A stretch of DNA of 64,000 nucleotides from a bacterium (GTDB lineage: Bacteria > SAR324 > XYD2-FULL-50-16), in assembly GCA_032250835.1 (NCBI GenBank), contig JAVVEA010000013.1:5662-69661 (forward strand). The letters are read 5' to 3'. Below, one piece after another: positions 1 through 64,000 of this stretch. Numbering within the stretch: position 1 is the stretch's first letter; each line of letters starts with the position of its first letter. Under the pieces are notes generated by a model, which was given only the letters and a program-made list of their open reading frames with translations, was not told where the DNA came from and searched no databases. A program made the translations under genes and the position numbers.

Positions 1-2
1 AA

Positions 3-470
3 ACCGGGCAGTTGGTCCCCAAACAGGAACCGATCCACTTGCGGAAAGTGGTTGAGGAACAGATTTCTAGGGCGGAAGCGGATTTAAAGAAAAAACAGCT
101 AGAGGCCTTGGTCAAGGTGCCCAAGGGCTTGGTGGTCACCGCCGACCCGGCTTTATACAGCGAGGTTTTACATAACCTGCTAACGAACGCGATTAAGTTT
201 TCACAGCCCGGCCAACAGATTGTTTTTGAGGTCCCTGAGGGGCACCCCAACTGGCTTGCGGTGACTGATCAGGGGATCGGGATTCCCGAGAGTTTACAAG
301 AACACCTATTCTGCTACGAGGTCACCACCACCCGCCCCGGCACCCAGGGCGAACGCGGCACCGGCTTCGGCCTACCCTTGTCCCAAGACATCCTCCAAGC
401 CATGGGCGGCCACCTGGTCTTTGACCCGAGCCCCAACCAGGGAAGTCGGTTTGTGATCAAGCTGGGGTGA
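3..470 (+). CDS. Sensor histidine kinase, C-terminal HATPase_c domain (5'-truncated by window edge)
   Basis: N box (NLLTNAIKFS), G1 (DQGIGI), G2 (GTGFGL); frame is open to the window start. Confidence 0.85.
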   Translation, partial: TGQLVPKQEPIHLRKVVEEQISRAEADLKKKQLEALVKVPKGLVVTADPALYSEVLHNLLTNAIKFSQPGQQIVFEVPEGHPNWLAVTDQGIGIPESLQEHLFCYEVTTTRPGTQGERGTGFGLPLSQDILQAMGGHLVFDPSPNQGSRFVIKLG

Positions 471-584
471 TGATTGTGGTCTGCCATTGGGTTTTGGGGG
501 TAACCGGCCTTTAGCCAAGATTGAAGGAAAAGAAGCGGGGGAAAGGATGCGCCGATTTGCATTTGCCGCAAGACAAATTAATAC

Positions 585-614
585 TTGCAGTTCAATTAAG
601 TTTTATTGTAAAGC
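585..614 (+). promoter_or_regulatory. Putative sigma70 promoter of the mini-array/cas operon, containing a TTC-PAM-flanked partial protospacer (PAM 591-593, protospacer from 594)
   Basis: AT-rich; TTGCAG (585-590) is -35-like with a weak -10-like TAAAGC 18 nt later; 594-610 matches the spacer at 676-692 at 16/17 positions. Confidence 0.5.
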
Positions 615-642
615 TATCCATAACCGCCCTTAAGGCGATGAA

Positions 643-734
643 ATCTCGTTCTGATAAGATCGAGCGGATTGAAACAATTAAGTTTTTTTGTATTTTCTAA
701 TACCGAGCTCCGCCCTGTAAGGGCGGGGTTGCAG
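643..734 (+). ncRNA. CRISPR-like regulatory mini-array (degenerate repeat - ~33 nt spacer - degenerate repeat), CreA/CreR-like guide RNA
   Basis: 643-675 is a hairpin (CTCG.TCT-GATA-AGA.CGAG) followed by CGGATTGAAAC, versus TGGATTGAAAC in the array repeat; 709-734 is a CGCCCT-GTA-AGGGCG hairpin followed by GGGTTGCAGT. Confidence 0.7.
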
Positions 735-890
735 TGGAATTGTTTTTAGTCTTTGAATTGAGCTGCTTTTTTGGGCCTTCGGCTACCTGGGACCCGCAGT
801 TTATTTCAATATTTTTACCAATTGACCGAAACTTAGCCGCTCAGGGTGACGCCATGGGGTTCGGTTGTGAATTTTGGAGCTTAATTTCTG

Positions 891-1235
891 ATGCTTGATC
901 CCCTCTACGCGCACTCCCGCGAAGGCCATCCCAAGGAAGCTTGGCACTCTCTAGAAGACCACTTAAAAGCGACCGCCGCTTTGGCGGCCCGCTTTGCCAA
1001 TCCGTTGGGCTTTGAAGATTGGGCCGCTTTGGCTGGGGTCCTGCACGACCTCGGCAAATCTTCCCAAGCCTTTCAAGGTTATCTTTCCATCGTCACCGAG
1101 AAAGTCTGCATAGGCCCCTCGTATTACGCAAAGTCCACCGCTGCGAATATTGCCCGCTGCCTATTTGCTGACGGAGCGAAAAGTTCCATGGGTCCATATG
1201 GTTTTTGGCAATCTCTACAAAACCACACTTTTTAA
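891..1235 (+). pseudogene. Truncated Cas3 HD-nuclease N-terminal fragment
   Basis: YAHS...HSLEDHL...LHDLGK..AFQGYL parallels the N-terminus of the adjacent Cas3, then similarity stops; the later DHS, HH and DAD motifs are missing. Confidence 0.7.
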
Positions 1236-1244
1236 GGGCAAGTT

Positions 1245-3701
1245 ATGAGTCCAGAAGATTTGATTGCGCATTTCCGCTCCTCTGATCACACGACACAACT
1301 CTTGGTCGATCACCTGACCGCGGTGGCGTCACTGGCTCGCCAATATGCCGCTAAAATCGGCTGTCCGAATTCTGGGGAGGCGATTGGCTTAGGTCATGAT
1401 ACCGGCAAAGCAGGCTCGATTTTCCAAAACTATCTACGGTCTGCGGTTGGGTTGCTGGACCCTGACCAAGACGCCGACTACCTAGATACGAGGCATTACG
1501 CCGGGAAAATCGATCACTCGACGGCAGGGGCGCAACTGATGTGGCGGAGCCTCTCTAAAGGCGACAAGCAGAGCCAAGTGTTGGGTCAGGTGCTGGCACT
1601 TTGCATTTCTTCGCACCATTCTGGCCTAATCGACGCACTGACCCCCGACGGCAAAGACCGATTTTCCGAGCGAATGGGGAAGGATGATGCCAAGACCCAC
1701 TGCTCCGAAGCCTTTGAAAAATTGCAGGGACCCGTCCTGGACCGCATCTGTGAGCTGCTGGCGGACCCAGAGACTCAGGGCGAAGTTGCCCGATTGCTGC
1801 GCCAAATTTGGGAACGGGACCGGGCAAACGAAATAGTGGTTCGGTGCAAAGCTGGGCTTGCCGTCCGCTTTTTGTTTAGTTGCCTGATCGACGCAGACCG
1901 GGTGGATTCGGCGGATTTTGAAGCGCCCCAAGGGGCCGCTTTGAGGGGGCAACATCCCGGTTGGGAAATCTTGATCGATCGGCTTGAGGCCCATTTGGAC
2001 AAAATACCGGACCAATACCCTATTGACCCCCTGCGGCGAGAGATTTCGGCTCACTGTCGAAGCGGGGCTGTGCGGGACCAGGGCCTATTTTCCTTAAGCG
2101 TCCCCACTGGCGGAGGCAAGACTTTGGCTAGTTTGCGTTTCGCGCTCCATCACGCCCGGCGGCATGGGCTGGACCGGGTGATTTACGTTGTTCCCTTTAC
2201 CACCATCATCGACCAAAACGCTCAGTCGGTACGGAACATTTTAGATCCCCAGGCGACGGGTTCCATCGTACTGGAACATCATTCTAACCTGTTGCCCGAA
2301 AAGCAGACTTGGCAACACAAGCTGCTATCGGCCAACTGGGATGCGCCCATTGTCTTCACCACTTCTGTACAGTTTTTAGAAGCACTGTTCGGTTCAGGAA
2401 CCCGAAGCGCCCGGCGAATGCACCAGCTGGCTAAATCTCTTCTGGTTTTTGACGAGGTGCAATCGCTCCCGATCAAGACGCTGCACCTCTTTAACAATGG
2501 GTTGAATTTATTGGTGGAGCAATGCGGGAGTACAGCGATACTCTGCACCGCAACGCAACCGTTGCTGGACAAAATCGATCCGGCCAAGGGGGCTTTGGCC
2601 CTAAAACCGGACGCCGAGCTGATGCCCGAAGTGCTGCCACTCTTCAAACAGTTGGAGCGGGTTAAGGTGTTACCCAAGCTCAAGCCTGCCGGATGGAAGG
2701 ACGAAGAGGTCGCCCATTTGGCGCAAGCGGAGGTCCTTAAGGCCGGGAGCTGTCTGGCGGTGGTGAACACAAAAAAATCGGCCCAATCGTTGTTCCGGCT
2801 CTGCCAGGGCAACGCAGATTACCCGGTGTTTCATCTTAGCACCCATCAGTGCCCGGCCCATAGAAAGGACCTATTAGAAAAAATAAAAGCACTGCTGGTG
2901 GCAGAAAAACCGGTACTCTGCATCAGTACGCAGTTGATCGAAGCCGGGGTCGATGTGGATTTTGGATCGGTGATCCGTTGCTTGGCCGGTTTGGATTCCA
3001 TCGCCCAAGCGGCGGGACGCTGCAATCGTAATGGCAAAGGTAAAGTGAAAGGGGAAGTGCACGTGGTCAACCTCGAAGCGGAGAACCTAGGTCCCCTGGA
3101 AGAAATCGCCATCGGCCAGAAAAATGCTCGGCGTATTCTAGATGAATTTGAAGAGGACCCAGAATCCTTTGATTGTGACCTCATCGGGCCTACCGCGATG
3201 AAACGGTATTACCAATATGCTTTTTTTGACCGCAACCAGACCGAAAAGATGGATTTTCCGTTGCCCGCAACCTCTTTTGATCGGGACGACACCTTGTTGA
3301 GTCTGCTGGCGGAAAACAAGAAGTCCAAGGAGGAATTTTTGCGCATAAACAAAAATCAACCGTTCAATCACTATTTTGCCCAGTCCTTTATGTCGGCGGC
3401 CAAAAATTTCGCCGCCATTGACACACCCACCCAGGGGGTGATTGTCCCCTACGGGAGCAAAGGCCGGGAGCTGATTGGGGCGCTTTGCACGGAAGAAGAC
3501 TTGGCGAAGCGCAGGAAACTCTTGGCCCAGGCGCAGCAGTACTCGGTAAACCTGTTTAACCATGAGCGGGGAAGGTTGCCTCAAGGGGCCTTGGTCGAGG
3601 TGACGCAGCTCGGGCTGTTTTATCTGGATGAGAGGCACTACCACGAGGACTTTGGCTTTACTTTGGAACCTATCGGAAAAATGGAGGTGTATTTTGTTTG
3701 A
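1245..3701 (+). CDS. cas3: CRISPR-associated helicase/nuclease Cas3
   Basis: HD domain (GHDTGK, DHS, SHHSG, DADR), Walker A PTGGGKT, DEVQ, TAT, QAAGRCNR. Confidence 0.97.
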   Translation: MSPEDLIAHFRSSDHTTQLLVDHLTAVASLARQYAAKIGCPNSGEAIGLGHDTGKAGSIFQNYLRSAVGLLDPDQDADYLDTRHYAGKIDHSTAGAQLMWRSLSKGDKQSQVLGQVLALCISSHHSGLIDALTPDGKDRFSERMGKDDAKTHCSEAFEKLQGPVLDRICELLADPETQGEVARLLRQIWERDRANEIVVRCKAGLAVRFLFSCLIDADRVDSADFEAPQGAALRGQHPGWEILIDRLEAHLDKIPDQYPIDPLRREISAHCRSGAVRDQGLFSLSVPTGGGKTLASLRFALHHARRHGLDRVIYVVPFTTIIDQNAQSVRNILDPQATGSIVLEHHSNLLPEKQTWQHKLLSANWDAPIVFTTSVQFLEALFGSGTRSARRMHQLAKSLLVFDEVQSLPIKTLHLFNNGLNLLVEQCGSTAILCTATQPLLDKIDPAKGALALKPDAELMPEVLPLFKQLERVKVLPKLKPAGWKDEEVAHLAQAEVLKAGSCLAVVNTKKSAQSLFRLCQGNADYPVFHLSTHQCPAHRKDLLEKIKALLVAEKPVLCISTQLIEAGVDVDFGSVIRCLAGLDSIAQAAGRCNRNGKGKVKGEVHVVNLEAENLGPLEEIAIGQKNARRILDEFEEDPESFDCDLIGPTAMKRYYQYAFFDRNQTEKMDFPLPATSFDRDDTLLSLLAENKKSKEEFLRINKNQPFNHYFAQSFMSAAKNFAAIDTPTQGVIVPYGSKGRELIGALCTEEDLAKRRKLLAQAQQYSVNLFNHERGRLPQGALVEVTQLGLFYLDERHYHEDFGFTLEPIGKMEVYFV

Positions 3702-4419
3702 ATCAAAGAAAAACAGCATTGAATTTAAGGTCTGGGGGAGATATGCCCTGTTCACTGACCCCTTGACCAAATTGGGCGGTGAAAAATGCTCTTACCATAT
3801 TCCCACTTACGAGGCGCTCAAGGGCATCGCAAAGTCAATTTATTGGAAGCCCACCTTCACTTGGTTCATTGACGAAGTCCGGGTTCTGAACCGCATCCGC
3901 ACTCAGACCAAGGGGACCAAACCGCTGGAGTTCGGCGGCGGTAACTCACTAGCTTATTATACCTTCCTGGCCGATGTGGCCTATCAGGTACGGGCGCATT
4001 TTGAGTGGAACCCCTACCGCCCCGAACTGGCCGAAGACCGGATCGACAACAAACATTTTGAAATCGCCAAACGGGCGCTCTCCAAGGGAGGTCGTCAAGA
4101 CATCTTTTTGGGCACCCGTGATTGCCAAGGCTATGTGGAGCCCTGCGTATTTGGCCAAGGCGAGGGGGCCTATGATCAGGCAGGAGAATTGGCCTATGGT
4201 CTGATGTTTCACGGCTTTGACTATCCCGATGAAACCGGTGTCCATCAAATGGTTGCCCGGTTTTGGCAACCTGTCTTGCGGGACGGGTACCTCCGGTTTG
4301 AACCCCCGGCACAATGCAGGGTGCGTAAGGAGATAAAGGAAATGAAACCCAAGCAATTCAAGCTGGACCAAAGCTGCCAGCCTTCCACAGCGCTTTTGGG
4401 CGAAATGGAGGGAAAATGA
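3694..4419 (+). CDS. cas5: Type I-C Cas5 (Cas5d) crRNA-processing protein
   Basis: GRYALFTDP...SYHIPTYEALKGI..SIYWKP and FLGTRDC motifs; likely TTG start at 3694 after GGAGGTG, overlapping the cas3 stop. Confidence 0.95.
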   Translation: MFESKKNSIEFKVWGRYALFTDPLTKLGGEKCSYHIPTYEALKGIAKSIYWKPTFTWFIDEVRVLNRIRTQTKGTKPLEFGGGNSLAYYTFLADVAYQVRAHFEWNPYRPELAEDRIDNKHFEIAKRALSKGGRQDIFLGTRDCQGYVEPCVFGQGEGAYDQAGELAYGLMFHGFDYPDETGVHQMVARFWQPVLRDGYLRFEPPAQCRVRKEIKEMKPKQFKLDQSCQPSTALLGEMEGK

Positions 4420-6287
4420 GCTGGATCCAAAAACTATACGAAACCTATCAGCAATGCGCGCCAGCCGCTTTGAACACCCCAGACCCGCTGGCCCCAATCA
4501 GCCATGTTACTCAGCAGGCGCACATCGAAGTCACCTTGGACGGAAATGGGAACTTCAAAGGGGCGGAGGTCGTAGAAAAGGTCCCTACTCTGGTACCGGC
4601 AACGGAAGATTCCGCCAATCGTACCAGCGGGCAAGCAGCGCACCCTCTTTGCGACAAGCTCCAGTACTGCGCTGCGGACTACCCCGATTTGGGGGGCCGC
4701 AAACCCTCCTATTTTGAAGGGTACCAATCACAACTGGGCCAATGGTGCGCCTCTGAGTTCTCCCATCCGAAGGCTCAGGCAGTCTTGTCCTACATCAGCC
4801 AAAAAAGGCTGGTTCGCGACCTAATCGACTCTGGTGTCTGCTGGCTCGACCCGCAGGAGCAGCTTTGCACCAACGCCCCCCCAGATCAAACGACAGAGGC
4901 TAAGCTGTTTAAAATGCTGACGCCCAAAGAGGGCCTTCGGGATCAAGGCGATGGCTTTGTCCGTTGGCGGGTCAATATTCCCGGTGATCCTTACCCGGAG
5001 ACTTGGAACGACCCCTTGTTGTTAGATGCTTGGTCCCGTTACGACCAAAGCCAGCTCACAAAACGGGGGATATGTATGGTTACTGGTGAAGAAAGTGTTT
5101 TGGCGGAAAAACATCCGAGCAAGCTTCGGAATTCGGCGGATAAAGCCAAATTGGTGTCTTCAAATGACACTAGCGGATTCACCTTTAGAGGTCGTTTCAG
5201 TCAGGCTGATCAGGCGGTCGGCGTGGGGTTCGAAGTTAGCCAAAAGGCGCACAATGCCCTGAGGTGGCTGATCAAACGCCAAGGTTTCATGAATGAAGAT
5301 CAAGTGATTGTCTGCTGGGCTGTAGCGGGCCAAGAGATCCCTGATCCTTGGGCGGACTCGGCTACATTGTTCGGAGAAGAATCTCAGCCCGAAGCAGTTA
5401 CTTCCAGCGAAGCGGGCCAAACCTATGCCAAGCAGTTGGCCAAGGCGTTGGCTGGTTATCGCCAAAACTTAAATGACAGCGCTGCTATGGTCGTAATGGC
5501 TTTAGATTCGGCGACACCTGGACGGCTGGCCATCACCTACTACCGCGAGTTGACTGGGTCCGAGTTTTTGGACCGGGTCCAAGATTGGCACGAAAAGACG
5601 GCTTGGTACCGTGTTTCCAAAGGTCAACGATACATTGGGGCACCGCTCCCCAGGGAAATCGCCGAAGCCGCTTACGGTCAAATGGTGGACTCCAAGCTGA
5701 AAAAGGCGACTGTAGAGCGCCTCCTGCCCTGTATCATTGACGGGCGACCTTTGCCGTTGGACTTGGTTGAATCAATCGTCCGCCGCGCCTCTAACCGCAT
5801 CGGTCAGGAACCCTGGTTTTGGGAAAGAACCTTGGGCACCGCCTGTGCCTTATTTCGTAAACAAGCAAATGGGAGTTATTCGATGACTTTAGAAGAGCAA
5901 AGAACCAGCCGGGACTACCTTTATGGTCGTTTGCTGGCCATCGCCGATTTCTTGGAGGGGAAGGCCCTCTTTCTGGCCGACGAAGACCGGGAAACTACCG
6001 CTGCCCGGATGATGCACCGCTTCTCCAGCCAACCTTTTGCCACTTGGCCTCTGATCCACCAAGCCTTGGGCCCGTATAAGGCACGGCTTCGCGCGAAACG
6101 CCCTAAGCAGTTGGACTACTTGGAGCGCCAGATTATGGAGGTAACCAGCCAATTTAACCCCGCAGACTTTTTGGACAACAGGCGTTTGTCCGGCGAGTTT
6201 TTGCTGGGCTTTTATTGCCAGCGCCAAGCCCTGCGGTTCAAGCCAGACCATTCGGAAGAGACGATTGAAGAAACCCAGGCCAATTAA
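4416..6287 (+). CDS. cas8c: Type I-C large subunit Cas8c/Csd1
   Basis: MSWIQKLYETY, RTSG..AHPLCDKLQY, AKLVSSND, DYLYGRLLA, EFLLGFYCQ; position between cas5 and cas7. Confidence 0.95.
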   Translation: MSWIQKLYETYQQCAPAALNTPDPLAPISHVTQQAHIEVTLDGNGNFKGAEVVEKVPTLVPATEDSANRTSGQAAHPLCDKLQYCAADYPDLGGRKPSYFEGYQSQLGQWCASEFSHPKAQAVLSYISQKRLVRDLIDSGVCWLDPQEQLCTNAPPDQTTEAKLFKMLTPKEGLRDQGDGFVRWRVNIPGDPYPETWNDPLLLDAWSRYDQSQLTKRGICMVTGEESVLAEKHPSKLRNSADKAKLVSSNDTSGFTFRGRFSQADQAVGVGFEVSQKAHNALRWLIKRQGFMNEDQVIVCWAVAGQEIPDPWADSATLFGEESQPEAVTSSEAGQTYAKQLAKALAGYRQNLNDSAAMVVMALDSATPGRLAITYYRELTGSEFLDRVQDWHEKTAWYRVSKGQRYIGAPLPREIAEAAYGQMVDSKLKKATVERLLPCIIDGRPLPLDLVESIVRRASNRIGQEPWFWERTLGTACALFRKQANGSYSMTLEEQRTSRDYLYGRLLAIADFLEGKALFLADEDRETTAARMMHRFSSQPFATWPLIHQALGPYKARLRAKRPKQLDYLERQIMEVTSQFNPADFLDNRRLSGEFLLGFYCQRQALRFKPDHSEETIEETQAN

Positions 6288-6326
6288 AAACAACTTGTAC
6301 GATTTAAACTATATTAAGGAGTTACC

Positions 6327-7181
6327 ATGACTGCTTTGCAAAACAAAATTGATTTCGCCGTTGTCTTTGAAGTTAAAAACGCTAACCCCAACGGTGACCC
6401 GCTCAACGGCAATCGCCCCCGAACCGACTACGACGGGATCGGCGAGGTGACTGATGTCTGCTTGAAACGAAAGATTAGGGACCGCCTTTTAGAGCAAGGC
6501 CACTCTATTTTCGTGCAGTCAGAGGACCGGAAGTCCGACGACGCCACCAGTTTGCGTGACCGAGCAGAAAAGAACCTGGGTAAAAAGCTGACCCGCGACG
6601 AAACCATCCAGCAGGCTAGCGAAAAATGGCTGGACGTCCGGGCTTTTGGGCAGTTGTTTGCGTTCTCATCCAAAAAAAAGGAGGAAGGTAGTGATGGCGT
6701 TTCTATTGGCATCCGTGGTCCCGTCACCGTACAATCGGCTTTCAGCATCGCCCCGGTTGAGGTGGTGAGTGTACAGATCACCAAAAGCGTTAACGGCGAG
6801 GACCCCAAAAAAGCAGGGGGCCGCACTTCAGACACAATGGGCATGAAACACCGGGTCAAACACGGTGTTTATGTATTTTATGGGGCCATGAACCCCCAGC
6901 TGGCCGAAAAAACCGGTTTTTCTGACCAAGACGCGGAGGCTATCCTGGAGGTCTTGCCCCGAATTTTCGAGAACGATGCCTCTTCGGCGCGGCCCGAGGG
7001 CACTTTACAGGTGCTAAAGGCCGGCTACTGGAAACATACCTCCAAGGCTGGGCAATATTCTTCTGCCAAAGTCCACCAGACTTTGAAGGTCCGTATGGAT
7101 GATCTGAACCCCAATGGCGAACTGGAGCTTCAGGTCGGGCAGTTAGACGGATTGGTCTTTACGGAACTGCCCCTCTTTTGA
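6327..7181 (+). CDS. cas7: Type I-C Cas7/Csd2 backbone subunit
   Basis: NANPNGDPLNGNRPR, TDVCLKRKIRD, DVRAFG, IRGPV, TMGMKH. Confidence 0.96.
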   Translation: MTALQNKIDFAVVFEVKNANPNGDPLNGNRPRTDYDGIGEVTDVCLKRKIRDRLLEQGHSIFVQSEDRKSDDATSLRDRAEKNLGKKLTRDETIQQASEKWLDVRAFGQLFAFSSKKKEEGSDGVSIGIRGPVTVQSAFSIAPVEVVSVQITKSVNGEDPKKAGGRTSDTMGMKHRVKHGVYVFYGAMNPQLAEKTGFSDQDAEAILEVLPRIFENDASSARPEGTLQVLKAGYWKHTSKAGQYSSAKVHQTLKVRMDDLNPNGELELQVGQLDGLVFTELPLF

Positions 7182-7266
7182 GCATTTTGACATGCCTAAA
7201 AACGTACAGGCTAGCAAAGGGAATCCTGCCGGGGGCAGCTTGGATAGCTTCGACGGCAGGGATTCA

Positions 7267-7884
7267 ATGACGGAAGGCGCCGAAAGGGAACCCATTCTTC
7301 TTTCGGCGCTACAACACTACTTATTTTGCCCCCGTCAATATGCCTTGATTCATCTTGAAGGGGCTTGGGCAGAAAACCAGCAAACCGCGCAGGGGCAAAT
7401 TCTACACAGGCGGGTAGACGAGCCCCAAACGCTCTGGGAAAGTGGTGTCCGCGTCGAGATGGGCCTTCAGCTCCACCATAAAAAATTAGCCATTTCGGGT
7501 CGAGCCGACCGCGTCGAATTTAACCCAGACCCCTTTCCGGTAGAAACTAAAAGAGGACGTCCCAAAAAGCAGGATTGGGACCGAGTGCAGCTTTGCGCCC
7601 AAGCACTTTGTCTTGAAGAAATGTTGGGGGTCCCGGTCTTGGCGGGTGCGTTGTATTATGCGCAGCCGAAGCGACGCGAGCTCGTTGCCTTCGACCACGC
7701 TATTCGCGAAAAAACCCTGCAAACCATTGATGCGGTCCACCGGCTAAGTGAATCAGGGATTACCCCGGCCCCTCCGGCCAAGGCCTCATGCCGCAATTGT
7801 TCTTTAGTGGATTTATGTTTACCCAACATGTTTAAGCATTCCCGCAGCGCGGCAGCTTACCGAGAACAGGAGTGCGACCTATGA
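7267..7884 (+). CDS. cas4: Cas4 exonuclease
   Basis: LSALQHYLFCPRQ, GRADRVE, PVETKRG, QLCAQALCLEEM, C-terminal CRNCSLVDLC Fe-S motif; ATG at 7267 preferred. Confidence 0.95.
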   Translation: MTEGAEREPILLSALQHYLFCPRQYALIHLEGAWAENQQTAQGQILHRRVDEPQTLWESGVRVEMGLQLHHKKLAISGRADRVEFNPDPFPVETKRGRPKKQDWDRVQLCAQALCLEEMLGVPVLAGALYYAQPKRRELVAFDHAIREKTLQTIDAVHRLSESGITPAPPAKASCRNCSLVDLCLPNMFKHSRSAAAYREQECDL

Positions 7885-8912
7885 AAAGACTACTCAACAC
7901 GCTATATCTGACCCGCGACGGAATTTACCTGAACAAGGAGCGCGAAACCTTCAAAGTGATGAAAGACACCAAAACTCTAATGAAAGTCCCTGTGGGCACC
8001 ATCAACCAAATTATTTGCATTGGGTCGGTCACTCTCACGCCCCCGGTTATGGCCTTTTGCGTTGATCAGGGGGTGTCGGTTGTTTACCTCAGCGAATACG
8101 GCAGGTTCCAGGTGCGACTAGAAGGGCCGACTTCAGGCAATATACTTCTGCGCCGCCGGCAATATGCGATAGCCCAGGAGCCCAATACGGCCTTGGACGT
8201 GAGCCGAAGTTTTGTGTTGGGGAAATTAGTCAACGCAAAGCGGGTGCTTTCTAGGGCTCTGGCCGACCACGGGGACCGGCTGGACCAAGGCGCTTTTACC
8301 ACAACCCTCCAAAGGTACCGCGAGGCCCGGCAACAGGTGCTGCAAACCGATAATTTAGATAGCTTGCGGGGTATTGAAGGGGAGCTGGCGAAACGATATT
8401 TTGCCCTCTTTGATCAGATGATTTTAAACAACAAAGAAGATTTCTATTTTAAGGGGCGCAGTCGCAGACCGCCTTTGGACCGGATCAATGCGCTACTTTC
8501 CTTTTTGTATGCGTTGCTTTTGGCGGACTGCCGTGCGGCTTTAGAAGGGGTCGGGTTGGATTCTGCCGCAGGGTACCTGCACCAAGACCGCCCGGGGAGG
8601 CCCGGTTTGGCGCTAGATTTGATGGAGGAATTTCGGCCTCTGCTGGCGGATCGGTTGGCTTTGTCTTTGGTTAATCGGTCCCAGGTAAATGCCGATGATT
8701 TCACGCTGCAATCCGCCGGTGCGGTTTTGTTAAACGATTCTGGGCGGCGCAAGGTGGTCGCCGCATATCAAGAGCGTAAAACAACCGACATCACCCACCC
8801 TTTCTTAAACGAAAAATTTGCTCAAGGACTGCTGCCGCACGCTCAAGCCCTTCTGCTGGCGCGCTATATCAGAGGCGATCTAGATGCTTATCCGCCCTAT
8901 TATTGGAAATAG
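7881..8912 (+). CDS. cas1: Type I-C Cas1 integrase
   Basis: MKRLLNTLY, GNILLRRRQY, LRGIEG, RSRRPPLD, LALDLMEEFRP, YPPYYWK. Confidence 0.97.
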   Translation: MKRLLNTLYLTRDGIYLNKERETFKVMKDTKTLMKVPVGTINQIICIGSVTLTPPVMAFCVDQGVSVVYLSEYGRFQVRLEGPTSGNILLRRRQYAIAQEPNTALDVSRSFVLGKLVNAKRVLSRALADHGDRLDQGAFTTTLQRYREARQQVLQTDNLDSLRGIEGELAKRYFALFDQMILNNKEDFYFKGRSRRPPLDRINALLSFLYALLLADCRAALEGVGLDSAAGYLHQDRPGRPGLALDLMEEFRPLLADRLALSLVNRSQVNADDFTLQSAGAVLLNDSGRRKVVAAYQERKTTDITHPFLNEKFAQGLLPHAQALLLARYIRGDLDAYPPYYWK

Positions 8913-8928
8913 ATAAAACGGGAGTATT

Positions 8929-9219
8929 ATGTTAGTGGTTGTTTGCTATGATGTCTCTACTGTCGAAGTTGCCGGAGAGCGGCGGTTGCGGCGCGTTGCA
9001 AAAGTCTGTGAAGATGTTGGGCAGCGAGTTCAAAAGTCGGTTTTCGAGTGCTTGGTTGAGCCTGCTCAGTGGGAATATTTCAAGGCTCGCCTGATTGAAA
9101 CCATCGACCTAAAAGAGGACTCGCTCCGTTTTTATTTTTTAGGTAGCCAATGGAAACGCAGAGTGGAACATATAGGGACCAATCGTCCCTGGGACCCTGA
9201 AGGTGTGCTGATTTTGTAA
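8929..9219 (+). CDS. cas2: Cas2
   Basis: VCYDVS, RRLRRVAKVC, QRVQKSVFEC, DSLRFY. Confidence 0.97.
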   Translation: MLVVVCYDVSTVEVAGERRLRRVAKVCEDVGQRVQKSVFECLVEPAQWEYFKARLIETIDLKEDSLRFYFLGSQWKRRVEHIGTNRPWDPEGVLIL

Positions 9220-9442
9220 TTGCGAACCTCAAGCTACGGTTGTGCTTTTGTGCGTTACATCAGCGGTGAATAAGGCGAGAGCTGCTTTTTTGAGACGCGC
9301 CCGTTCGCACTTCTCTTGTTCATTGAAAACTAAATAGGTTTATGCAAGAATTGTCAAAAGACATCAAATCTCCTTTCCGAAAGTTGCGGTTTCGCGGAAA
9401 GGCCCTGCCGAGCTGGTCCTAGCCAGCGATAAGAAAGCCGCA
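9220..9442 (+). promoter_or_regulatory. CRISPR leader
   Basis: Non-coding, partly AT-rich segment between the cas2 stop and the first repeat. Confidence 0.8.
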
Positions 9443-11472
9443 GTCGCCCCCCACGCGGGGGCGTGGATTGAAACTTTTGTTCTATCGCAAAGGCAATATC
9501 AGACATTGTGTCGCCCCCCACGCGGGGGCGTGGATTGAAACTCTAGAGCAACAACGTAACCCAATTCATTCATACCGTCGCCCCCCACGCGGGGGCGTGG
9601 ATTGAAACAATTCGTCGAACATAACCAATGGTTTCCCTGGCGTGTCGCCCCCCACGCGGGGGCGTGGATTGAAACTATTATCCTGGCCCGCCTGAGCCCT
9701 CATGGAGGTTGTCGCCCCCCACGCGGGGGCGTGGATTGAAACCCTAAAATAGTCTGGGACTTCTGAAAAATAGGGGGTCGCCCCCCACGCGGGGGCGTGG
9801 ATTGAAACTTTTTGGGACGACAACCAAGTGCTGGCCGCGCAGATGTCGCCCCCCACGCGGGGGCGTGGATTGAAACTTTTTTGACCAGCCCCCCGGCGGG
9901 GCGGCCTAGGGTCGCCCCCCACGCGGGGGCGTGGATTGAAACCTCATCTGCAAGCCCTCGGGCCCATTCTACGGGATAGTCGCCCCCCACGCGGGGGCGT
10001 GGATTGAAACAGGTAGTCGGGGATCTCGGTCTTGACCGCTTCGAGTCGCCCCCCACGCGGGGGCGTGGATTGAAACTCGTAACGGCTCCATTGAGTCGGC
10101 TTGATACCGCAAGTCGCCCCCCACGCGGGGGCGTGGATTGAAACCCCCAACTCCTTGGCGGTGGCGGCCAGTTTTTGAAAGTCGCCCCCCACGCGGGGGC
10201 GTGGATTGAAACTAAAATAGACCTTGTCAACCAAAACAAGGATCACAAGTCGCCCCCCACGCGGGGGCGTGGATTGAAACTTTGATTGCCGCCAACTTGG
10301 GCAACGTCAGGTAAGGTCGCCCCCCACGCGGGGGCGTGGATTGAAACATGATGGCCCGCTCTATAAAATCACGCTCAAGCTGGTCGCCCCCCACGCGGGG
10401 GCGTGGATTGAAACCTTCCAGGTCCATCTCCAAGCACTTACTGTGCAGGTCGCCCCCCACGCGGGGGCGTGGATTGAAACACCTTCGATAGCGGCCAGCA
10501 AAGCTGCACACTGCTCGTCGCCCCCCACGCGGGGGCGTGGATTGAAACTTAGGTTTTCTATACATATTGTCGGGGCTTAGTTGTCGCCCCCCACGCGGGG
10601 GCGTGGATTGAAACTCATTGCGTCGCCACCACGCCAGCGAGAACCGCCGGTCGCCCCCCACGCGGGGGCGTGGATTGAAACACCAAAGAAAAGTCCCTCT
10701 TAAGACTCAACCCGGGTCGCCCCCCACGCGGGGGCGTGGATTGAAACTTGCTACCGGCGATACTGATCTGTTTGACGCCGGGGGGTCGCCCCCCACGCGG
10801 GGGCGTGGATTGAAACTTTGGCGGCGGCGCGCGCATCCAGCTCGATTTTGTCGCCCCCCACGCGGGGGCGTGGATTGAAACCGTAAGTTCTAAGAGTTTC
10901 GTATCCTAACATTTGAGTCGCCCCCCACGCGGGGGCGTGGATTGAAACAAAACCTCCGCCCTGATGCTTTCCGGGCTTCCGGTCGCCCCCCACGCGGGGG
11001 CGTGGATTGAAACCCGAAGGCGGCCCACGACGACGGCCCCGACGCCCCCACGCGGGGGCGTGGATTGAAACAGTCGCGCAGGCACCGGTGTACACGCTGC
11101 CGTTGGGTCGCCCCCCACGCGGGGGCGTGGATTGAACCCCCCCCTGGGCGTCCAAGGCCCACCGCTCTTTGGTGTCGCCCCCCACGCGGGGGCGTGGATT
11201 GAAACCCCGGTGCCTAAGTCTTCCGGGCAAAGGGCGCGAACGTCGCCCCCCACGCGGGGGCGTGGATTGAAACCTGCGCTGGGCGCACGAGTCGGGCCGA
11301 TTGGAGTGTCGCCCCCCACGCGGGGGCGTGGATTGAAACTCGTCAGGTGTGACCGAAGGCGCTATTCGGGCGGGTCGCCCCCCACGCGGGGGCGTGGATT
11401 GAAACTTCGATGGCCAGCGCCACGGCGGTGGCGCGTTCGAGTCGCCCCCCACGCGGGGGTATGGATTAAAAT
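9443..11472 (+). CRISPR. Type I-C CRISPR array: 31 repeats (GTCGCCCCCCACGCGGGGGCGTGGATTGAAAC, 32 bp) and 30 spacers, mostly 33-37 bp
   Basis: Repeats counted by eye from 9443 to 11441; degenerate terminal repeat (..GGGGGTATGGATTAAAAT) marks the trailer; variant repeats at 11041 and 11107. Confidence 0.98.
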
Positions 11473-11759
11473 CAACGGGCTCTAGGGGTGCCAGTGGCGG
11501 TTCCCCGCCCCCTGGGGGCGAGCCGGACCATATCTTTGTTTGCGCCCGTCCGCATGGTTTCCCTACGCCGCCCAAAGGGGTTCTAAGCGATATTTCGGAG
11601 GTAAAGATGCCGCGCTGGGGGTGACCGAAATCGTTCTCCAGCCTTTAACACCATGCGTTTTGGGGTGGTTCTGTGGATAAAGTTTTGACTCTAATTTGAA
11701 ATGGCTTATACTAAAGGTTAGTACACTTCTGTTCACTGGAATTCCAACTGAGGCTGAAG

Positions 11760-14417
11760 ATGGACCGACCAACCCGCCACCAGGACATCGACCCCCAAGA
11801 GACTAGAGAGTGGATCGAATCGCTTCAATCGGTCCTTGAACGCGAAGGGCCCGAGCGGGCCCACTTCCTGATTGAGCAGCTTGCCGACAACGCGCGGCGC
11901 TCGGGTCTGCACCTGCCCTTTAAGGCCACTACGGCCTACGTCAACACGATCCACAAATCCCAAGAAGCCCAAATCCCCGGCGACCCGGACAAAGAGGCCC
12001 GCATCCTGGCCCTAGTGCGTTGGAACGCCATGGCCATGGTGGTCGGTGCCAACCGGGAAAATGAAGGCATCGGCGGGCATATCGCCTCCTATGCTTCAAT
12101 AGCCACCCTTTACGAAGTGGGTTTCAACCACTTTTTTCGAGCGCCCACCGACGACCAACCGGGAGACCTAGTCTTTTTTCAGGGCCACAGTTCGCCGGGG
12201 GTCTACGCTCGTTCCTTTTTAGAGGGGCGCATAAGCCAGTCTCAGCTACAGCACTTCCGCCGCGAAACCGGCGGAGAAGGGCTTCCGAGTTACCCCCACC
12301 CGCACCTGATGCCCGGCTATTGGCAGTTCCCCACGGTGAGCATGGGCCTAGGGCCGCTCCAAGCGATTTACCAAGCCCGATTCATGAAGTACTTAGAGCA
12401 CCGGGGCCTGTTGAAGCCCGGCGACCGTAAGGTTTGGGCCTTTTTGGGCGACGGAGAAATGGACGAGCCTGAGTCCGTGGGGGCTCTGGCCTTGGCGGCG
12501 CGCGAAAAATTGGACAACTTGATCTTCGTGATCAACTGCAACCTACAGCGTCTCGACGGCCCCGTACGCGGCAACGGAAAGATCATCCAAGAGCTAGAAG
12601 CAGACTTCCGGGGTCATGGTTGGCGTGTTTTTAAGGTGCTTTGGGGCCGCAAATGGGATGAGTTGTTCGCCAAGGACCATTCGGGAAAGCTGCGCGAACG
12701 TCTAGAAGAGGCGGTGGACGGCGATTTTCAAAACTATGTGGTCAAAGGTGGGGCTTTCGCCCGGGAACACTTTTTCGGCAAATACCCAGAAACCAAAGAA
12801 TTGGTGGCCAACCTTTCGGACCAAGAGATATGGCACCTCGAACGCGGCGGACACGACCCACAGAAGGTCTATGCCTCCTACGCCGAGGCGGTCAAGCCCG
12901 ACGGACGGCCCACGGTGATCTTGGCTAAAACGGTCAAGGGCTTTGGTATGGGCGAGGCAGGCGAAGGGCAAAACATCACCCACCAGCAAAAGAAAATGGG
13001 CGAGTCGAGCCTTAAGGCCTTCCGCGACCGCTTCAACATCCCCATTGACGACAAGGACCTGCTAGCCACCCCCTTTTACCGGCCTGACGAAGACGGGGAT
13101 TTGATGGTCTACCTGCGGCAGCAGCGCGAAAAGCTGGGTGGGTTCGTGCCCCAACAGATTTGCAACCTACATGAGTTGGACTTACTCAAAGAAGATTTTT
13201 TTACCGACTACCTTGCCGGCGGCAAAGAGGGGCGGGCATTCTCTACCACCATGGCCATGGTGCAGATGCTGACCAAGATGCTGCGCGACCAGAAGCTGGG
13301 CCCCTATCTGGTGCCTATCGTGCCCGACGAGGCCCGTACCTTCGGGATGGAAAACCTATTCCGTCAGGTGGGCATCTACTCCTCTTCGGGCCAGGACTAT
13401 GAACCGCCCGACTCAGATCAGGTGATGTATTACAAGGAAAGCCAAAGCGGGCAAATCCTTGAAGAGGGCATCACCGAAGCGGGCGCTTTGGCCGACTGGA
13501 TCGCCGCGGGTACCGCTCGCTGCAACCACGGCCTGGACATGGTTCCCTTTTTTTTCTTTTATTCTATGTTCGGATTCCAGCGGGTCGGCGACTTAATTTG
13601 GGCCGGGGCCGACGCGGGGGCCAGGGGATTTCTGCTAGGCGGTACTGCCGGGCGCACCACCTTGAACGGCGAAGGGCTACAACACCAAGACGGGCAAAGC
13701 CAGTTAATGGCCAGCTATGTGCCCTCTTGCATCTCCTATGACCCCGCCTATTCTTACGAATTGGCGGTGATCGTCCGCGAGGGGATGCGGCGGATGTACA
13801 AACAGCGCGAAGAGATTTTTTACTACATCACCCTCTACAACGAAAACTACGAACACCCCTCCCTTCCCGAAGGGGTCGAGGAAGACATCCTCTTAGGCCT
13901 TTACCGCCTCAAAAAAGCTGGAGACGCTCAGGTCGAGTTGATCGGCTCGGGTAGCATTCTACGCGAGGTGGAACGGGCGGCCCGGTTGCTTGAAGAAGAC
14001 TTTGGCCTAAAAGCCAACCTTTGGAGCGCCACCAGCTTTACGGAGCTAAAGCGCTCCGGTGAAAACGCGGACCGCTGGAACCGACTCCATCCAGACCAAA
14101 AACCCCGCAGCTGCCATCTGGCCCGCTGTCTTGAGCAGGGGTTGCCGGTAGTGGCGGCTTCGGACTTTGTTAAAACCTACCCCGAACAGATACGGCCTTG
14201 GGTCCGAGGCCCGCTGGTTACCTTGGGGACCGATGGCTTTGGCCGTAGCGATACCCGCGAAGCGCTCCGTGAGCACTTCGAGGTGGACGCCCAGCATGTC
14301 GTTCTGGCCGCATTGGACGCCCTGATCCGTGCCGGGAGCCTGGGGCCCGAGACGTTGGCCGAAGGTTTGGAAAAATATCAAATCGATCCTGAAAAACCCA
14401 ATCCCAGCCGGAGCTGA
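11760..14417 (+). CDS. aceE: Pyruvate dehydrogenase E1 (homodimeric AceE type)
   Basis: DIDPQETREW, GGHIASYAS, TPP motif GDGEMDEPES...NCNLQRLDGP, GFGRSDTR; 885 aa. Confidence 0.96.
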   Translation: MDRPTRHQDIDPQETREWIESLQSVLEREGPERAHFLIEQLADNARRSGLHLPFKATTAYVNTIHKSQEAQIPGDPDKEARILALVRWNAMAMVVGANRENEGIGGHIASYASIATLYEVGFNHFFRAPTDDQPGDLVFFQGHSSPGVYARSFLEGRISQSQLQHFRRETGGEGLPSYPHPHLMPGYWQFPTVSMGLGPLQAIYQARFMKYLEHRGLLKPGDRKVWAFLGDGEMDEPESVGALALAAREKLDNLIFVINCNLQRLDGPVRGNGKIIQELEADFRGHGWRVFKVLWGRKWDELFAKDHSGKLRERLEEAVDGDFQNYVVKGGAFAREHFFGKYPETKELVANLSDQEIWHLERGGHDPQKVYASYAEAVKPDGRPTVILAKTVKGFGMGEAGEGQNITHQQKKMGESSLKAFRDRFNIPIDDKDLLATPFYRPDEDGDLMVYLRQQREKLGGFVPQQICNLHELDLLKEDFFTDYLAGGKEGRAFSTTMAMVQMLTKMLRDQKLGPYLVPIVPDEARTFGMENLFRQVGIYSSSGQDYEPPDSDQVMYYKESQSGQILEEGITEAGALADWIAAGTARCNHGLDMVPFFFFYSMFGFQRVGDLIWAGADAGARGFLLGGTAGRTTLNGEGLQHQDGQSQLMASYVPSCISYDPAYSYELAVIVREGMRRMYKQREEIFYYITLYNENYEHPSLPEGVEEDILLGLYRLKKAGDAQVELIGSGSILREVERAARLLEEDFGLKANLWSATSFTELKRSGENADRWNRLHPDQKPRSCHLARCLEQGLPVVAASDFVKTYPEQIRPWVRGPLVTLGTDGFGRSDTREALREHFEVDAQHVVLAALDALIRAGSLGPETLAEGLEKYQIDPEKPNPSRS

Positions 14418-14421
14418 CTAC

Positions 14422-15762
14422 ATGAACCAATCCCACCAGAGCATAGCCCTCAAAGTGCCTGACCTGGGCGGCTTCGACCAAGTTGAGGTGATCGAGGTAC
14501 TGGTTTCCGAAGGTGACCGGGTCGAACTCGAAGCCCCTTTGATCACCTTGGAGTCGGACAAAGCGGCAATGGACATCCCCGCCGAACGGGCGGGCGTGAT
14601 CGAAAGCCTTTCGGTTAAGACCGGCGACCAGGTCTCCCCTGGCGATGTGTTCGCTCAGCTACGGCCCGACGAAGCTGGCGACAAGGAAGAATCCGAAGAC
14701 TCTGAGGCCGCCGAGGAAACCTCTAAGGCCCAACCACAGGAACCACCGATCGAAGATACGCCCCCACAGGAACCGGTAACCACCGAACCAGGCGTGCCAG
14801 CGCCGGACCCTCCGAAAAAGCCCGACCCTGGCGACGCAACCGATGCCGACGCCCTACCCCAGATTTCCTTTAAGGGGGTCCACGCCAGCCCGACGGTGCG
14901 GCGCTTCGCCCGGCAGTTGGGCGCGGACCTGAACCAAGTCGAAGGCCGAGGGCGTAAGGGGCGGATCACCGAAGAAGACGTACGTCAATTCGTCAAATCA
15001 CAGCTTCAGGGCTCCCCGCAAAGCAATGCCCCCGAGGCCGTTGACCCCAAGGAATTCGAACGCTTCGGGCCCGTGGAAGTGCGCGACCTCAGCCGAATCC
15101 GCAAGAAGTCGGCCCAAAGCCTTCAGCGCAACTGGTCCCAGGTGCCTTTGGTGACCCAGTTCGACGAGGCAGACATCACCGAAACCGAAGCCTTCCGCCA
15201 GGCGCAAAAGCAGGCCGCCGAGAAGGAGGACGTGAAGTTGACCTTGCTACCTTTGATAGCCAAGGCTTGCGTCAAGGCCTTGCAAGAGTTTCCCGAAGTC
15301 AACGCTTCGGTGGACATGGCTGGGGGACGGGCGATCATCAAGGGTTACTTCCACCTCGGTTTTGCCGTGGATACCGACCAAGGCTTGGTCGTGGTGGTGG
15401 TCCCCGATGCGGACCAAAAAGGGGTCTATAAAATAGCCCGGGAGTTGGACCAAAAGGCCCAAAGGGCCCGCCAAGGCAAATTGGGGCCCCAGGACATCCA
15501 AGGGGCCAGCTTCTCGATCAGTAACTTAGGAGCAGCCGGAGGCACGGGGTTCACTCCCTTGCTCAACGGTTCTAACGTCGGCGTGTTGGGTATCGCAAGG
15601 GCCAAGACCCAGCCGGTCTGGACCGGAGCTGAATTCCAGCCGAGGCTGATCCTGCCGATTTCTTTTTCTTATGATCACCGCCTGATCGACGGAGTCCAGG
15701 GAGCGCGCTTCTTGCGGCGGCTCTGTGAGTTGATTGAAGACCTACGACCCCTTCTACTTTGA
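14422..15762 (+). CDS. aceF: Dihydrolipoamide acetyltransferase E2 (one lipoyl domain)
   Basis: Lipoyl ESDKA, binding domain HASPTVRRFAR...GRKGRI, catalytic DHRLIDG; ATG at 14422. Confidence 0.95.
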   Translation: MNQSHQSIALKVPDLGGFDQVEVIEVLVSEGDRVELEAPLITLESDKAAMDIPAERAGVIESLSVKTGDQVSPGDVFAQLRPDEAGDKEESEDSEAAEETSKAQPQEPPIEDTPPQEPVTTEPGVPAPDPPKKPDPGDATDADALPQISFKGVHASPTVRRFARQLGADLNQVEGRGRKGRITEEDVRQFVKSQLQGSPQSNAPEAVDPKEFERFGPVEVRDLSRIRKKSAQSLQRNWSQVPLVTQFDEADITETEAFRQAQKQAAEKEDVKLTLLPLIAKACVKALQEFPEVNASVDMAGGRAIIKGYFHLGFAVDTDQGLVVVVVPDADQKGVYKIARELDQKAQRARQGKLGPQDIQGASFSISNLGAAGGTGFTPLLNGSNVGVLGIARAKTQPVWTGAEFQPRLILPISFSYDHRLIDGVQGARFLRRLCELIEDLRPLLL

Positions 15763-15766
15763 TCCC

Positions 15767-17542
15767 ATGAGCTCCAAACAAAGAACCCTTAAGGTGCCGT
15801 CTCTTGGTGGAATTGACGAGGTGGAAGTGATTGAGGTCTTAGTCTCTAAGGGAGATCATATCCACCAAGAAGACCCTTTGATCACCCTGGAATCCGACAA
15901 GGCGGCCATGGACATTCCCGCCGAGGCAGACGGAGAGGTGGCCGAAGTGCTGGTTAAAACCGGGGACTGGGTCCGCGAAGGAGACCCGATCCTCAAACTG
16001 ATTCTTTCGGCTGCCAAGGATATAGGAGACCCACCTCAAGAGGAGGGAAAGGGAGAAGAGCTGAAGGAGGAAGACCAAGACCACAAAAAAGCTGAGGCCT
16101 CCGCTGGTTCTAAGGCAGAAACCCAGCGCGTACCGGTGAGCGGAGGCGACGCAGTTGACCTCTTGGTTTTAGGCGGCGGCCCTGGTGGCTATACTGCAGC
16201 CTTCCGGGCGGCGGACCTTGGGCTGAAGGTGGTTTTGGTCGAAGAGCGGCCTAAGCTGGGTGGGGTATGCCTCAACGTGGGCTGCATCCCCACCAAAGCT
16301 CTGCTGCACGCCGCCCGCAGCATAGATCAAGCGGCACAGGCCGCAAAGATAGGTTTGAACTTCGGCGCGCCAGAAGTGGATTTTGCCCAGCTGCAAGAAT
16401 GGAAACAGTCCGTTGTTTCGCGCCTAGTCGAAGGCCTAGGCGGTTTGGCCAAACAGCGCAAGGTTCGGGTGATCCAAGGTCGAGGTCGCTTTGTGGGGGA
16501 GCGGGAACTAGAAGTTAAAACCCAAAGCGGCACCGAACGGGTCGCCTTTAAAAAGGCCCTTCTGGCCACCGGGTCCCGCCCGGTGCGGTTGCCTCACTTA
16601 CCTCAGAGTGAACATATTTTAGACTCCACCGGGGCTTTGGCTTTAAAGGAGATCCCCCGGCGGCTGTTGATCATCGGCGGCGGAGTGATCGGCCTCGAAT
16701 TCTCCAACATTTACACGGACTTAGGCTCAAAGGTGTATCTGGTAGAGATGGCCGAACAACTCCTGCCCGGCTTAGACCCTGATTTAGCCCGCAGCCTGAA
16801 AAAAGCCCTGAAGCCCAAGCTGGAAGGGTTGTATCTGAAGACTTCGCTGGAGTCCCTTCAGGAAACTTCAGGCCACCTAGAAGCCATGTTTAAAGGCCAA
16901 GACCAGCCGCTAGAGATCGACAAAGCGCTGGTGGCGGTGGGCCGCAAGCCCAACAGCGGGGACCTAGGCCTGGAGCTATTGGGACTTAAACCCAATGACC
17001 AGGGATTGATCGAGGTGGACCGACAAATGCGTACCGAAGCGGCCGATATCTGGGCGATTGGTGACTTGGTGCCCGGTCCGCAGTTGGCCCACAAGGCCAT
17101 GGCCGAAGGAAAGCTAGCCGCCGAAGTGATCGCCGGGAAACAGGCCGCTTGGGACCACCGGGTGATCCCCGCCGTGGCCTATACAGAACCGGAGGTGGCC
17201 TGGGTTGGGCTGAGCGAGGCCCAAGCGAAGGAGCAGGGGCTACCGATTGAAACCCAGGTTTTTCCTTGGAAAGCTTGCGGGCGGGCCCTGGCCGAACAAG
17301 CCGAAGAGGGCCTGACCAAACTGATCTTCCACCAAGAAACGAAGCGGCTTCTCGGCGCGGCGCTTTTTGGTCGGCAGGTGGGCGACTTGATTGGTGAATT
17401 GGCCTTGGCCATCGAGATGGACTGCCAAGCGGGGGATTTGGCCCTGAGCATCCACCCCCACCCCACCTTTGCCGAAACCCTGCCCCTAGCCGCCGAGATG
17501 TTCGAGCGCAGCATCACCGATTTGATGCCGCCCAAAGACTAG
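15767..17542 (+). CDS. lpdA: Dihydrolipoamide dehydrogenase E3 with N-terminal lipoyl domain
   Basis: Lipoyl ESDKA, GGGPGGY, CLNVGCIP, GGGVIG, HPHPTFAE; ATG at 15767. Confidence 0.95.
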   Translation: MSSKQRTLKVPSLGGIDEVEVIEVLVSKGDHIHQEDPLITLESDKAAMDIPAEADGEVAEVLVKTGDWVREGDPILKLILSAAKDIGDPPQEEGKGEELKEEDQDHKKAEASAGSKAETQRVPVSGGDAVDLLVLGGGPGGYTAAFRAADLGLKVVLVEERPKLGGVCLNVGCIPTKALLHAARSIDQAAQAAKIGLNFGAPEVDFAQLQEWKQSVVSRLVEGLGGLAKQRKVRVIQGRGRFVGERELEVKTQSGTERVAFKKALLATGSRPVRLPHLPQSEHILDSTGALALKEIPRRLLIIGGGVIGLEFSNIYTDLGSKVYLVEMAEQLLPGLDPDLARSLKKALKPKLEGLYLKTSLESLQETSGHLEAMFKGQDQPLEIDKALVAVGRKPNSGDLGLELLGLKPNDQGLIEVDRQMRTEAADIWAIGDLVPGPQLAHKAMAEGKLAAEVIAGKQAAWDHRVIPAVAYTEPEVAWVGLSEAQAKEQGLPIETQVFPWKACGRALAEQAEEGLTKLIFHQETKRLLGAALFGRQVGDLIGELALAIEMDCQAGDLALSIHPHPTFAETLPLAAEMFERSITDLMPPKD

Positions 17543-18085
17543 GTGGCAGAGCCATCGGTCCAGGCCCGCCCTCCTGTCGGTTATCTGCTCTTGAACAGCT
17601 GGCTTTCTGAGTTGAGGCATTGAGAGGTTCCTCTTTAAATGAGCATCCAAATCCTTGGTGCGGATAGGGTGTAGGTTGCGTAACCAAGTGCGCCGCTGAG
17701 CGGCAAAGAGAATCGCTTGCCGCACTTCATGGGGTTATTTAAAGGGAGTTGACTCGTTCTTAAGCCCTGATATTATGAGACCGGCAGCGAGAACAACAGG
17801 GTGAGTCTGGCTGCCCTGGCCACCGTCTGCGGACGGGTAAGAGCAACCCCTTGAGGTAATATCCACCGGCGCCTCCTCGCTGCTTCCCAACTGGCTGATT
17901 GCTCTGCTACTCCTATTTTTCTTGTTTTACCTTTTCCTTTTACCGCCATATTGTGCCGGCGGCCTCCTTCTGCGGTTAAAGATTTCAATGAGTTAATTGG
18001 TTTTTAAAAGCTTTTACTTAGGAGCTGCAAGCCAACTCCTGCTTGGCAAAGGCCTAATTCCCTTTTGAATTCTTGCCCCCAACGC

Positions 18086-18172
18086 AAACACCCCACCCCC
18101 CACAGCGGAGCGACGGCCTGTGGGAGGTGGGGTGTTTCATTGGGGCGGCTGGCGGGTTTGAGCCAGCCGCCC
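18086..18172. terminator. Two tandem hairpins downstream of the hsp20 operon
   Basis: AAACACCCCACCCCCCACAG/CTGTGGGAGGTGGGGTGTTT (18086-18137) and GGGCGGCTGGC/GCCAGCCGCCC (18143-18172). Confidence 0.55.
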
Positions 18173-18206
18173 GGTGGATTGCGCCTTCCTTGGCGCTATG
18201 GGAGCG

Positions 18207-18608
18207 TTAAGCCACCTTGATTTGGTGGGGTTTCTCCTCGGGGCGCTTGTGCAGGGTCAGGTAGAGCACGCCTTGGTCCATTTTGGCCTCGATCTTTTGG
18301 GGATCGATCTGGTTGCTTACCTGAAAACTGCGGCTGAAGTGGCCCAGGTTGTACTCAGCATAGACCGCCTTGAGCGGCTCGTAACGCTTGGGGTCGATCT
18401 CGCCTTCAACGGTGAGGCGGTTTTTCTCCATCGTCACCTTGACCCGGTCTTTGGTCACGCCCGGTAGGTCCATCTGGACATGCAGCGCCTCGGTGGTTTC
18501 AAAGATGTCCGTATCGGGGCGGAAGTACTTAAACTGCTGGGTCCGCTCTTCGGCTTTGGTTTCCACCGCTTGGGTGGGGGCTTTTTGCAAGCTTTTATCG
18601 GTGTTCAT
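18207..18608 (-). CDS. Hsp20/alpha-crystallin small heat-shock protein
   Basis: PDTDIFET, DLPGV, FSRSF, IEAKMDQGVLYLTL. Confidence 0.93.
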   Translation of the reverse strand: MNTDKSLQKAPTQAVETKAEERTQQFKYFRPDTDIFETTEALHVQMDLPGVTKDRVKVTMEKNRLTVEGEIDPKRYEPLKAVYAEYNLGHFSRSFQVSNQIDPQKIEAKMDQGVLYLTLHKRPEEKPHQIKVA

Positions 18609-18628
18609 GGCGTCCTCCGGTTTGTGGG

Positions 18629-19048
18629 TTAATTGATGGTGATGCTTTTGGGTTTTTCACTCTCTTTGATCGGTAACAACAGGGCCAAAACCCCGTCGTT
18701 CAGTTCAGCTTTGACCTGTTCTGGGTCCACTTCGTGTTGCAGACGGATGCTGCGGTCGAAGCGGTAGTCCGAACGCTCGCGCCGGTGGGCGCTGGCCCCT
18801 TCGGGAATTTGCAGGCGGCGTTGGCCCGAAATGCGGACCAAATTCCCCTTCACTTCAATGCTCAGGTCTTCTTTTTTAACGCCCGGAATCTCAAGGGTCA
18901 GCAGGGTGTTTTCGCCGTCCTTAAACAGGTTGACCGGCGGTTGCCCGGCTGCGGTGGTGGAGACTCCGAAATAGTCGTTGCGGGCTGCTTGATCAAAGGC
19001 TTTTTGCAAGGCCCAAAGGGCGTCAAAAGCTCCGGTTAGTCCATACAT
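18629..19048 (-). CDS. Hsp20/alpha-crystallin small heat-shock protein
   Basis: PPVNL, EIPGVKKEDL, HRRER, FDRSIRL, AELNDGVL; AGGAGG RBS. Confidence 0.93.
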   Translation of the reverse strand: MYGLTGAFDALWALQKAFDQAARNDYFGVSTTAAGQPPVNLFKDGENTLLTLEIPGVKKEDLSIEVKGNLVRISGQRRLQIPEGASAHRRERSDYRFDRSIRLQHEVDPEQVKAELNDGVLALLLPIKESEKPKSITIN

Positions 19049-19117
19049 AATAACCTCCTACGTTGAGTTTGGTTGAGATGAGCCCGCCGACGGGCGGTGG
19101 GCTCTTGCCTATATTAT

Positions 19118-19134
19118 TTCAAGGCTCGTGCCAG
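19118..19134 (-). promoter_or_regulatory. Sigma54 (-24/-12) promoter of the hsp20 operon
   Basis: Minus strand reads CTGGCACGAGCCTTGAA, matching TGGCACG-N4-TTG(C/A). Confidence 0.75.
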
Positions 19135-19183
19135 ATAAAATTATTATTTAAAACAGAATCATAGATAGGTGTGGAAAACAAAA

Positions 19184-19241
19184 TAGGTCAATTTGACCTA
19201 AGTCGTGGGACACAAGGCCGGGGGCTAGGCCAAATTGCCCA
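19184..19241. promoter_or_regulatory. Pair of palindromic putative enhancer-binding-protein sites
   Basis: Perfect TAGGTCAA-T-TTGACCTA (19184-19200) and imperfect TAGGCCAAATTGCCCA (19226-19241), starts 42 bp apart. Confidence 0.6.
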
Positions 19242-19363
19242 GCTACTGTCGAAGGCTCCCTAAAAGCTCTTCTTGTTCTTATCTGCTATAAATGGTAGTT
19301 TTACACGCAATAATTAGGTTACGCCCCAGGGGTATTAGATTGCAGAGGTAACCGGAGGGGGGA

Positions 19364-20377
19364 ATGCGGTCATTTTTGATTTTAACGGCTTTAGGCGTCG
19401 GGTTTTTGTTGCTGGCGGTGGATTTATTGTTCATCGGCGGGATGGAGCGCCTCGTCGAAGCTTCGCTCTCGCCCCAGCGGCCCGAACAACGCAATGCTTT
19501 ACTGATCGGCGCAAACCCCTGGCCGGGGTATGAACCGCTTTTTTTGGCCCGTGATCAGGGCCACTTTAAGCCCGACCAAGTCTCATTAGTGGAATATCCC
19601 TCAGCGACTTTGGTGATCAAAGCGCTGCGCAATGGCGCGATCAACGGGGCCGCGCTTACGCTGGATGAAGTAATGCAGCTACGCGAAACGGCCGTTCCGA
19701 TTCAGTTGGTGGCTTTATTGGACTATTCTAACGGTGGTGACGCCATCTTAGCTCGGCCCCAATACCCTGATTTAAGTTCCCTTAAGGGGCGCAATATTGG
19801 GTTTGAAAACTCCGCTCTAGGCGGGTTTTTCTTCTCCCGTGCGTTAGACTTAATGGGCCTCAAACAAGAAGACTTTCGGATGGTTCCTATGCAGGTGGAC
19901 GAACATGCACAGGCCTATTCGGAGGCAAAGGTCGATGCCGTAGTGACCTTCGACCCCCACCGGACCCATCTAATCCAACTGGGGGCCAAAGAAATATTTA
20001 ATTCTAGCCAAATTCCCGGTGAGATCGTCGATGTCTTGGCGGTGCGGCAATCCTTTATAAAAGAACATCCCGAACAAGTGCAGGCGTTGGTGGACGGCTG
20101 GTTTGAGGGGTTACGCTACCTGCGTGAACAGCGAGAACCAGCCATGGCGGCCATTGCACAGCGACTGTCGCTCAGTAAACCTGCGACCGAAGCCGCCTAC
20201 CGGGGGATAGAGTTCCCCAGCCGGTCCGAAAGCTTATCGGCCTTTAGCGGCCAACCTTCGGAGTTCGAAAGCCGGGCCCAGCGGCTTTTTGATTATATGC
20301 GTCACCATAACCTGCTTTCGCGGCCCGTCGATCTGAGCGGACTGGTCGAGACCAGATTTATCAAAAACGCCCCATGA
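19364..20377 (+). CDS. SsuA/THI5(NMT1)-like substrate-binding protein
   Basis: N-terminal hydrophobic anchor; WPGYEP, DYSNGGDAI, LKGRNIG, VDAVVTFDP, IPGEIVDVL. Confidence 0.85.
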   Translation: MRSFLILTALGVGFLLLAVDLLFIGGMERLVEASLSPQRPEQRNALLIGANPWPGYEPLFLARDQGHFKPDQVSLVEYPSATLVIKALRNGAINGAALTLDEVMQLRETAVPIQLVALLDYSNGGDAILARPQYPDLSSLKGRNIGFENSALGGFFFSRALDLMGLKQEDFRMVPMQVDEHAQAYSEAKVDAVVTFDPHRTHLIQLGAKEIFNSSQIPGEIVDVLAVRQSFIKEHPEQVQALVDGWFEGLRYLREQREPAMAAIAQRLSLSKPATEAAYRGIEFPSRSESLSAFSGQPSEFESRAQRLFDYMRHHNLLSRPVDLSGLVETRFIKNAP

Positions 20378-22812
20378 CGCGAAGCAAGGTTTTACTGCCG
20401 TTGCGCTTGAGCATTCCCACGGCTCTATTGCTCTTTACGGTCCTGCTGTCTATTTGGAGCGTCCAATATAACGGGCGCAAAACCACACAAAAGGTAGAGA
20501 CCAACGCATCGGTGGCGTTGACCAAACTGATGACCCGGCTCCAAATCACCCTTGAACATGCCTACAGCCGCGGTGACCATACCTTGGTGCAGCGTGAGGT
20601 GAGTGGTTTGGCCTCGGAATTGGACTTTAAATATATCCTGCTGTTTGACGACAAGGGGCAAATCTTAGCCTCTTCTCGTATCGCCCATATCGGCCATAGT
20701 TTCATCACCAAGCTAGAATCCCTCTCTGAGCAAGAACGGAAAATGGTTTTCTCGCACTTAAGCGAAGTGCGGCGCACTCAGGCGGGGCACGTTTATTTAG
20801 GGGAACTCAAGCAGTATTTAGTGGGCATCTATCCCATTATTTTAGGCAACCAACCGCAAAAGCTACGCGAACCCATCCGGGGCTTTTTGTTGATCTTCCA
20901 AGACCTAAAAAGCCAAAAGGACGAGGCCCTACAGGCCGTCTACCGGCAGGTGCTGCAATTTAGCGTGATTTTGGGGCTGTTGATTATTGGGTTGGGGATC
21001 TTTTTTGATCAGATCGTCTCGCGGCGGATCAACCGCATTGTTGCGGTCACCCACCAGGTCGGCAGAGGGGACTATTCGGTGCGTACGGGCCTAGGCGGGC
21101 GCGACGAGATCGGCCTGTTGGCGGCGGCGGTGGACGAGATGGTCCAATCGCGCCAAGGGGCTGAGGAAATGCTGCACAAGCTCAACCGGGCGGTGGAGCA
21201 AAGCCCCGTTTCGGTGGTGGTGACCGATTTGGCGGCCAATATTGAATACATAAACCCAAGGGTCACCGAAATCACCGGCTACCAGCCCGAAGAGTTGTTG
21301 GGCAAAAATCCCCGGCTTTTTAAGTCCGGGCACCACGACAACGCCTTTTACCAGAAAATCTGGAACGAGTTGACCGCCGGACGCCAATGGCGCGGTGAGT
21401 TGCTCAACCGCAAAAAGAACGGTGAACACTTCTGGGAATCCACCACCCTGTCCCCGGTTTTTGATGATTCAGGGCGGATCATCAATTATTTGGGGGTTAA
21501 AGAAGACATCACCTTACAAAAACAACGGGACGACGAACTACAAAAGGCCCGCTTTGAAGCCGAGGCGGCCAACCTCGCCAAGACCAACTTCCTGGCCACG
21601 ATGAGCCACGAGTTGCGCACGCCCATGAATGGCATTTTGGGGATGGGGCAAATCTTAGAAGGTGACGAACAGGACCCGGAAAAACGCGCCATGTTGCAGG
21701 TGATGCTTAGCTCTAGTCGGGCTTTGGTGCAGGTCTTAGACGAGATCTTGGATATCAGCCGGATTGAGGCGCGGCAGTTGAACTCCGAACAAAAGCTGGT
21801 AGACCTGCATAATCTATTAGAAAACCTGCAGCAGATGTTTTCGGCCAGTGCGCAGGCCAAACATTTAGATTGGATCGTGGAGACCCACCGGATCGGGACG
21901 CCCCGGGTAATGGGGGATGCTTCGTTGATCACCAAGGTGTTGTCTAATCTGGTGGGCAACGCCATCAAATTCACGCCTCAGGGCTCGGTCCGTCTGACGG
22001 CGCGCAACGTAACCTATCGGGGCGGCGCGGGTATGCGCTTTGAGGTCGCCGATACGGGCGTGGGGATTCCGGCCAGTAAGTTGGGCCTGATTTTTAAGAG
22101 CTTCACGCAGGCAGACAGCAGTAGCACCCGCCGTTTTGGTGGCGTCGGCTTGGGTCTGTCGATCACCCAAAGCTTGGTGCGCTTGATGGGCGGCGAAGTG
22201 GGGGTTCAGAGCCGTGAAGGCCAGGGCAGCCTCTTTTGGTTCGAGATCCCCGCACCGCCCGAAGACAATCCCCACAGCGCCAGTAAGGTCTTTGACCCCA
22301 GTTATCAACCACCAACTCAGGCAGCGCAACCTTCCTTAAACGAATTCCATGGGGTACTGCCGAAAAACCGCGAAACACCCGAACCAGCCCTACCGAAACC
22401 TAAACTTAAACAAAAGGCCCAGCACAGCGAGCGCAAGCACCGGATTTTGGTGGTAGAAGATGACTCGATCAACGCTTCGGTGATCCGGCGGATTTTGACC
22501 TTAAACCACTATCAAGTCCTTGAGGCGGGCAATGGGCGGATTGCCTTGGAGCTACTCGAACATGAGTCGGTGGACTTGATCTTGATGGACTGTTTGATGC
22601 CCGTTTTAGACGGCTTCAAAGCCACCAGGTTGATCCGCGAGCGCGAAACAAAAAACCAACAGCCACGCTTGCCCATCATCGCGGTGACCGCCAAGGCGAT
22701 GGACGAAGATAAGGCCCTCTGTCTCGATGCGGGCATGGATGACTACCTGACCAAGCCCATTGAAATGCGCCAGCTGATCAAGAGCATCCAAAATTTTCTA
22801 GGAGAGCCTTAG
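20374..22812 (+). CDS. Hybrid sensor histidine kinase (TM-HAMP-PAS-HisKA-HATPase-REC)
   Basis: HAMP (DEIGLLA), PAS (AVEQSP..TGYQPEELLGKNPR), MSHELRTPMN, NAIKFT, REC LILMDCLMP; overlaps upstream gene by 4 bp. Confidence 0.93.
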   Translation: MTRSKVLLPLRLSIPTALLLFTVLLSIWSVQYNGRKTTQKVETNASVALTKLMTRLQITLEHAYSRGDHTLVQREVSGLASELDFKYILLFDDKGQILASSRIAHIGHSFITKLESLSEQERKMVFSHLSEVRRTQAGHVYLGELKQYLVGIYPIILGNQPQKLREPIRGFLLIFQDLKSQKDEALQAVYRQVLQFSVILGLLIIGLGIFFDQIVSRRINRIVAVTHQVGRGDYSVRTGLGGRDEIGLLAAAVDEMVQSRQGAEEMLHKLNRAVEQSPVSVVVTDLAANIEYINPRVTEITGYQPEELLGKNPRLFKSGHHDNAFYQKIWNELTAGRQWRGELLNRKKNGEHFWESTTLSPVFDDSGRIINYLGVKEDITLQKQRDDELQKARFEAEAANLAKTNFLATMSHELRTPMNGILGMGQILEGDEQDPEKRAMLQVMLSSSRALVQVLDEILDISRIEARQLNSEQKLVDLHNLLENLQQMFSASAQAKHLDWIVETHRIGTPRVMGDASLITKVLSNLVGNAIKFTPQGSVRLTARNVTYRGGAGMRFEVADTGVGIPASKLGLIFKSFTQADSSSTRRFGGVGLGLSITQSLVRLMGGEVGVQSREGQGSLFWFEIPAPPEDNPHSASKVFDPSYQPPTQAAQPSLNEFHGVLPKNRETPEPALPKPKLKQKAQHSERKHRILVVEDDSINASVIRRILTLNHYQVLEAGNGRIALELLEHESVDLILMDCLMPVLDGFKATRLIRERETKNQQPRLPIIAVTAKAMDEDKALCLDAGMDDYLTKPIEMRQLIKSIQNFLGEP

Positions 22813-22826
22813 GTTCTTGTCCGGCT

Positions 22827-23438
22827 CTAGGGCTGACGCTGCCAAAGGGTGAATAAATAACGCTGTTCGGTGCCGCCGGGGGTCCGGTGCAGCCAAGGGC
22901 GCTGGTCGATCAAGCTGAATTCCTCGCCTAGCAGCGCCGAGAGGCTCTGCAAGCTATGGCGCACCACCGGTAGGCCACTGCACTGCTCGGGTCCATCGGG
23001 CGCAAATCCCGCCAACATCACCCGCCCTCCGGGTAATAATACCTTCCGGACTTGGTTCATGTACATTTGTTGCTGCGCCGGGTCCGTCAGGAAGTGCAGG
23101 GCCGCCCGGTCATGCCAGAAGCGGTAGCGGCCATGTAGCGGCAAATCTAAAATATTTCCTTGAACCATACGGAACTTGGGTGCCCTCTCGCCCAACCGGG
23201 CTTGGATTTTGTCTAAGGCAGCTTGGGATAGGTCCACGAAGGTGGCCTGTTCAAAGCCCTTAGCCGCCAGCTGGTCGGCCAAAAAGGCGCAGCCCGCACC
23301 GATGTCGATCAAAGGTTGGTCCTCTTGGGGCGACCCGATCCATTCCAATTCCATGGCCGGTTCAGCTTGGTACCAACCTAGCTGCTCAAAGTCTTTTTGC
23401 AAGTAGATATTTTCCCAATGTTGTCTGACTGATTCCAT
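22827..23438 (-). CDS. Class I SAM-dependent methyltransferase
   Basis: HWENIY, IDIGAG, DLSQAAL, WHDRAALHFL, GPEQCSGLPV. Confidence 0.88.
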   Translation of the reverse strand: MESVRQHWENIYLQKDFEQLGWYQAEPAMELEWIGSPQEDQPLIDIGAGCAFLADQLAAKGFEQATFVDLSQAALDKIQARLGERAPKFRMVQGNILDLPLHGRYRFWHDRAALHFLTDPAQQQMYMNQVRKVLLPGGRVMLAGFAPDGPEQCSGLPVVRHSLQSLSALLGEEFSLIDQRPWLHRTPGGTEQRYLFTLWQRQP

Positions 23439-23724
23439 TTTGTGTAGCCTATGGGTTGCTGTTTGGTTTTTTGGGGGTAGCTTGGACTAGATTTTGGCAA
23501 ACTGGCAATTCATAACGCTGTTTGCTTTTTTTGTTGGTCGGGCTATACCATTAACTGATAAGCCTTAAGAGAAGATTTGGTAACGACGATTGGCGGGAGT
23601 TCCAAAAAAAAACGGGCTCTTTGCAAAAAATTATTGTAATTTTATATCGTTATATTAGAATATACCAAATCTTTTATCAGGGAACTGTTTTACTTTATCT
23701 TTTCAACCCATAACGAGAGGAATC

Positions 23725-24060
23725 ATGAGCTTCGAAGTCAACGGAAAGACCATCGAGACGGACGAGGATGGATATTTAAAGGATATGACCGAGTGGTCAA
23801 AGGAAGCGGCTGAATACCTAGCTAAGTCCGAGGACGTGGACATGACCGAAGCCCACTGGGACTTGGTTGACTTCCTCCGCGACTATTACGCGCAGTACCA
23901 AATCGCCCCGATGGTCAAAATCCTGACCAAGGAAATTGCCAAGAAAAACGGGATTGAGAAAAAAGAAGCCTCTAAGATGCTTTATGATCTCTTCCCCGCT
24001 GGCCCGGCCAAGCAGGCCTGTAAGATCGCCGGTCTGCCCAAGCCTACCGGCTGCGTCTAA
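23725..24060 (+). CDS. dsrC: Sulfur carrier protein DsrC
   Basis: TDEDGYL, HWDLVDFLRDYY, C-terminal ACKIAGLPKPTGCV with both conserved cysteines. Confidence 0.95.
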   Translation: MSFEVNGKTIETDEDGYLKDMTEWSKEAAEYLAKSEDVDMTEAHWDLVDFLRDYYAQYQIAPMVKILTKEIAKKNGIEKKEASKMLYDLFPAGPAKQACKIAGLPKPTGCV

Positions 24061-24096
24061 ATCGAAGGGGTATTTCCTTTTCGAATTAACCAAAAG

Positions 24097-24126
24097 GGAG
24101 TTTCGGGCTGGCTCGCCCGAAACTCC
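24097..24126 (+). other. 12-bp stem-loop between dsrC and dsrA
   Basis: GGAGTTTCGGGC-TGGCTC-GCCCGAAACTCC, without a U-tract. Confidence 0.6.
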
Positions 24127-24146
24127 TCTCTCAATTAGGAGTGAGC

Positions 24147-25379
24147 ATGTCGAACCAAGCGAACCAGAACAGCGAAACGCCTCTGTTGGATGAACTCTTA
24201 AAAGGTCGTTGGCCCAGCTTCGTTAAAGAAATGAAGGATATGGCCGAGACCAAGCCGATGGTGCGGGACGTACTTCGCCAACTGGAAAAGTCCTATGTAG
24301 ACAAGAAAACCCACTGGAAGCACGGGGGTATTGTCGGTGTTAAGGGCTACGGCGGCGGGATTATCGGCCGTTACTCGGACTCTCCGGATGAATTCCCCGG
24401 TGCAGCCCACTTCCACACTGTCCGCGTCAACCAACCGGCAGGGTGGTTCTACTCTACTCAGGCCTTAAATGACCTGTGCGACATCTTTGAAAAATACGGT
24501 TCGGGCCTGACCAACATGCACGGCTCCACCGGCGACATCATCTTGCTGGGGACCACCACCGACGAATTGGAACCGATTTTTTCGGCTTTGACCGAAAAGG
24601 GTTGGGACTTAGGTGGTTCCGGATCGGCACTGCGAACTCCTTCTTGCTGCGTGGGACCGGCTCGGTGCGAGTGGGCCATGTTTGACTGTCTGGACCTGTG
24701 CCACGACCTCACCCACCACTACCAAGACGAAATCCACCGCCCCGCCTTCCCTTATAAATTTAAGATCAAAGTTTCGGGCTGCCCGAACGACTGCGTCTCG
24801 GCGATTGCCCGCGCGGACTTCTCGGTGATCGGTACCTGGAAAGACCATATCCAGGTCAACGACGAAGAGATGACCAACTACGTCAAGGCTGGTCGCAACC
24901 CGATCAACGATGCCGTATTGCTCTGCCCGACCCGCGCCATTGAGTGGGACGGCCAGAAGATCGCCATCGACAACGAAAACTGCGTGCGCTGTATGCAGTG
25001 CATCAACGCCTACCCCAAGGCATTGCACCCCGGCAAAGAACGCGGCGCCACGATCCTTTTGGGTGCTAAGGCTCCGATCGTCCAGGGCGCTTTGTTTAGC
25101 TCTGTTTTGATTCCCTTCATGGAAATCGAGGCTCCTTACGACGACGTTAAAGACCTGTTAGAGCGCATCTGGGACGTCTGGGACGACCACGGCGAAAACA
25201 AAGAGCGGATTGGTGAATTGGTTGAGCGTATGGGTAAAGGTGAGTTCTTGGAGCGCATCGGCGTTGAGCCCGATGTTCAGATGGTGATCCATCCTCGCGA
25301 GAACCCTTACGTCTTCTACGACGAGTATTACGAAGAAGTAGACGAGCCCCAAGCTGGCGACGAACTGGTCGGCAAGTAA
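24147..25379 (+). CDS. dsrA: Dissimilatory sulfite reductase alpha subunit (reductive-type motifs)
   Basis: [33 protein letters not shown], siroheme motifs CVGPARC and GCPNDC; ATG after AGGAG. Confidence 0.97.
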
Positions 25380-25408
25380 AACCCAACGCTTAAGAAAAGG
25401 ATTTAACG

Positions 25409-26479
25409 ATGAATGCAAGAAAGACCGATATCGGATGTCCCGATTACAAGCAGTTTCTGCCGCCCACCGTTTTAAACAACTACGGCAAGTGGCTTTGGCA
25501 CGAAACCCCCCGCCCCGGTGTGATGCTTCACGCCGCTGAGTCGGGCGACAAACTTTGGACGGTACGCGTAGGCAGCCCCCGGTTGTTGAGCGTCAAGTCG
25601 TTGCGCTACTTTACCGCCATTGCGGACAAGTATTGCGACGGTTATCTGCGCTTTACCAGCCGCTCGAACGTGGAGTTCATGACCCCGACCGAAGCGAATG
25701 TTGAGCCGATGATCAAAGACCTCGAAGCGGAAGGCTGGCCCGTTGGTGGTACCGCCAACTCGGCTTCAAACGTGATCCACACCCAAGGTTGGGTGCATTG
25801 CCATACCTCGGCTACCGATGCCTCGGGTTTGGTTAAGTGTCTGATGGATGACCTCTATGAAGACTTCACGCACCACAGCCTTCCGGGCCGTATGAAGCTG
25901 GCTGTGGCCTGCTGCTTGAACATGTGCGGCGCCGTGCATGCTTCGGATATTGCCGTTTTGGGTATCCACCGCCGCCCGCCCCAGGTCCAGAAAGAAAACT
26001 TGCCCAAGTACTGCGAAGTACCGACCACCATCGCCGCTTGCCCCACCGGTGCTATCCGTGCGGACATCGTCGACGGCGAGAAGACCCTGACGGTAAACGA
26101 GTCGCAGTGTATGTACTGCGGTGCTTGTTATACCGCTTGCCCCAAGATGCCGATTGCTGACCCCGTCAACGACGGTCTGTCGATTTGGGTTGGTGGTAAG
26201 TGCGCCAACGCCCGTTCGGAACCCCGTTTCACCAAAATGGTGGTTCCCTTTATCCCGAACAATCCCCCTCGTTGGCCCGAAGTGGTCGAGGCTGTTCGGA
26301 CCATCGTTGACGTGTACAAAGAATATGGCAAACCCTGGGAACGCTTGGCCGACATGATCGACCGGATCGGTTGGGCTCGCTTCTTCAAGCTCACTGGATT
26401 TGAGTTCACCAAATATCACATCGATGATTACAAATTGGCGACCAAGTCTTACAACGCATCAACCCACTTAAGGTTTTAA
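25409..26479 (+). CDS. dsrB: Dissimilatory sulfite reductase beta subunit
   Basis: TDIG, NYGKW, CDGYLRFTSR, HTQGWVHCH, CCLNMCGAVH, CMYCGACYTAC, PNNPPRWPE. Confidence 0.97.
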   Translation: MNARKTDIGCPDYKQFLPPTVLNNYGKWLWHETPRPGVMLHAAESGDKLWTVRVGSPRLLSVKSLRYFTAIADKYCDGYLRFTSRSNVEFMTPTEANVEPMIKDLEAEGWPVGGTANSASNVIHTQGWVHCHTSATDASGLVKCLMDDLYEDFTHHSLPGRMKLAVACCLNMCGAVHASDIAVLGIHRRPPQVQKENLPKYCEVPTTIAACPTGAIRADIVDGEKTLTVNESQCMYCGACYTACPKMPIADPVNDGLSIWVGGKCANARSEPRFTKMVVPFIPNNPPRWPEVVEAVRTIVDVYKEYGKPWERLADMIDRIGWARFFKLTGFEFTKYHIDDYKLATKSYNASTHLRF

Positions 26480-26481
26480 TC

Positions 26482-26727
26482 ATGGCAGTCGATGTTCAAA
26501 CAGTAGCCGACGACATGTTGGCAATGGTCACCGAGGCCGCCGGCAAGAAACGCTACAAGCCCGGAGATCTCAGCAAGGCAATGATCGTCAAATACGGTGA
26601 CGAGCTGAGCAAGCGCGATTGCAAAGACGCGATCAAGATCTTGGTGGATTCGGAGAAGTTGGTTTACACCTACTTCAACGGTACCTGGCTTGAGCTTCCC
26701 CACGAGGAAGGCTCCGCCAAGGCGTAA
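26482..26727 (+). CDS. dsrD: DsrD-like protein
   Basis: 81 aa immediately after dsrB; KKRYKPGDL...KDAIKILVDSEKLVYTYFNGT winged-helix-like pattern. Confidence 0.8.
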   Translation: MAVDVQTVADDMLAMVTEAAGKKRYKPGDLSKAMIVKYGDELSKRDCKDAIKILVDSEKLVYTYFNGTWLELPHEEGSAKA

Positions 26728-26836
26728 TCCGCCTTTTGGGGGAGGGCTCCCTCCCCACCGCTTTGGCCGCCTCCCTTAAGCCGGGGAGGCGGTCCTCAAA
26801 AAATATAGATACGAACTTTTCAACAGGGGGTTCGCA

Positions 26837-27196
26837 ATGTTCACGATTACCGAAAAAGCGGCAGCGAAATTCAACGAGTCGCTCCAACAAATCGGCGAAG
26901 AAGGTCTAATTCTGCGTCTGAGCGCGCGCCGCCATCCTGACCACGGCATTGTCTACAACATGGGCTTTGACCGCCTCAACATCGAAGAAGAAACCCTTGA
27001 GGTTGCGGGTATTAAGGTCTGTTGTGACGAAGAATCCCAGTCCAATACCAACGGCATGGTGATCGATTTTGGCGAGCATGAAGGCATCGAGCAGTTCATC
27101 TTCATGAACCCCAACGATGGCGACCAGGCCGATCCTGAATCCTGCGGCTCTACGGCGGGTTCTTCGAGCTGCGGCACTGGATGCAGCTGTGGGTAG
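26837..27196 (+). CDS. dsrR: DsrR (IscA/HesB-like) with Cys-rich tail
   Basis: MFTITEKAA, LRLSARRHPD.GI.YNMGFD and FIFMNPND resemble Allochromatium DsrR as recalled; lies inside the dsr cluster. Confidence 0.75.
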   Translation: MFTITEKAAAKFNESLQQIGEEGLILRLSARRHPDHGIVYNMGFDRLNIEEETLEVAGIKVCCDEESQSNTNGMVIDFGEHEGIEQFIFMNPNDGDQADPESCGSTAGSSSCGTGCSCG

Positions 27197-27203
27197 TGTG
27201 ACC

Positions 27204-27719
27204 ATGGATTTAGAACAAATCCTGATTGAGCAGCAGGAATCTCTGCTGGATCAATGGTTAGAGGCGGTCTTCCACCTCTACCCAGAAGGGTCTTGGCGCT
27301 ACCTCAAAAAGAACAAAAGCTTTTTCACCAATCCCTTGGGCCACACCCTGGCCGAAGGGTTGCGCGGACTTTATGCCCAGTTACTAGAGGGCACCGACGC
27401 CGACAAGCTGGCTCCCCTGCTGGACCAGATCATCCGCGTCTTGGCGGTCCAAGAACTGGCCCCCAGTCAAGCGCTCAGCTTTTTGTATATGCTCAAGCGG
27501 ATTGTGCGCGGTCGGGCCAAAGAAGCGGGTCTAACGCCCGGCGACGATCAGTTGATCGGCTTTGACTCCCTGATCGACCAATTGGTCCGTATGAGTTTCG
27601 ATGTGTACGTCAAGTGCCGTGAGGATCTCTTCAAACTGCAAGTGCAGGAACAACAGATCCAAACCCAAAGCTTGATCAAATTAGCCAACAACCGGTTTAA
27701 GGCCGACGGACAACTCTAA
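27204..27719 (+). CDS. dsrT: DsrT (RsbRD N-terminal domain family)
   Basis: FTNPLGHTL, IIRVLAVQELAPSQALSFL, FDVYVKCRE; directly upstream of dsrM. Confidence 0.85.
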   Translation: MDLEQILIEQQESLLDQWLEAVFHLYPEGSWRYLKKNKSFFTNPLGHTLAEGLRGLYAQLLEGTDADKLAPLLDQIIRVLAVQELAPSQALSFLYMLKRIVRGRAKEAGLTPGDDQLIGFDSLIDQLVRMSFDVYVKCREDLFKLQVQEQQIQTQSLIKLANNRFKADGQL

Positions 27720-27735
27720 ACGCAAGGTACGAGCT

Positions 27736-28743
27736 GTGAGAATTCTCATCCCTCTGGTGGCGACCCTGATTCTGGCCGCTATCGCCTACGGTGGTGCGCA
27801 AGCCGGTCTCTATGGGATCTTTGGCGTGGCCATCCCCTACTTGGCCTTTGTGGTCTTTGTACTGGGCTTTTCTTATAAGATCATCGCCTGGGCGAAGGTC
27901 CCGGTCCCCTTCGCGATCCAGACCACCTGTGGTCAGGGCAAATCGCTGGATTGGATCAAGAACAACGAATTAGAAGCCCCCAGCAGCCGCCTGGGCGTGG
28001 TACTGCGCATGGCGCTGGAAGTGTTGCTCTTCCGCAGCCTCTTCCGTAACACTATGGCAACGCTGCAAACCAAAGAGGGCGAGGCCACTCCCGAATTGAC
28101 CTATGAATCCGACAAAAGCCTCTGGCTTTTTGGTCTGATTTTCCATTGGTCCTTTCTGTTGATCTTCTTGCGGCACTACCGGTTCTTCTTAGAGCCCGTC
28201 CCCTTCTTTGTGCCTGCCTTAGAGGCCATTGACGGCATGATGCAAATCACGCTGCCCGCCTTTTACCTGACCGATCTTTTGATACTCTTAGGGGTCACCG
28301 CGCTCTTTGTGCGCCGAGTGATCAGCCCGAAGATGCGCTTCTTGTCGCTCCCGGCGGACTATTTCCCCTTGATCCTGATTGGCGCGATTGCCCTGACCGG
28401 GATGGGGATGCGTTATCACGCCAAGGTGGACATCGCTAAGGTCAAGACCCATATCCAAGGCCTGATGACCTTCAACCCCGGTGCCACGGATATGCAGATT
28501 GGGGCTATCTTTTACGTACACCTCTTTTTGGTGTGCGTATTGGCCATGTACTTCCCCTTTTCTAAGTTGATGCACATGGGCGGAGTGTTTTTTAGCCCCA
28601 CGCGGAACATGCGTAACGACAGCCGGGCAAGAAGGCACATCAACCCCTGGAACCCAGAAATCAAGATCCGCACCTACGCGGCTTACGAAGACGACTTCCG
28701 AGATAAGATGCGGGCTGCGGGCCTGCCGTTAGATAAGGAATAG
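27736..28743 (+). CDS. dsrM: DsrM membrane cytochrome b
   Basis: PVPFAIQTTCGQ, EVLLFRSLFRN, FHWSF..RH, HLFLV..YFPFSKLMH; multiple TM helices. Confidence 0.95.
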   Translation: MRILIPLVATLILAAIAYGGAQAGLYGIFGVAIPYLAFVVFVLGFSYKIIAWAKVPVPFAIQTTCGQGKSLDWIKNNELEAPSSRLGVVLRMALEVLLFRSLFRNTMATLQTKEGEATPELTYESDKSLWLFGLIFHWSFLLIFLRHYRFFLEPVPFFVPALEAIDGMMQITLPAFYLTDLLILLGVTALFVRRVISPKMRFLSLPADYFPLILIGAIALTGMGMRYHAKVDIAKVKTHIQGLMTFNPGATDMQIGAIFYVHLFLVCVLAMYFPFSKLMHMGGVFFSPTRNMRNDSRARRHINPWNPEIKIRTYAAYEDDFRDKMRAAGLPLDKE

Positions 28744-28777
28744 CCCCAACCCAACGCAAGCCTACAAGGTAGAGGAA

Positions 28778-30454
28778 ATGTCAAAGTTTGTAGCCAAATT
28801 GGCGGAGTTATCCGCCGCGATGAATCAGCAGGAAACCCTGCTGACCGGGCACAGCCCAACGAAGGATTGGATGGAGACGCCCGCCGAGTTTAAGCCCGGC
28901 AACTATTGTTACTCCGCCAAGCCCGAAGCGCTCAACGGTTTGGGTATGCCCAACCCCCGTGAGTGGGACCCTAAAGACCAAGACTGGCAGCTGCCCGATG
29001 ACTGGATGCAACGCATGCGTCAGGGCATGAAGGACCGCTTAGAAAAGAACCGGGCCTTTAAGCTGTTCATGGATATTTGTGTGCGTTGCGGTGCCTGTGC
29101 CGACAAGTGCCACTTCTTTTTGGGCACCGGCGACCCGAAGAACCAGCCGGTCATGCGCGCCGAATTGATGCGCTCTATCTACCGTGGCGAGTTCACCAAG
29201 GCCGGAAAGATTTTAGGCAAGATCGGTGGGGCCCGCAAGTTCACCGAAGAGGCGGTCAAGGAATGGTACATGTATTATTACCAGTGTACCGAGTGCCGCC
29301 GCTGTTCGGTTTTCTGCCCTTACGGCATCGACACCGCTGAGATCACCATGATGGCCCGCGAGATGTTGCACCTGATCGGCGTCAACATCAACTGGGTCTT
29401 AAAGCCCGCCAGCGACTGTAACCGCACCGGCAACCACCTCAACCTCGAACCCCACGCCTTCACCGCGGCGGTGGAGAGCATCTGTGAGGACTTAGAGGAC
29501 GTCACCGGTATTGCCATCGAGCCTAGCTTTAACCGCAAAGGTGCCGAGGTTTTGTTCATCACCCCTTCGGCGGACGCCTTTGCCCTGCCGGGTATGTACA
29601 CCATGATGGGCTACCTGCTGCTCTTTGAGCATATCGGCCTAGATTACACCCTTTCGACCTACGCTTCCGAAGGCGGCAACTTCGGGCTCTTCACCGGCAA
29701 TGACGTGATGAAGAAGCTCAACGGCAAGATGTACCACGAAGCCGAGCGCTTGGGCGTCAAATGGATCTTGGGTGGCGAGTGCGGCCATATGTGGCGCGTG
29801 GTGCACCAGTACATGGGCACCATGAACGGTCCGGCCAACTTCTTAGACGTGCCCGTCAGCCCGATCACCGGGACGGTCTTCGAGCAAGCCCGCGCGACCA
29901 AGATGGTCCATATCAACGAGTTCACCGCCGATTTGATCCGGCACAACAAACTCAAGCTGGACCCCAGCCGCAACGACCACCGCAAGGTGACCTTCCACGA
30001 CTCCTGCAACACCAGCCGGGGTATGGGGATGATCGAGGAGCCCCGCTACATCCTCGACCATGTAGTCAACAACTTCCACGAGATGGACGAAGAGACGATC
30101 AAGGAAAAGACCTTCTGCTGCGGTTCTGGTTCCGGCCTGAACACTGAAGAATACATGGACATCCGCATGCGCGGCGGCTTCCCCCGCGCCGGTGCGGTCA
30201 AGAAAGTCCGCGAGAAGCATGGCGTAGATATGCTCACGGCCATCTGCGCCATCGACCGGGTGGCCTTGACGGCGAGCATGAACTATTGGAACCCCGGCGT
30301 TGAGGTCAGTGGCCTGCACGAACTGGTCGGCAACGCGTTGATCATGGACGGCGAAAAAAGCCGTGATGAGGACCTGCGCGAAGATGAAATGGATGTCGAA
30401 GTCAAAGGAATCGACGCCGAAGCCGAAACCGAAGCCGAAGAAGGGGAGGAATAA
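28778..30454 (+). CDS. dsrK: DsrK Fe-S heterodisulfide-reductase-like subunit
   Basis: CVRCGACADKCH, CTECRRCSVFCP, GECGH, FHDSCN, CCGSGSG. Confidence 0.96.
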   Translation: MSKFVAKLAELSAAMNQQETLLTGHSPTKDWMETPAEFKPGNYCYSAKPEALNGLGMPNPREWDPKDQDWQLPDDWMQRMRQGMKDRLEKNRAFKLFMDICVRCGACADKCHFFLGTGDPKNQPVMRAELMRSIYRGEFTKAGKILGKIGGARKFTEEAVKEWYMYYYQCTECRRCSVFCPYGIDTAEITMMAREMLHLIGVNINWVLKPASDCNRTGNHLNLEPHAFTAAVESICEDLEDVTGIAIEPSFNRKGAEVLFITPSADAFALPGMYTMMGYLLLFEHIGLDYTLSTYASEGGNFGLFTGNDVMKKLNGKMYHEAERLGVKWILGGECGHMWRVVHQYMGTMNGPANFLDVPVSPITGTVFEQARATKMVHINEFTADLIRHNKLKLDPSRNDHRKVTFHDSCNTSRGMGMIEEPRYILDHVVNNFHEMDEETIKEKTFCCGSGSGLNTEEYMDIRMRGGFPRAGAVKKVREKHGVDMLTAICAIDRVALTASMNYWNPGVEVSGLHELVGNALIMDGEKSRDEDLREDEMDVEVKGIDAEAETEAEEGEE

Positions 30455-30457
30455 AGG

Positions 30458-30904
30458 ATGTATAACGCTAAAATCGTCATCCCCGTACTGCTAGTGTTTC
30501 TGGGGCTGTTGACCTATCCGCTCTGGTCGCCTAAGGGCAGCCATCAGCACGAGACCCACCGAACTTTAGCCCAGCCCAAGGGTGAGCAATGCGTGGAGTC
30601 GGCCCGTTGGATGCGGGCGAACCACATGCAGTTGCTGGAAAACTGGCGGCATTCGGTGGTCCGGGACCAACAACGCACCTACGTCGCCACCGACGGCAAA
30701 CATTACGACAAAAGTTTGACCAATACTTGTCTAGGTTGCCACGGCCCGGCCGAGCATTTCTGTGACGAGTGCCATGGTTACACCAGTGTCAAGCCTTACT
30801 GCTGGACCTGTCACTTAGATGAACCGCCAGCCGCAGGCAGCGAAAATCCCCATAGCCCCGCGATGGAGTTAAGTAAAGCGATGGAGGCCCAAGATGCAAG
30901 ATGA
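30458..30904 (+). CDS. dsrJ: DsrJ triheme cytochrome c
   Basis: N-terminal TM; CVES..WMRANHM; CLGCH, CDECH, CWTCH. Confidence 0.94.
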   Translation: MYNAKIVIPVLLVFLGLLTYPLWSPKGSHQHETHRTLAQPKGEQCVESARWMRANHMQLLENWRHSVVRDQQRTYVATDGKHYDKSLTNTCLGCHGPAEHFCDECHGYTSVKPYCWTCHLDEPPAAGSENPHSPAMELSKAMEAQDAR

Positions 30905-31673
30905 CCGCCGGACTTTTCTAAAAACCCTGGGCCTGGGCTCCTTGGTTAGCCTTGGGGGTTTTGCCTTTTTGCAACGACTCGGCGGGCCTAGCCAAGCGCT
31001 GGCTTCGGGCGCGCATCTGGCTAAGGCCGATCCCAACGTTAAGCGCTGGGGTATGGTGATCGACATGAGCCTCTGTAAAGAAGGCTGCAACGACTGCGTC
31101 ACGGTCTGCCACTCTCGCCACAATGTGCCGGATCATGGCAACAAAAAGGACGAGATTAAGTGGATTTGGAAGGCACCGTACCAAAATGTGTTCACCGAAA
31201 AGAACCACAGCTACACCCAAGAAGGTTTGCTGGAAAAACCCTTTTTGACGCTCTGCAACCACTGCGACAACCCCCCTTGCGTACGGGTTTGCCCCACTCA
31301 GGCTACCTTTAAGCGCGGCGACGGGATCGTCCAGATGGATTTCCACCGCTGTATTGGTTGCCGCTTTTGTATGGCCGGTTGCCCCTATGGTTCGCGCAGC
31401 TTTAACTGGCGCGACCCCCGCGAAAATATCCAAGAGATCGACCCCCACTTCCCCACCCGTGAGCGCGGTGTGGTGGAAAAGTGTAACTTCTGCGCCGAGC
31501 GGATCGACCGGGGGCAAATGCCCCACTGTGTCGAAACCTGCAAAGAGGGCGTCTTGACCTTCGGCAACCTAAACGACCCCAATTCGGAGGTCCGTCAGGT
31601 GCTCAAGGAGAAGAAAACGATCCAGCGCAAACCGGCACTGGGCACGCAGCCTTCGGTGTTTTACGTTATTTAA
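30894..31673 (+). CDS. dsrO: DsrO periplasmic ferredoxin-like subunit
   Basis: Tat signal RRTFLK; CNHCDNPPCVRVCP, CIGCRFCMAGCP, KCNFC. Confidence 0.95.
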   Translation: MQDDRRTFLKTLGLGSLVSLGGFAFLQRLGGPSQALASGAHLAKADPNVKRWGMVIDMSLCKEGCNDCVTVCHSRHNVPDHGNKKDEIKWIWKAPYQNVFTEKNHSYTQEGLLEKPFLTLCNHCDNPPCVRVCPTQATFKRGDGIVQMDFHRCIGCRFCMAGCPYGSRSFNWRDPRENIQEIDPHFPTRERGVVEKCNFCAERIDRGQMPHCVETCKEGVLTFGNLNDPNSEVRQVLKEKKTIQRKPALGTQPSVFYVI

Positions 31674-31688
31674 ATCGGGAGTATAACC

Positions 31689-32840
31689 ATGATCGAAAAG
31701 GCACTCACCGGAGACAAGCGGTATTTTGGATGGCTCGCCATTTTGGGCCTGATCGCCGCCAACGGGGTCTTTTATTATCTCAAGCAGCTTGAATACGGCC
31801 TAGGGATCACCGGTATGAGCCGCGACATCTCCTGGGGCGTTTACATCGCCCAATTCACCTTTATGGTTGGCGTCGCCGCCAGTGCGGTGATGTTGGTGCT
31901 GCCTTATTACATCCACAACTATAAGCCCTTCGGCAAGATTGTGATCTTAGGCGAGTTCTTGGCCATCGCCGCAGTGAGCATGTGTTTGATGTTCATCGTC
32001 GTGGATATGGGCCATCCGGACCGCTTCTTAAACGTTTTGCGCTACCCAACGCCCCATTCCATGTTGTTTTGGGATGCCATGGTGCTCAACGTCTATTTGG
32101 TCTTAAACATAATCTGCGGTTGGGTGGTATTAGAGTCCGAAAAAAAGGGCACGCCGCCACCCAAATGGGTCAAGCCCTTGATCTATCTTTCGGTGCCCTG
32201 GGCTTTCTCGATCCACACCGTGACCGCCTTCTTGTATGCGGGTCTGCCGGGCCGCCATTTGTGGATGACCGCCATCATGGCTCCGCGCTTTTTGGCTTCG
32301 GCCTTTGCTGCCGGTCCTGCTTTGTTGATCCTGCTGTCGCTGTTGCTCAAGCGGATCGCCAACTTCGACATCGGCAAGGAAGCAACCCAAAAGCTGGTGA
32401 CTATCATCACCTACGGCATCTTGGCGAACTTCTTCTTCATCGGTTTGGAGTTCTTTACGGCCTATTATTCCGGCATCCCCAGCCACCAGCATAACCTGGA
32501 GTACCTCTTCTTTGTGCTGGAAGGTCATGGCAACCTAGTCCCCTTCTTGTGGACCTCGGTCTTCTTGGGCGCGGCGGGTATTGTGGGGCTTTTTTGGCCA
32601 GGATTGCGGCACAATGAAAAGGCCCTGGGCTTGATCTGCGGAGCCATCTTCTTGTCTTTGTGGATCGATAAAGGGATTGGTTTGGTGATCGGCGGTTTTG
32701 TCCCCAACCCGCTGAACGAAATCACCGAATATTACATCACCTGGCCGGAATTCTCGATCACCCTGGGTATCTGGGCGATTGGTGCGATGATTCTGACTGT
32801 CTTGTATAAGATTGCGCTGAGCGTCAAAATGGCTAAATGA
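31689..32840 (+). CDS. dsrP: DsrP (NrfD/PsrC family) membrane subunit
   Basis: [47 protein letters not shown]. Confidence 0.95.
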
Positions 32841-32841
32841 G

Positions 32842-33252
32842 ATGGAAGTGATGATGGAATTCGACCGCCACCAACTAGAAATGGCTCTGGCCTATGCTGA
32901 ATTTGCCGAGATTAGCGCCAAGCTGATGCCCGACGGCCAGATCCAGTTTGAACGCAGCGCTCTGCCCGAGGGGTTAGAGCCCGAGTTGATCGAAGAGATC
33001 AACTTTGTGGCCGATTATTACCAGCGCTCGGTTTTTAATGGCGACTTAGAATCCGACGAGTTGGACGCCACGGTACCGGGCTTCGACGATCCCTTAGAGG
33101 AGCTTAACTTCAAACTCAAGCGCTATCAGGGTGAGTTTGTAACGGAATTGAAAAAAACCCTGGGGATCGCCGACCACCGCAGCATCAATCCCTTCGCGCG
33201 GGCCATGCTGCTGTACTCGGCAGAGCAGGGCAACGACCCGAAGAAAAAGTAG
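32842..33252 (+). CDS. Hypothetical acidic protein, last gene of the dsr operon
   Basis: Starts 1 nt after the dsrP stop; host-like codon usage; followed by hairpins. Confidence 0.75.
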   Translation: MEVMMEFDRHQLEMALAYAEFAEISAKLMPDGQIQFERSALPEGLEPELIEEINFVADYYQRSVFNGDLESDELDATVPGFDDPLEELNFKLKRYQGEFVTELKKTLGIADHRSINPFARAMLLYSAEQGNDPKKK

Positions 33253-33637
33253 ACCCACCCTATGGAACTGTTCCTCTCGAACAGTTCCCTGAGGGCCCCA
33301 GGGGCTTCGGTCCTTGGGGTCTTGCCCCTTTTCGACCCCCTTTTTTTCTTTCCTACTCGCTGGATTCTCCTTGGGTTAGGCCCGTTGCTTTTTACGGTGA
33401 TTTCGTGAACCGCGAGTCCCGAGGCCCCTCCCTATTACCTCAAAGGGCTCCGGTTGGGACCCTATCTTTGTGCCCCCTGAATATTTGGGACAAAAAAGGA
33501 CAGGCTTCTGTTTGGTATTGGTAAAATTTTTATTTCCTGATAGCTTATGGGGACTTCACCTTAGTAGTGGGTCGCGGTGGTCTTCTGGCTCCTTTGGGGT
33601 CATGGGATTTGGGTTAGTAAACTTTCAGGAGCCTCAA

Positions 33638-33997
33638 ATGAAATGGATTGTTTCAGTGTTTGCATTGTTGGTTTTGGCTAGCCCCGCTATGGCAGCCATG
33701 GACAGCGCCGCTTTTTGCGACGAAATGGCTACCCAGGTGGGTGGTGACGACAAGTTGGTCTTAGACTGCCTAAAGCAAGAAAAAGAAGCGAAGGATAGCC
33801 TTGCTGCGATGCAGGTACCCGAGAAAACCTTGACCTTCTGCACTACTGTGGCGGGCGCTGTGGGCGGTAGCTATAAAGCGCTGGCCGACTGCGTAGACAA
33901 GGAACTAAACCCCCAGGTCGAAGCCCCCGCCGAGCCGGTTGAAACCGCTGAAGCCGCCGCTCCTGCGGGCGAATCAGCCGCCAAGGAAGCCCAGTAA
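33638..33997 (+). CDS. Small secreted protein with four cysteines and an Ala/Glu/Pro-rich tail
   Basis: AGGAG RBS; signal peptide MKWIVSVFALLVLASPAMA; C..C..C..C pattern. Confidence 0.8.
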   Translation: MKWIVSVFALLVLASPAMAAMDSAAFCDEMATQVGGDDKLVLDCLKQEKEAKDSLAAMQVPEKTLTFCTTVAGAVGGSYKALADCVDKELNPQVEAPAEPVETAEAAAPAGESAAKEAQ

Positions 33998-34015
33998 GAG
34001 ACTGGATTTTTGGGC

Positions 34016-34058
34016 AAAAAAAAGCCCGGTATTCCTTTAGGAATACCGGGCTTTTTTT
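34016..34058. terminator. Bidirectional intrinsic terminator
   Basis: A8-GCCCGGTATTCCT-TT-AGGAATACCGGGC-T7 between convergent genes. Confidence 0.9.
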
Positions 34059-34077
34059 GTTTGTGGGCCCAAGTCGT

Positions 34078-34737
34078 TTAACCGAAGATGCGGACCTTTT
34101 TCTTCATCACATCAGACTTGAAGTGGTTGACGATTTCGGTCAGGTCATGGGCCACCAAGTCGGCTACCGTGTGGAAGTGCTTCCTTTCTTTTAGTTTGTG
34201 GAACCGGATATTTAGGTAGTTGTTGATCTGGTGCCCCGGTTGGCGGCGCTGGTCGGCAAAGATGTCTTTAAGGCCGTAGCGCAGCCAATTCCAAAAGTGG
34301 TTTTTAAAGAGCAACATGGCCAATAGGCGTTCCATGTCGGTATCGCCCTGGATCCGTTGGCTTAGTTCCTGGACCGCTTGGCGCTTGAGCTGTTCCGCCT
34401 CTTCAAAAGGCAGCATGGCTACTTCGTTTTTGATCCGCAGCAAGGCCGTCTCGCGCACCGATTTGCGACAATAGGCCTGGAAACTAGCGAGCAAAACGTC
34501 GGTCATTTTCTGAGGATTTTTGTCGTACTGGGCGTAGGCTTTGGTGATTTCTTCAGGGTTGAGGGGGTCGATAAAGGTTTCTTTAGACATGATCTCGCGG
34601 ATCAGTTCGACCCGCTCGTCGGCGCTGGAGGGTTCGGCCGCTTTGATGTTCTCTTCTAGCTTCTCCTCCGGGGACTTTTCCTCAGGGACCTCTTCCTTGG
34701 GCGTTTCGTCTTCGGATTTGAGCAAATGTTCGGCCAT
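34078..34737 (-). CDS. Hypothetical protein
   Basis: 219-aa ORF with host-like codon usage ending at the terminator; no motif recognised. Confidence 0.75.
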   Translation of the reverse strand: MAEHLLKSEDETPKEEVPEEKSPEEKLEENIKAAEPSSADERVELIREIMSKETFIDPLNPEEITKAYAQYDKNPQKMTDVLLASFQAYCRKSVRETALLRIKNEVAMLPFEEAEQLKRQAVQELSQRIQGDTDMERLLAMLLFKNHFWNWLRYGLKDIFADQRRQPGHQINNYLNIRFHKLKERKHFHTVADLVAHDLTEIVNHFKSDVMKKKVRIFG

Positions 34738-34793
34738 AAAGAGTCAGCTAAGTAGGTTGGTTCCCACAAATTCCTATGAAAAGGTCTTAAGCG

Positions 34794-35594
34794 TCAAGCC
34801 CTTTCGGCTTTATCACCCGGAGGTTCCTGGGAACTCGCCTCATTTTTTACTGAGGGGTCTGGCTCAGGTGCTTCCGCTTTGGGGGCTGGTGGCTTTTCAA
34901 ACAATGCCTTAGGGTGGGCAAAGTTGAGCAGCGTTTTGGTTTCGGTGGGGTCAGTAAATTCAACGCCATATTTGATGCAGAGCCGTTTGTTGGAATAGCC
35001 TCGATAGATTTCGCGGATTTCCTCGTCGGTGGCTGCCGACTCAAGAAGCAAGCTGATAAAAGAAATGTTGAAGGCCATCATGGCCTGATGGTGCAACTTG
35101 GCGTGGTTGCGGGTGCCCATGGTTTTCATGATCATCACGTCCAGTTTGCCGAAGACGTTTTTGGGGTCATGTTTGCGTTTGATGCCCCGGGCAAAAAAGT
35201 ATTTGGTGATTTCCCGTTCCACTTCCTCGACCGAAAGCAACAAGAAGAGGCGGAAGTTCTTCATGGTTCCGTCGACTAAGACCCCGCCCTTTTTGGGTTG
35301 GGTTTCAAAAAAGAACTTGAGGCCCAACTGGCGGCCGATAAAACCATCGGCTTGGTGGTTGACCCATTCCTCTACTTGAGCAAAGGACATAAATTTATTG
35401 GTCGGGATGTCTTGGATATAAGAGCAGCCGCCAACACTCAAATCGCCTAGGCTATAAAGCCGCTCAGAAACCACCACAACCAAGCCCAGCAAGCCGTTGC
35501 TGGCTAGATCGAAGCGGATCGCCTTGGGGTGTTCGGGGTGGTTAAATACCACCCAAGGGATGGATGGGTCCGAGGGGATGAGTTCGTAAGCCAT
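34794..35594 (-). CDS. Hypothetical protein
   Basis: 266-aa ORF, co-oriented with neighbours; no motif recognised. Confidence 0.75.
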   Translation of the reverse strand: MAYELIPSDPSIPWVVFNHPEHPKAIRFDLASNGLLGLVVVVSERLYSLGDLSVGGCSYIQDIPTNKFMSFAQVEEWVNHQADGFIGRQLGLKFFFETQPKKGGVLVDGTMKNFRLFLLLSVEEVEREITKYFFARGIKRKHDPKNVFGKLDVMIMKTMGTRNHAKLHHQAMMAFNISFISLLLESAATDEEIREIYRGYSNKRLCIKYGVEFTDPTETKTLLNFAHPKALFEKPPAPKAEAPEPDPSVKNEASSQEPPGDKAERA

Positions 35595-35697
35595 GGCCGA
35601 GTTACCTAGCAGGGTTTATTGATAAGATAGCACCCCTAGCGGCAATCGGCCAGACCCCAAGATGGCGGGGCCCAAAAGGGCCCGCCTCTCTGCGGCG

Positions 35698-36408
35698 TTA
35701 CTTGAGCAGTGTTTTCATGTGTAGGTCTACATGGCTGGTGATGGTCTCGGCCATCTGCTCAACGCTGTTTTTTTCGTTGTTAAAGACGAGGTGGAAGTTG
35801 CTGATGTCGTTCATATCGCAACCTAGGAAGCGGTTGATAAAGTTTTCGCGTTCCTTTTCCTTTTCTTCCATCATCGCCAAAACCGCGTCGCGCCCCTGCT
35901 TACTTCGGTCCATCAGAGAGTTGATGCGGTATTCTTCTGAGGCATCTAAGCGGAAGTGGAAACAACGTTTTAGCTCTGCGGTGACCACCGAAGCGCCCCG
36001 GCCCACGAAAATTGCCCGGCCTTCTTCAGCGAGGCTCATGATGGTTTTGACCATCAGCTCATAAACGTCCGCATCAGAGGTCCAGTGGGGATCGATGTTG
36101 GACATCAAGGAGTCATAAAAGACGTTCTTGCGGCCAAAATTTTCCAGTAACTTCCGCGAGACGTTGTTGTCTTGCAAGATCTTGTCGATCAGCGAGCGGT
36201 CAAAAATGGTCCAGCGGTGGCCAACATCCAACTGCTCCAACCGTTCTTTTAATGCCACGGCCAACGGATACCCTTCACAGCCAAAGGCGCGCGAGAGAGT
36301 TATGCTGAAGCGATATTTGGCGGTCGGGTCCGGCTCGGCGACCTTTTTTTGTGTTTCCAGCCAGTTGGCGATACGTTGGTCTACCGAGGGGAGAATATCG
36401 AAATGCAT
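35698..36408 (-). CDS. Cytidylate kinase-like family protein
   Basis: ITLSRAFGCEG, AIFVGRGA, FHFRLDAS..YR, FHLVFN; ATG at 36408 preferred. Confidence 0.8.
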   Translation of the reverse strand: MHFDILPSVDQRIANWLETQKKVAEPDPTAKYRFSITLSRAFGCEGYPLAVALKERLEQLDVGHRWTIFDRSLIDKILQDNNVSRKLLENFGRKNVFYDSLMSNIDPHWTSDADVYELMVKTIMSLAEEGRAIFVGRGASVVTAELKRCFHFRLDASEEYRINSLMDRSKQGRDAVLAMMEEKEKERENFINRFLGCDMNDISNFHLVFNNEKNSVEQMAETITSHVDLHMKTLLK

Positions 36409-36597
36409 TGTTCTGCCTATAAAGTTTCTGTTGGGTTTTTGGCTACCAATAGTGCCCCGCACATGCCTTCCAGACTAACTCAAGGCTTGCTTTGGGGCAA
36501 TAGCGAAATGACTATCTTGGATAGGTCAAAAGGTGGACAGATGTTTCCTATTGAGGTAGAAAGGAAAAAATCATTTTAATTAATAACGTGAGTCTTT

Positions 36598-38130
36598 ATG
36601 TCTACCGCCATCGCCCACTCTGCCAGCATCCTTGGCGTTGATGCCCACTTGGTTGAGGTTGAGGCCGACGTATCTATAGGACTGGGCACCTTTAATATTG
36701 TGGGGCTGCCCGATTCGGGTATCCGTGAAAGCCGCGACCGTATCTCGGCGGCAATCAACAATGCCGCCGGGGGTTTCCCGATCCGTAAGGTGATCGTCAA
36801 CTTGGCTCCGGCGGACTTACCCAAAGGCGGCACCGGCTTTGACCTGCCCATTGCCTGCGCGATTTTACAGGCCAGCGACAAGCTTCCAGCGAAGGCATTA
36901 GAGGGCAAGTTGCTGGTTGGTGAGTTGTCTTTAGAGGGGCGCTTGAGGCCAGTTAACGGGATTTTGGCCATGGCCTTAGCGGCCCAACAGGCGGGCATAA
37001 CCGAGTTGGTGGTGCCGGTGGAGAATGCCCCCTCGGCGGCTTTGGTCGAAGGGATCGAGGTGTATTTTGCCGAAACCTTACCCCAGGTGGTCCAGCATCT
37101 TGCGGGCCACCGGTTGCTGCCGCGCTATGACCGACCTGCCGCCATTGACCCCCAAGTGGCCTGGGGCGACCAGCTGGACTTTGCTGACGTGAAGGGACAA
37201 GAGACCGCCAAACGGGCCTTGGAAATCGCTGCTGCAGGCAAGCATAACGTGCTCTTTACCGGCCCGCCCGGTTCGGGTAAGTCCATGCTGGCCAAACGTT
37301 TGCCCGGCATCTTGCCGCCCATGAGCTTCACCGAAACCATCGACGCCACCAAAATCCACGGCATTGCCGGGCGGCTCCCGCCGGGCAAGGAACGCTTGGC
37401 CCTGCGCCCCTTCCAGAGCCCCCACCACAGTGTTTCTGGGGCAGGCTTGATCGGCGGGGGGACCTTCCCGAAGCCCGGTGAGGTTTCGCTGGCCCACCAT
37501 GGCGTTTTGTTTTTAGATGAGTTGCCCGAATACCCCCGCAATATTTTAGACCTGCTGCGCCAGCCGATCGAAGACCGTCAGGTCACCATCAGCCGGGCCA
37601 AATCCAGCCTGACCTTCCCGTCCGACTTTTTACTGGTCGCCGCCATGAACCCCTGCCCTTGCGGCTATCTGGGCGACGTCAAGAAAACCTGCCAGTGTTC
37701 GGCTTCGCAGGTGCTCAAATACCGTGGCCGGATTTCCGGTCCCTTGATGGACCGCATTGATTTGCAGGTGGAGATGCCCGCTTTAAGTTATGAGGAAATG
37801 AACTTCGCCAAATCCGGCGAAAGCAGTGCGGCGATCCGCGAACGGGTGGCCCAGGCCAGGGCCCGCCAACAGGTCCGCTTCGGCGACCCCCGGCGCAGCA
37901 ACGCCAACTTGTCGCATAAAGAAGTGGAGCGTTATTGCCAGCTAGACGAGTCGGGCCACCGGCTCTTGAAGATGGCCCTAGAGCGTTTGCGCCTGAGTGG
38001 CCGCGCCCATGATTCGATCCTCAAGGTAGCCCGCAGTATCGCCGATCTGGCGGGCAGCGACTCCATCGCGCTAGAGCACCTCGCCGAAGCGGTCAACTAC
38101 CGGAGCCTGGACCGGGAGGTCCAGTTTTAG
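36598..38130 (+). CDS. comM: YifB/ComM Mg-chelatase-like AAA+ ATPase
   Basis: IVGLPD..IRESRDR, NLAPADLPK, GPPGSGKSMLA, PGEVSLAHHGVLFLDE, NPCPCG, SGPLMDRID. Confidence 0.93.
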   Translation: MSTAIAHSASILGVDAHLVEVEADVSIGLGTFNIVGLPDSGIRESRDRISAAINNAAGGFPIRKVIVNLAPADLPKGGTGFDLPIACAILQASDKLPAKALEGKLLVGELSLEGRLRPVNGILAMALAAQQAGITELVVPVENAPSAALVEGIEVYFAETLPQVVQHLAGHRLLPRYDRPAAIDPQVAWGDQLDFADVKGQETAKRALEIAAAGKHNVLFTGPPGSGKSMLAKRLPGILPPMSFTETIDATKIHGIAGRLPPGKERLALRPFQSPHHSVSGAGLIGGGTFPKPGEVSLAHHGVLFLDELPEYPRNILDLLRQPIEDRQVTISRAKSSLTFPSDFLLVAAMNPCPCGYLGDVKKTCQCSASQVLKYRGRISGPLMDRIDLQVEMPALSYEEMNFAKSGESSAAIRERVAQARARQQVRFGDPRRSNANLSHKEVERYCQLDESGHRLLKMALERLRLSGRAHDSILKVARSIADLAGSDSIALEHLAEAVNYRSLDREVQF

Positions 38131-38398
38131 GCCGCCCTTTCTTTGAGCAGCCGCCCCCAAAAACTTACCTACTTGGTCCCCCTGGTTACAGGGGGTTTTG
38201 TTTGGGGCCCCGGAACCTTAATATGGAGGTTGTTAGAGCGGTCCTTTTGTGGAATAATTAAGAAGAATATCAATTGGTTAATAGGGTGTTTGCCGGTGCG
38301 GCGTAGGGTCCAGGCACGGCAGCTTTTTATCAGGGGACCGGTTGTATGGCCCCGAGCCCATTGGCTGGCTAGGGGAACAATCTGAGGGAGGGGGCAGG

Positions 38399-38812
38399 AT
38401 GAGACCTAGAATTTTGTTGGTCGACGACGACAGCCACAATCTCTACCTGCTTGCCAAGATTGTGCGGCCCTATGGCCGCGTAGAAACGGCGATGGACGGG
38501 AAAAAGGCGATTGCTCTGTTTAAAGAGGGGTTGGAACGGGGCGACCGCTTCCATATTCTTTTTTTAGACATCATCATGCCCGGTTTGTCGGGGCGCGAGG
38601 TGCTGCGCGTGATCCGTGACCATGAATCCATCTGGATGGACCTAGAAGATATGCCCACCACGGTGGTGATGGCTTCGGGGATTACTGAAAAGGAAGTGAT
38701 CCAGCAGAGCTTAAAAGAAGGCAGTGAGTTTTTTATGACCAAGCCCTTCCGGGTAGAGCAGGTCCGGCGGATCATGGACCAACTGGGGCTAGAGGCGGAG
38801 TCGGCTGATTGA
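38399..38812 (+). CDS. Single-domain response regulator (CheY-like)
   Basis: ILLVDD, FLDIIMPG, MAS, TKPF. Confidence 0.88.
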   Translation: MRPRILLVDDDSHNLYLLAKIVRPYGRVETAMDGKKAIALFKEGLERGDRFHILFLDIIMPGLSGREVLRVIRDHESIWMDLEDMPTTVVMASGITEKEVIQQSLKEGSEFFMTKPFRVEQVRRIMDQLGLEAESAD

Positions 38813-39115
38813 GCGGACCCATACCTTTGGCTGATCGTCTCATTAAAGCCTGGCCTGCTTGAGGCAAAGGGTTTGGATAGCCCCGACTTTTCGAAAACAG
38901 GGCTTGGTTCGCCGAGGTATCCGCTAGAGCCGTTGGCGAACGGCGCGGCCCTTTGGAATCAAAGCTGTTTTGCCCCAACAGGTAGCTGGGCTCAGGAATG
39001 CGCGCCAAGGGGTCTAGCCCTTTGACTGCTGCGATACTCAAATTCCTCCGCCGCGCCAGGCCCGTAGAGGGGTTGCCCCCGCCCTGGCCCCTCTCCACCC
39101 AGCCCTTCCCCTGCG

Positions 39116-39532
39116 CTAGAAAGGCTTAAAGACCACCAAAAAAACGATGGCCACTAAAAGTAAGGTCGGCAACTCGTTAAAGATCCGGTAGAAGCGGTGG
39201 CTGTGTTGGTTGCGGTCTTCGGCGAACTCCAACAGGTACCGGTAGCAGAAGAAGTGATAGACCACCAAGGCCACCACCAAGGTTAATTTGGCGTGCATCC
39301 AGCCGCCTCCGAACCCAAATCCCAGCCAAAGCCAAGTACCAAAAGCCAGCGTCAAGAGCATGCTGGGCGTCATGATGTAGTGAAACAGCTTATGTTCCAT
39401 CACCTTAAAACGCTCAATGCCCGGCTCGTCCGCCGTATTGGCGTGGTAGACGTAAAGCCTGGGGAGATAAAAAAGCCCGGCGAACCAGGTGATCACCACA
39501 ATGATGTGCAGTGATTTTAGCGTTTCGTACAT
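39116..39532 (-). CDS. hemJ: Protoporphyrinogen oxidase HemJ
   Basis: KSLHII.VITWFAGLFYLPRLYVYH, WMHAKL, RIFNELP, VFKPF. Confidence 0.92.
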   Translation of the reverse strand: MYETLKSLHIIVVITWFAGLFYLPRLYVYHANTADEPGIERFKVMEHKLFHYIMTPSMLLTLAFGTWLWLGFGFGGGWMHAKLTLVVALVVYHFFCYRYLLEFAEDRNQHSHRFYRIFNELPTLLLVAIVFLVVFKPF

Positions 39533-39549
39533 AGGGGGGGGGTGGGGGT

Positions 39550-39584
39550 AAAAAAAAAGGGAAGAACCCGCCGGGCCCTTCCCT
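39550..39584 (-). terminator. Intrinsic terminator of hup
   Basis: Minus strand AGGGAAGGGCCCG-G-CGGGTTCTTCCC followed by T9. Confidence 0.75.
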
Positions 39585-39615
39585 CAATCAGAAAACCTCG
39601 AATTGAGGGATTCGC

Positions 39616-39903
39616 TTACTTGTTGACAGCGTCGCGCAGTTTCTTGCCAGGGCGGAACTTAGCTACTTTTGCCTTCGGGATTTTGATCTTGGCGCCCGTC
39701 TTGGGGTTGCGACCTTCGCGAGCCTGGCGGCTAGCGGTGGTGAAGGTACCGAAACCAACCAAGGTAACGTTCTTGTCTTTGGTCAAAGCTTCTTGGATAG
39801 AATCCAATACAGCGTTGAGGACTTTTTCGGTAGCGGCTTTAGTGGTTCCTGCGGCGGTGGCTGCGTCAGCGACCAGTTCTGCTTTGGTCATGTTTTCGCT
39901 CAT
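39616..39903 (-). CDS. hup: HU family DNA-binding protein
   Basis: MTKAELV, LVGFGTF, REGRNPKTG, FRPGKKL. Confidence 0.95.
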   Translation of the reverse strand: MSENMTKAELVADAATAAGTTKAATEKVLNAVLDSIQEALTKDKNVTLVGFGTFTTASRQAREGRNPKTGAKIKIPKAKVAKFRPGKKLRDAVNK

Positions 39904-40039
39904 TTATCCGTTCTCCTAATGAGTGATTGTACGAAAAGGGAGATGTTCAAAGGTTGCACACAAAGCTTTATCAAATTAAAGCCAAAAAGCAACCGTATTT
40001 CTCCTGAGTGCTGCAAATTTTTTCTTCGCTAGAACCGCA

Positions 40040-41341
40040 TCAGTTCTGGAACAAGTCTCTTTTGAAGATCGTTTCTTCCCTTTTTGGGCCCGTTGAGACC
40101 AAGGTAATCGGCACCCCTAAAAGCTCCTCGATCCGCTCTAGGTAGGCCTTTGCGCCTTCTGGCAAAAGCGCGTAGTCGGTAATCCCTTGTGAACTCTGGC
40201 TCCAACCGTTCATCTCTTCATATACCGGTTTGAGTAATTCCTGCTGGGCTAAATTATGAGGGAATCGGTCGATTCGGGTGCCGTCTGGTAACTCGTAGGC
40301 GGTACAAATCTTCAATTTTTTCATCCCATCAAGTACATCCAGCTTGGTGATGCCCAAATCGGTCATGCCGTTGATCCTTGCCGATTCTTTCACCAAAACG
40401 GCGTCAAACCAGCCGCAGCGCCGTGCGCGGCCGGTAGTGGCGCCAAATTCAGCGCCGACGCTAGACATATGTTTGCCATCGGCGTCGTCCAGTTCCGTGG
40501 GGAAGGGGCCCGAGCCGACCCGGGTGGTGTAGGCCTTAACGACGCCCACAATCCGGTCGATTCGGTTGGGGGCCACGCCCGCGCCGGTGCATGCTCCGCC
40601 CGAGGTGGTGTTGCTGCTGGTGACGAAGGGGTAGGTGCCGTGGTCGATGTCTAAAAAGGTACCCTGGGCGCCTTCGAACAGGACGTGGTTGCCCGCATCG
40701 ATGCTGTCGTTGATCATCCGCGAACTATCGCAAAGGTAGGGACTGATTTTTTTCATCGCCTTCATCAGGTCTTCAAAGATCTGGTCCGAGTCGCAGAAGG
40801 GGCCTTTGTGGTCGAGCACATGCTTGAGGTAAAGGTTTTTTTCTTTTACCAAGCGGTCCAACTTGCCCTTAAAGCGGTTGTCGTTGTCTACCTCCACAAA
40901 GCGCACACCCTGGCGGCCCACTTTGTCTTCATAGGCCGGGCCGATGCCGCGCGCGGTGGTGCCGATTTTGTCTTTTCCGGCCCGGGCTTCGCGGGCGGCG
41001 TCGATCATGCGGTGGTAAGGCAGGATCAGGCTAGCGGCGTCGGAGATGAACAAACGCCCTTCCATCGACAGGCCCAGCGCCTCTAATTCGGCCACTTCTT
41101 TGAGTAGGGCCTCCGGGTCGATCACCATGCCATTGCCCAAAACACATTGGGTGTTTTTCTGGGTCATGCCTGAAGGGATCAGGTGTAAGATGAAGGTCTG
41201 GTCACCAAATTTGACGGTGTGCCCTGCGTTGTTGCCCCCCTGGAAGCGGGCCACTAAAGCGGCCTTTTCGGCCAGCAGGTCCACCAATTTTCCTTTTCCT
41301 TCGTCGCCCCACTGGGAGCCGATTACGATCACATTGGCCAT
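40040..41341 (-). CDS. purA: Adenylosuccinate synthetase
   Basis: QWGDEGKGK, GGNNAGHT, FEGAQG, YTTRVGSGPFPTE, TTGRARRCGWFD. Confidence 0.97.
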   Translation of the reverse strand: MANVIVIGSQWGDEGKGKLVDLLAEKAALVARFQGGNNAGHTVKFGDQTFILHLIPSGMTQKNTQCVLGNGMVIDPEALLKEVAELEALGLSMEGRLFISDAASLILPYHRMIDAAREARAGKDKIGTTARGIGPAYEDKVGRQGVRFVEVDNDNRFKGKLDRLVKEKNLYLKHVLDHKGPFCDSDQIFEDLMKAMKKISPYLCDSSRMINDSIDAGNHVLFEGAQGTFLDIDHGTYPFVTSSNTTSGGACTGAGVAPNRIDRIVGVVKAYTTRVGSGPFPTELDDADGKHMSSVGAEFGATTGRARRCGWFDAVLVKESARINGMTDLGITKLDVLDGMKKLKICTAYELPDGTRIDRFPHNLAQQELLKPVYEEMNGWSQSSQGITDYALLPEGAKAYLERIEELLGVPITLVSTGPKREETIFKRDLFQN

Positions 41342-41391
41342 ATCGTTCCGTTTCTCAAGAAAATAGGGTTCAGGCCCCCCAAAGGGCTCGA

Positions 41392-42006
41392 TTAATGGTT
41401 TGTCTCCTGGCGGATCACTTTACCGCCGATCAGCGCCACTGCTCCGGTGGCTACTTGGTCTAAGGCCAAGGGAAAGATGCGGTGTTCCTCCCGCAGCACC
41501 CTTCGGGCCAAATCTTCTTCGCGGTCGTCCGAATATACCGGCACCACCGCCTGTTCGACTATTGCCCCCGAGTCTACCCCTTCGTCCACAAAGATCACCG
41601 AACAGCCAGCGTAACGTACGCCGTATTCGAGCGCCTTTTGGTGGGTGTGCAAGCCCGGAAAGGCCGGTAAAAGCGAAGGGTGGATGTTGATCATCCGACC
41701 ACTCCATTCTCGCACGAACCAGGGCGAAAGCAAACGTAGAAAACCGGCCAGCGCCACCAATTCAATACCCGCCCCCTTTAAGGCCCGATCCAATGCCCGA
41801 TCGAAGGCCTCGCGGCTTTCAAATTCCCGGTGGTCGATCACCAAGCCGGGCAAGCCCGCTGCTTCGGCGCGGCTTAAGCCTTTGACCCCGGCGTTGTTGC
41901 TGATCACCAGTTTTAGGTCGTAATGGCTGGTGCCGCTTTGCCAATGTTCGATGATTGCCTGAAGGTTTGAACCTTTCCCGGAGATCAACACCGCCGTCGG
42001 TTTCAT
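41392..42006 (-). CDS. purN: Phosphoribosylglycinamide formyltransferase
   Basis: SGKGSNLQA, LAGFLR, NIHPSLLP, VDEGVDSG. Confidence 0.95.
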   Translation of the reverse strand: MKPTAVLISGKGSNLQAIIEHWQSGTSHYDLKLVISNNAGVKGLSRAEAAGLPGLVIDHREFESREAFDRALDRALKGAGIELVALAGFLRLLSPWFVREWSGRMINIHPSLLPAFPGLHTHQKALEYGVRYAGCSVIFVDEGVDSGAIVEQAVVPVYSDDREEDLARRVLREEHRIFPLALDQVATGAVALIGGKVIRQETNH

Positions 42007-43754
42007 TGATTTTCCGGGCTCGAGGCGATGACCGCCTGCTCCATCTGCAATCGGTATTCAACGTGGACCGCCTTCAACGCCGGGTATTTGATGGAAAGGA
42101 TTTGCAGTGCCAATACTGCGGCGTTATCGCCCCGGTCGATCCCCACGGTAGCCACCGGAATGCCCGGAGGCATTTGCACCACCGCCAACAAGGCGTCCTG
42201 CCCGCTCAGCGCAGAACCGGACGCCGGTACACCGATCACCGGCAAGCCGGTCTCAGAAGCGACCACCCCCGGCAAGTGGGCGGCCATCCCGGCGATGGCA
42301 ATAAAGACTTCCACCCCTTCGCGGTGCCAGCGGTGCAAGGTGTCGCGGGTGCGCTCGGGGGTACGGTGGGCCGAAGAAACGATCACCTCGTAGCGGATCC
42401 CGAACTGGTCTAGCAGTTTGGTGCCCTTTTGGGCGACCTTCATGTCACTAGCCGAGCCCATGATGATGCCCACCTTTTTGCCGGTGGGGACGCCTTTTTT
42501 GAGGCCCTTGAGCCCAATGTCCCGGCGCAATTGCATCCCCGGCCAATGGATATGGGCCGCGGCAGCGTAGGCTTTGTCTAGCGCCGCTTGCAGCGTTTCG
42601 CCTAGGGCCGTAACCGCCAAGACGCGCCCGCCATTGGTTTTAAAGCGGTTGCTGTCGGCGGCGGTGCCCGCATGGAAGACTTGCAGTTCGTCGTTGCACT
42701 CGACTTCTTCTAGGCCTTGGATCACCTGACCCTGGGCGTAAGGACCGGGATAACCGCCCGAAGCCAAGACTACGCAGGCCGCTGCTTGGGGTTTCCAGCG
42801 GGCTTCAAATTCCTTTAAGCGCCCTTGGGCCAACTTTTCGCCTAGGCGGACCAAGTCGGCGTCAAAAAGCATCATCAAGGGTTGGCATTCGGGGTCGCCG
42901 AAGCGGATGTTGTATTCGACCACCTTGGCTCGGCCTTGGTGGATCATCAGACCGATGTATAAGACTCCCTTATAGGGGTGTCCGTCGGCGGCCATGCCTT
43001 TGATGGTCGGCTCGACCACCTCCTGTTTGACCTGCTCTTCCACTTCAGGACTCAAGATCGGTGCGGGGCTGTAACAGCCCATGCCGCCCGTGTTGGGGCC
43101 TCGGTCTAGTTCAAAGACCCGTTTGTGGTCTTGTAGGCTGGGCAGGCTGAGGTAGTCCTTGCCATCGGTGAAGACAAAATAACTGGCTTCCTCGCCGGGC
43201 ATAAATTCTTCGATCACCAGCGTTTCGCCCGCTTCGCCAAACTTACCGCCTAACATCTCGTCTACGGCGGCTTCGGCGCTGGCCAGATCCTCGGCGATGA
43301 CCACGCCCTTACCGGCGGCTAGCCCGCTGGCTTTGATCACATAGGGGGCGCTTAAAGTGGCCAAAAACTGCTTGGCCGGGGTGGCAGAGGTGAAGGCTTG
43401 GTAGCCTGAGGTGGGGATTTGGTGGCGCGCCATAAAGGCCTTGGCAAAGGCTTTGCTGCCTTCGAGCGCGGCCGCGGCGGCGCTGGGGCCGACGACCATG
43501 ATCCCGGCGGCTTCCAACTGGTCGGCTAGGCCTTGTACCAGATAATCCTCTTGGCCTGCAAAGACCAGCCCGATTCCCTCGGCTTGGGCTCTGGAGACAA
43601 TTTGGTCAAGATCGGTCAGGCCCCAACATTCGGCAATCTGGGCGATACCGCCGTTTCCAGGGGTGACCGCCAAGGATTGGCATTGAGGGCTTTTTTTAAG
43701 CGCATAAGCTAAGGCGTGTTCACGCCCACCTGCGCCGACGACCAGAACTTTCAT
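42003..43754 (-). CDS. purD: Fused phosphoribosylamine-glycine ligase PurD and PurE (N5-CAIR mutase)
   Basis: GGREHA, EGSKAFAK, GLAAGKGV, GPNTGGMG, RFGDPE; C-terminal IIMGSASD, SAHRTP, AAHLPG, QMPPGIPVATV. Confidence 0.94.
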   Translation of the reverse strand: MKVLVVGAGGREHALAYALKKSPQCQSLAVTPGNGGIAQIAECWGLTDLDQIVSRAQAEGIGLVFAGQEDYLVQGLADQLEAAGIMVVGPSAAAAALEGSKAFAKAFMARHQIPTSGYQAFTSATPAKQFLATLSAPYVIKASGLAAGKGVVIAEDLASAEAAVDEMLGGKFGEAGETLVIEEFMPGEEASYFVFTDGKDYLSLPSLQDHKRVFELDRGPNTGGMGCYSPAPILSPEVEEQVKQEVVEPTIKGMAADGHPYKGVLYIGLMIHQGRAKVVEYNIRFGDPECQPLMMLFDADLVRLGEKLAQGRLKEFEARWKPQAAACVVLASGGYPGPYAQGQVIQGLEEVECNDELQVFHAGTAADSNRFKTNGGRVLAVTALGETLQAALDKAYAAAAHIHWPGMQLRRDIGLKGLKKGVPTGKKVGIIMGSASDMKVAQKGTKLLDQFGIRYEVIVSSAHRTPERTRDTLHRWHREGVEVFIAIAGMAAHLPGVVASETGLPVIGVPASGSALSGQDALLAVVQMPPGIPVATVGIDRGDNAAVLALQILSIKYPALKAVHVEYRLQMEQAVIASSPENQ

Positions 43755-43839
43755 AGGGCTATTATCCTCGCATTGGTTGGAACCAAAAGCCCGGACGGAG
43801 CTTTAGACCCAACCAACTTGAAGGTTAATCAGAAAGTGG

Positions 43840-45207
43840 TCAAGGGGTTTGGGGCTCCTTAACCTGCGGCAGGTGGGCCATGGATTTTTGGATCGCTGCT
43901 TCGGGGTAAGCGTAGTCTTCTATCTCGCCAGAGAAGTACTTGTCATAAGCACCCATATCAAAGTGCCCATGTCCCGAAAGGTTAAAGAACAGCGTTTTCG
44001 GCTCGCCAGTTTTTTTGCATTCTAAGGCATCGTCCAAGCAAGCCTTGATGGCGTGGCAAGACTCCGGTGCCGGGATGATCCCTTCGGCCCGAGCAAAGGT
44101 GACGCCCGCTTCGAAGGTGCCCAGATTGCCGACGGCGCGCGCCTCTAAATGCCCTTCGTGGTAAAGCTGGCTAACCAGCGGAGAATCGCCGTGGTAGCGT
44201 AGCCCGCCTGCGTGGATCGACGGGGGTACAAAGTCGTGGCCTAAGGTGTACATCTTCATTAAAGGCGTCATCCCGGCGACGTCACCGAAGTCGTAGGCAT
44301 AGTGCCCCTTGGTCAAGGTCGGGCAACTGGTGGGCTCGACGGCGACCAAAGAAATCTTTTTGCCCGACCATTTATCGTGCAAGAAGGGGAAGGCCACCCC
44401 GCCGAAGTTAGAACCGCCGCCGCAGGGGGCATAGATCACGTCCGGGTAATCCCCGGCGAGCTCAAATTGTTTTTTTGCTTCTAAGCCGATGATGGTTTGG
44501 TGCAGCAATACATGGTTGAGCACCGAGCCTAAGGTGTAGTTGGTGTCGGCACGGCTGGCTGCTTCTTCGACGGCTTCGGAGATGGCGATGCCCAAAGAAC
44601 CGGGCGAGTCGGGATCTTGGGCCAAAATCTGGCGTCCGGCGTTGGTCATGTCGGTGGGGCTAGGGAAGACCTGTCCGCCCCACATCTGCATCATCGAGCG
44701 GCGGTAGGGCTTTTGGTGGTAGCTGACCTTAACCATATAAACCTTCACCTCTAGGCCAAAGTGCTGGCCTGCGTGGCTGATTGCCGAACCCCACTGGCCG
44801 GCACCCGTTTCGGTGGTCAGCCTTTTGATGCCCGCCATTTTGTTGTAATAGGCCTGGGGGATCGCGGAGTTGGGCTTGTGGCTGCCTGCGGCCGAGACGC
44901 CTTCATATTTAAAATAAATCTTTGCTGGGGTGCCCAGGGCGGCTTCTAAACCTCGGGCCCGCACTAGCGGGCTGGGCCGCCATTGGGCGTAAGCTTGGCG
45001 TACCTCGGCGGGAATCTCGATCCAGCGCGCCTGGGCCATCTCTTGCTCGATCAAGGCGTCGGGGAAGATGGCGGCTAAGGCGTCGGGGGTGACGACCGAA
45101 CCATCAGGGGCCAGAGGCGGCGTGGGCGGGTTGGGCATATCCGCCATCACGTTATACCAATGCGTGGGGATGTCGCTTTCCTTGAGTAGGAATTTAGTTG
45201 GTTTCAT
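43840..45207 (-). CDS. trpB2: TrpB2-type PLP enzyme (tryptophan synthase beta-like)
   Basis: GSHKPN, TETGAGQWG, GSLGIAISEAVE, GGGSNF, HAGGLRYHG, NLSGHG. Confidence 0.93.
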   Translation of the reverse strand: MKPTKFLLKESDIPTHWYNVMADMPNPPTPPLAPDGSVVTPDALAAIFPDALIEQEMAQARWIEIPAEVRQAYAQWRPSPLVRARGLEAALGTPAKIYFKYEGVSAAGSHKPNSAIPQAYYNKMAGIKRLTTETGAGQWGSAISHAGQHFGLEVKVYMVKVSYHQKPYRRSMMQMWGGQVFPSPTDMTNAGRQILAQDPDSPGSLGIAISEAVEEAASRADTNYTLGSVLNHVLLHQTIIGLEAKKQFELAGDYPDVIYAPCGGGSNFGGVAFPFLHDKWSGKKISLVAVEPTSCPTLTKGHYAYDFGDVAGMTPLMKMYTLGHDFVPPSIHAGGLRYHGDSPLVSQLYHEGHLEARAVGNLGTFEAGVTFARAEGIIPAPESCHAIKACLDDALECKKTGEPKTLFFNLSGHGHFDMGAYDKYFSGEIEDYAYPEAAIQKSMAHLPQVKEPQTP

Positions 45208-45352
45208 CAAGCCTCCGGTGAAAATGATTGGGATGGTGATTCGTTGCATCTATCACATCAAGGAGCGATTATCCAGCCTCTAAGGAGGGAAAAAATCCTG
45301 GCCAAGCCGGTTCGGATAACCTATAAGTATAGTCCTGACCAATCGAGGGGTA

Positions 45353-46123
45353 ATGAATATCAAGTTTTTGGGTGTTGGGTCGGCTTTTACGACGGCCGAC
45401 TACTTTCAATCGAATCTGTTGATCACCGCTGACAGCGGCAAGAGGCTCTTGGTCGATTGCGGCACAGACGTCCGGTTCTCTTTGGCCGAAGCCGGGCTGG
45501 GTCCCTTCGATATTGACGCGGTGTATTTGAGCCACCAACATGCCGACCATTTGGGCGGGATCGAGTTCTTGGTTTACGCGACCTTTTTCTCTCCTGATTT
45601 CAAACACCCGTTGCTTTTTGCTGAAGAAAACCTACTGCATACCGCTTGGGAACATAGCATCAAAGGTGGGCTAGGCTGTGTGGATGATGTCCCGCGCAAA
45701 CTAGACGACTTCTTCCGCCCCCAGCCGGTTGCCGAGAACGGCAGCTTCGAGTGGGAGGGCAACCGGTTCACCTTGGTGAAGATGCCTCATGTGATCACCC
45801 AAGTCTGTCAGCTCTATTCTTATGGTTTGTTGATGGAGTCTTCAGGCGGCGAGAAGGCCTTTTTCTCGACCGATGCGCTTTATCAGCCCGATATCTTGGC
45901 TCCCCTCGCCGAACAGGTTCAGGTGATCTGGCACGACGCCGAGACCCGCAACCCCGCCACCGGTGTCCATGCCCACTACGAACAACTGGTGGACCTGCCT
46001 GCCGCCATTAAAGCCAAAACTTGGCTTTACCATTACCAGCCAAATCCCGAATTCAATCCCTTAGAAGACGGTTTCTTGGGCTTTGTTGCCAAGGGCCAAG
46101 AATTCACGCTCAAATCCCGCTGA
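45353..46123 (+). CDS. MBL-fold metallo-hydrolase (RNase Z-like family)
   Basis: GVGSAF, LVDCG, SHQHADHLGG, FSTD, VHAHY, LYHY. Confidence 0.88.
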   Translation: MNIKFLGVGSAFTTADYFQSNLLITADSGKRLLVDCGTDVRFSLAEAGLGPFDIDAVYLSHQHADHLGGIEFLVYATFFSPDFKHPLLFAEENLLHTAWEHSIKGGLGCVDDVPRKLDDFFRPQPVAENGSFEWEGNRFTLVKMPHVITQVCQLYSYGLLMESSGGEKAFFSTDALYQPDILAPLAEQVQVIWHDAETRNPATGVHAHYEQLVDLPAAIKAKTWLYHYQPNPEFNPLEDGFLGFVAKGQEFTLKSR

Positions 46124-46127
46124 AGCC

Positions 46128-47054
46128 ATGAAACGCATGGTGATCTTAAACCCTACCGCACGCCAGGGGCGGGCGTTGGGGTTAAAGGACCTTTTGATTG
46201 AGCTGTTGGGCTTTGGGGCCAGCCAATTGGATTTGGAGGTTACCGAAGACCGGGGCCATGCCACGCTCTTGGCTACCCAAGCGCTCGAAGCCGGATATGA
46301 CCACTTGATTGCCGTCGGCGGCGACGGCACGGCGAATGAAGTGGCCAACGGTTTCTTTATGGACCCGCAACAGAGCTATCCCCAAGCTCGTCTTTCGGTG
46401 ATCCTGCAAGGCACCGGTTGTGATTTGGGCCGCAGCTTTGGGCTGGGGCCTAGCCTAGAAGAACAAATCGCCCGCATCCATTGGGGCCGCGATTGGCCTA
46501 TTGATGTGATCCAGGTGACCTTTAAGGACCCCGAAGGGGTGGAGCAAACCCGGGTGGCTTTAAATGTCACCGGCTTTGGGCTTTCGGGCGCGGTGGACCG
46601 ACGGATGCAGCAGCGCGACCGGGAATCGGCCAAGGCCTCGGGCCGGATGGCTTTCTTCGGGGTTACCGCCCAAGCTTATCTAGAATACCAAAAACCCTGG
46701 GTTCGGTTGAGCCTAGACGGAGGCCCGCCGATCTCGATGCGGGCACTTTCGGTGGCGGTGGCCAATGGACAGTTTTTTGGTGGCGGGATGTGGATTGCGC
46801 CCCAGGCGCGCAACAACGATGGCTATCTGGAGGTGGTGGTCTTGGGCGACTTAAATCCCCTTGAGGTGGTGACCAAGTTCGCCCATATCTACCGGGGCAC
46901 CCATCTGGGGATGCCTAATGTTTACCATTACCGCGCCCAGAGCCTAGAGGCCCAATGCGACCCGACCAGTTGGATCGACCTTGACGGCGAAGCGCCGGGT
47001 CAACTGCCCGCGAAGTTTGAGGTCCTTCCGCTGGCTTTGACCCTGCGGATTTAA
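46128..47054 (+). CDS. Diacylglycerol/lipid kinase family (YegS-like)
   Basis: [31 protein letters not shown]. Confidence 0.9.
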
Positions 47055-49027
47055 ACCTTAAACTTCACTACCTGCTGGGCCAAGTCTTCGGCCATGCGGG
47101 TTAGGTCGTCGATGGTGGCTTCTACCTGAGTGATGGCACTGGCCAGTTCGTTCATCGCCGCCGCCGAGGTTTCGCTCATCCGGGAGACATCCAAAATCGC
47201 CGCATTGATCTCTTGGGTACGCCGGTCCTGTTCGGTGATGGTCAGGGTCATTTCTTGGATCGCTCCGCCGATGTCCTTGACCTGGTTGGTGATCTGCCCC
47301 AGGGTTTCGCCGGTACGGGCAACCACCTGGGTGCCTTCCTTGACGTTTTCGCTGGAAATTTCGATCAATTGGCGGATTTGCTCCACCTGATTGTTGCTGC
47401 GTTCGGCCAAGGTGCGGACCTCATCGGCGACCACCGCAAAGCCCTTACCGGACTCGCCGGCTTTGGCGGCTTCGATGGCGGCGTTGAGGCTGAGGAGATT
47501 GGTTTGGTTGGCAATTTCGGTGATTACGTTGACGATCCCCACGATCTTAGAAGAAGACTCGCTGATCTTGTGGATCGCGGCGTCCGTCTCTTTCATGGCC
47601 TTACCACCCATGTAGGCGCCCTCTTGGGCGGCCGCAGAGAGGTCCGAAATATTGGCCGCCGTGTGGTTCATCTCCATCATCGCCGCCGCCAATTCGGCCA
47701 TGTTGGCGTTGGATTCGTTGACTGCCGCGGCCGAGGTTTCGATCCCTTCGTTGACCTCTTCGGTGGTCTTTTGGATTTGGGTGGCCGTAGCCGAAAGTTC
47801 CGCGCTTGAAGCGCTGAGTGTCTCGACGCCCTGGGCAATTTCCTTAAAGGCCCCTTGCAGGTTATCTAATAAATGGTTCATGGCTGTCGAGATCTCCGCC
47901 ACCTCGTCGTGACCCTTCACCTCAATCCGTCCGGTGAAGTCGTTTTCCTGCTCGATGTGTTGCATTAAGCCGGTGAGCTTGCGGATCGGTACGGTGATTA
48001 GGTTCGTGAAGATCGATGCGGCCAAGATCACGAAGATGGTACCCACCACGGCCAGCGCACCGTTGATCATCTCAATTTGGCGGATCGGGGCGAAGGCTTC
48101 CTCGGTGGTGATGCTGGCAATTAAAACCCAAGGGCTCCCCATGACGTCGATGGGGGTGTAGGCGGCGTATACTTCGCGGCCTGCGTAGTCTTGGATGACT
48201 TCTACGTGGGACTTGCCGGCCATGGCATCATGGATCGCGTGCATGTCTACCTTGCCCTGCTCGGGGTTGGCAAAGCTGGCCTTGACGCTGCGGTGTTCGG
48301 GGTCCAGGTAGGAATCAGAGCGCATCAGCAGGTCCGGACCGACCAAATAGGCCTCCCCGGTTTCGCCCAACCCTTCGCGGTGAGACATGAGCGCGTTGAT
48401 TTGGTCCAAGGGCATTTGGAAGGCCATATAGCCGATCACTTTTTCACCCTGTTCTACCGCACGCAAAAAGAAGGCTGCCGGTTCGTTGTTCGAAGGTGGG
48501 TAAGGGGCAAAGTCGCCGAAGGTGATTTCTTTATCTTCTTGTTGTAATTGGTAGAAGGCCGAGCCCAGCGAAGAGTTGCGCAGCGGCGGCTCGTTGAGGT
48601 TTAAGCCTAAGTCGGATTCCTCAGAGACCGTAAAAAGGATGTTGCCCTTGAGGTCGATCAGAAAGAGGTCATACCAGCCATAGAGCTTGGTGATGTGGTC
48701 TAAGTAGTTATGGTAGCGGTCATGGATTTGATCCCAGCGCTGGGTGCGGATCTTTCCTTCTTCTTGGTAGGCCGCCGAAAGGGCTTGCATCGCCCCGATC
48801 GCTTCGGGGTGGGTGTGCAAGACTTCAAATTGGTTCACCATGTTAGAGAAGATCTGCTCGATGGCGTATTTCTTCGAAGCACGTACCGCGTTTAGGTCCT
48901 CTTCAACCAACTTGGTGACCGCACTTTGGCTTTGGTAAATCGCCACGAATAAGTTGATCACTAGGGGAAGTAAGCTGATGGACAACGCGAGGACCATCAA
49001 CTTCCCTTTTAACTTGAGCTTTGGCAT
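47051..49027 (-). CDS. Methyl-accepting chemotaxis protein (Cache-HAMP-MCP)
   Basis: Two TM segments, Cache-like periplasmic region ([12 protein letters not shown]), [33 protein letters not shown]. Confidence 0.95.
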
Positions 49028-49122
49028 AACAAGGGGGTCGGTAGAGTAAAAAAGCTTACGAATGGGTACAATTACTGCCCCAAGGGTAATGGATCGAGCA
49101 GCTTTTGCAAGCCCATTTTAAT

Positions 49123-50946
49123 TTAGCGGGGTTCCGAGAACTGCTGGCTTAATAGACGGTAAAAATCCGGTGCCGAATAGGGTTTTCCTAAAAAGCCATC
49201 CATCCCCACCTGCTGACAGGTTTTTTGGTGTTCTTCGCTGACGTTGGCGGTGATGGCGAGGATCGGAACCTTCGGGTTTCCCGCTTGCCCGGCGCGGATC
49301 ATCCGGGTGGCCTCGATGCCGTCTAAAACCGGCATCTGTAGGTCCATTAAGACCAAATCCACCGCTTGGCGGCGCAACACCGATAAGGCTTCTTGGCCGT
49401 TAAGGGCGGTTTCGGTCAGCACTCCGCAGCGCTGTAGCAGTTTGACCGCAAGTTTAAGGTTCAGTTGGTTGTCTTCAACCACCAAAACCCGCTTGCCCGT
49501 CCAATCAGGGCGTTGGTCTAGTTCGCTCAAGACCGGGGCCGCTATCTGAGAGGCCTTAAAGGGCAAGCGGACCTCAAAGCGGCTTCCGCTGCCGAGTTGG
49601 CTCGTAACGGTAATGGAGCCGCCCATCCGGTCCACCAATTCTTTGGTGATCGCTAGCCCTAGCCCGGTGCCGCCGTACCGGCGCGTGATCGAGCCATCGC
49701 CTTGTTCAAAGGAATTGAAGATGGCGTCTAAGCGGTCTGGGGCGATGCCAATACCCGTATCGGTTACGCTAAAGATCAACAGCCAGTGCCCGCCGCGGTC
49801 TTCGCTTTGGGTTTCAAAAATCACCTGTCCCTGCTCGGTGAATTTTAGGGCGTTGGATAAGAGGTTGGATAAAATCTGGCGCAGCCGCAGCGCATCACCG
49901 CATAACATCTGGGGGAGGTCCGGGGCGAGCCGGACGTCCAGTTGGTTGTTACGTAACTGAGCTTGGGCGGCAAATCCTTGGGCGATGACTTGCAATTCTT
50001 CGCCTAAAGAAAAGTCCCGGTCTTCGATTTTAAGCCGCCCGGCCTCGATTTTTGAGAAATCGAGCAGGTCATTGATCAGCGTCAGGAGGCTACGGGATTG
50101 GTCGCTGATGATCTGTCCAAATTCTTCGGCCTGGGGGTTTAGTTTTTCTTGCAGTAATAGGTCGCTCATACCGATCACCGCATTGAGCGGTGTGCGGATC
50201 TCGTGGCTCATGTTGGCCAAGAACTCGCTTTTGATGCGGCTGGCCGCTTCGGCCCGGTCCTTGGCCCCCTGCAATTGATCCTCTGCGGCTTTGCGTTGCT
50301 CGATCTCGCTGGTTAGCGCTTGGTTGCTTTGCTCTAACCCTTCGGCCAGTTCTTCTTGGGCCAGTCCGGCGCGGTAGCTCCGGTCTAAGCTGTTGTGGAT
50401 CATCGAAGCCGACCGGATGACCATGAAAAAGAAGATCACTGAAAGACCGCCGAAGATGTTGGCAATCTGTAGCTTGTCGGACATCAACGCGAAGGAGGTG
50501 GGCAAGGCCACCAAGGGGAGATAGGAAAAAAAAGCGCGGCGGTGCACCGCCATAGCCGGGAGGCCCCCAGCGACGAGACCCAAGACCACCCAACCGATCA
50601 AAGAGGCATGATGCCAATCATCTGCTGGGTAATGGAAGAGGATCATATACCCCCAACCCGCCGCCGCCGAAGCGAGGGCGAGGCAATAGAGATTGAGGCG
50701 GTTTTCCATCAATTGATGGACCACAGGCAACTCAATTTTAAGCCGGTAGGAGGTGATCAGGCGGGCCAAGGTGGACAGTGACATATAGGCCAGCCACCAG
50801 ATCATTTGGCTCTGGCTGAGGATTTGGCGGAACATCACCGCAAAGACAAAGGCCACCAGCAGGTTGGCCAGGGCCGAACCAGCCGCCGGGCGTTGCAGTG
50901 CCCGCAAATGCAGGTTTAAGATTTTACTGGGGGTGTCGGGCGCCAT
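49123..50946 (-). CDS. Membrane hybrid histidine kinase (multi-TM-HisKA-HATPase-REC)
   Basis: MSHEIRTPLN, GDALRLRQIL.NLLSNALKFT, GGTGLGL, LMDLQMP. Confidence 0.93.
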   Translation of the reverse strand: MAPDTPSKILNLHLRALQRPAAGSALANLLVAFVFAVMFRQILSQSQMIWWLAYMSLSTLARLITSYRLKIELPVVHQLMENRLNLYCLALASAAAGWGYMILFHYPADDWHHASLIGWVVLGLVAGGLPAMAVHRRAFFSYLPLVALPTSFALMSDKLQIANIFGGLSVIFFFMVIRSASMIHNSLDRSYRAGLAQEELAEGLEQSNQALTSEIEQRKAAEDQLQGAKDRAEAASRIKSEFLANMSHEIRTPLNAVIGMSDLLLQEKLNPQAEEFGQIISDQSRSLLTLINDLLDFSKIEAGRLKIEDRDFSLGEELQVIAQGFAAQAQLRNNQLDVRLAPDLPQMLCGDALRLRQILSNLLSNALKFTEQGQVIFETQSEDRGGHWLLIFSVTDTGIGIAPDRLDAIFNSFEQGDGSITRRYGGTGLGLAITKELVDRMGGSITVTSQLGSGSRFEVRLPFKASQIAAPVLSELDQRPDWTGKRVLVVEDNQLNLKLAVKLLQRCGVLTETALNGQEALSVLRRQAVDLVLMDLQMPVLDGIEATRMIRAGQAGNPKVPILAITANVSEEHQKTCQQVGMDGFLGKPYSAPDFYRLLSQQFSEPR

Positions 50947-51069
50947 GATCTACTCAAAAATAGTTGATCCGGCTGAAATGCAAACGGGGGGCCTTTTGAG
51001 GGGGGAGGCCCCATTCTGCTGTTGGGCAGAGTTAAAGGGGGGCGCAAAGATAGGTTTTTTGAACTAGGC

Positions 51070-53196
51070 TCAGTCTTTAGACGGATCATATCTATAGAAT
51101 GTGCTTCCAACCGTTTTCGTATCAGTGATGTCGGTCATGCCACCAATAAGATAAATATAGGTCCCATCTCCCACACAGCCCATATCCGCCCGTGCTGCGG
51201 GCATGCTGGTTTTAGTGGAAAAGCTGCTGGTGCTGGTGTTGTACATTTCTACCGAAGAAATCACTGTTCCTGAGCTATTGACGCCTCCAAAGACATATAC
51301 GTTGTTGTTGTATACGCCCGAGCAGTGCCTATAGCGGGCGGTGCTGAGGGTGGCGTTGATCGTAGTCATCGAGGCGGCCCCGGGTGTATACCCTTCAACA
51401 CTGTCTAGGGCGGCGGAGGTTCCCATACCCCCGATTAGGTAGATAACGCTGGAAGCGTAGTCGGCAGTGTGCCACTTACGGGCCGTACTCAATACGGTAC
51501 CTGAGGTCGACCAACCAGCGGCAGTGTCATACAGCTTGATGGTTGTCACGGGCGTGGTGTTGGTTACAGCACCGCCAATGTAGTAAATCGTTGAACCCGT
51601 TCCCGGGTAGGTGAAGGTTCCCGCATAGCTGCTCGCTGCATTGGTGGTGGTAGCACAGTTGCTTAAGGTCGTGGTGCTGCTGCTGTATTGGCAGTTGGTG
51701 CTACCGGCCGTATTGTCTGCCGTACCGCCATATGCGTAGCCAATCGTCGTGCCGTTGGGTGCGGCGGCGCGCCACCAGGAACCAGCTGCTAAGGATGTAG
51801 CTAAAGTATTCCAGTTTGCATTGAGGAGATCGTAATACTGGATGGTCTGGTAAGCCGACTCGCTGGTGGCGTGGTATTGGATGCCTGGATAACAAAAAAT
51901 ACTGCCCCAGGTGCCCACCCCGCTGAGATAGACGCAGGAACCGCGGGCAAAACCAGTACCGGGGGCAGTTAGGCTAGAATAGACCGTGTTGGTGGTGAAG
52001 GTCGTGCCGGTATAGGTCGAGGCCAGTGCATTGCCCGAGGTGTCTTTGACGCTCGTACTGACTTCAACGTAATAGCCCGTGGTCTCTGACATTTGGGTCG
52101 ACAGGGTTGCCGTGAAGGTTTTGTTGCTGTTGCTAGCTGTAGGTGTGTTGCTGCTGAACGCAAGGCAAGTGCTATCGGACGATTTGCGCAGCCGGATGGT
52201 ACCGCTGGAGCAGTTGCCCGAGTTGTCTGCTGTTACGGTGGTGGTGTCCATAGCTTCACTGAATACCACGGAAACGCTGGTGGTAGATGGAGCGATAGCC
52301 GCATTGGGACTGACGCTGGAGACTGTTGGAGCCGTACCGTCTGCTGTTTGGAAACCTATCGAATCCGTATAATCACTTGCCAAAGCATTACTTGAGGCGT
52401 CCTTGGCAGCAGTAGTAACTTTAATATAATATTGCGTTAGACTGGACAGGTTTGCCGCCGGAGTTGCCGTAAAGGTTTTGAGATCGCTTGAAGCGCTCAC
52501 TGAAGAACTCATGGCGACACAAGTGGCAAAAGTACTGGAACTGCTCAGCTGGATGCTACCCGAACAGGTGGTGCTGGTCCCTGTGGTGATCGTCGAAGCG
52601 GTCATTGCTTCGTTGAAAGTTATTTGGATACTGGTGCTAATCGCAATACTAGTCGCCGAAGCGGCGGGGCTGGTGCTGGATACGGTTGGCGCGGTGGTGT
52701 CCGCCTCGGACCCGGTGGTGAAGCCGGTGGCGGTGGTGAACGCCCTGGCGAGGGTATTGCCCGCCGAGTCGGTGGCCCCGGTAGTCACTTTGATTTTATA
52801 GGTAGTGGAGTATCCCAGGTTGCTTGTAGGTGTTAGGGTATAGGTTATTTTATCAGTGCTGGCGGAGACCGTAGAGATGGGAACGCAGGTGGCGAAGCTG
52901 TCGGAACTTAGTTGAATACTACCAGTACAGCTATTGTCACTAGTTGAGGTAATGCTGGAGTCGTTCATGGCCTCACTAAAGACCACTTGCACCGTAGTAT
53001 TGATCGATATCGAGCTGGCGGCATTGGCCGGTACAGTTGAACTGACCGTAGGGGCGGTGGTGTCTGTGGTGGCCGGGGCCCCTTCCTCGATGGGCGCGCT
53101 GTCTAGGGTGGTGCTGTCTAGGCTCTGGCCGCCGCAGCCGACTAGGGTCAATAGGCTAAGGGCCAGGAACAAGTTTTTTGGTTGGAATCGACTCAT
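51070..53196 (-). CDS. Thr/Ser-rich surface lipoprotein with three Ig-like (Big_5-type) repeats and a C-terminal Kelch propeller
   Basis: Lipobox LVGC; three (D)TAPTVSS..P...FSEAM repeats; Kelch repeats (IYLIGG..VEGY, VYVFGG..VEMYN, FYRYDP). Confidence 0.85.
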   Translation of the reverse strand: MSRFQPKNLFLALSLLTLVGCGGQSLDSTTLDSAPIEEGAPATTDTTAPTVSSTVPANAASSISINTTVQVVFSEAMNDSSITSTSDNSCTGSIQLSSDSFATCVPISTVSASTDKITYTLTPTSNLGYSTTYKIKVTTGATDSAGNTLARAFTTATGFTTGSEADTTAPTVSSTSPAASATSIAISTSIQITFNEAMTASTITTGTSTTCSGSIQLSSSSTFATCVAMSSSVSASSDLKTFTATPAANLSSLTQYYIKVTTAAKDASSNALASDYTDSIGFQTADGTAPTVSSVSPNAAIAPSTTSVSVVFSEAMDTTTVTADNSGNCSSGTIRLRKSSDSTCLAFSSNTPTASNSNKTFTATLSTQMSETTGYYVEVSTSVKDTSGNALASTYTGTTFTTNTVYSSLTAPGTGFARGSCVYLSGVGTWGSIFCYPGIQYHATSESAYQTIQYYDLLNANWNTLATSLAAGSWWRAAAPNGTTIGYAYGGTADNTAGSTNCQYSSSTTTLSNCATTTNAASSYAGTFTYPGTGSTIYYIGGAVTNTTPVTTIKLYDTAAGWSTSGTVLSTARKWHTADYASSVIYLIGGMGTSAALDSVEGYTPGAASMTTINATLSTARYRHCSGVYNNNVYVFGGVNSSGTVISSVEMYNTSTSSFSTKTSMPAARADMGCVGDGTYIYLIGGMTDITDTKTVGSTFYRYDPSKD

Positions 53197-53206
53197 ATCC
53201 GCTACC

Positions 53207-54475
53207 CTAGAAGGACCAATTAAGATGTAAACTGGGTTTTTCCACGCCCGGCATCAAGGCAAATTGCCATTGGCGGGCCGGTGGGGCTCCGGCGGCGACC
53301 GCGCTGGGTCCCGAAAACAGCAAATAGCCTTCCCAAAGGGCGAAGACAACCGTCAAGGCGTCATAGGTTTGGACCTGCTGCTTCAAGCTGGTCATCTGGC
53401 TGGCATTGCTGTCGTATTTGGTTTTGAGGGTAGACCGCTCGGTGGTGCTGCTGCTGGCGTCGTATTGGGTCTTTAGGTCCTGCTGGTCGGTTGCCAAGGT
53501 ATTGTACTGGCTGGCCGTATTGACCGAAAGGACGGCGGCCCCCAGGGCCCCGCCAGTGGCCACTAGATGCCAAAACACCCCGCCCGATTGGCGCTCAGAG
53601 GAGCGTAGCGTCGGGGCTTCGGCTGCCGCAGCGTTTGCGGCCTTGGTACCCGTCAGCTCGTGGGCTAAGGTCTCTAAAGCAAGGTCCAAGCTAGCCAAGT
53701 TGCCGTTGTGGCGTACTGTCTTGCTGGTCAGGATGGCCCCATTTTGGATGTCCATCACCTTCGAAGACAACATATATTTGCTTTCGGAAAGCTTAAAGAG
53801 GCTGGTACTGATCACCCGGTCTACGCCCAACTGTTCGCCGATGATGGTGGCACATTCGTCGCGGGTACAGCCGTAGGCCTTTTGGACTTGGTCGGGGTCC
53901 ATTTTGTCGACGTCCGCCGAACTGGCCAGTTTGATTGCATGGGTGCTGGCCAAGGCGGCACGGAAGAGGTCTGAATAGGCCTTAGTTTGGTCGCGGGTCA
54001 GGTATTCGGCCTCAATGTCCAAGACGGCAACCAAAGATTCCTGGCGGGTTTTTTCGGTTTCGAAAACGCCTTCGGCCTGGGCGATGACCTCACCGTTCAG
54101 GCCGTTTAAGGCGGCGATGCGCAGGGTGGTGGACTCGCCTTTTTGCTCATATTGTCCCTTGACCACCAGCGCCTTGATCAGGTTCACCCCGTTCAGGGCT
54201 TCGGACAAAAAGACCAGCCTGAACTCAGGGAAGCTCCGCTCTAAAGCCAGATACAGCTCGGTCTCGATTTTTTTGGCCGTCTGGTCGGTCTTTTGGTTGT
54301 GTAGGTTGACCACCTGGATGATGATCGCCCGCTCAGCGTGTTTGGCAATCTTCGGCTTGGCGCGGAGTTCTTCGGCCATATCGGCCACCGCGTCTTTTAT
54401 ATCCGCAGCCCAGAGGGGCGAGCCCAAAAGGCAGCTGATAAATAGAGGGAGGATCCAGCGCAAAGGCTTAGCCAC
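53207..54475 (-). CDS. Secreted protein with CsgG/FlgO/TolB-N-like domains and a C-terminal membrane segment
   Basis: Signal peptide; VAVLD...GCTRDECATIIGEQLGVD motif; hydrophobic-coil-hydrophobic tail ending WSF. Confidence 0.65.
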   Translation of the reverse strand: MAKPLRWILPLFISCLLGSPLWAADIKDAVADMAEELRAKPKIAKHAERAIIIQVVNLHNQKTDQTAKKIETELYLALERSFPEFRLVFLSEALNGVNLIKALVVKGQYEQKGESTTLRIAALNGLNGEVIAQAEGVFETEKTRQESLVAVLDIEAEYLTRDQTKAYSDLFRAALASTHAIKLASSADVDKMDPDQVQKAYGCTRDECATIIGEQLGVDRVISTSLFKLSESKYMLSSKVMDIQNGAILTSKTVRHNGNLASLDLALETLAHELTGTKAANAAAAEAPTLRSSERQSGGVFWHLVATGGALGAAVLSVNTASQYNTLATDQQDLKTQYDASSSTTERSTLKTKYDSNASQMTSLKQQVQTYDALTVVFALWEGYLLFSGPSAVAAGAPPARQWQFALMPGVEKPSLHLNWSF

Positions 54476-54482
54476 GGGTACC

Positions 54483-55064
54483 CTAGAGTAACTGGTTGAT
54501 TTGATCAGTCAAAACTTTTTCTAAGTCGTCGTGGAACCCATGCAGTTCCATGGCGATTTTGCCCTCTTTGTCGATCACCACGATCCGCGGTAAGCTATAG
54601 ACCTTATACTTACGGATGGCGTCGCGCTGGTTGGGCATCAACATGGGCAGGTCGATCTTCTTTTTGGCAATGAAGCGGGTCATGTCGGCGTCGCTGATCT
54701 CGGTATCTACGTTGACGTAAATCAGCTTGGCGTTTTTGCCCTCAAAGCTTTGGGCGATCCGGTTATAAGTGGGGATCTCGCGGATACAGGGGACGCAACT
54801 GGTGGAGAAAAAGTTGAGCACCAATACATTACGGGTCACTTCGGGCACATACTTGCCGTCCACTTCGATCAACTTACCCTGGGCATCTTTTTTAAAGCCA
54901 AACTCGGCCATCAACTGACGCATCTTCAAGAGGCCGTTTCCCTGGGCCTGTTGCCCTGAAAGCTGCGGGGCCACTTGGCCAACCATGGACTCACTTTTGG
55001 GGGCCGCCCAAATCGCTGGGCTGCATAAAAAAGTGGCAACAAAGAGGGTAAGGATGAATTTCAT
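54483..55064 (-). CDS. TlpA-family thiol:disulfide oxidoreductase
   Basis: Signal peptide; LNFFSTSCVPCIREIP; YSLPRIVVIDKEG. Confidence 0.88.
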   Translation of the reverse strand: MKFILTLFVATFLCSPAIWAAPKSESMVGQVAPQLSGQQAQGNGLLKMRQLMAEFGFKKDAQGKLIEVDGKYVPEVTRNVLVLNFFSTSCVPCIREIPTYNRIAQSFEGKNAKLIYVNVDTEISDADMTRFIAKKKIDLPMLMPNQRDAIRKYKVYSLPRIVVIDKEGKIAMELHGFHDDLEKVLTDQINQLL

Positions 55065-55087
55065 GTATTTTCAGTCTAGGGTTTGGG

Positions 55088-55735
55088 TCAACAATTAGTG
55101 CAGCCAATCTTGCTGCCCGCCGCTTCCTCGGTGCTTAATTGCTTTCCGGCTATCTCGACGCCTTCTAAGATGTCTCCGGCAATATCCCGCAGGGGCATGA
55201 TCTCCCCGGCGGGGCCAATCGCTCCCTCTTTGCCCGCGGGCACGTCAATATCCTGTTGGGTTTTTAAGGAGCGTAAGAAGACCAACCCTTTAAAGGTGGC
55301 TACTCGGGTTTCTGCCCCCGGCGCGTCGGCGACGAAGTCGGTGCCTTTGACGCCGATCACCGCACTGACCGTGCGGACCCGGAAGTTTTTGTCCTGGCGT
55401 TTATTGACCAAAGCCCGCAACTTACCGACCAGATTGAGCTCAATCTTCCAGTTTTGGCCCTCAGGTTCGGCTGAAACCGTTAGCTGCGAGTTGGGCCCTA
55501 AAAAGGTGACGTCCCCATTCTCGAAGGTCAGTTTGGCGCGTCCCGAAGGGCCCGTTTCGATACGGTCCCCGTTGGTCAGCGGCGTTTCTATCTGCCGCAA
55601 ATCGGTCAGTTTCCCTGCCCGGTCCAGGGTGACGCTCTTGTCTAAAAGATAGAGCGTCGCCACGGGGTTTAAAGCCGAAGCGGAAAGGGGCCAACAGAGC
55701 AAAAGGCAAATCCAGAGCAGAGAGCTTATTTTCAT
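55088..55735 (-). CDS. FecR-domain secreted protein
   Basis: Signal peptide; GDRIETG..GRAKL.F..G, LGPNS, VRTVSAVIGVKGTDF. Confidence 0.85.
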   Translation of the reverse strand: MKISSLLWICLLLCWPLSASALNPVATLYLLDKSVTLDRAGKLTDLRQIETPLTNGDRIETGPSGRAKLTFENGDVTFLGPNSQLTVSAEPEGQNWKIELNLVGKLRALVNKRQDKNFRVRTVSAVIGVKGTDFVADAPGAETRVATFKGLVFLRSLKTQQDIDVPAGKEGAIGPAGEIMPLRDIAGDILEGVEIAGKQLSTEEAAGSKIGCTNC

Positions 55736-55842
55736 GGGTACCAGTGGTTTGGTTTCGGCCATGCCTATCAAATTCCGGTGATTTTGTCCAAAATCTTTTG
55801 GGCCTCGTCCTTCCCGGTAAGGTCATTGCGGGCGAGATGCAA

Positions 55843-58317
55843 TTAACTAAAAAATTGATCTAACGAAGTCTTTAGATCATCAAAGCGGATTGGCTTATGT
55901 AAAACCTGGTCAATGCCCGCATCGGTGACGGTGCTGTCGTTGGGGGCGGTGACCCGGGCGGTAACGGCGACGATAGGAATCCTTCGCAGTCCTTCTTCGG
56001 TTTCAAAGGCACGGATGCGGCGGGTCGCCTCTAACCCGTCGATCACCGGCATCAATCAATCCATCAAGATCAGATCAAACCGGTCTTTGGCGAAGCGGTC
56101 CAGGGCTTCGGCCCCATTGCCGGCAATCACCGGATGGGCCCCGTAGGTTTTGACCATCTTTTCTAAAACGATCTGATTGACCCGGTCATCCTCGGCGATC
56201 AAGACCCTGCGTTGTTTTGGTGCCTTCACTTCGGTGCTGTGCGGCTGGGCGCTTAGGTCCTCGGTGATCGTCGGGGTGGGTTGGTCTGGATCGGCTAGGT
56301 CGAATTGCAGCCTTACCCAAAACCGACTCCCCACTCCCGGTTCGCTCTCGAGCCCCATGGTGCCGCCTAAGATATGGACCAACCGTTGCGCTAGCGACAA
56401 CCCCAATCCAGTTCCGCCGAAGCGGCGCGTACTGGAAGAGTCAATTTGGGTGAAGGCGTCAAAAATCTTCTCTTGCCGGTCTAAGGGGATGCCAATACCG
56501 GTGTCTTCGACCTCGAACAACAGGGCTACTTGGTCGTTTTCACTAGGCTCCTGGCGGACTTTTAGGCTGACCTGGCCTTGGTGGGTGAATTTGATCGCAT
56601 TGCCCAACAGGTTCGAGAGAATCTGGTTGACCCGGGGCGCATCGCCCATCAGGCGGCCCAGCTCGGCTGGGGGCGGCTCAAACAGAAAAGACAGGCCTTT
56701 TACCTCCGCACTAGCGCGGAACAGCATGGAGAGATTGTTGCACAGGTCCAATAGGTTGAACTCGGCGAGCTCAGCGGCAAGGCTGTGTTGCTCAATGCGG
56801 TTGATGTCTAAGATGTCGCTTAAGATGGTTAACAGGCCGTTACCGGAGCTTAAGATGATCTTTAACTGTTCGCGCCGCTCGGTATCTTCTTCTTCGTAGA
56901 GCATCAATTGGCTCATCCCTAACATGCCGTTGAGCGGGGTCCGTAGCTCGTGGCTCATGATCGCCAAGAAGTTGGACTTCGCCTGACTGGCCGCCTCGGC
57001 CCTTTCTTTGGCTTGGATCAGTTGGTTTTCCATTTCTTTGCGGTCGCTGATGTCCAAACCAAAGCCCAAGACCATCAGGTCCTCAGTTTCAGGCAGTTTG
57101 ATCAAGCGTTTGCCCGTCAAAATGAATTTTGTTTGACCCTGAAAGATCAGTTCCCGTTCGTGGTTCAAGGGACCTTGGCCGCTAAGGATCAGCTTGTCTT
57201 CTTCTTGGTTGGCTCGGGCTATTTCACCGGGGAATAGATCTAAGTCCGTCAGCCCGACCAATTCGTCCTTGCTGCGGCCAAACGTCTTGGCGGTCTGTTC
57301 GCTGGTCATCAGAAACCGACCTTCGGCATCTTTTAAAAAGACGTTGATGGGCAGCGCGTCCAGCACGGTCTCGGTCAAAGCCCGTTGCTGGTAAAGGGCT
57401 TGCTGGGTGCGGGTTTGCTCTTCGATGCGTTTGTGTAGTTCTTCGTCGGACAGCTCCAACTCGCGGCTTTGTTGGTCTAATAGGGATTTTAACTGGTCGC
57501 GGTGTTTTTCGGTCTCTAAGCTGCTGGCTTGCAACTGGTGGAACAACAACCCAAAGGGGTTGCGGAGTCCTTCGGCGACGACGGCGCGGAAGACCAACAA
57601 CACAGCCAACAGCTTGAGCAGATGACCGATTAGGTTAGGTAGGTCCGAGGCGGTCTGGTAGACCGTCAAGGCCAATTCGCTTAGCGCGGTGGCCACGATA
57701 GCGGCGGCCATCAAACGAAAAGTGTTGGGTGGAAAACTCTGCCGGAAACGCCAAAGACCTAGGCCCCCCAACAGCATCACCGCCGCTATCAAATATTCAA
57801 CGTAAATTTTAAAAGGCGTCAGTCCTTGGCCCGAAACCCAACAGGTCGGGAACCATCCGGAACCTAAAATCCCTTCAAGCAGCAAACCCGAAACCAAGGC
57901 GAACAGGAAAAAGGTCCAATAGGGCCGCACCCGATAGATCACAAACAGTGGGGCCGCGGCCAGGGTGAAGGCCTGAATCCCGCGCGCAGCAATCCAAACT
58001 TGAACCGTCGGGTTGAGGCCGCCCAACTCGGTCCAGGTGCTCATGCCGGGAAAGATCAGGGTGTGGATCATGTCCAACAGCCCGCTAAAGAGGTAGCCGA
58101 TCCCTAAAAAGAGCAGGAAGTCGAATTTGACCAGATCGCGGGTGTGCCAGGCGAGCACAAAGACGCAGAAGGAAACCAATACGCTGAAAGTCTCCACGAG
58201 ACTATGGAAGATCAGAAAATCTGCCCAACTGACGGCCGTCGCCAAGGCGAGCATCAGCAGGCTGATCAACCAAGTTCCCCAGAGGGATCGGTTCGAGGAG
58301 AAGTCCGGTGGGTTCAT
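55843..58317 (-). CDS. Hybrid histidine kinase (MASE3-like TM-PAS-HisKA-HATPase-REC) interrupted by an in-frame TGA at 56056-56058
   Basis: FHSLVETFSV, LLDMIHTL, MSHELRTPLN, NAIKFT; REC reads FDLILMD*LMPVIDGLEATRRIR...AVTA...KP in a single frame. Confidence 0.88.
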
Positions 58318-58929
58318 AAAGGTACCTGAGCAATTAGTGAGCTAGCCTACCAAGAGGCTATAGGGTTGCCCAGAAAAAAGTGGTCACACCTTAGGTAGAT
58401 CAGGGGCGCAAGAAAGGCGATAGTTATCAGGACATACCCCCTCCATTTGGCCGCCAATATTTCCTATAATTTTAGAGTATTTAGGTCAAGTCGTACCGTA
58501 ATTGCGCTGTTTTAAGGACGTTTTTGCGCCTGTACCTAAAGGGGGTATGCTCGAAGAACCTATATATGATGCCAGTTGCGGATAAAACCCCGTGTTTTCT
58601 GTGGCACCCAGCCCTCTTGGCGGCCAGGGCTCCCAAAATTTTTAGGTAGCGAGAGCCCAGGATATTTACCGGAAGCTGATCTGGTAACTAGGCCTGCGGT
58701 AACCCGTCGGCGGGTGTTGTATCCTGCTGAAAAAGGCCCTTCCCTTAACAGGAACCCAACCCTACCGGTCCTTTGGTGCCTAAGGAGTCATTTTTGTTCG
58801 ATTATTGGGCCTGGATTTTTGAGTTTCCCCGCTACCGCTTGTCTTCTTATGCCCCAGGGGGAATTTGGGGCAGCCATTGTCCGACTGGATCAGGAGGCGT
58901 AGATTCAAGGTCATTACCCCACAGGAGTT

Positions 58930-59733
58930 ATGTACCAAAACCTGCACACCCACACCTCCTTGTGCCATCACGCGGTCGGCAAACCGGTGGATATGGCTAA
59001 AGTCGCCGTCGCTGCGGGGGCTACTTGCTTAGGCATCTCGGACCATGCCGCCCTGCCCGACGACCGGTGGCTGGATGTGCGGATGGAGTACGCCCAACTG
59101 CCGCTCTATGAACAATGGATTGAAGAAGCCCGGCAGGCCTACCCCCAGCTGAACCTGCTTAAGGGGTTTGAGGCCGAGGGCGACCCGGCACTTTTTGGTT
59201 ATTACCGTGATCTGCTGGAAGGGCGGGGTTTTGATTATCTGGTCGGTGCCGGGCATTACCTCTCTCTTGAGGGGCAGTGGCGCTCCAGCTTTTCTTACCT
59301 GCAAGATGGGCCTAGCCTGAAGAACTATGTGAAACAGTTGGTGGGGATGATGGAGTCCGGGCTTTTTGCTTTCATCGCCCACCCCGACCTTTTTGGCTGC
59401 GGTTTTTCTGCCTGGAACGCAGACCTAGCTGCCGCCAGCGCCGATATCGCCCAGGTCTCTAAGGCCCTAGGCGTGCCCTTGGAAATCAACGGCAACGGTT
59501 GGCGCAAATTGCCGGTCTCTGGAGCCGAGGGCCCCAGAGCACCCTACCCCTGGGTTCCTTTTTGGGAGGTCTGCGCAAGCCACCAAGCCCCGGTAGTGGT
59601 CAACTCCGATGCCCACCGGCCCGAAGAATTATTTCATGGAATCGAACGGGGGCGGCAGTTGGCCTCCCAGTTAGGTTTACCCCTCTGGGACGCCACCGAT
59701 CTGGGATTGGCAAAAACCAAAAAAATGGGCTAG
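58930..59733 (+). CDS. PHP-family histidinol-phosphatase (HisJ-like)
   Basis: NLHTHT..CHHA, ISDH, GFEAE, AHPD, LEIN, NSDAH; AGGAG RBS. Confidence 0.88.
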   Translation: MYQNLHTHTSLCHHAVGKPVDMAKVAVAAGATCLGISDHAALPDDRWLDVRMEYAQLPLYEQWIEEARQAYPQLNLLKGFEAEGDPALFGYYRDLLEGRGFDYLVGAGHYLSLEGQWRSSFSYLQDGPSLKNYVKQLVGMMESGLFAFIAHPDLFGCGFSAWNADLAAASADIAQVSKALGVPLEINGNGWRKLPVSGAEGPRAPYPWVPFWEVCASHQAPVVVNSDAHRPEELFHGIERGRQLASQLGLPLWDATDLGLAKTKKMG

Positions 59734-59772
59734 GCTCCGGCAATTAACCTAATACCTTTGCCGGTCCCCAAC

Positions 59773-60414
59773 ATGCCCAAAGCCGCTAGATTTTTTTTGT
59801 TGCTCGGTTGCCTCGGGTTTGCCGCGCCCGCGTTGATGGCCCGAGATTTTCAGATCTGCTCAAATTATTCGGAGCAAAACCTTTATGTTGCCTATGGCTA
59901 TCAGTCGAAAAACGCCTGGGTCGCCAAAGGCTGGTTTATGGTGCGTCCGGGCCGTTGCTTGCCTTTCGCCGCCCCGATCGAAGGGGGTAACTTTTACTAT
60001 TTTGCCTACAACGAAGACAAAAGTAACCGTTACGATGGGGAACATCCCTTTTGCGTGGACTCAAAGCCCTTCGCCACCAGCACCCGCAACCCGCAAGGAA
60101 CGGACTGCGCCGCCCAGGGGTTGATTCTGCGAAAATTTAAATCCTTTGAATTAGAGCAGGCCAGCGAAACCCGCCTCTTTTTGGAGCCCCCTTCAGGGGC
60201 CCAGGTCCAGGCAGTCCCCTATGGTGAAGCAAAGGAGAAACAACTGACCGATTGGGCCGATCAGGGCGACGCCAACGCCCGCGCCGAACTGCAACGCCGG
60301 GGCCGACCGGAAGCCCGGCCCAAGCCCGCAGCACCTAACAAAGACCAGGTGGACGACCTAGGAGAAGGTCCCGAAACTCCCCCCACGGACCAGGGCGCAT
60401 TCCAGACCCGCTAA
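59773..60414 (+). CDS. Secreted DUF1036-like protein
   Basis: Signal peptide; FQICSN...VAYGY...W..KGW..V.PG.C, YYFA, FCV. Confidence 0.7.
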   Translation: MPKAARFFLLLGCLGFAAPALMARDFQICSNYSEQNLYVAYGYQSKNAWVAKGWFMVRPGRCLPFAAPIEGGNFYYFAYNEDKSNRYDGEHPFCVDSKPFATSTRNPQGTDCAAQGLILRKFKSFELEQASETRLFLEPPSGAQVQAVPYGEAKEKQLTDWADQGDANARAELQRRGRPEARPKPAAPNKDQVDDLGEGPETPPTDQGAFQTR

Positions 60415-60538
60415 ACCGACAAAATTTGCTTGCCAAAGGCCCTATGGGCTCCTAAGATGTGGGATTTTAGAGTCGCTCCTTTAGGAGCCTGAACAAGTCA
60501 ACCTTTTATTTGTATTTTCCTTTCAGGAGAACTGGAAC

Positions 60539-61333
60539 ATGGCTGTTATCAGCATGAAAAGCCTCTTCGAGGCTGGGGTGCACTACGGACACAAGACCGA
60601 GCGCTGGCACCCTAAGATGAAAGATTATATCTACGGCTCCAAGGCGGGCATTTACATCCTTGACCTGCGCAAGTCTTTGGCCGCGCTCAAGGAAACCTAC
60701 GACTACGTCTACAACCTGTCGGTCAACGGCGGTAAGATTTTGTTCGTGGGCACCAAGTTCCAAGCCCGCGACATTGTCGCCGATTACGCCCTGGCTAGTG
60801 ATAACTACTACGCTAACCTGCGCTGGTTGGGCGGGATGATGACCAACTTCAATACCGTGAAGTTGTCAATCGCCAAGCTCAAGGCCTACGACGAGATGCG
60901 CGGTGCCGATGGTGACTATCCTGGAGTGATCAAAAAAGAAGCCGTCCGCTACGAGAAGGAACGCAAAAAATTGGAAGCCGTCTTGGGCGGTATCCAGGAC
61001 ATGCGCAAGCCCCCGGCAGCGGTCTTTATTATCGACCTTAAGCGCGAATCGATTGCTTTGAAGGAAGCCAACGTATTGGGCATCCCGGTGATCGGCGTGG
61101 TGGACACTAACTGCGACCCCCGCGGCGTGGACTTAGTGATCCCCGGTAACGACGACTCGGCCCATGCACTAGAGCTTTACGCTCAAGTGATCGCCGCCGC
61201 TTCGATCGAAGGCCGCAAGGTATATGAATCTAAGGCCGGTTCTGTGGACAAAATGGACCACAAGGACGAGAAAAAAGCAGCCCCCAAGGCCGAAGAGCCC
61301 GCAGTAGCTGCCGAAGAGGAAAAAGGCGAATAA
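60539..61333 (+). CDS. rpsB: 30S ribosomal protein S2
   Basis: AGVHYGH, ILFVGTK, RWLGGMMTN, VDTNCDP, PGNDD. Confidence 0.97.
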   Translation: MAVISMKSLFEAGVHYGHKTERWHPKMKDYIYGSKAGIYILDLRKSLAALKETYDYVYNLSVNGGKILFVGTKFQARDIVADYALASDNYYANLRWLGGMMTNFNTVKLSIAKLKAYDEMRGADGDYPGVIKKEAVRYEKERKKLEAVLGGIQDMRKPPAAVFIIDLKRESIALKEANVLGIPVIGVVDTNCDPRGVDLVIPGNDDSAHALELYAQVIAAASIEGRKVYESKAGSVDKMDHKDEKKAAPKAEEPAVAAEEEKGE

Positions 61334-61412
61334 CAGCCCTTTTCGCATCCCATAGGCCCGGGCTAGCCCCGGGCCGCCCCAACCTGAGACGACAACCAAG
61401 AGAGATAGTAGC

Positions 61413-62198
61413 ATGGCAATCACCGCTGCAATGGTAAAAGAGCTGCGCGAGATGACCGGCGCAGCCATGATGGACTGCAAAAAGGCCCTCGACGAGACCG
61501 CCGGAGACATGGACGCCGCCAAAGAATTTTTGCGCAAGAAAGGCGCGGCAACGGCCGACAAAAAGTCTTCACGCGAAACCAAAGAAGGAGCCATTTCCAT
61601 CGTTAACGAAGGCAGCCAAGCCGGTTTGGTTAAAATCGCTTGCGAGACCGACTTCGTGGCCATCAACGACGACTTCCAAAAGTTTATTGCTGGTCTGGCC
61701 GCCAAAGCCATGACCCTGGGCGCCGAAGCCTTTGAAGCCGAAACCAAAGAAGACTTCACCACCGCCATCGCCAAGATGGGCGAGAACATGAGCTGCTTAG
61801 AGCTGCAATCATGGAAAGCTGCCGCAGGCAACCTGATCGGGGCTTATGTCCACGGTACCGGTAGCATCGGCGTTTTGGTCGAAGTGACCGCTGGCGCAGG
61901 CGCTGAAGAAAAGGCTAAAGACTTGGCCATGCATATCGCTGCTAATAAAGTCGAAGCGATCAGCGAAGCCGACCTAGACCCCTCCATCGTGGAGAAGGAA
62001 CGGGTCTTCCAGATCGAGCAAGCCAAAGAATCGGGCAAGCCCCAAGAGATTGCCGAGAAAATGGTTATGGGCCGGATGAATAAGTTCAAAAAGGAGATAT
62101 GCTTGGTGGATCAGCCCTTTGTGAAAGATCCGGACAAAACGATCAAGCAATGGCTTGGCGGTATCGAAGTGGTACGGTTTTACAAAGCCGCCTTCTAG
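61413..62198 (+). CDS. tsf: Elongation factor Ts
   Basis: VKELREMTGA.MMDCKKAL, CETDFVA, AMHIAA, GKPQEIAEK, QPFVKD. Confidence 0.97.
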   Translation: MAITAAMVKELREMTGAAMMDCKKALDETAGDMDAAKEFLRKKGAATADKKSSRETKEGAISIVNEGSQAGLVKIACETDFVAINDDFQKFIAGLAAKAMTLGAEAFEAETKEDFTTAIAKMGENMSCLELQSWKAAAGNLIGAYVHGTGSIGVLVEVTAGAGAEEKAKDLAMHIAANKVEAISEADLDPSIVEKERVFQIEQAKESGKPQEIAEKMVMGRMNKFKKEICLVDQPFVKDPDKTIKQWLGGIEVVRFYKAAF

Positions 62199-62206
62199 TG
62201 TTACCC

Positions 62207-62240
62207 AAAGGGGGATGTGTTTCACATCCCCTTTTTTTTT
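62207..62240 (+). terminator. Intrinsic terminator after tsf
   Basis: GGGGATGTG-TTT-CACATCCCC followed by T9. Confidence 0.85.
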
Positions 62241-62269
62241 GCCTTAACCCTCTGCCCAGTTGATTCTCG

Positions 62270-62983
62270 ATGCCCCAGTCCTACCGTCGTGTCTTATTAA
62301 AACTTAGTGGCGAATACCTTGGCGGTCCCCAGGGCCAAGGCTTTGATTTTTCGGTAATCGATACCTTAGCCACCAAAATCTGTGCAGTCCAAGATGCGGG
62401 CTATGAAGTGGCGGTGGTCTTGGGTGGGGGAAACTTCTTTCGAGGTGCCCGCGACCTGCCCATCAAGATGGACCGCGTTGCCGCCGACCATATTGGCATG
62501 TTGGCCACGGTGATGAACAGCCTCTGCCTCAAAGAAGCCTTAATGGCGCGTGGCCGTACCGCGCGGGTGATGACGGGTTTAAATATTCCGGCGGTGGCCG
62601 AAGCCTTTGAAAAGCGCTTGGCAACCAAGAAAATCGCCGAAGGCCAAATCCTGATCTTTGGAGGCGGCACCGGCAACCCCTACTTCTCTACCGATACCGC
62701 CGCCGTCTTGCGGGGGCTGGAAATCGAAGCGGATGTGGTGGTCAAGGGGACGCTGGTTGATGGCGTTTACGACAAAGACCCCAAGAAATACCCAGATGCC
62801 GTTAAATATGAAGAGCTAAGCTTCACCACGGCCTTAGAAAAGGACTTAAAGGTAATGGATGCCTCGGCTTTGGGCATGTGCCGCGACAATAACTTGCCTT
62901 TGGGCGTGTTGAACATCAACTCCGACACGGACCTGCTGGACTTCCTGGCCGGTAAAACCGTGGGCACCCGCCTGAGTCGCTAA
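62270..62983 (+). CDS. pyrH: Uridylate kinase
   Basis: RVLLKLSGE, GGGNFFRG, GMLATVMN, GTGNPYFSTD, VDGVYDKDP. Confidence 0.97.
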   Translation: MPQSYRRVLLKLSGEYLGGPQGQGFDFSVIDTLATKICAVQDAGYEVAVVLGGGNFFRGARDLPIKMDRVAADHIGMLATVMNSLCLKEALMARGRTARVMTGLNIPAVAEAFEKRLATKKIAEGQILIFGGGTGNPYFSTDTAAVLRGLEIEADVVVKGTLVDGVYDKDPKKYPDAVKYEELSFTTALEKDLKVMDASALGMCRDNNLPLGVLNINSDTDLLDFLAGKTVGTRLSR

Positions 62984-62986
62984 TCC

Positions 62987-63385
62987 ATGGAACCGGGAAA
63001 AATCCCTCCTCCGCGTAAAGGCCTCGCCCGTCTCTGGGCCGCCTTTTTCCACAGCCTCGCCGGGCTAAAATCAGTTTACCAAAGCGAAGAGGCCTTCCGT
63101 CTGGAAGTATGGCTGTTGCCGCCTTTGACGCTGGTTGCTTGGGTCCTGCCGTTGGGGCCGTTCTGGCAGGTTTGGCTGACCTTCGGGGCGCTCTTTTTGT
63201 TGCTGATGGAATTGATCAACACCGCGCTAGAGCGGCTAGTGGACTTGATCACCTCCGAGTGGAACCCCCTGGCCAAAGACGCCAAAGACATCGGCAGCGC
63301 CCTGGTATTATTCTCTACGGGCTTTTACTTGCTTTTATGGGCTTTGGCCGGTTGGAGCCTCTGTAGGGCCGACGCGCTGGCTTAA
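62987..63385 (+). CDS. dgkA: Diacylglycerol kinase (DgkA)
   Basis: AFFHSLAGL, EEAFRLE, ELINTALERLVD, AKDIGSA. Confidence 0.9.
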   Translation: MEPGKIPPPRKGLARLWAAFFHSLAGLKSVYQSEEAFRLEVWLLPPLTLVAWVLPLGPFWQVWLTFGALFLLLMELINTALERLVDLITSEWNPLAKDAKDIGSALVLFSTGFYLLLWALAGWSLCRADALA

Positions 63386-64000
63386 GCGGCCCTGTTGCTA
63401 GCTGTACAGTCTGCCTCTTGGCCAGACATTTTGTGGCTATTTCAAGAGCGCTATTCTTTGCGCCGAAAAGACAAGTTTTCAGGGCACAGGGCTTGGCTCG
63501 CTTAAGGGTCTGAGCACCGCCAGCCCGCTGGGCCGAATAAATCCTTCCCCCAACAACTTGAAATTGAAACCCATTCCCTCAAGCTTGAAGCCAGTGGTGC
63601 GCAACAACGAACCGCCAGCCATCAAAAAAAACTAGTGGGCCTGGATTAGGCCGTGTCGCTTGGGGCTTCGAAAGTTGATCTTTCAAGTTTCCTCGGGCCT
63701 TTGGAGGTCCCAGCCTTGGCTAACCAAAAAGTTCTCCCAAAGCCATCGACGACATGACCCTGGTCGAGCCTTTTGAGGCCGGTAAGCAGGCGTCTGGATA
63801 GGGCTTTGGCGGGGGAGCAAAACAGACCGGAATCCCTCGGGGCCTATAAAGGCGACCGCAGGCCAGAGGCCTTTGGTGGCCTGGCGGAGTTCGTGAAGCC
63901 AATGCGCCAGCCCCAAAAATTTCTTGTCCCCAAAGGCCCGCAAGTTAAGACATGGATCAAGCCGGCACTGGTTCGGCCTGGCTACCTTCATTGTTCTCGG

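Follow-up and report, generated by a model that had tools for sequence, protein, structure and literature searches.

The window, which is the whole stretch of 64,000 nucleotides analysed here, starts with the 3' end of a histidine-kinase gene (3-470). A gap of 420 nt separates this gene from the first cas sequence, and it houses a mini-array together with the matching target site. The gap is followed by a relic of another cas3 gene (891-1235, + strand), separated by 9 nt from the present one. An intact type I-C operon, cas3-cas5c-cas8c-cas7-cas4-cas1-cas2, occupies 1245-9219 on the + strand, with cas3 at 1245-3701 and the last gene, cas2, ending at 9219. All seven proteins scored above the NCBIfam cut-offs of I-C or general Cas models, and Cas5c, Cas8c and Cas7 were all full length in the profile matches. 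This operon is presumed to be the source of Cascade and also the output of the regulatory loop discussed below. The main CRISPR array (9443-11475, + strand) contains 31 copies of the repeat GTCGCCCCCCACGCGGGGGCGTGGATTGAAAC, separated by spacers of 34-36 nt. It starts 8.8 kb downstream of the mini-array, which lies 570 nt upstream of the cas3-cas2 operon and has the same strand and orientation as the main array.

The mini-array begins with a pseudo-repeat hairpin at 645-664 (+ strand; CTCG-T-TCT / AGA-T-CGAG), which has seven pairs, one T-T mismatch and a GATA loop. Its 3' end abuts exactly an 11-nt 5' handle, CGGATTGAAAC (665-675), in which 10 of 11 bases are identical to the 3' end of the array repeat. 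In fold prediction the hairpin has -7.0 kcal/mol and is the optimum only when the handle is kept unpaired; in the free minimum fold (-8.6 kcal/mol) some handle bases are paired, and the repeat of the main array reaches -15.1 kcal/mol. The hairpin that the preliminary description placed before the handle is present and ends where it should, but it is weak. The guide, or pseudo-spacer, beginning AATTAAGTTTTTTTGTA, follows at 676-709, and its end overlaps a GC-rich 3' hairpin of 11 pairs (706-730). The loop of this hairpin (717-719) is 53-55 nt from the first handle base, which, calculated for a normal unit of repeat plus spacer of 34-36 nt, is about where the hairpin loop of a next repeat would fall. 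The same region had been described as a second pseudo-repeat. Its likeness to the array repeat is marginal, since 96 of 2000 shuffles scored equally well, and we therefore call it a 3' hairpin only. A weak hairpin followed by TTTTTT (731-776) was seen in the fold; it lies below the terminator-scan criteria and might be a leaky terminator of the small RNA. From this region, the 14 nt GAGCTGCTTTTTTG are repeated after cas2 at 9279-9292.

Canonical CRISPR arrays are recognised by at least two near-identical repeats, a leader and the capacity to acquire spacers, and here the first repeat of the mini-array shares the handle alone with the array repeat. Rfam gave no CRISPR-DR match at 643-735, versus 29 weak matches from the repeats of the main array, and at 585-780 no known RNA family was detected beyond weak chance matches.

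The target site is upstream of the mini-array on the same strand. It consists of a TTC (591-593), which is the type I-C PAM when read on the guide-like strand, and of the 17-nt sequence AATTAAGTTTTATTGTA (594-610), which equals guide positions 1-17 except for position 12. Over the first 20 positions, guide and target differ at 12, 18, 19 and 20, and from position 18 onward the guide is unrelated to the target: by our own count, only 1 of the 17 bases at guide positions 18-34 agrees with the sequence flanking the target. The target copy lies 82 nt upstream of the guide copy, with 33 nt between the target and the pseudo-repeat. Directly 5' of the PAM is TTGCAG (585-590), which by reading of the sequence is a candidate -35-like hexamer. 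The preliminary description of these features was confirmed by direct reading of the DNA, including the coordinates, the handle of 10/11, the TTC, the match to 594-610, the mismatch at 12 and the end of pairing at position 17.

Controls within the genome showed that this arrangement is singular. When the flanks were block-shuffled (n=3000), the best TTC-flanked 17-mer had at least 5 mismatches, versus one in the observed site. The guide seed is perfectly present at eight places in the 3.66-Mb genome, the guide itself included, and 594-610 is the sole perfect-seed site with both TTC and 16/17 matches. Among 205 solitary handle-like 10-mers (at most one mismatch), a single one has a 16/17 TTC-flanked match within 1.5 kb, and it is the copy beside cas3. 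The combined mini-array and target match is thus not due to chance. One might still think that an AT-rich promoter stretch was duplicated, accidentally or for structural reasons, with no link to CRISPR and with the handle present by accident. The bare 10-mer GGATTGAAAC by itself fits such an origin, as it occurs five times as a solitary site in the genome, where about 4-7 would be expected by chance. Both the target copy and the guide copy are preceded by a TTG-type hexamer, and the second copy contains the promoter-like site seen by the promoter scan; both points agree with such a duplication. However, only the copy beside cas3 has a target; no TTC-flanked target was found for the other four exact solitary sites. 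The duplication would further have to produce at once the TTC, the mismatch at a sixth position, the abutting hairpin and the distance of the 3' hairpin, and the same combination recurs in four unrelated loci described next. We regard this origin as very improbable.

Type I-C loci were collected through Cas3, giving 11 loci from the same phylum, 80 from contigs representing one genome per species, and 48 from metagenomes. For the one-genome-per-species contigs, a scan with the single Cas3 protein confirmed no relative, and a scan based on an alignment of 23 proteins yielded the 80 loci; the metagenome loci were found with the Cas3 of the nearest relative (locus L011). In each locus, 1.5 kb upstream of cas3 were scanned on both strands with arrays masked, and local repeat pairs were recorded if the seed (positions 1-5 and 7-11) was perfect and 14 or more of 17 positions matched. 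Among 88 usable loci (253,690 positions) there were 1,101 such pairs. In exactly five, the handle stands before the guide copy with no more than 1 mismatch in 11, and a handle with two or three mismatches was seen in none. All five had TTC before the target copy, versus 34 of the 1,096 remaining pairs, and this uniformity opposes the idea that the other loci are artefacts of the search. The first mismatch between guide and target was at position 6 in four loci and at position 12 in the window. One further TTC pair, in locus L061, had a "handle" with 4 mismatches and was rejected, its guide copy being inside cas3.

The five loci are the window, L011 (genome G058, same class, Cas3 54% identical), L079 (Candidatus Enterococcus ikei), L080 (Clostridiaceae bacterium JG1575) and L100 (an Oliverpabstia MAG). 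In each of them the handle directly follows a hairpin, whose sequence differs between loci. The main 3' hairpin has 11-23 pairs; its stem is 15 to 30 nt away from the handle, depending on the locus, yet the loop is always placed 50-58 nt from the start of the handle. The guides of the five loci are unrelated in sequence, which means that guide and target change together between loci. The preliminary description had proposed to align the cas3-upstream regions of related I-C loci, and this comparison gave four other loci with the same device and differing guide/target pairs. The device is sporadic, being found before cas3 in at least five distant lineages, that is in 5 of 128 loci scanned, a number which includes near-duplicates (e.g. 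L134-L136) and does not count independent lineages. From the metagenomes, 48 loci were tabulated, 40 of them with at least 300 nt upstream of cas3, and the set of handle, guide and target was found in none of the 40. Apart from a copy of L011's own genome, the metagenome relatives of the L011 Cas3 were all at most 61% identical to it.

The four other loci differ in how the small RNA would be arranged relative to cas3. In all of them the hairpin after the guide is strong (12-23 pairs), so these small RNAs may be separate units. The terminator scan judged this hairpin terminator-like in L079, L080 and L100. In L011 it flagged only a core of five pairs with an offset T run, and T8 follows the full stem of 20 pairs. 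L011 has the tandem layout, with 150 nt and a possible separate promoter between this T8 and cas3. It also has TTGACA directly before the TTC, at the same place as TTGCAG in the window; TTGACA-17-TACCTT was not flagged by the promoter scan. At 900-1500 of L011 no known RNA family was found beyond weak chance matches, and the locus contained no tRNA. A structured insert of 161 nt in L011 was considered as a MITE, but it occurs only once in G058, which does not support the idea. L100 and L080 have a divergent layout, and in both the target overlaps promoter sequence. For L100 this is the -35 box of an 11/12 promoter preceding cas3; for L080 it is a back-to-back pair, of which one promoter serves the small RNA and the other faces cas3. 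L079 is perhaps a CreTA case; a small ORF there (9747-9917) gave only sub-threshold family matches.

The cas3 relic gives some information on the history of the window. It comprises about the first 115 codons of a different Cas3 HD domain (TIGR01596, E 2e-13) and aligns in frame with residues ~1-118 of Cas3 homologues. It has 42% identity with the present Cas3 over 45 aa, and 52-60% identity over about 60 residues with Cas3s of the same phylum and others. So the present cassette, from cas3 to the array, seems to have replaced an older one, of which the old control region and the start of the gene were left behind. The mini-array may then belong to the older locus that is now reduced to the relic. 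The I-C handle was present in nearly all of 57 arrays recovered from I-C loci, so the present Cascade should still accept an old guide. The relic suggests that control elements can outlive the replacement of a cassette.

The relic also raises the possibility that mini-array and target are dead remains of the older I-C locus, unexpressed and unused, and that the match persists through too little time having passed. The position of the relic directly downstream agrees with this, as do the weak hairpin of the pseudo-repeat and the marginal repeat-likeness of the second hairpin. Purifying selection also lacks the relatives that could show it: the nearest Cas3 anywhere is 56% identical (in a set of 5.8 billion proteins) and 471-900 had no DNA match in 60 relatives. 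Against simple decay, the handle is intact at 10/11 and equals the universal I-C handle, the PAM is intact, the single difference between guide and target falls at the flipped-out position 12, and the 3' hairpin keeps its ruler distance. In addition, the 1/17 identity of guide positions 18-34 with the target flank indicates a long divergence during which the first 17 positions were kept. A dead relic is therefore an improbable explanation in our view.

Degenerate mini-CRISPRs that make promoter-repressing crRNA-like RNAs are an established class. According to the preprint 10.1101/2023.03.10.532045, CreA and CreR were tested for I-B, I-E and V-A systems, and creA-like I-C elements were found by hand. 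For type I-C itself, the preprint 10.1101/2024.12.27.630466 describes Neisseria crRNA-like RNAs from solitary repeat units, studied by small-RNA sequencing and reporter tests. It reports RNAs of 48-50 nt that are cut directly 3' of the hairpin, with an 11-nt handle and a 3' end in the loop of a second, 3' hairpin; a 16-bp match in which position 6 is mismatched; a TTC PAM; and a -35 box adjoining the target. Repression reached about 21-fold, disappeared on mutation and came back with compensating changes, and the regulated genes belong to Nezha, Gabija and 'CRISIS' defence (10.1101/2024.12.27.630466). The novelty attached to the element of the window in the preliminary description was therefore overstated, because regulators of the CreR type are already in the literature, as are bench tests of I-C crRNA-like RNAs.

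Judged by its sequence, the window element fits the described I-C crRNA-like RNAs feature by feature: the subtype, the hairpin with an 11-nt handle, the TTC, a PAM-proximal match of 16-17 bp and the sixth-position mismatch are all alike. The 3' hairpin at the RNA end is shared as well (48-50 nt there; here the loop at 53-55 nt is the predicted end), and so is a target next to a -35 box, which in the window is a candidate -35 only. The place is different. The Neisseria units are part of the operon, with cargo genes on one side and cas5c on the other, and repress the cargo defence genes, whereas the unit of the window lies upstream of cas3, has no cargo in the 33 nt between target and guide unit, and has its target upstream of itself. 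The Neisseria RNAs are known from experiments and the window unit from sequence. So the element appears to be a known kind of self-regulation in a new place.

The element also resembles CreR: a degenerate mini-CRISPR beside the cas genes, a first pseudo-repeat with its handle-forming part conserved, and a partial match to a PAM-flanked site by the cas promoter (the promoter in the window being a candidate only), with no toxin partner seen. The autorepression proposed for the window, relieved by crRNA load or anti-CRISPRs, is likewise of the CreR kind. In the tested CreR cases, however, creR comes before its target, which is at the promoter driving the effector genes, whereas in the window the target is upstream of the guide gene. 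CreA, of CreTA, is in those accounts the same kind of degenerate crRNA, repressing a promoter through Cascade, but it guards a toxin gene. The window showed no toxin candidate; reading frames of 20 aa or more in 471-900 lacked ATG starts or family matches, and 734-898 contained no Pfam match and no credible small ORF. This applies to protein toxins, and an RNA toxin is conceivable.

Mini-arrays of I-E, I-F1, I-D and I-B loci are the subject of PMC10120712. They are similar to the window element in having two repeats, the first good and the second degraded, and in their sporadic spread. They are also similar in their sixth-position mismatches and in that the seed partly matches sites which carry the cognate PAM and lie in the promoter regions of cas genes. 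Most of them are transcribed in the direction leading away from cas3 and have the target downstream, and 'I-C' appears once in the text. Within the accessible portions of the literature on CreR, CreA, mini-arrays and I-C crRNA-like RNAs, as far as searched, no description of a layout with the target upstream of the guide was found. Viral mimics aimed at Neisseria I-C loci are reported in the preprint 10.1101/2024.10.29.618823. An IMG/VR match to our guide (L102) was considered as such a mimic and rejected; it is inside an ORF of an AT-rich phage and has no hairpin, and we take it as chance, with about 0.2 chance matches expected by our own rough estimate.

Taken with the genome controls, the four other loci and the published I-C RNAs, the core of the preliminary reading is well supported, namely that a mini-CRISPR would give a crRNA-like RNA leading I-C Cascade to a TTC site beside the cas genes. 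Very probably, the decayed one-unit CRISPR makes a guide RNA which holds the Cas complex at a nearby promoter, where it binds but does not cut. That the mini-array yields a working crRNA-like guide for the site at 594-610 is, from its anatomy, a reading we hold with considerable confidence.

We infer the following course of expression, processing and binding. Transcription would start somewhere in about 560-640. Cas5c would cleave the precursor at the 3' base of the 645-664 hairpin (664/665), giving a product with the 11-nt handle from 665 and the guide from 676. The 3' end of the RNA would be in or near the loop of the 706-730 hairpin (~717-719), for a length of about 53-55 nt. Cascade carrying this RNA should recognise the TTC at 591-593 and pair with 594-610 over 17 bp, and the sole mismatch, at position 12, would be flipped out by Cascade. 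As pairing stops at 17 bp, Cascade might bind while Cas3 is not licensed to cut; by analogy only, binding without cleavage fits this limit of pairing. The bound Cascade would cover the only plausible promoter region of the small RNA.

The promoter itself is a candidate. The consensus promoter scan flagged nothing at 585-614, the TTGCAG at 585 included, and several weak promoter alternatives overlap the target. The sole match of the scan on the + strand was TTGAAA-16-TATTTT (669-696, 9/12), which lies inside the mini-array and is no better than those in shuffles. The target is at the centre of the only intergenic stretch able to hold a promoter of the small RNA, so the guide RNA should at least repress itself.

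Whether the cas operon is also controlled by the guide depends on read-through past the guide. Through read-through beyond the hairpin and the weak terminator, bound Cascade would also lower transcription of the cas3 relic and of cas3-cas2, and more free Cascade would mean less cas transcription. We somewhat favour this fuller reading, in which 645 to ~730 is a CreR-type gene for an I-C crRNA-like RNA whose guide would feed back on the cas operon as well.

A narrower possibility is that a working crRNA-like RNA represses its own promoter or some other output only and the cas operon is expressed from a separate downstream promoter. In that case the element would regulate its own amount, leaving Cas levels alone. 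The order of the features agrees with it: the target is upstream of the guide gene and not between the guide and cas3, and the hairpins come after the guide. In the window, the GC-rich hairpin of 11 bp together with the weak hairpin and its T6 may end most transcripts, and L011 has its long hairpin and T8 after the guide and then 150 nt before cas3. Published CreR genes are described upstream of the cas promoter that they target. If the small RNAs are separate units in this way, the guide of the window represses its own promoter only, and the cas operon needs another promoter in 776-890 or in the relic. Nevertheless, no convincing promoter was seen by eye in 776-890, and no intrinsic terminator was flagged on the + strand in 400-1400. 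The short spacing of 9 nt between the relic ORF and cas3 also speaks for read-through. The guides in L080 and L100 target promoters that face cas3, and a loop without output has no evident use. For these reasons we think this possibility unlikely.

With the order target, guide gene, cas3, the guide is either embedded in the leader or belongs to a self-limiting small RNA. In the former case the guide gene would be inside the 5' leader of the very operon it controls, with one promoter (~585-620) and one primary transcript. Cas5c would excise the guide, and the remainder past the leaky hairpin would be the cas3-cas2 message. This differs from the described CreR layout, which is a separate small-RNA gene upstream of the cas promoter. 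We put it forward tentatively, as a possibility that is rather doubtful. If it were true, a single promoter would keep guide and Cas proteins at a constant ratio and would silence both at once, forming a closed loop. The tandem layout of L011 would then be a second case, and the relic would tell of a control head which outlived the swap of its cas cassette.

An I-C element of the CreR type is, as such, unsurprising to a specialist. The signature of five loci, the layout with the target before the guide, and the relic are useful leads. It means that self-control of I-C systems by guide RNA reaches beyond the Neisseria cargo cases. Feedback of this kind predicts that Cas levels rise when crRNAs titrate Cascade or when anti-CRISPRs block it. 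For annotation, genes of this type that CRISPR finders miss might be recognised by a hairpin abutting GGATTGAAA, a match of 16-20 nt to a TTC site with a sixth-position mismatch, and a 3' hairpin with its loop 50-58 nt from the start of the handle.

An ORF of 114 codons at 891-1235 in the window was the 5' piece (HD domain) of a second, distinct cas3, and only 9 nt separated its end from the present cas3 of the type I-C operon. This suggests that the entire cas cassette was swapped while the upstream control region was retained.

The promoter scan gave a sole promoter-like site on the + strand of the window, at 669-696 within the mini-array, in which TTGAAA of the handle and TATTTT of the guide are 16 nt apart (9/12). 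The type I-C handle is similar to a -35 box and the guide is a copy of a promoter spacer, so guide genes of this type may carry a cryptic promoter, which would be beyond the reach of Cascade since no PAM is present there. The 14-nt sequence GAGCTGCTTTTTTG occurred twice in the window, after the mini-array (760-773) and after the cas2 stop (9279-9292). At both places, these nucleotides make up the 3' arm of a weak hairpin with a T run after it, and the two copies may be twin terminators or the remnant of a common origin.

In L011, the type I-C locus of genome G058 and the nearest relative, the targeted promoter and the pseudo-repeat were separated by a stretch of 161 nt (1056-1216), which is predicted to be very strongly structured (-79.2 kcal/mol, z = -7.5, equalled by 0 of 200 shuffles), with a 15-bp closing helix. 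The motif GGTTCGAGTCC inside it resembles a tRNA T-arm, the stretch had neither an Rfam nor a tRNA match, and it was present in a single copy in its own genome. One possible role of this stretch is that of a cargo RNA controlled by the guide. The similarity of target and guide in this locus extends upstream (1018-1048 versus 1231-1261), with ATTGACATTC preceding the target and ATTGAAAC preceding the guide. Judged from this alignment, the target may be the product of a duplication of a repeat-spacer unit, in which the end of the repeat would have been converted to a -35 box and TTC. The same upstream comparison was weak in the window.

In the Enterococcus locus L079 (9639-9917), the TTC-flanked guide target (9693-9708) was located directly downstream of a TTGACC-17-TACAAT promoter. 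Downstream of the target and ahead of cas3 was a strongly hydrophobic ORF of 56 codons (9747-9917), which had no family match. It looks like a small membrane protein repressed by Cascade, comparable to a CreT-type toxin or other cargo.

In the type I-C metagenome locus L148, cas3 was preceded, at a distance of about 180 nt, by a solitary CGGATTGAAAC on the - strand, the identical variant to that of the window. This element had no TTC-flanked partner within the 1.5 kb scanned, and its target, if any, would be located elsewhere. In the genome containing the window, four short contigs (C23, C25, C28 and C35) carried additional arrays with the same repeat end as the window array, and the assembly was broken within these arrays. 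Therefore, this genome has more array sequence of the I-C type than that in the window.
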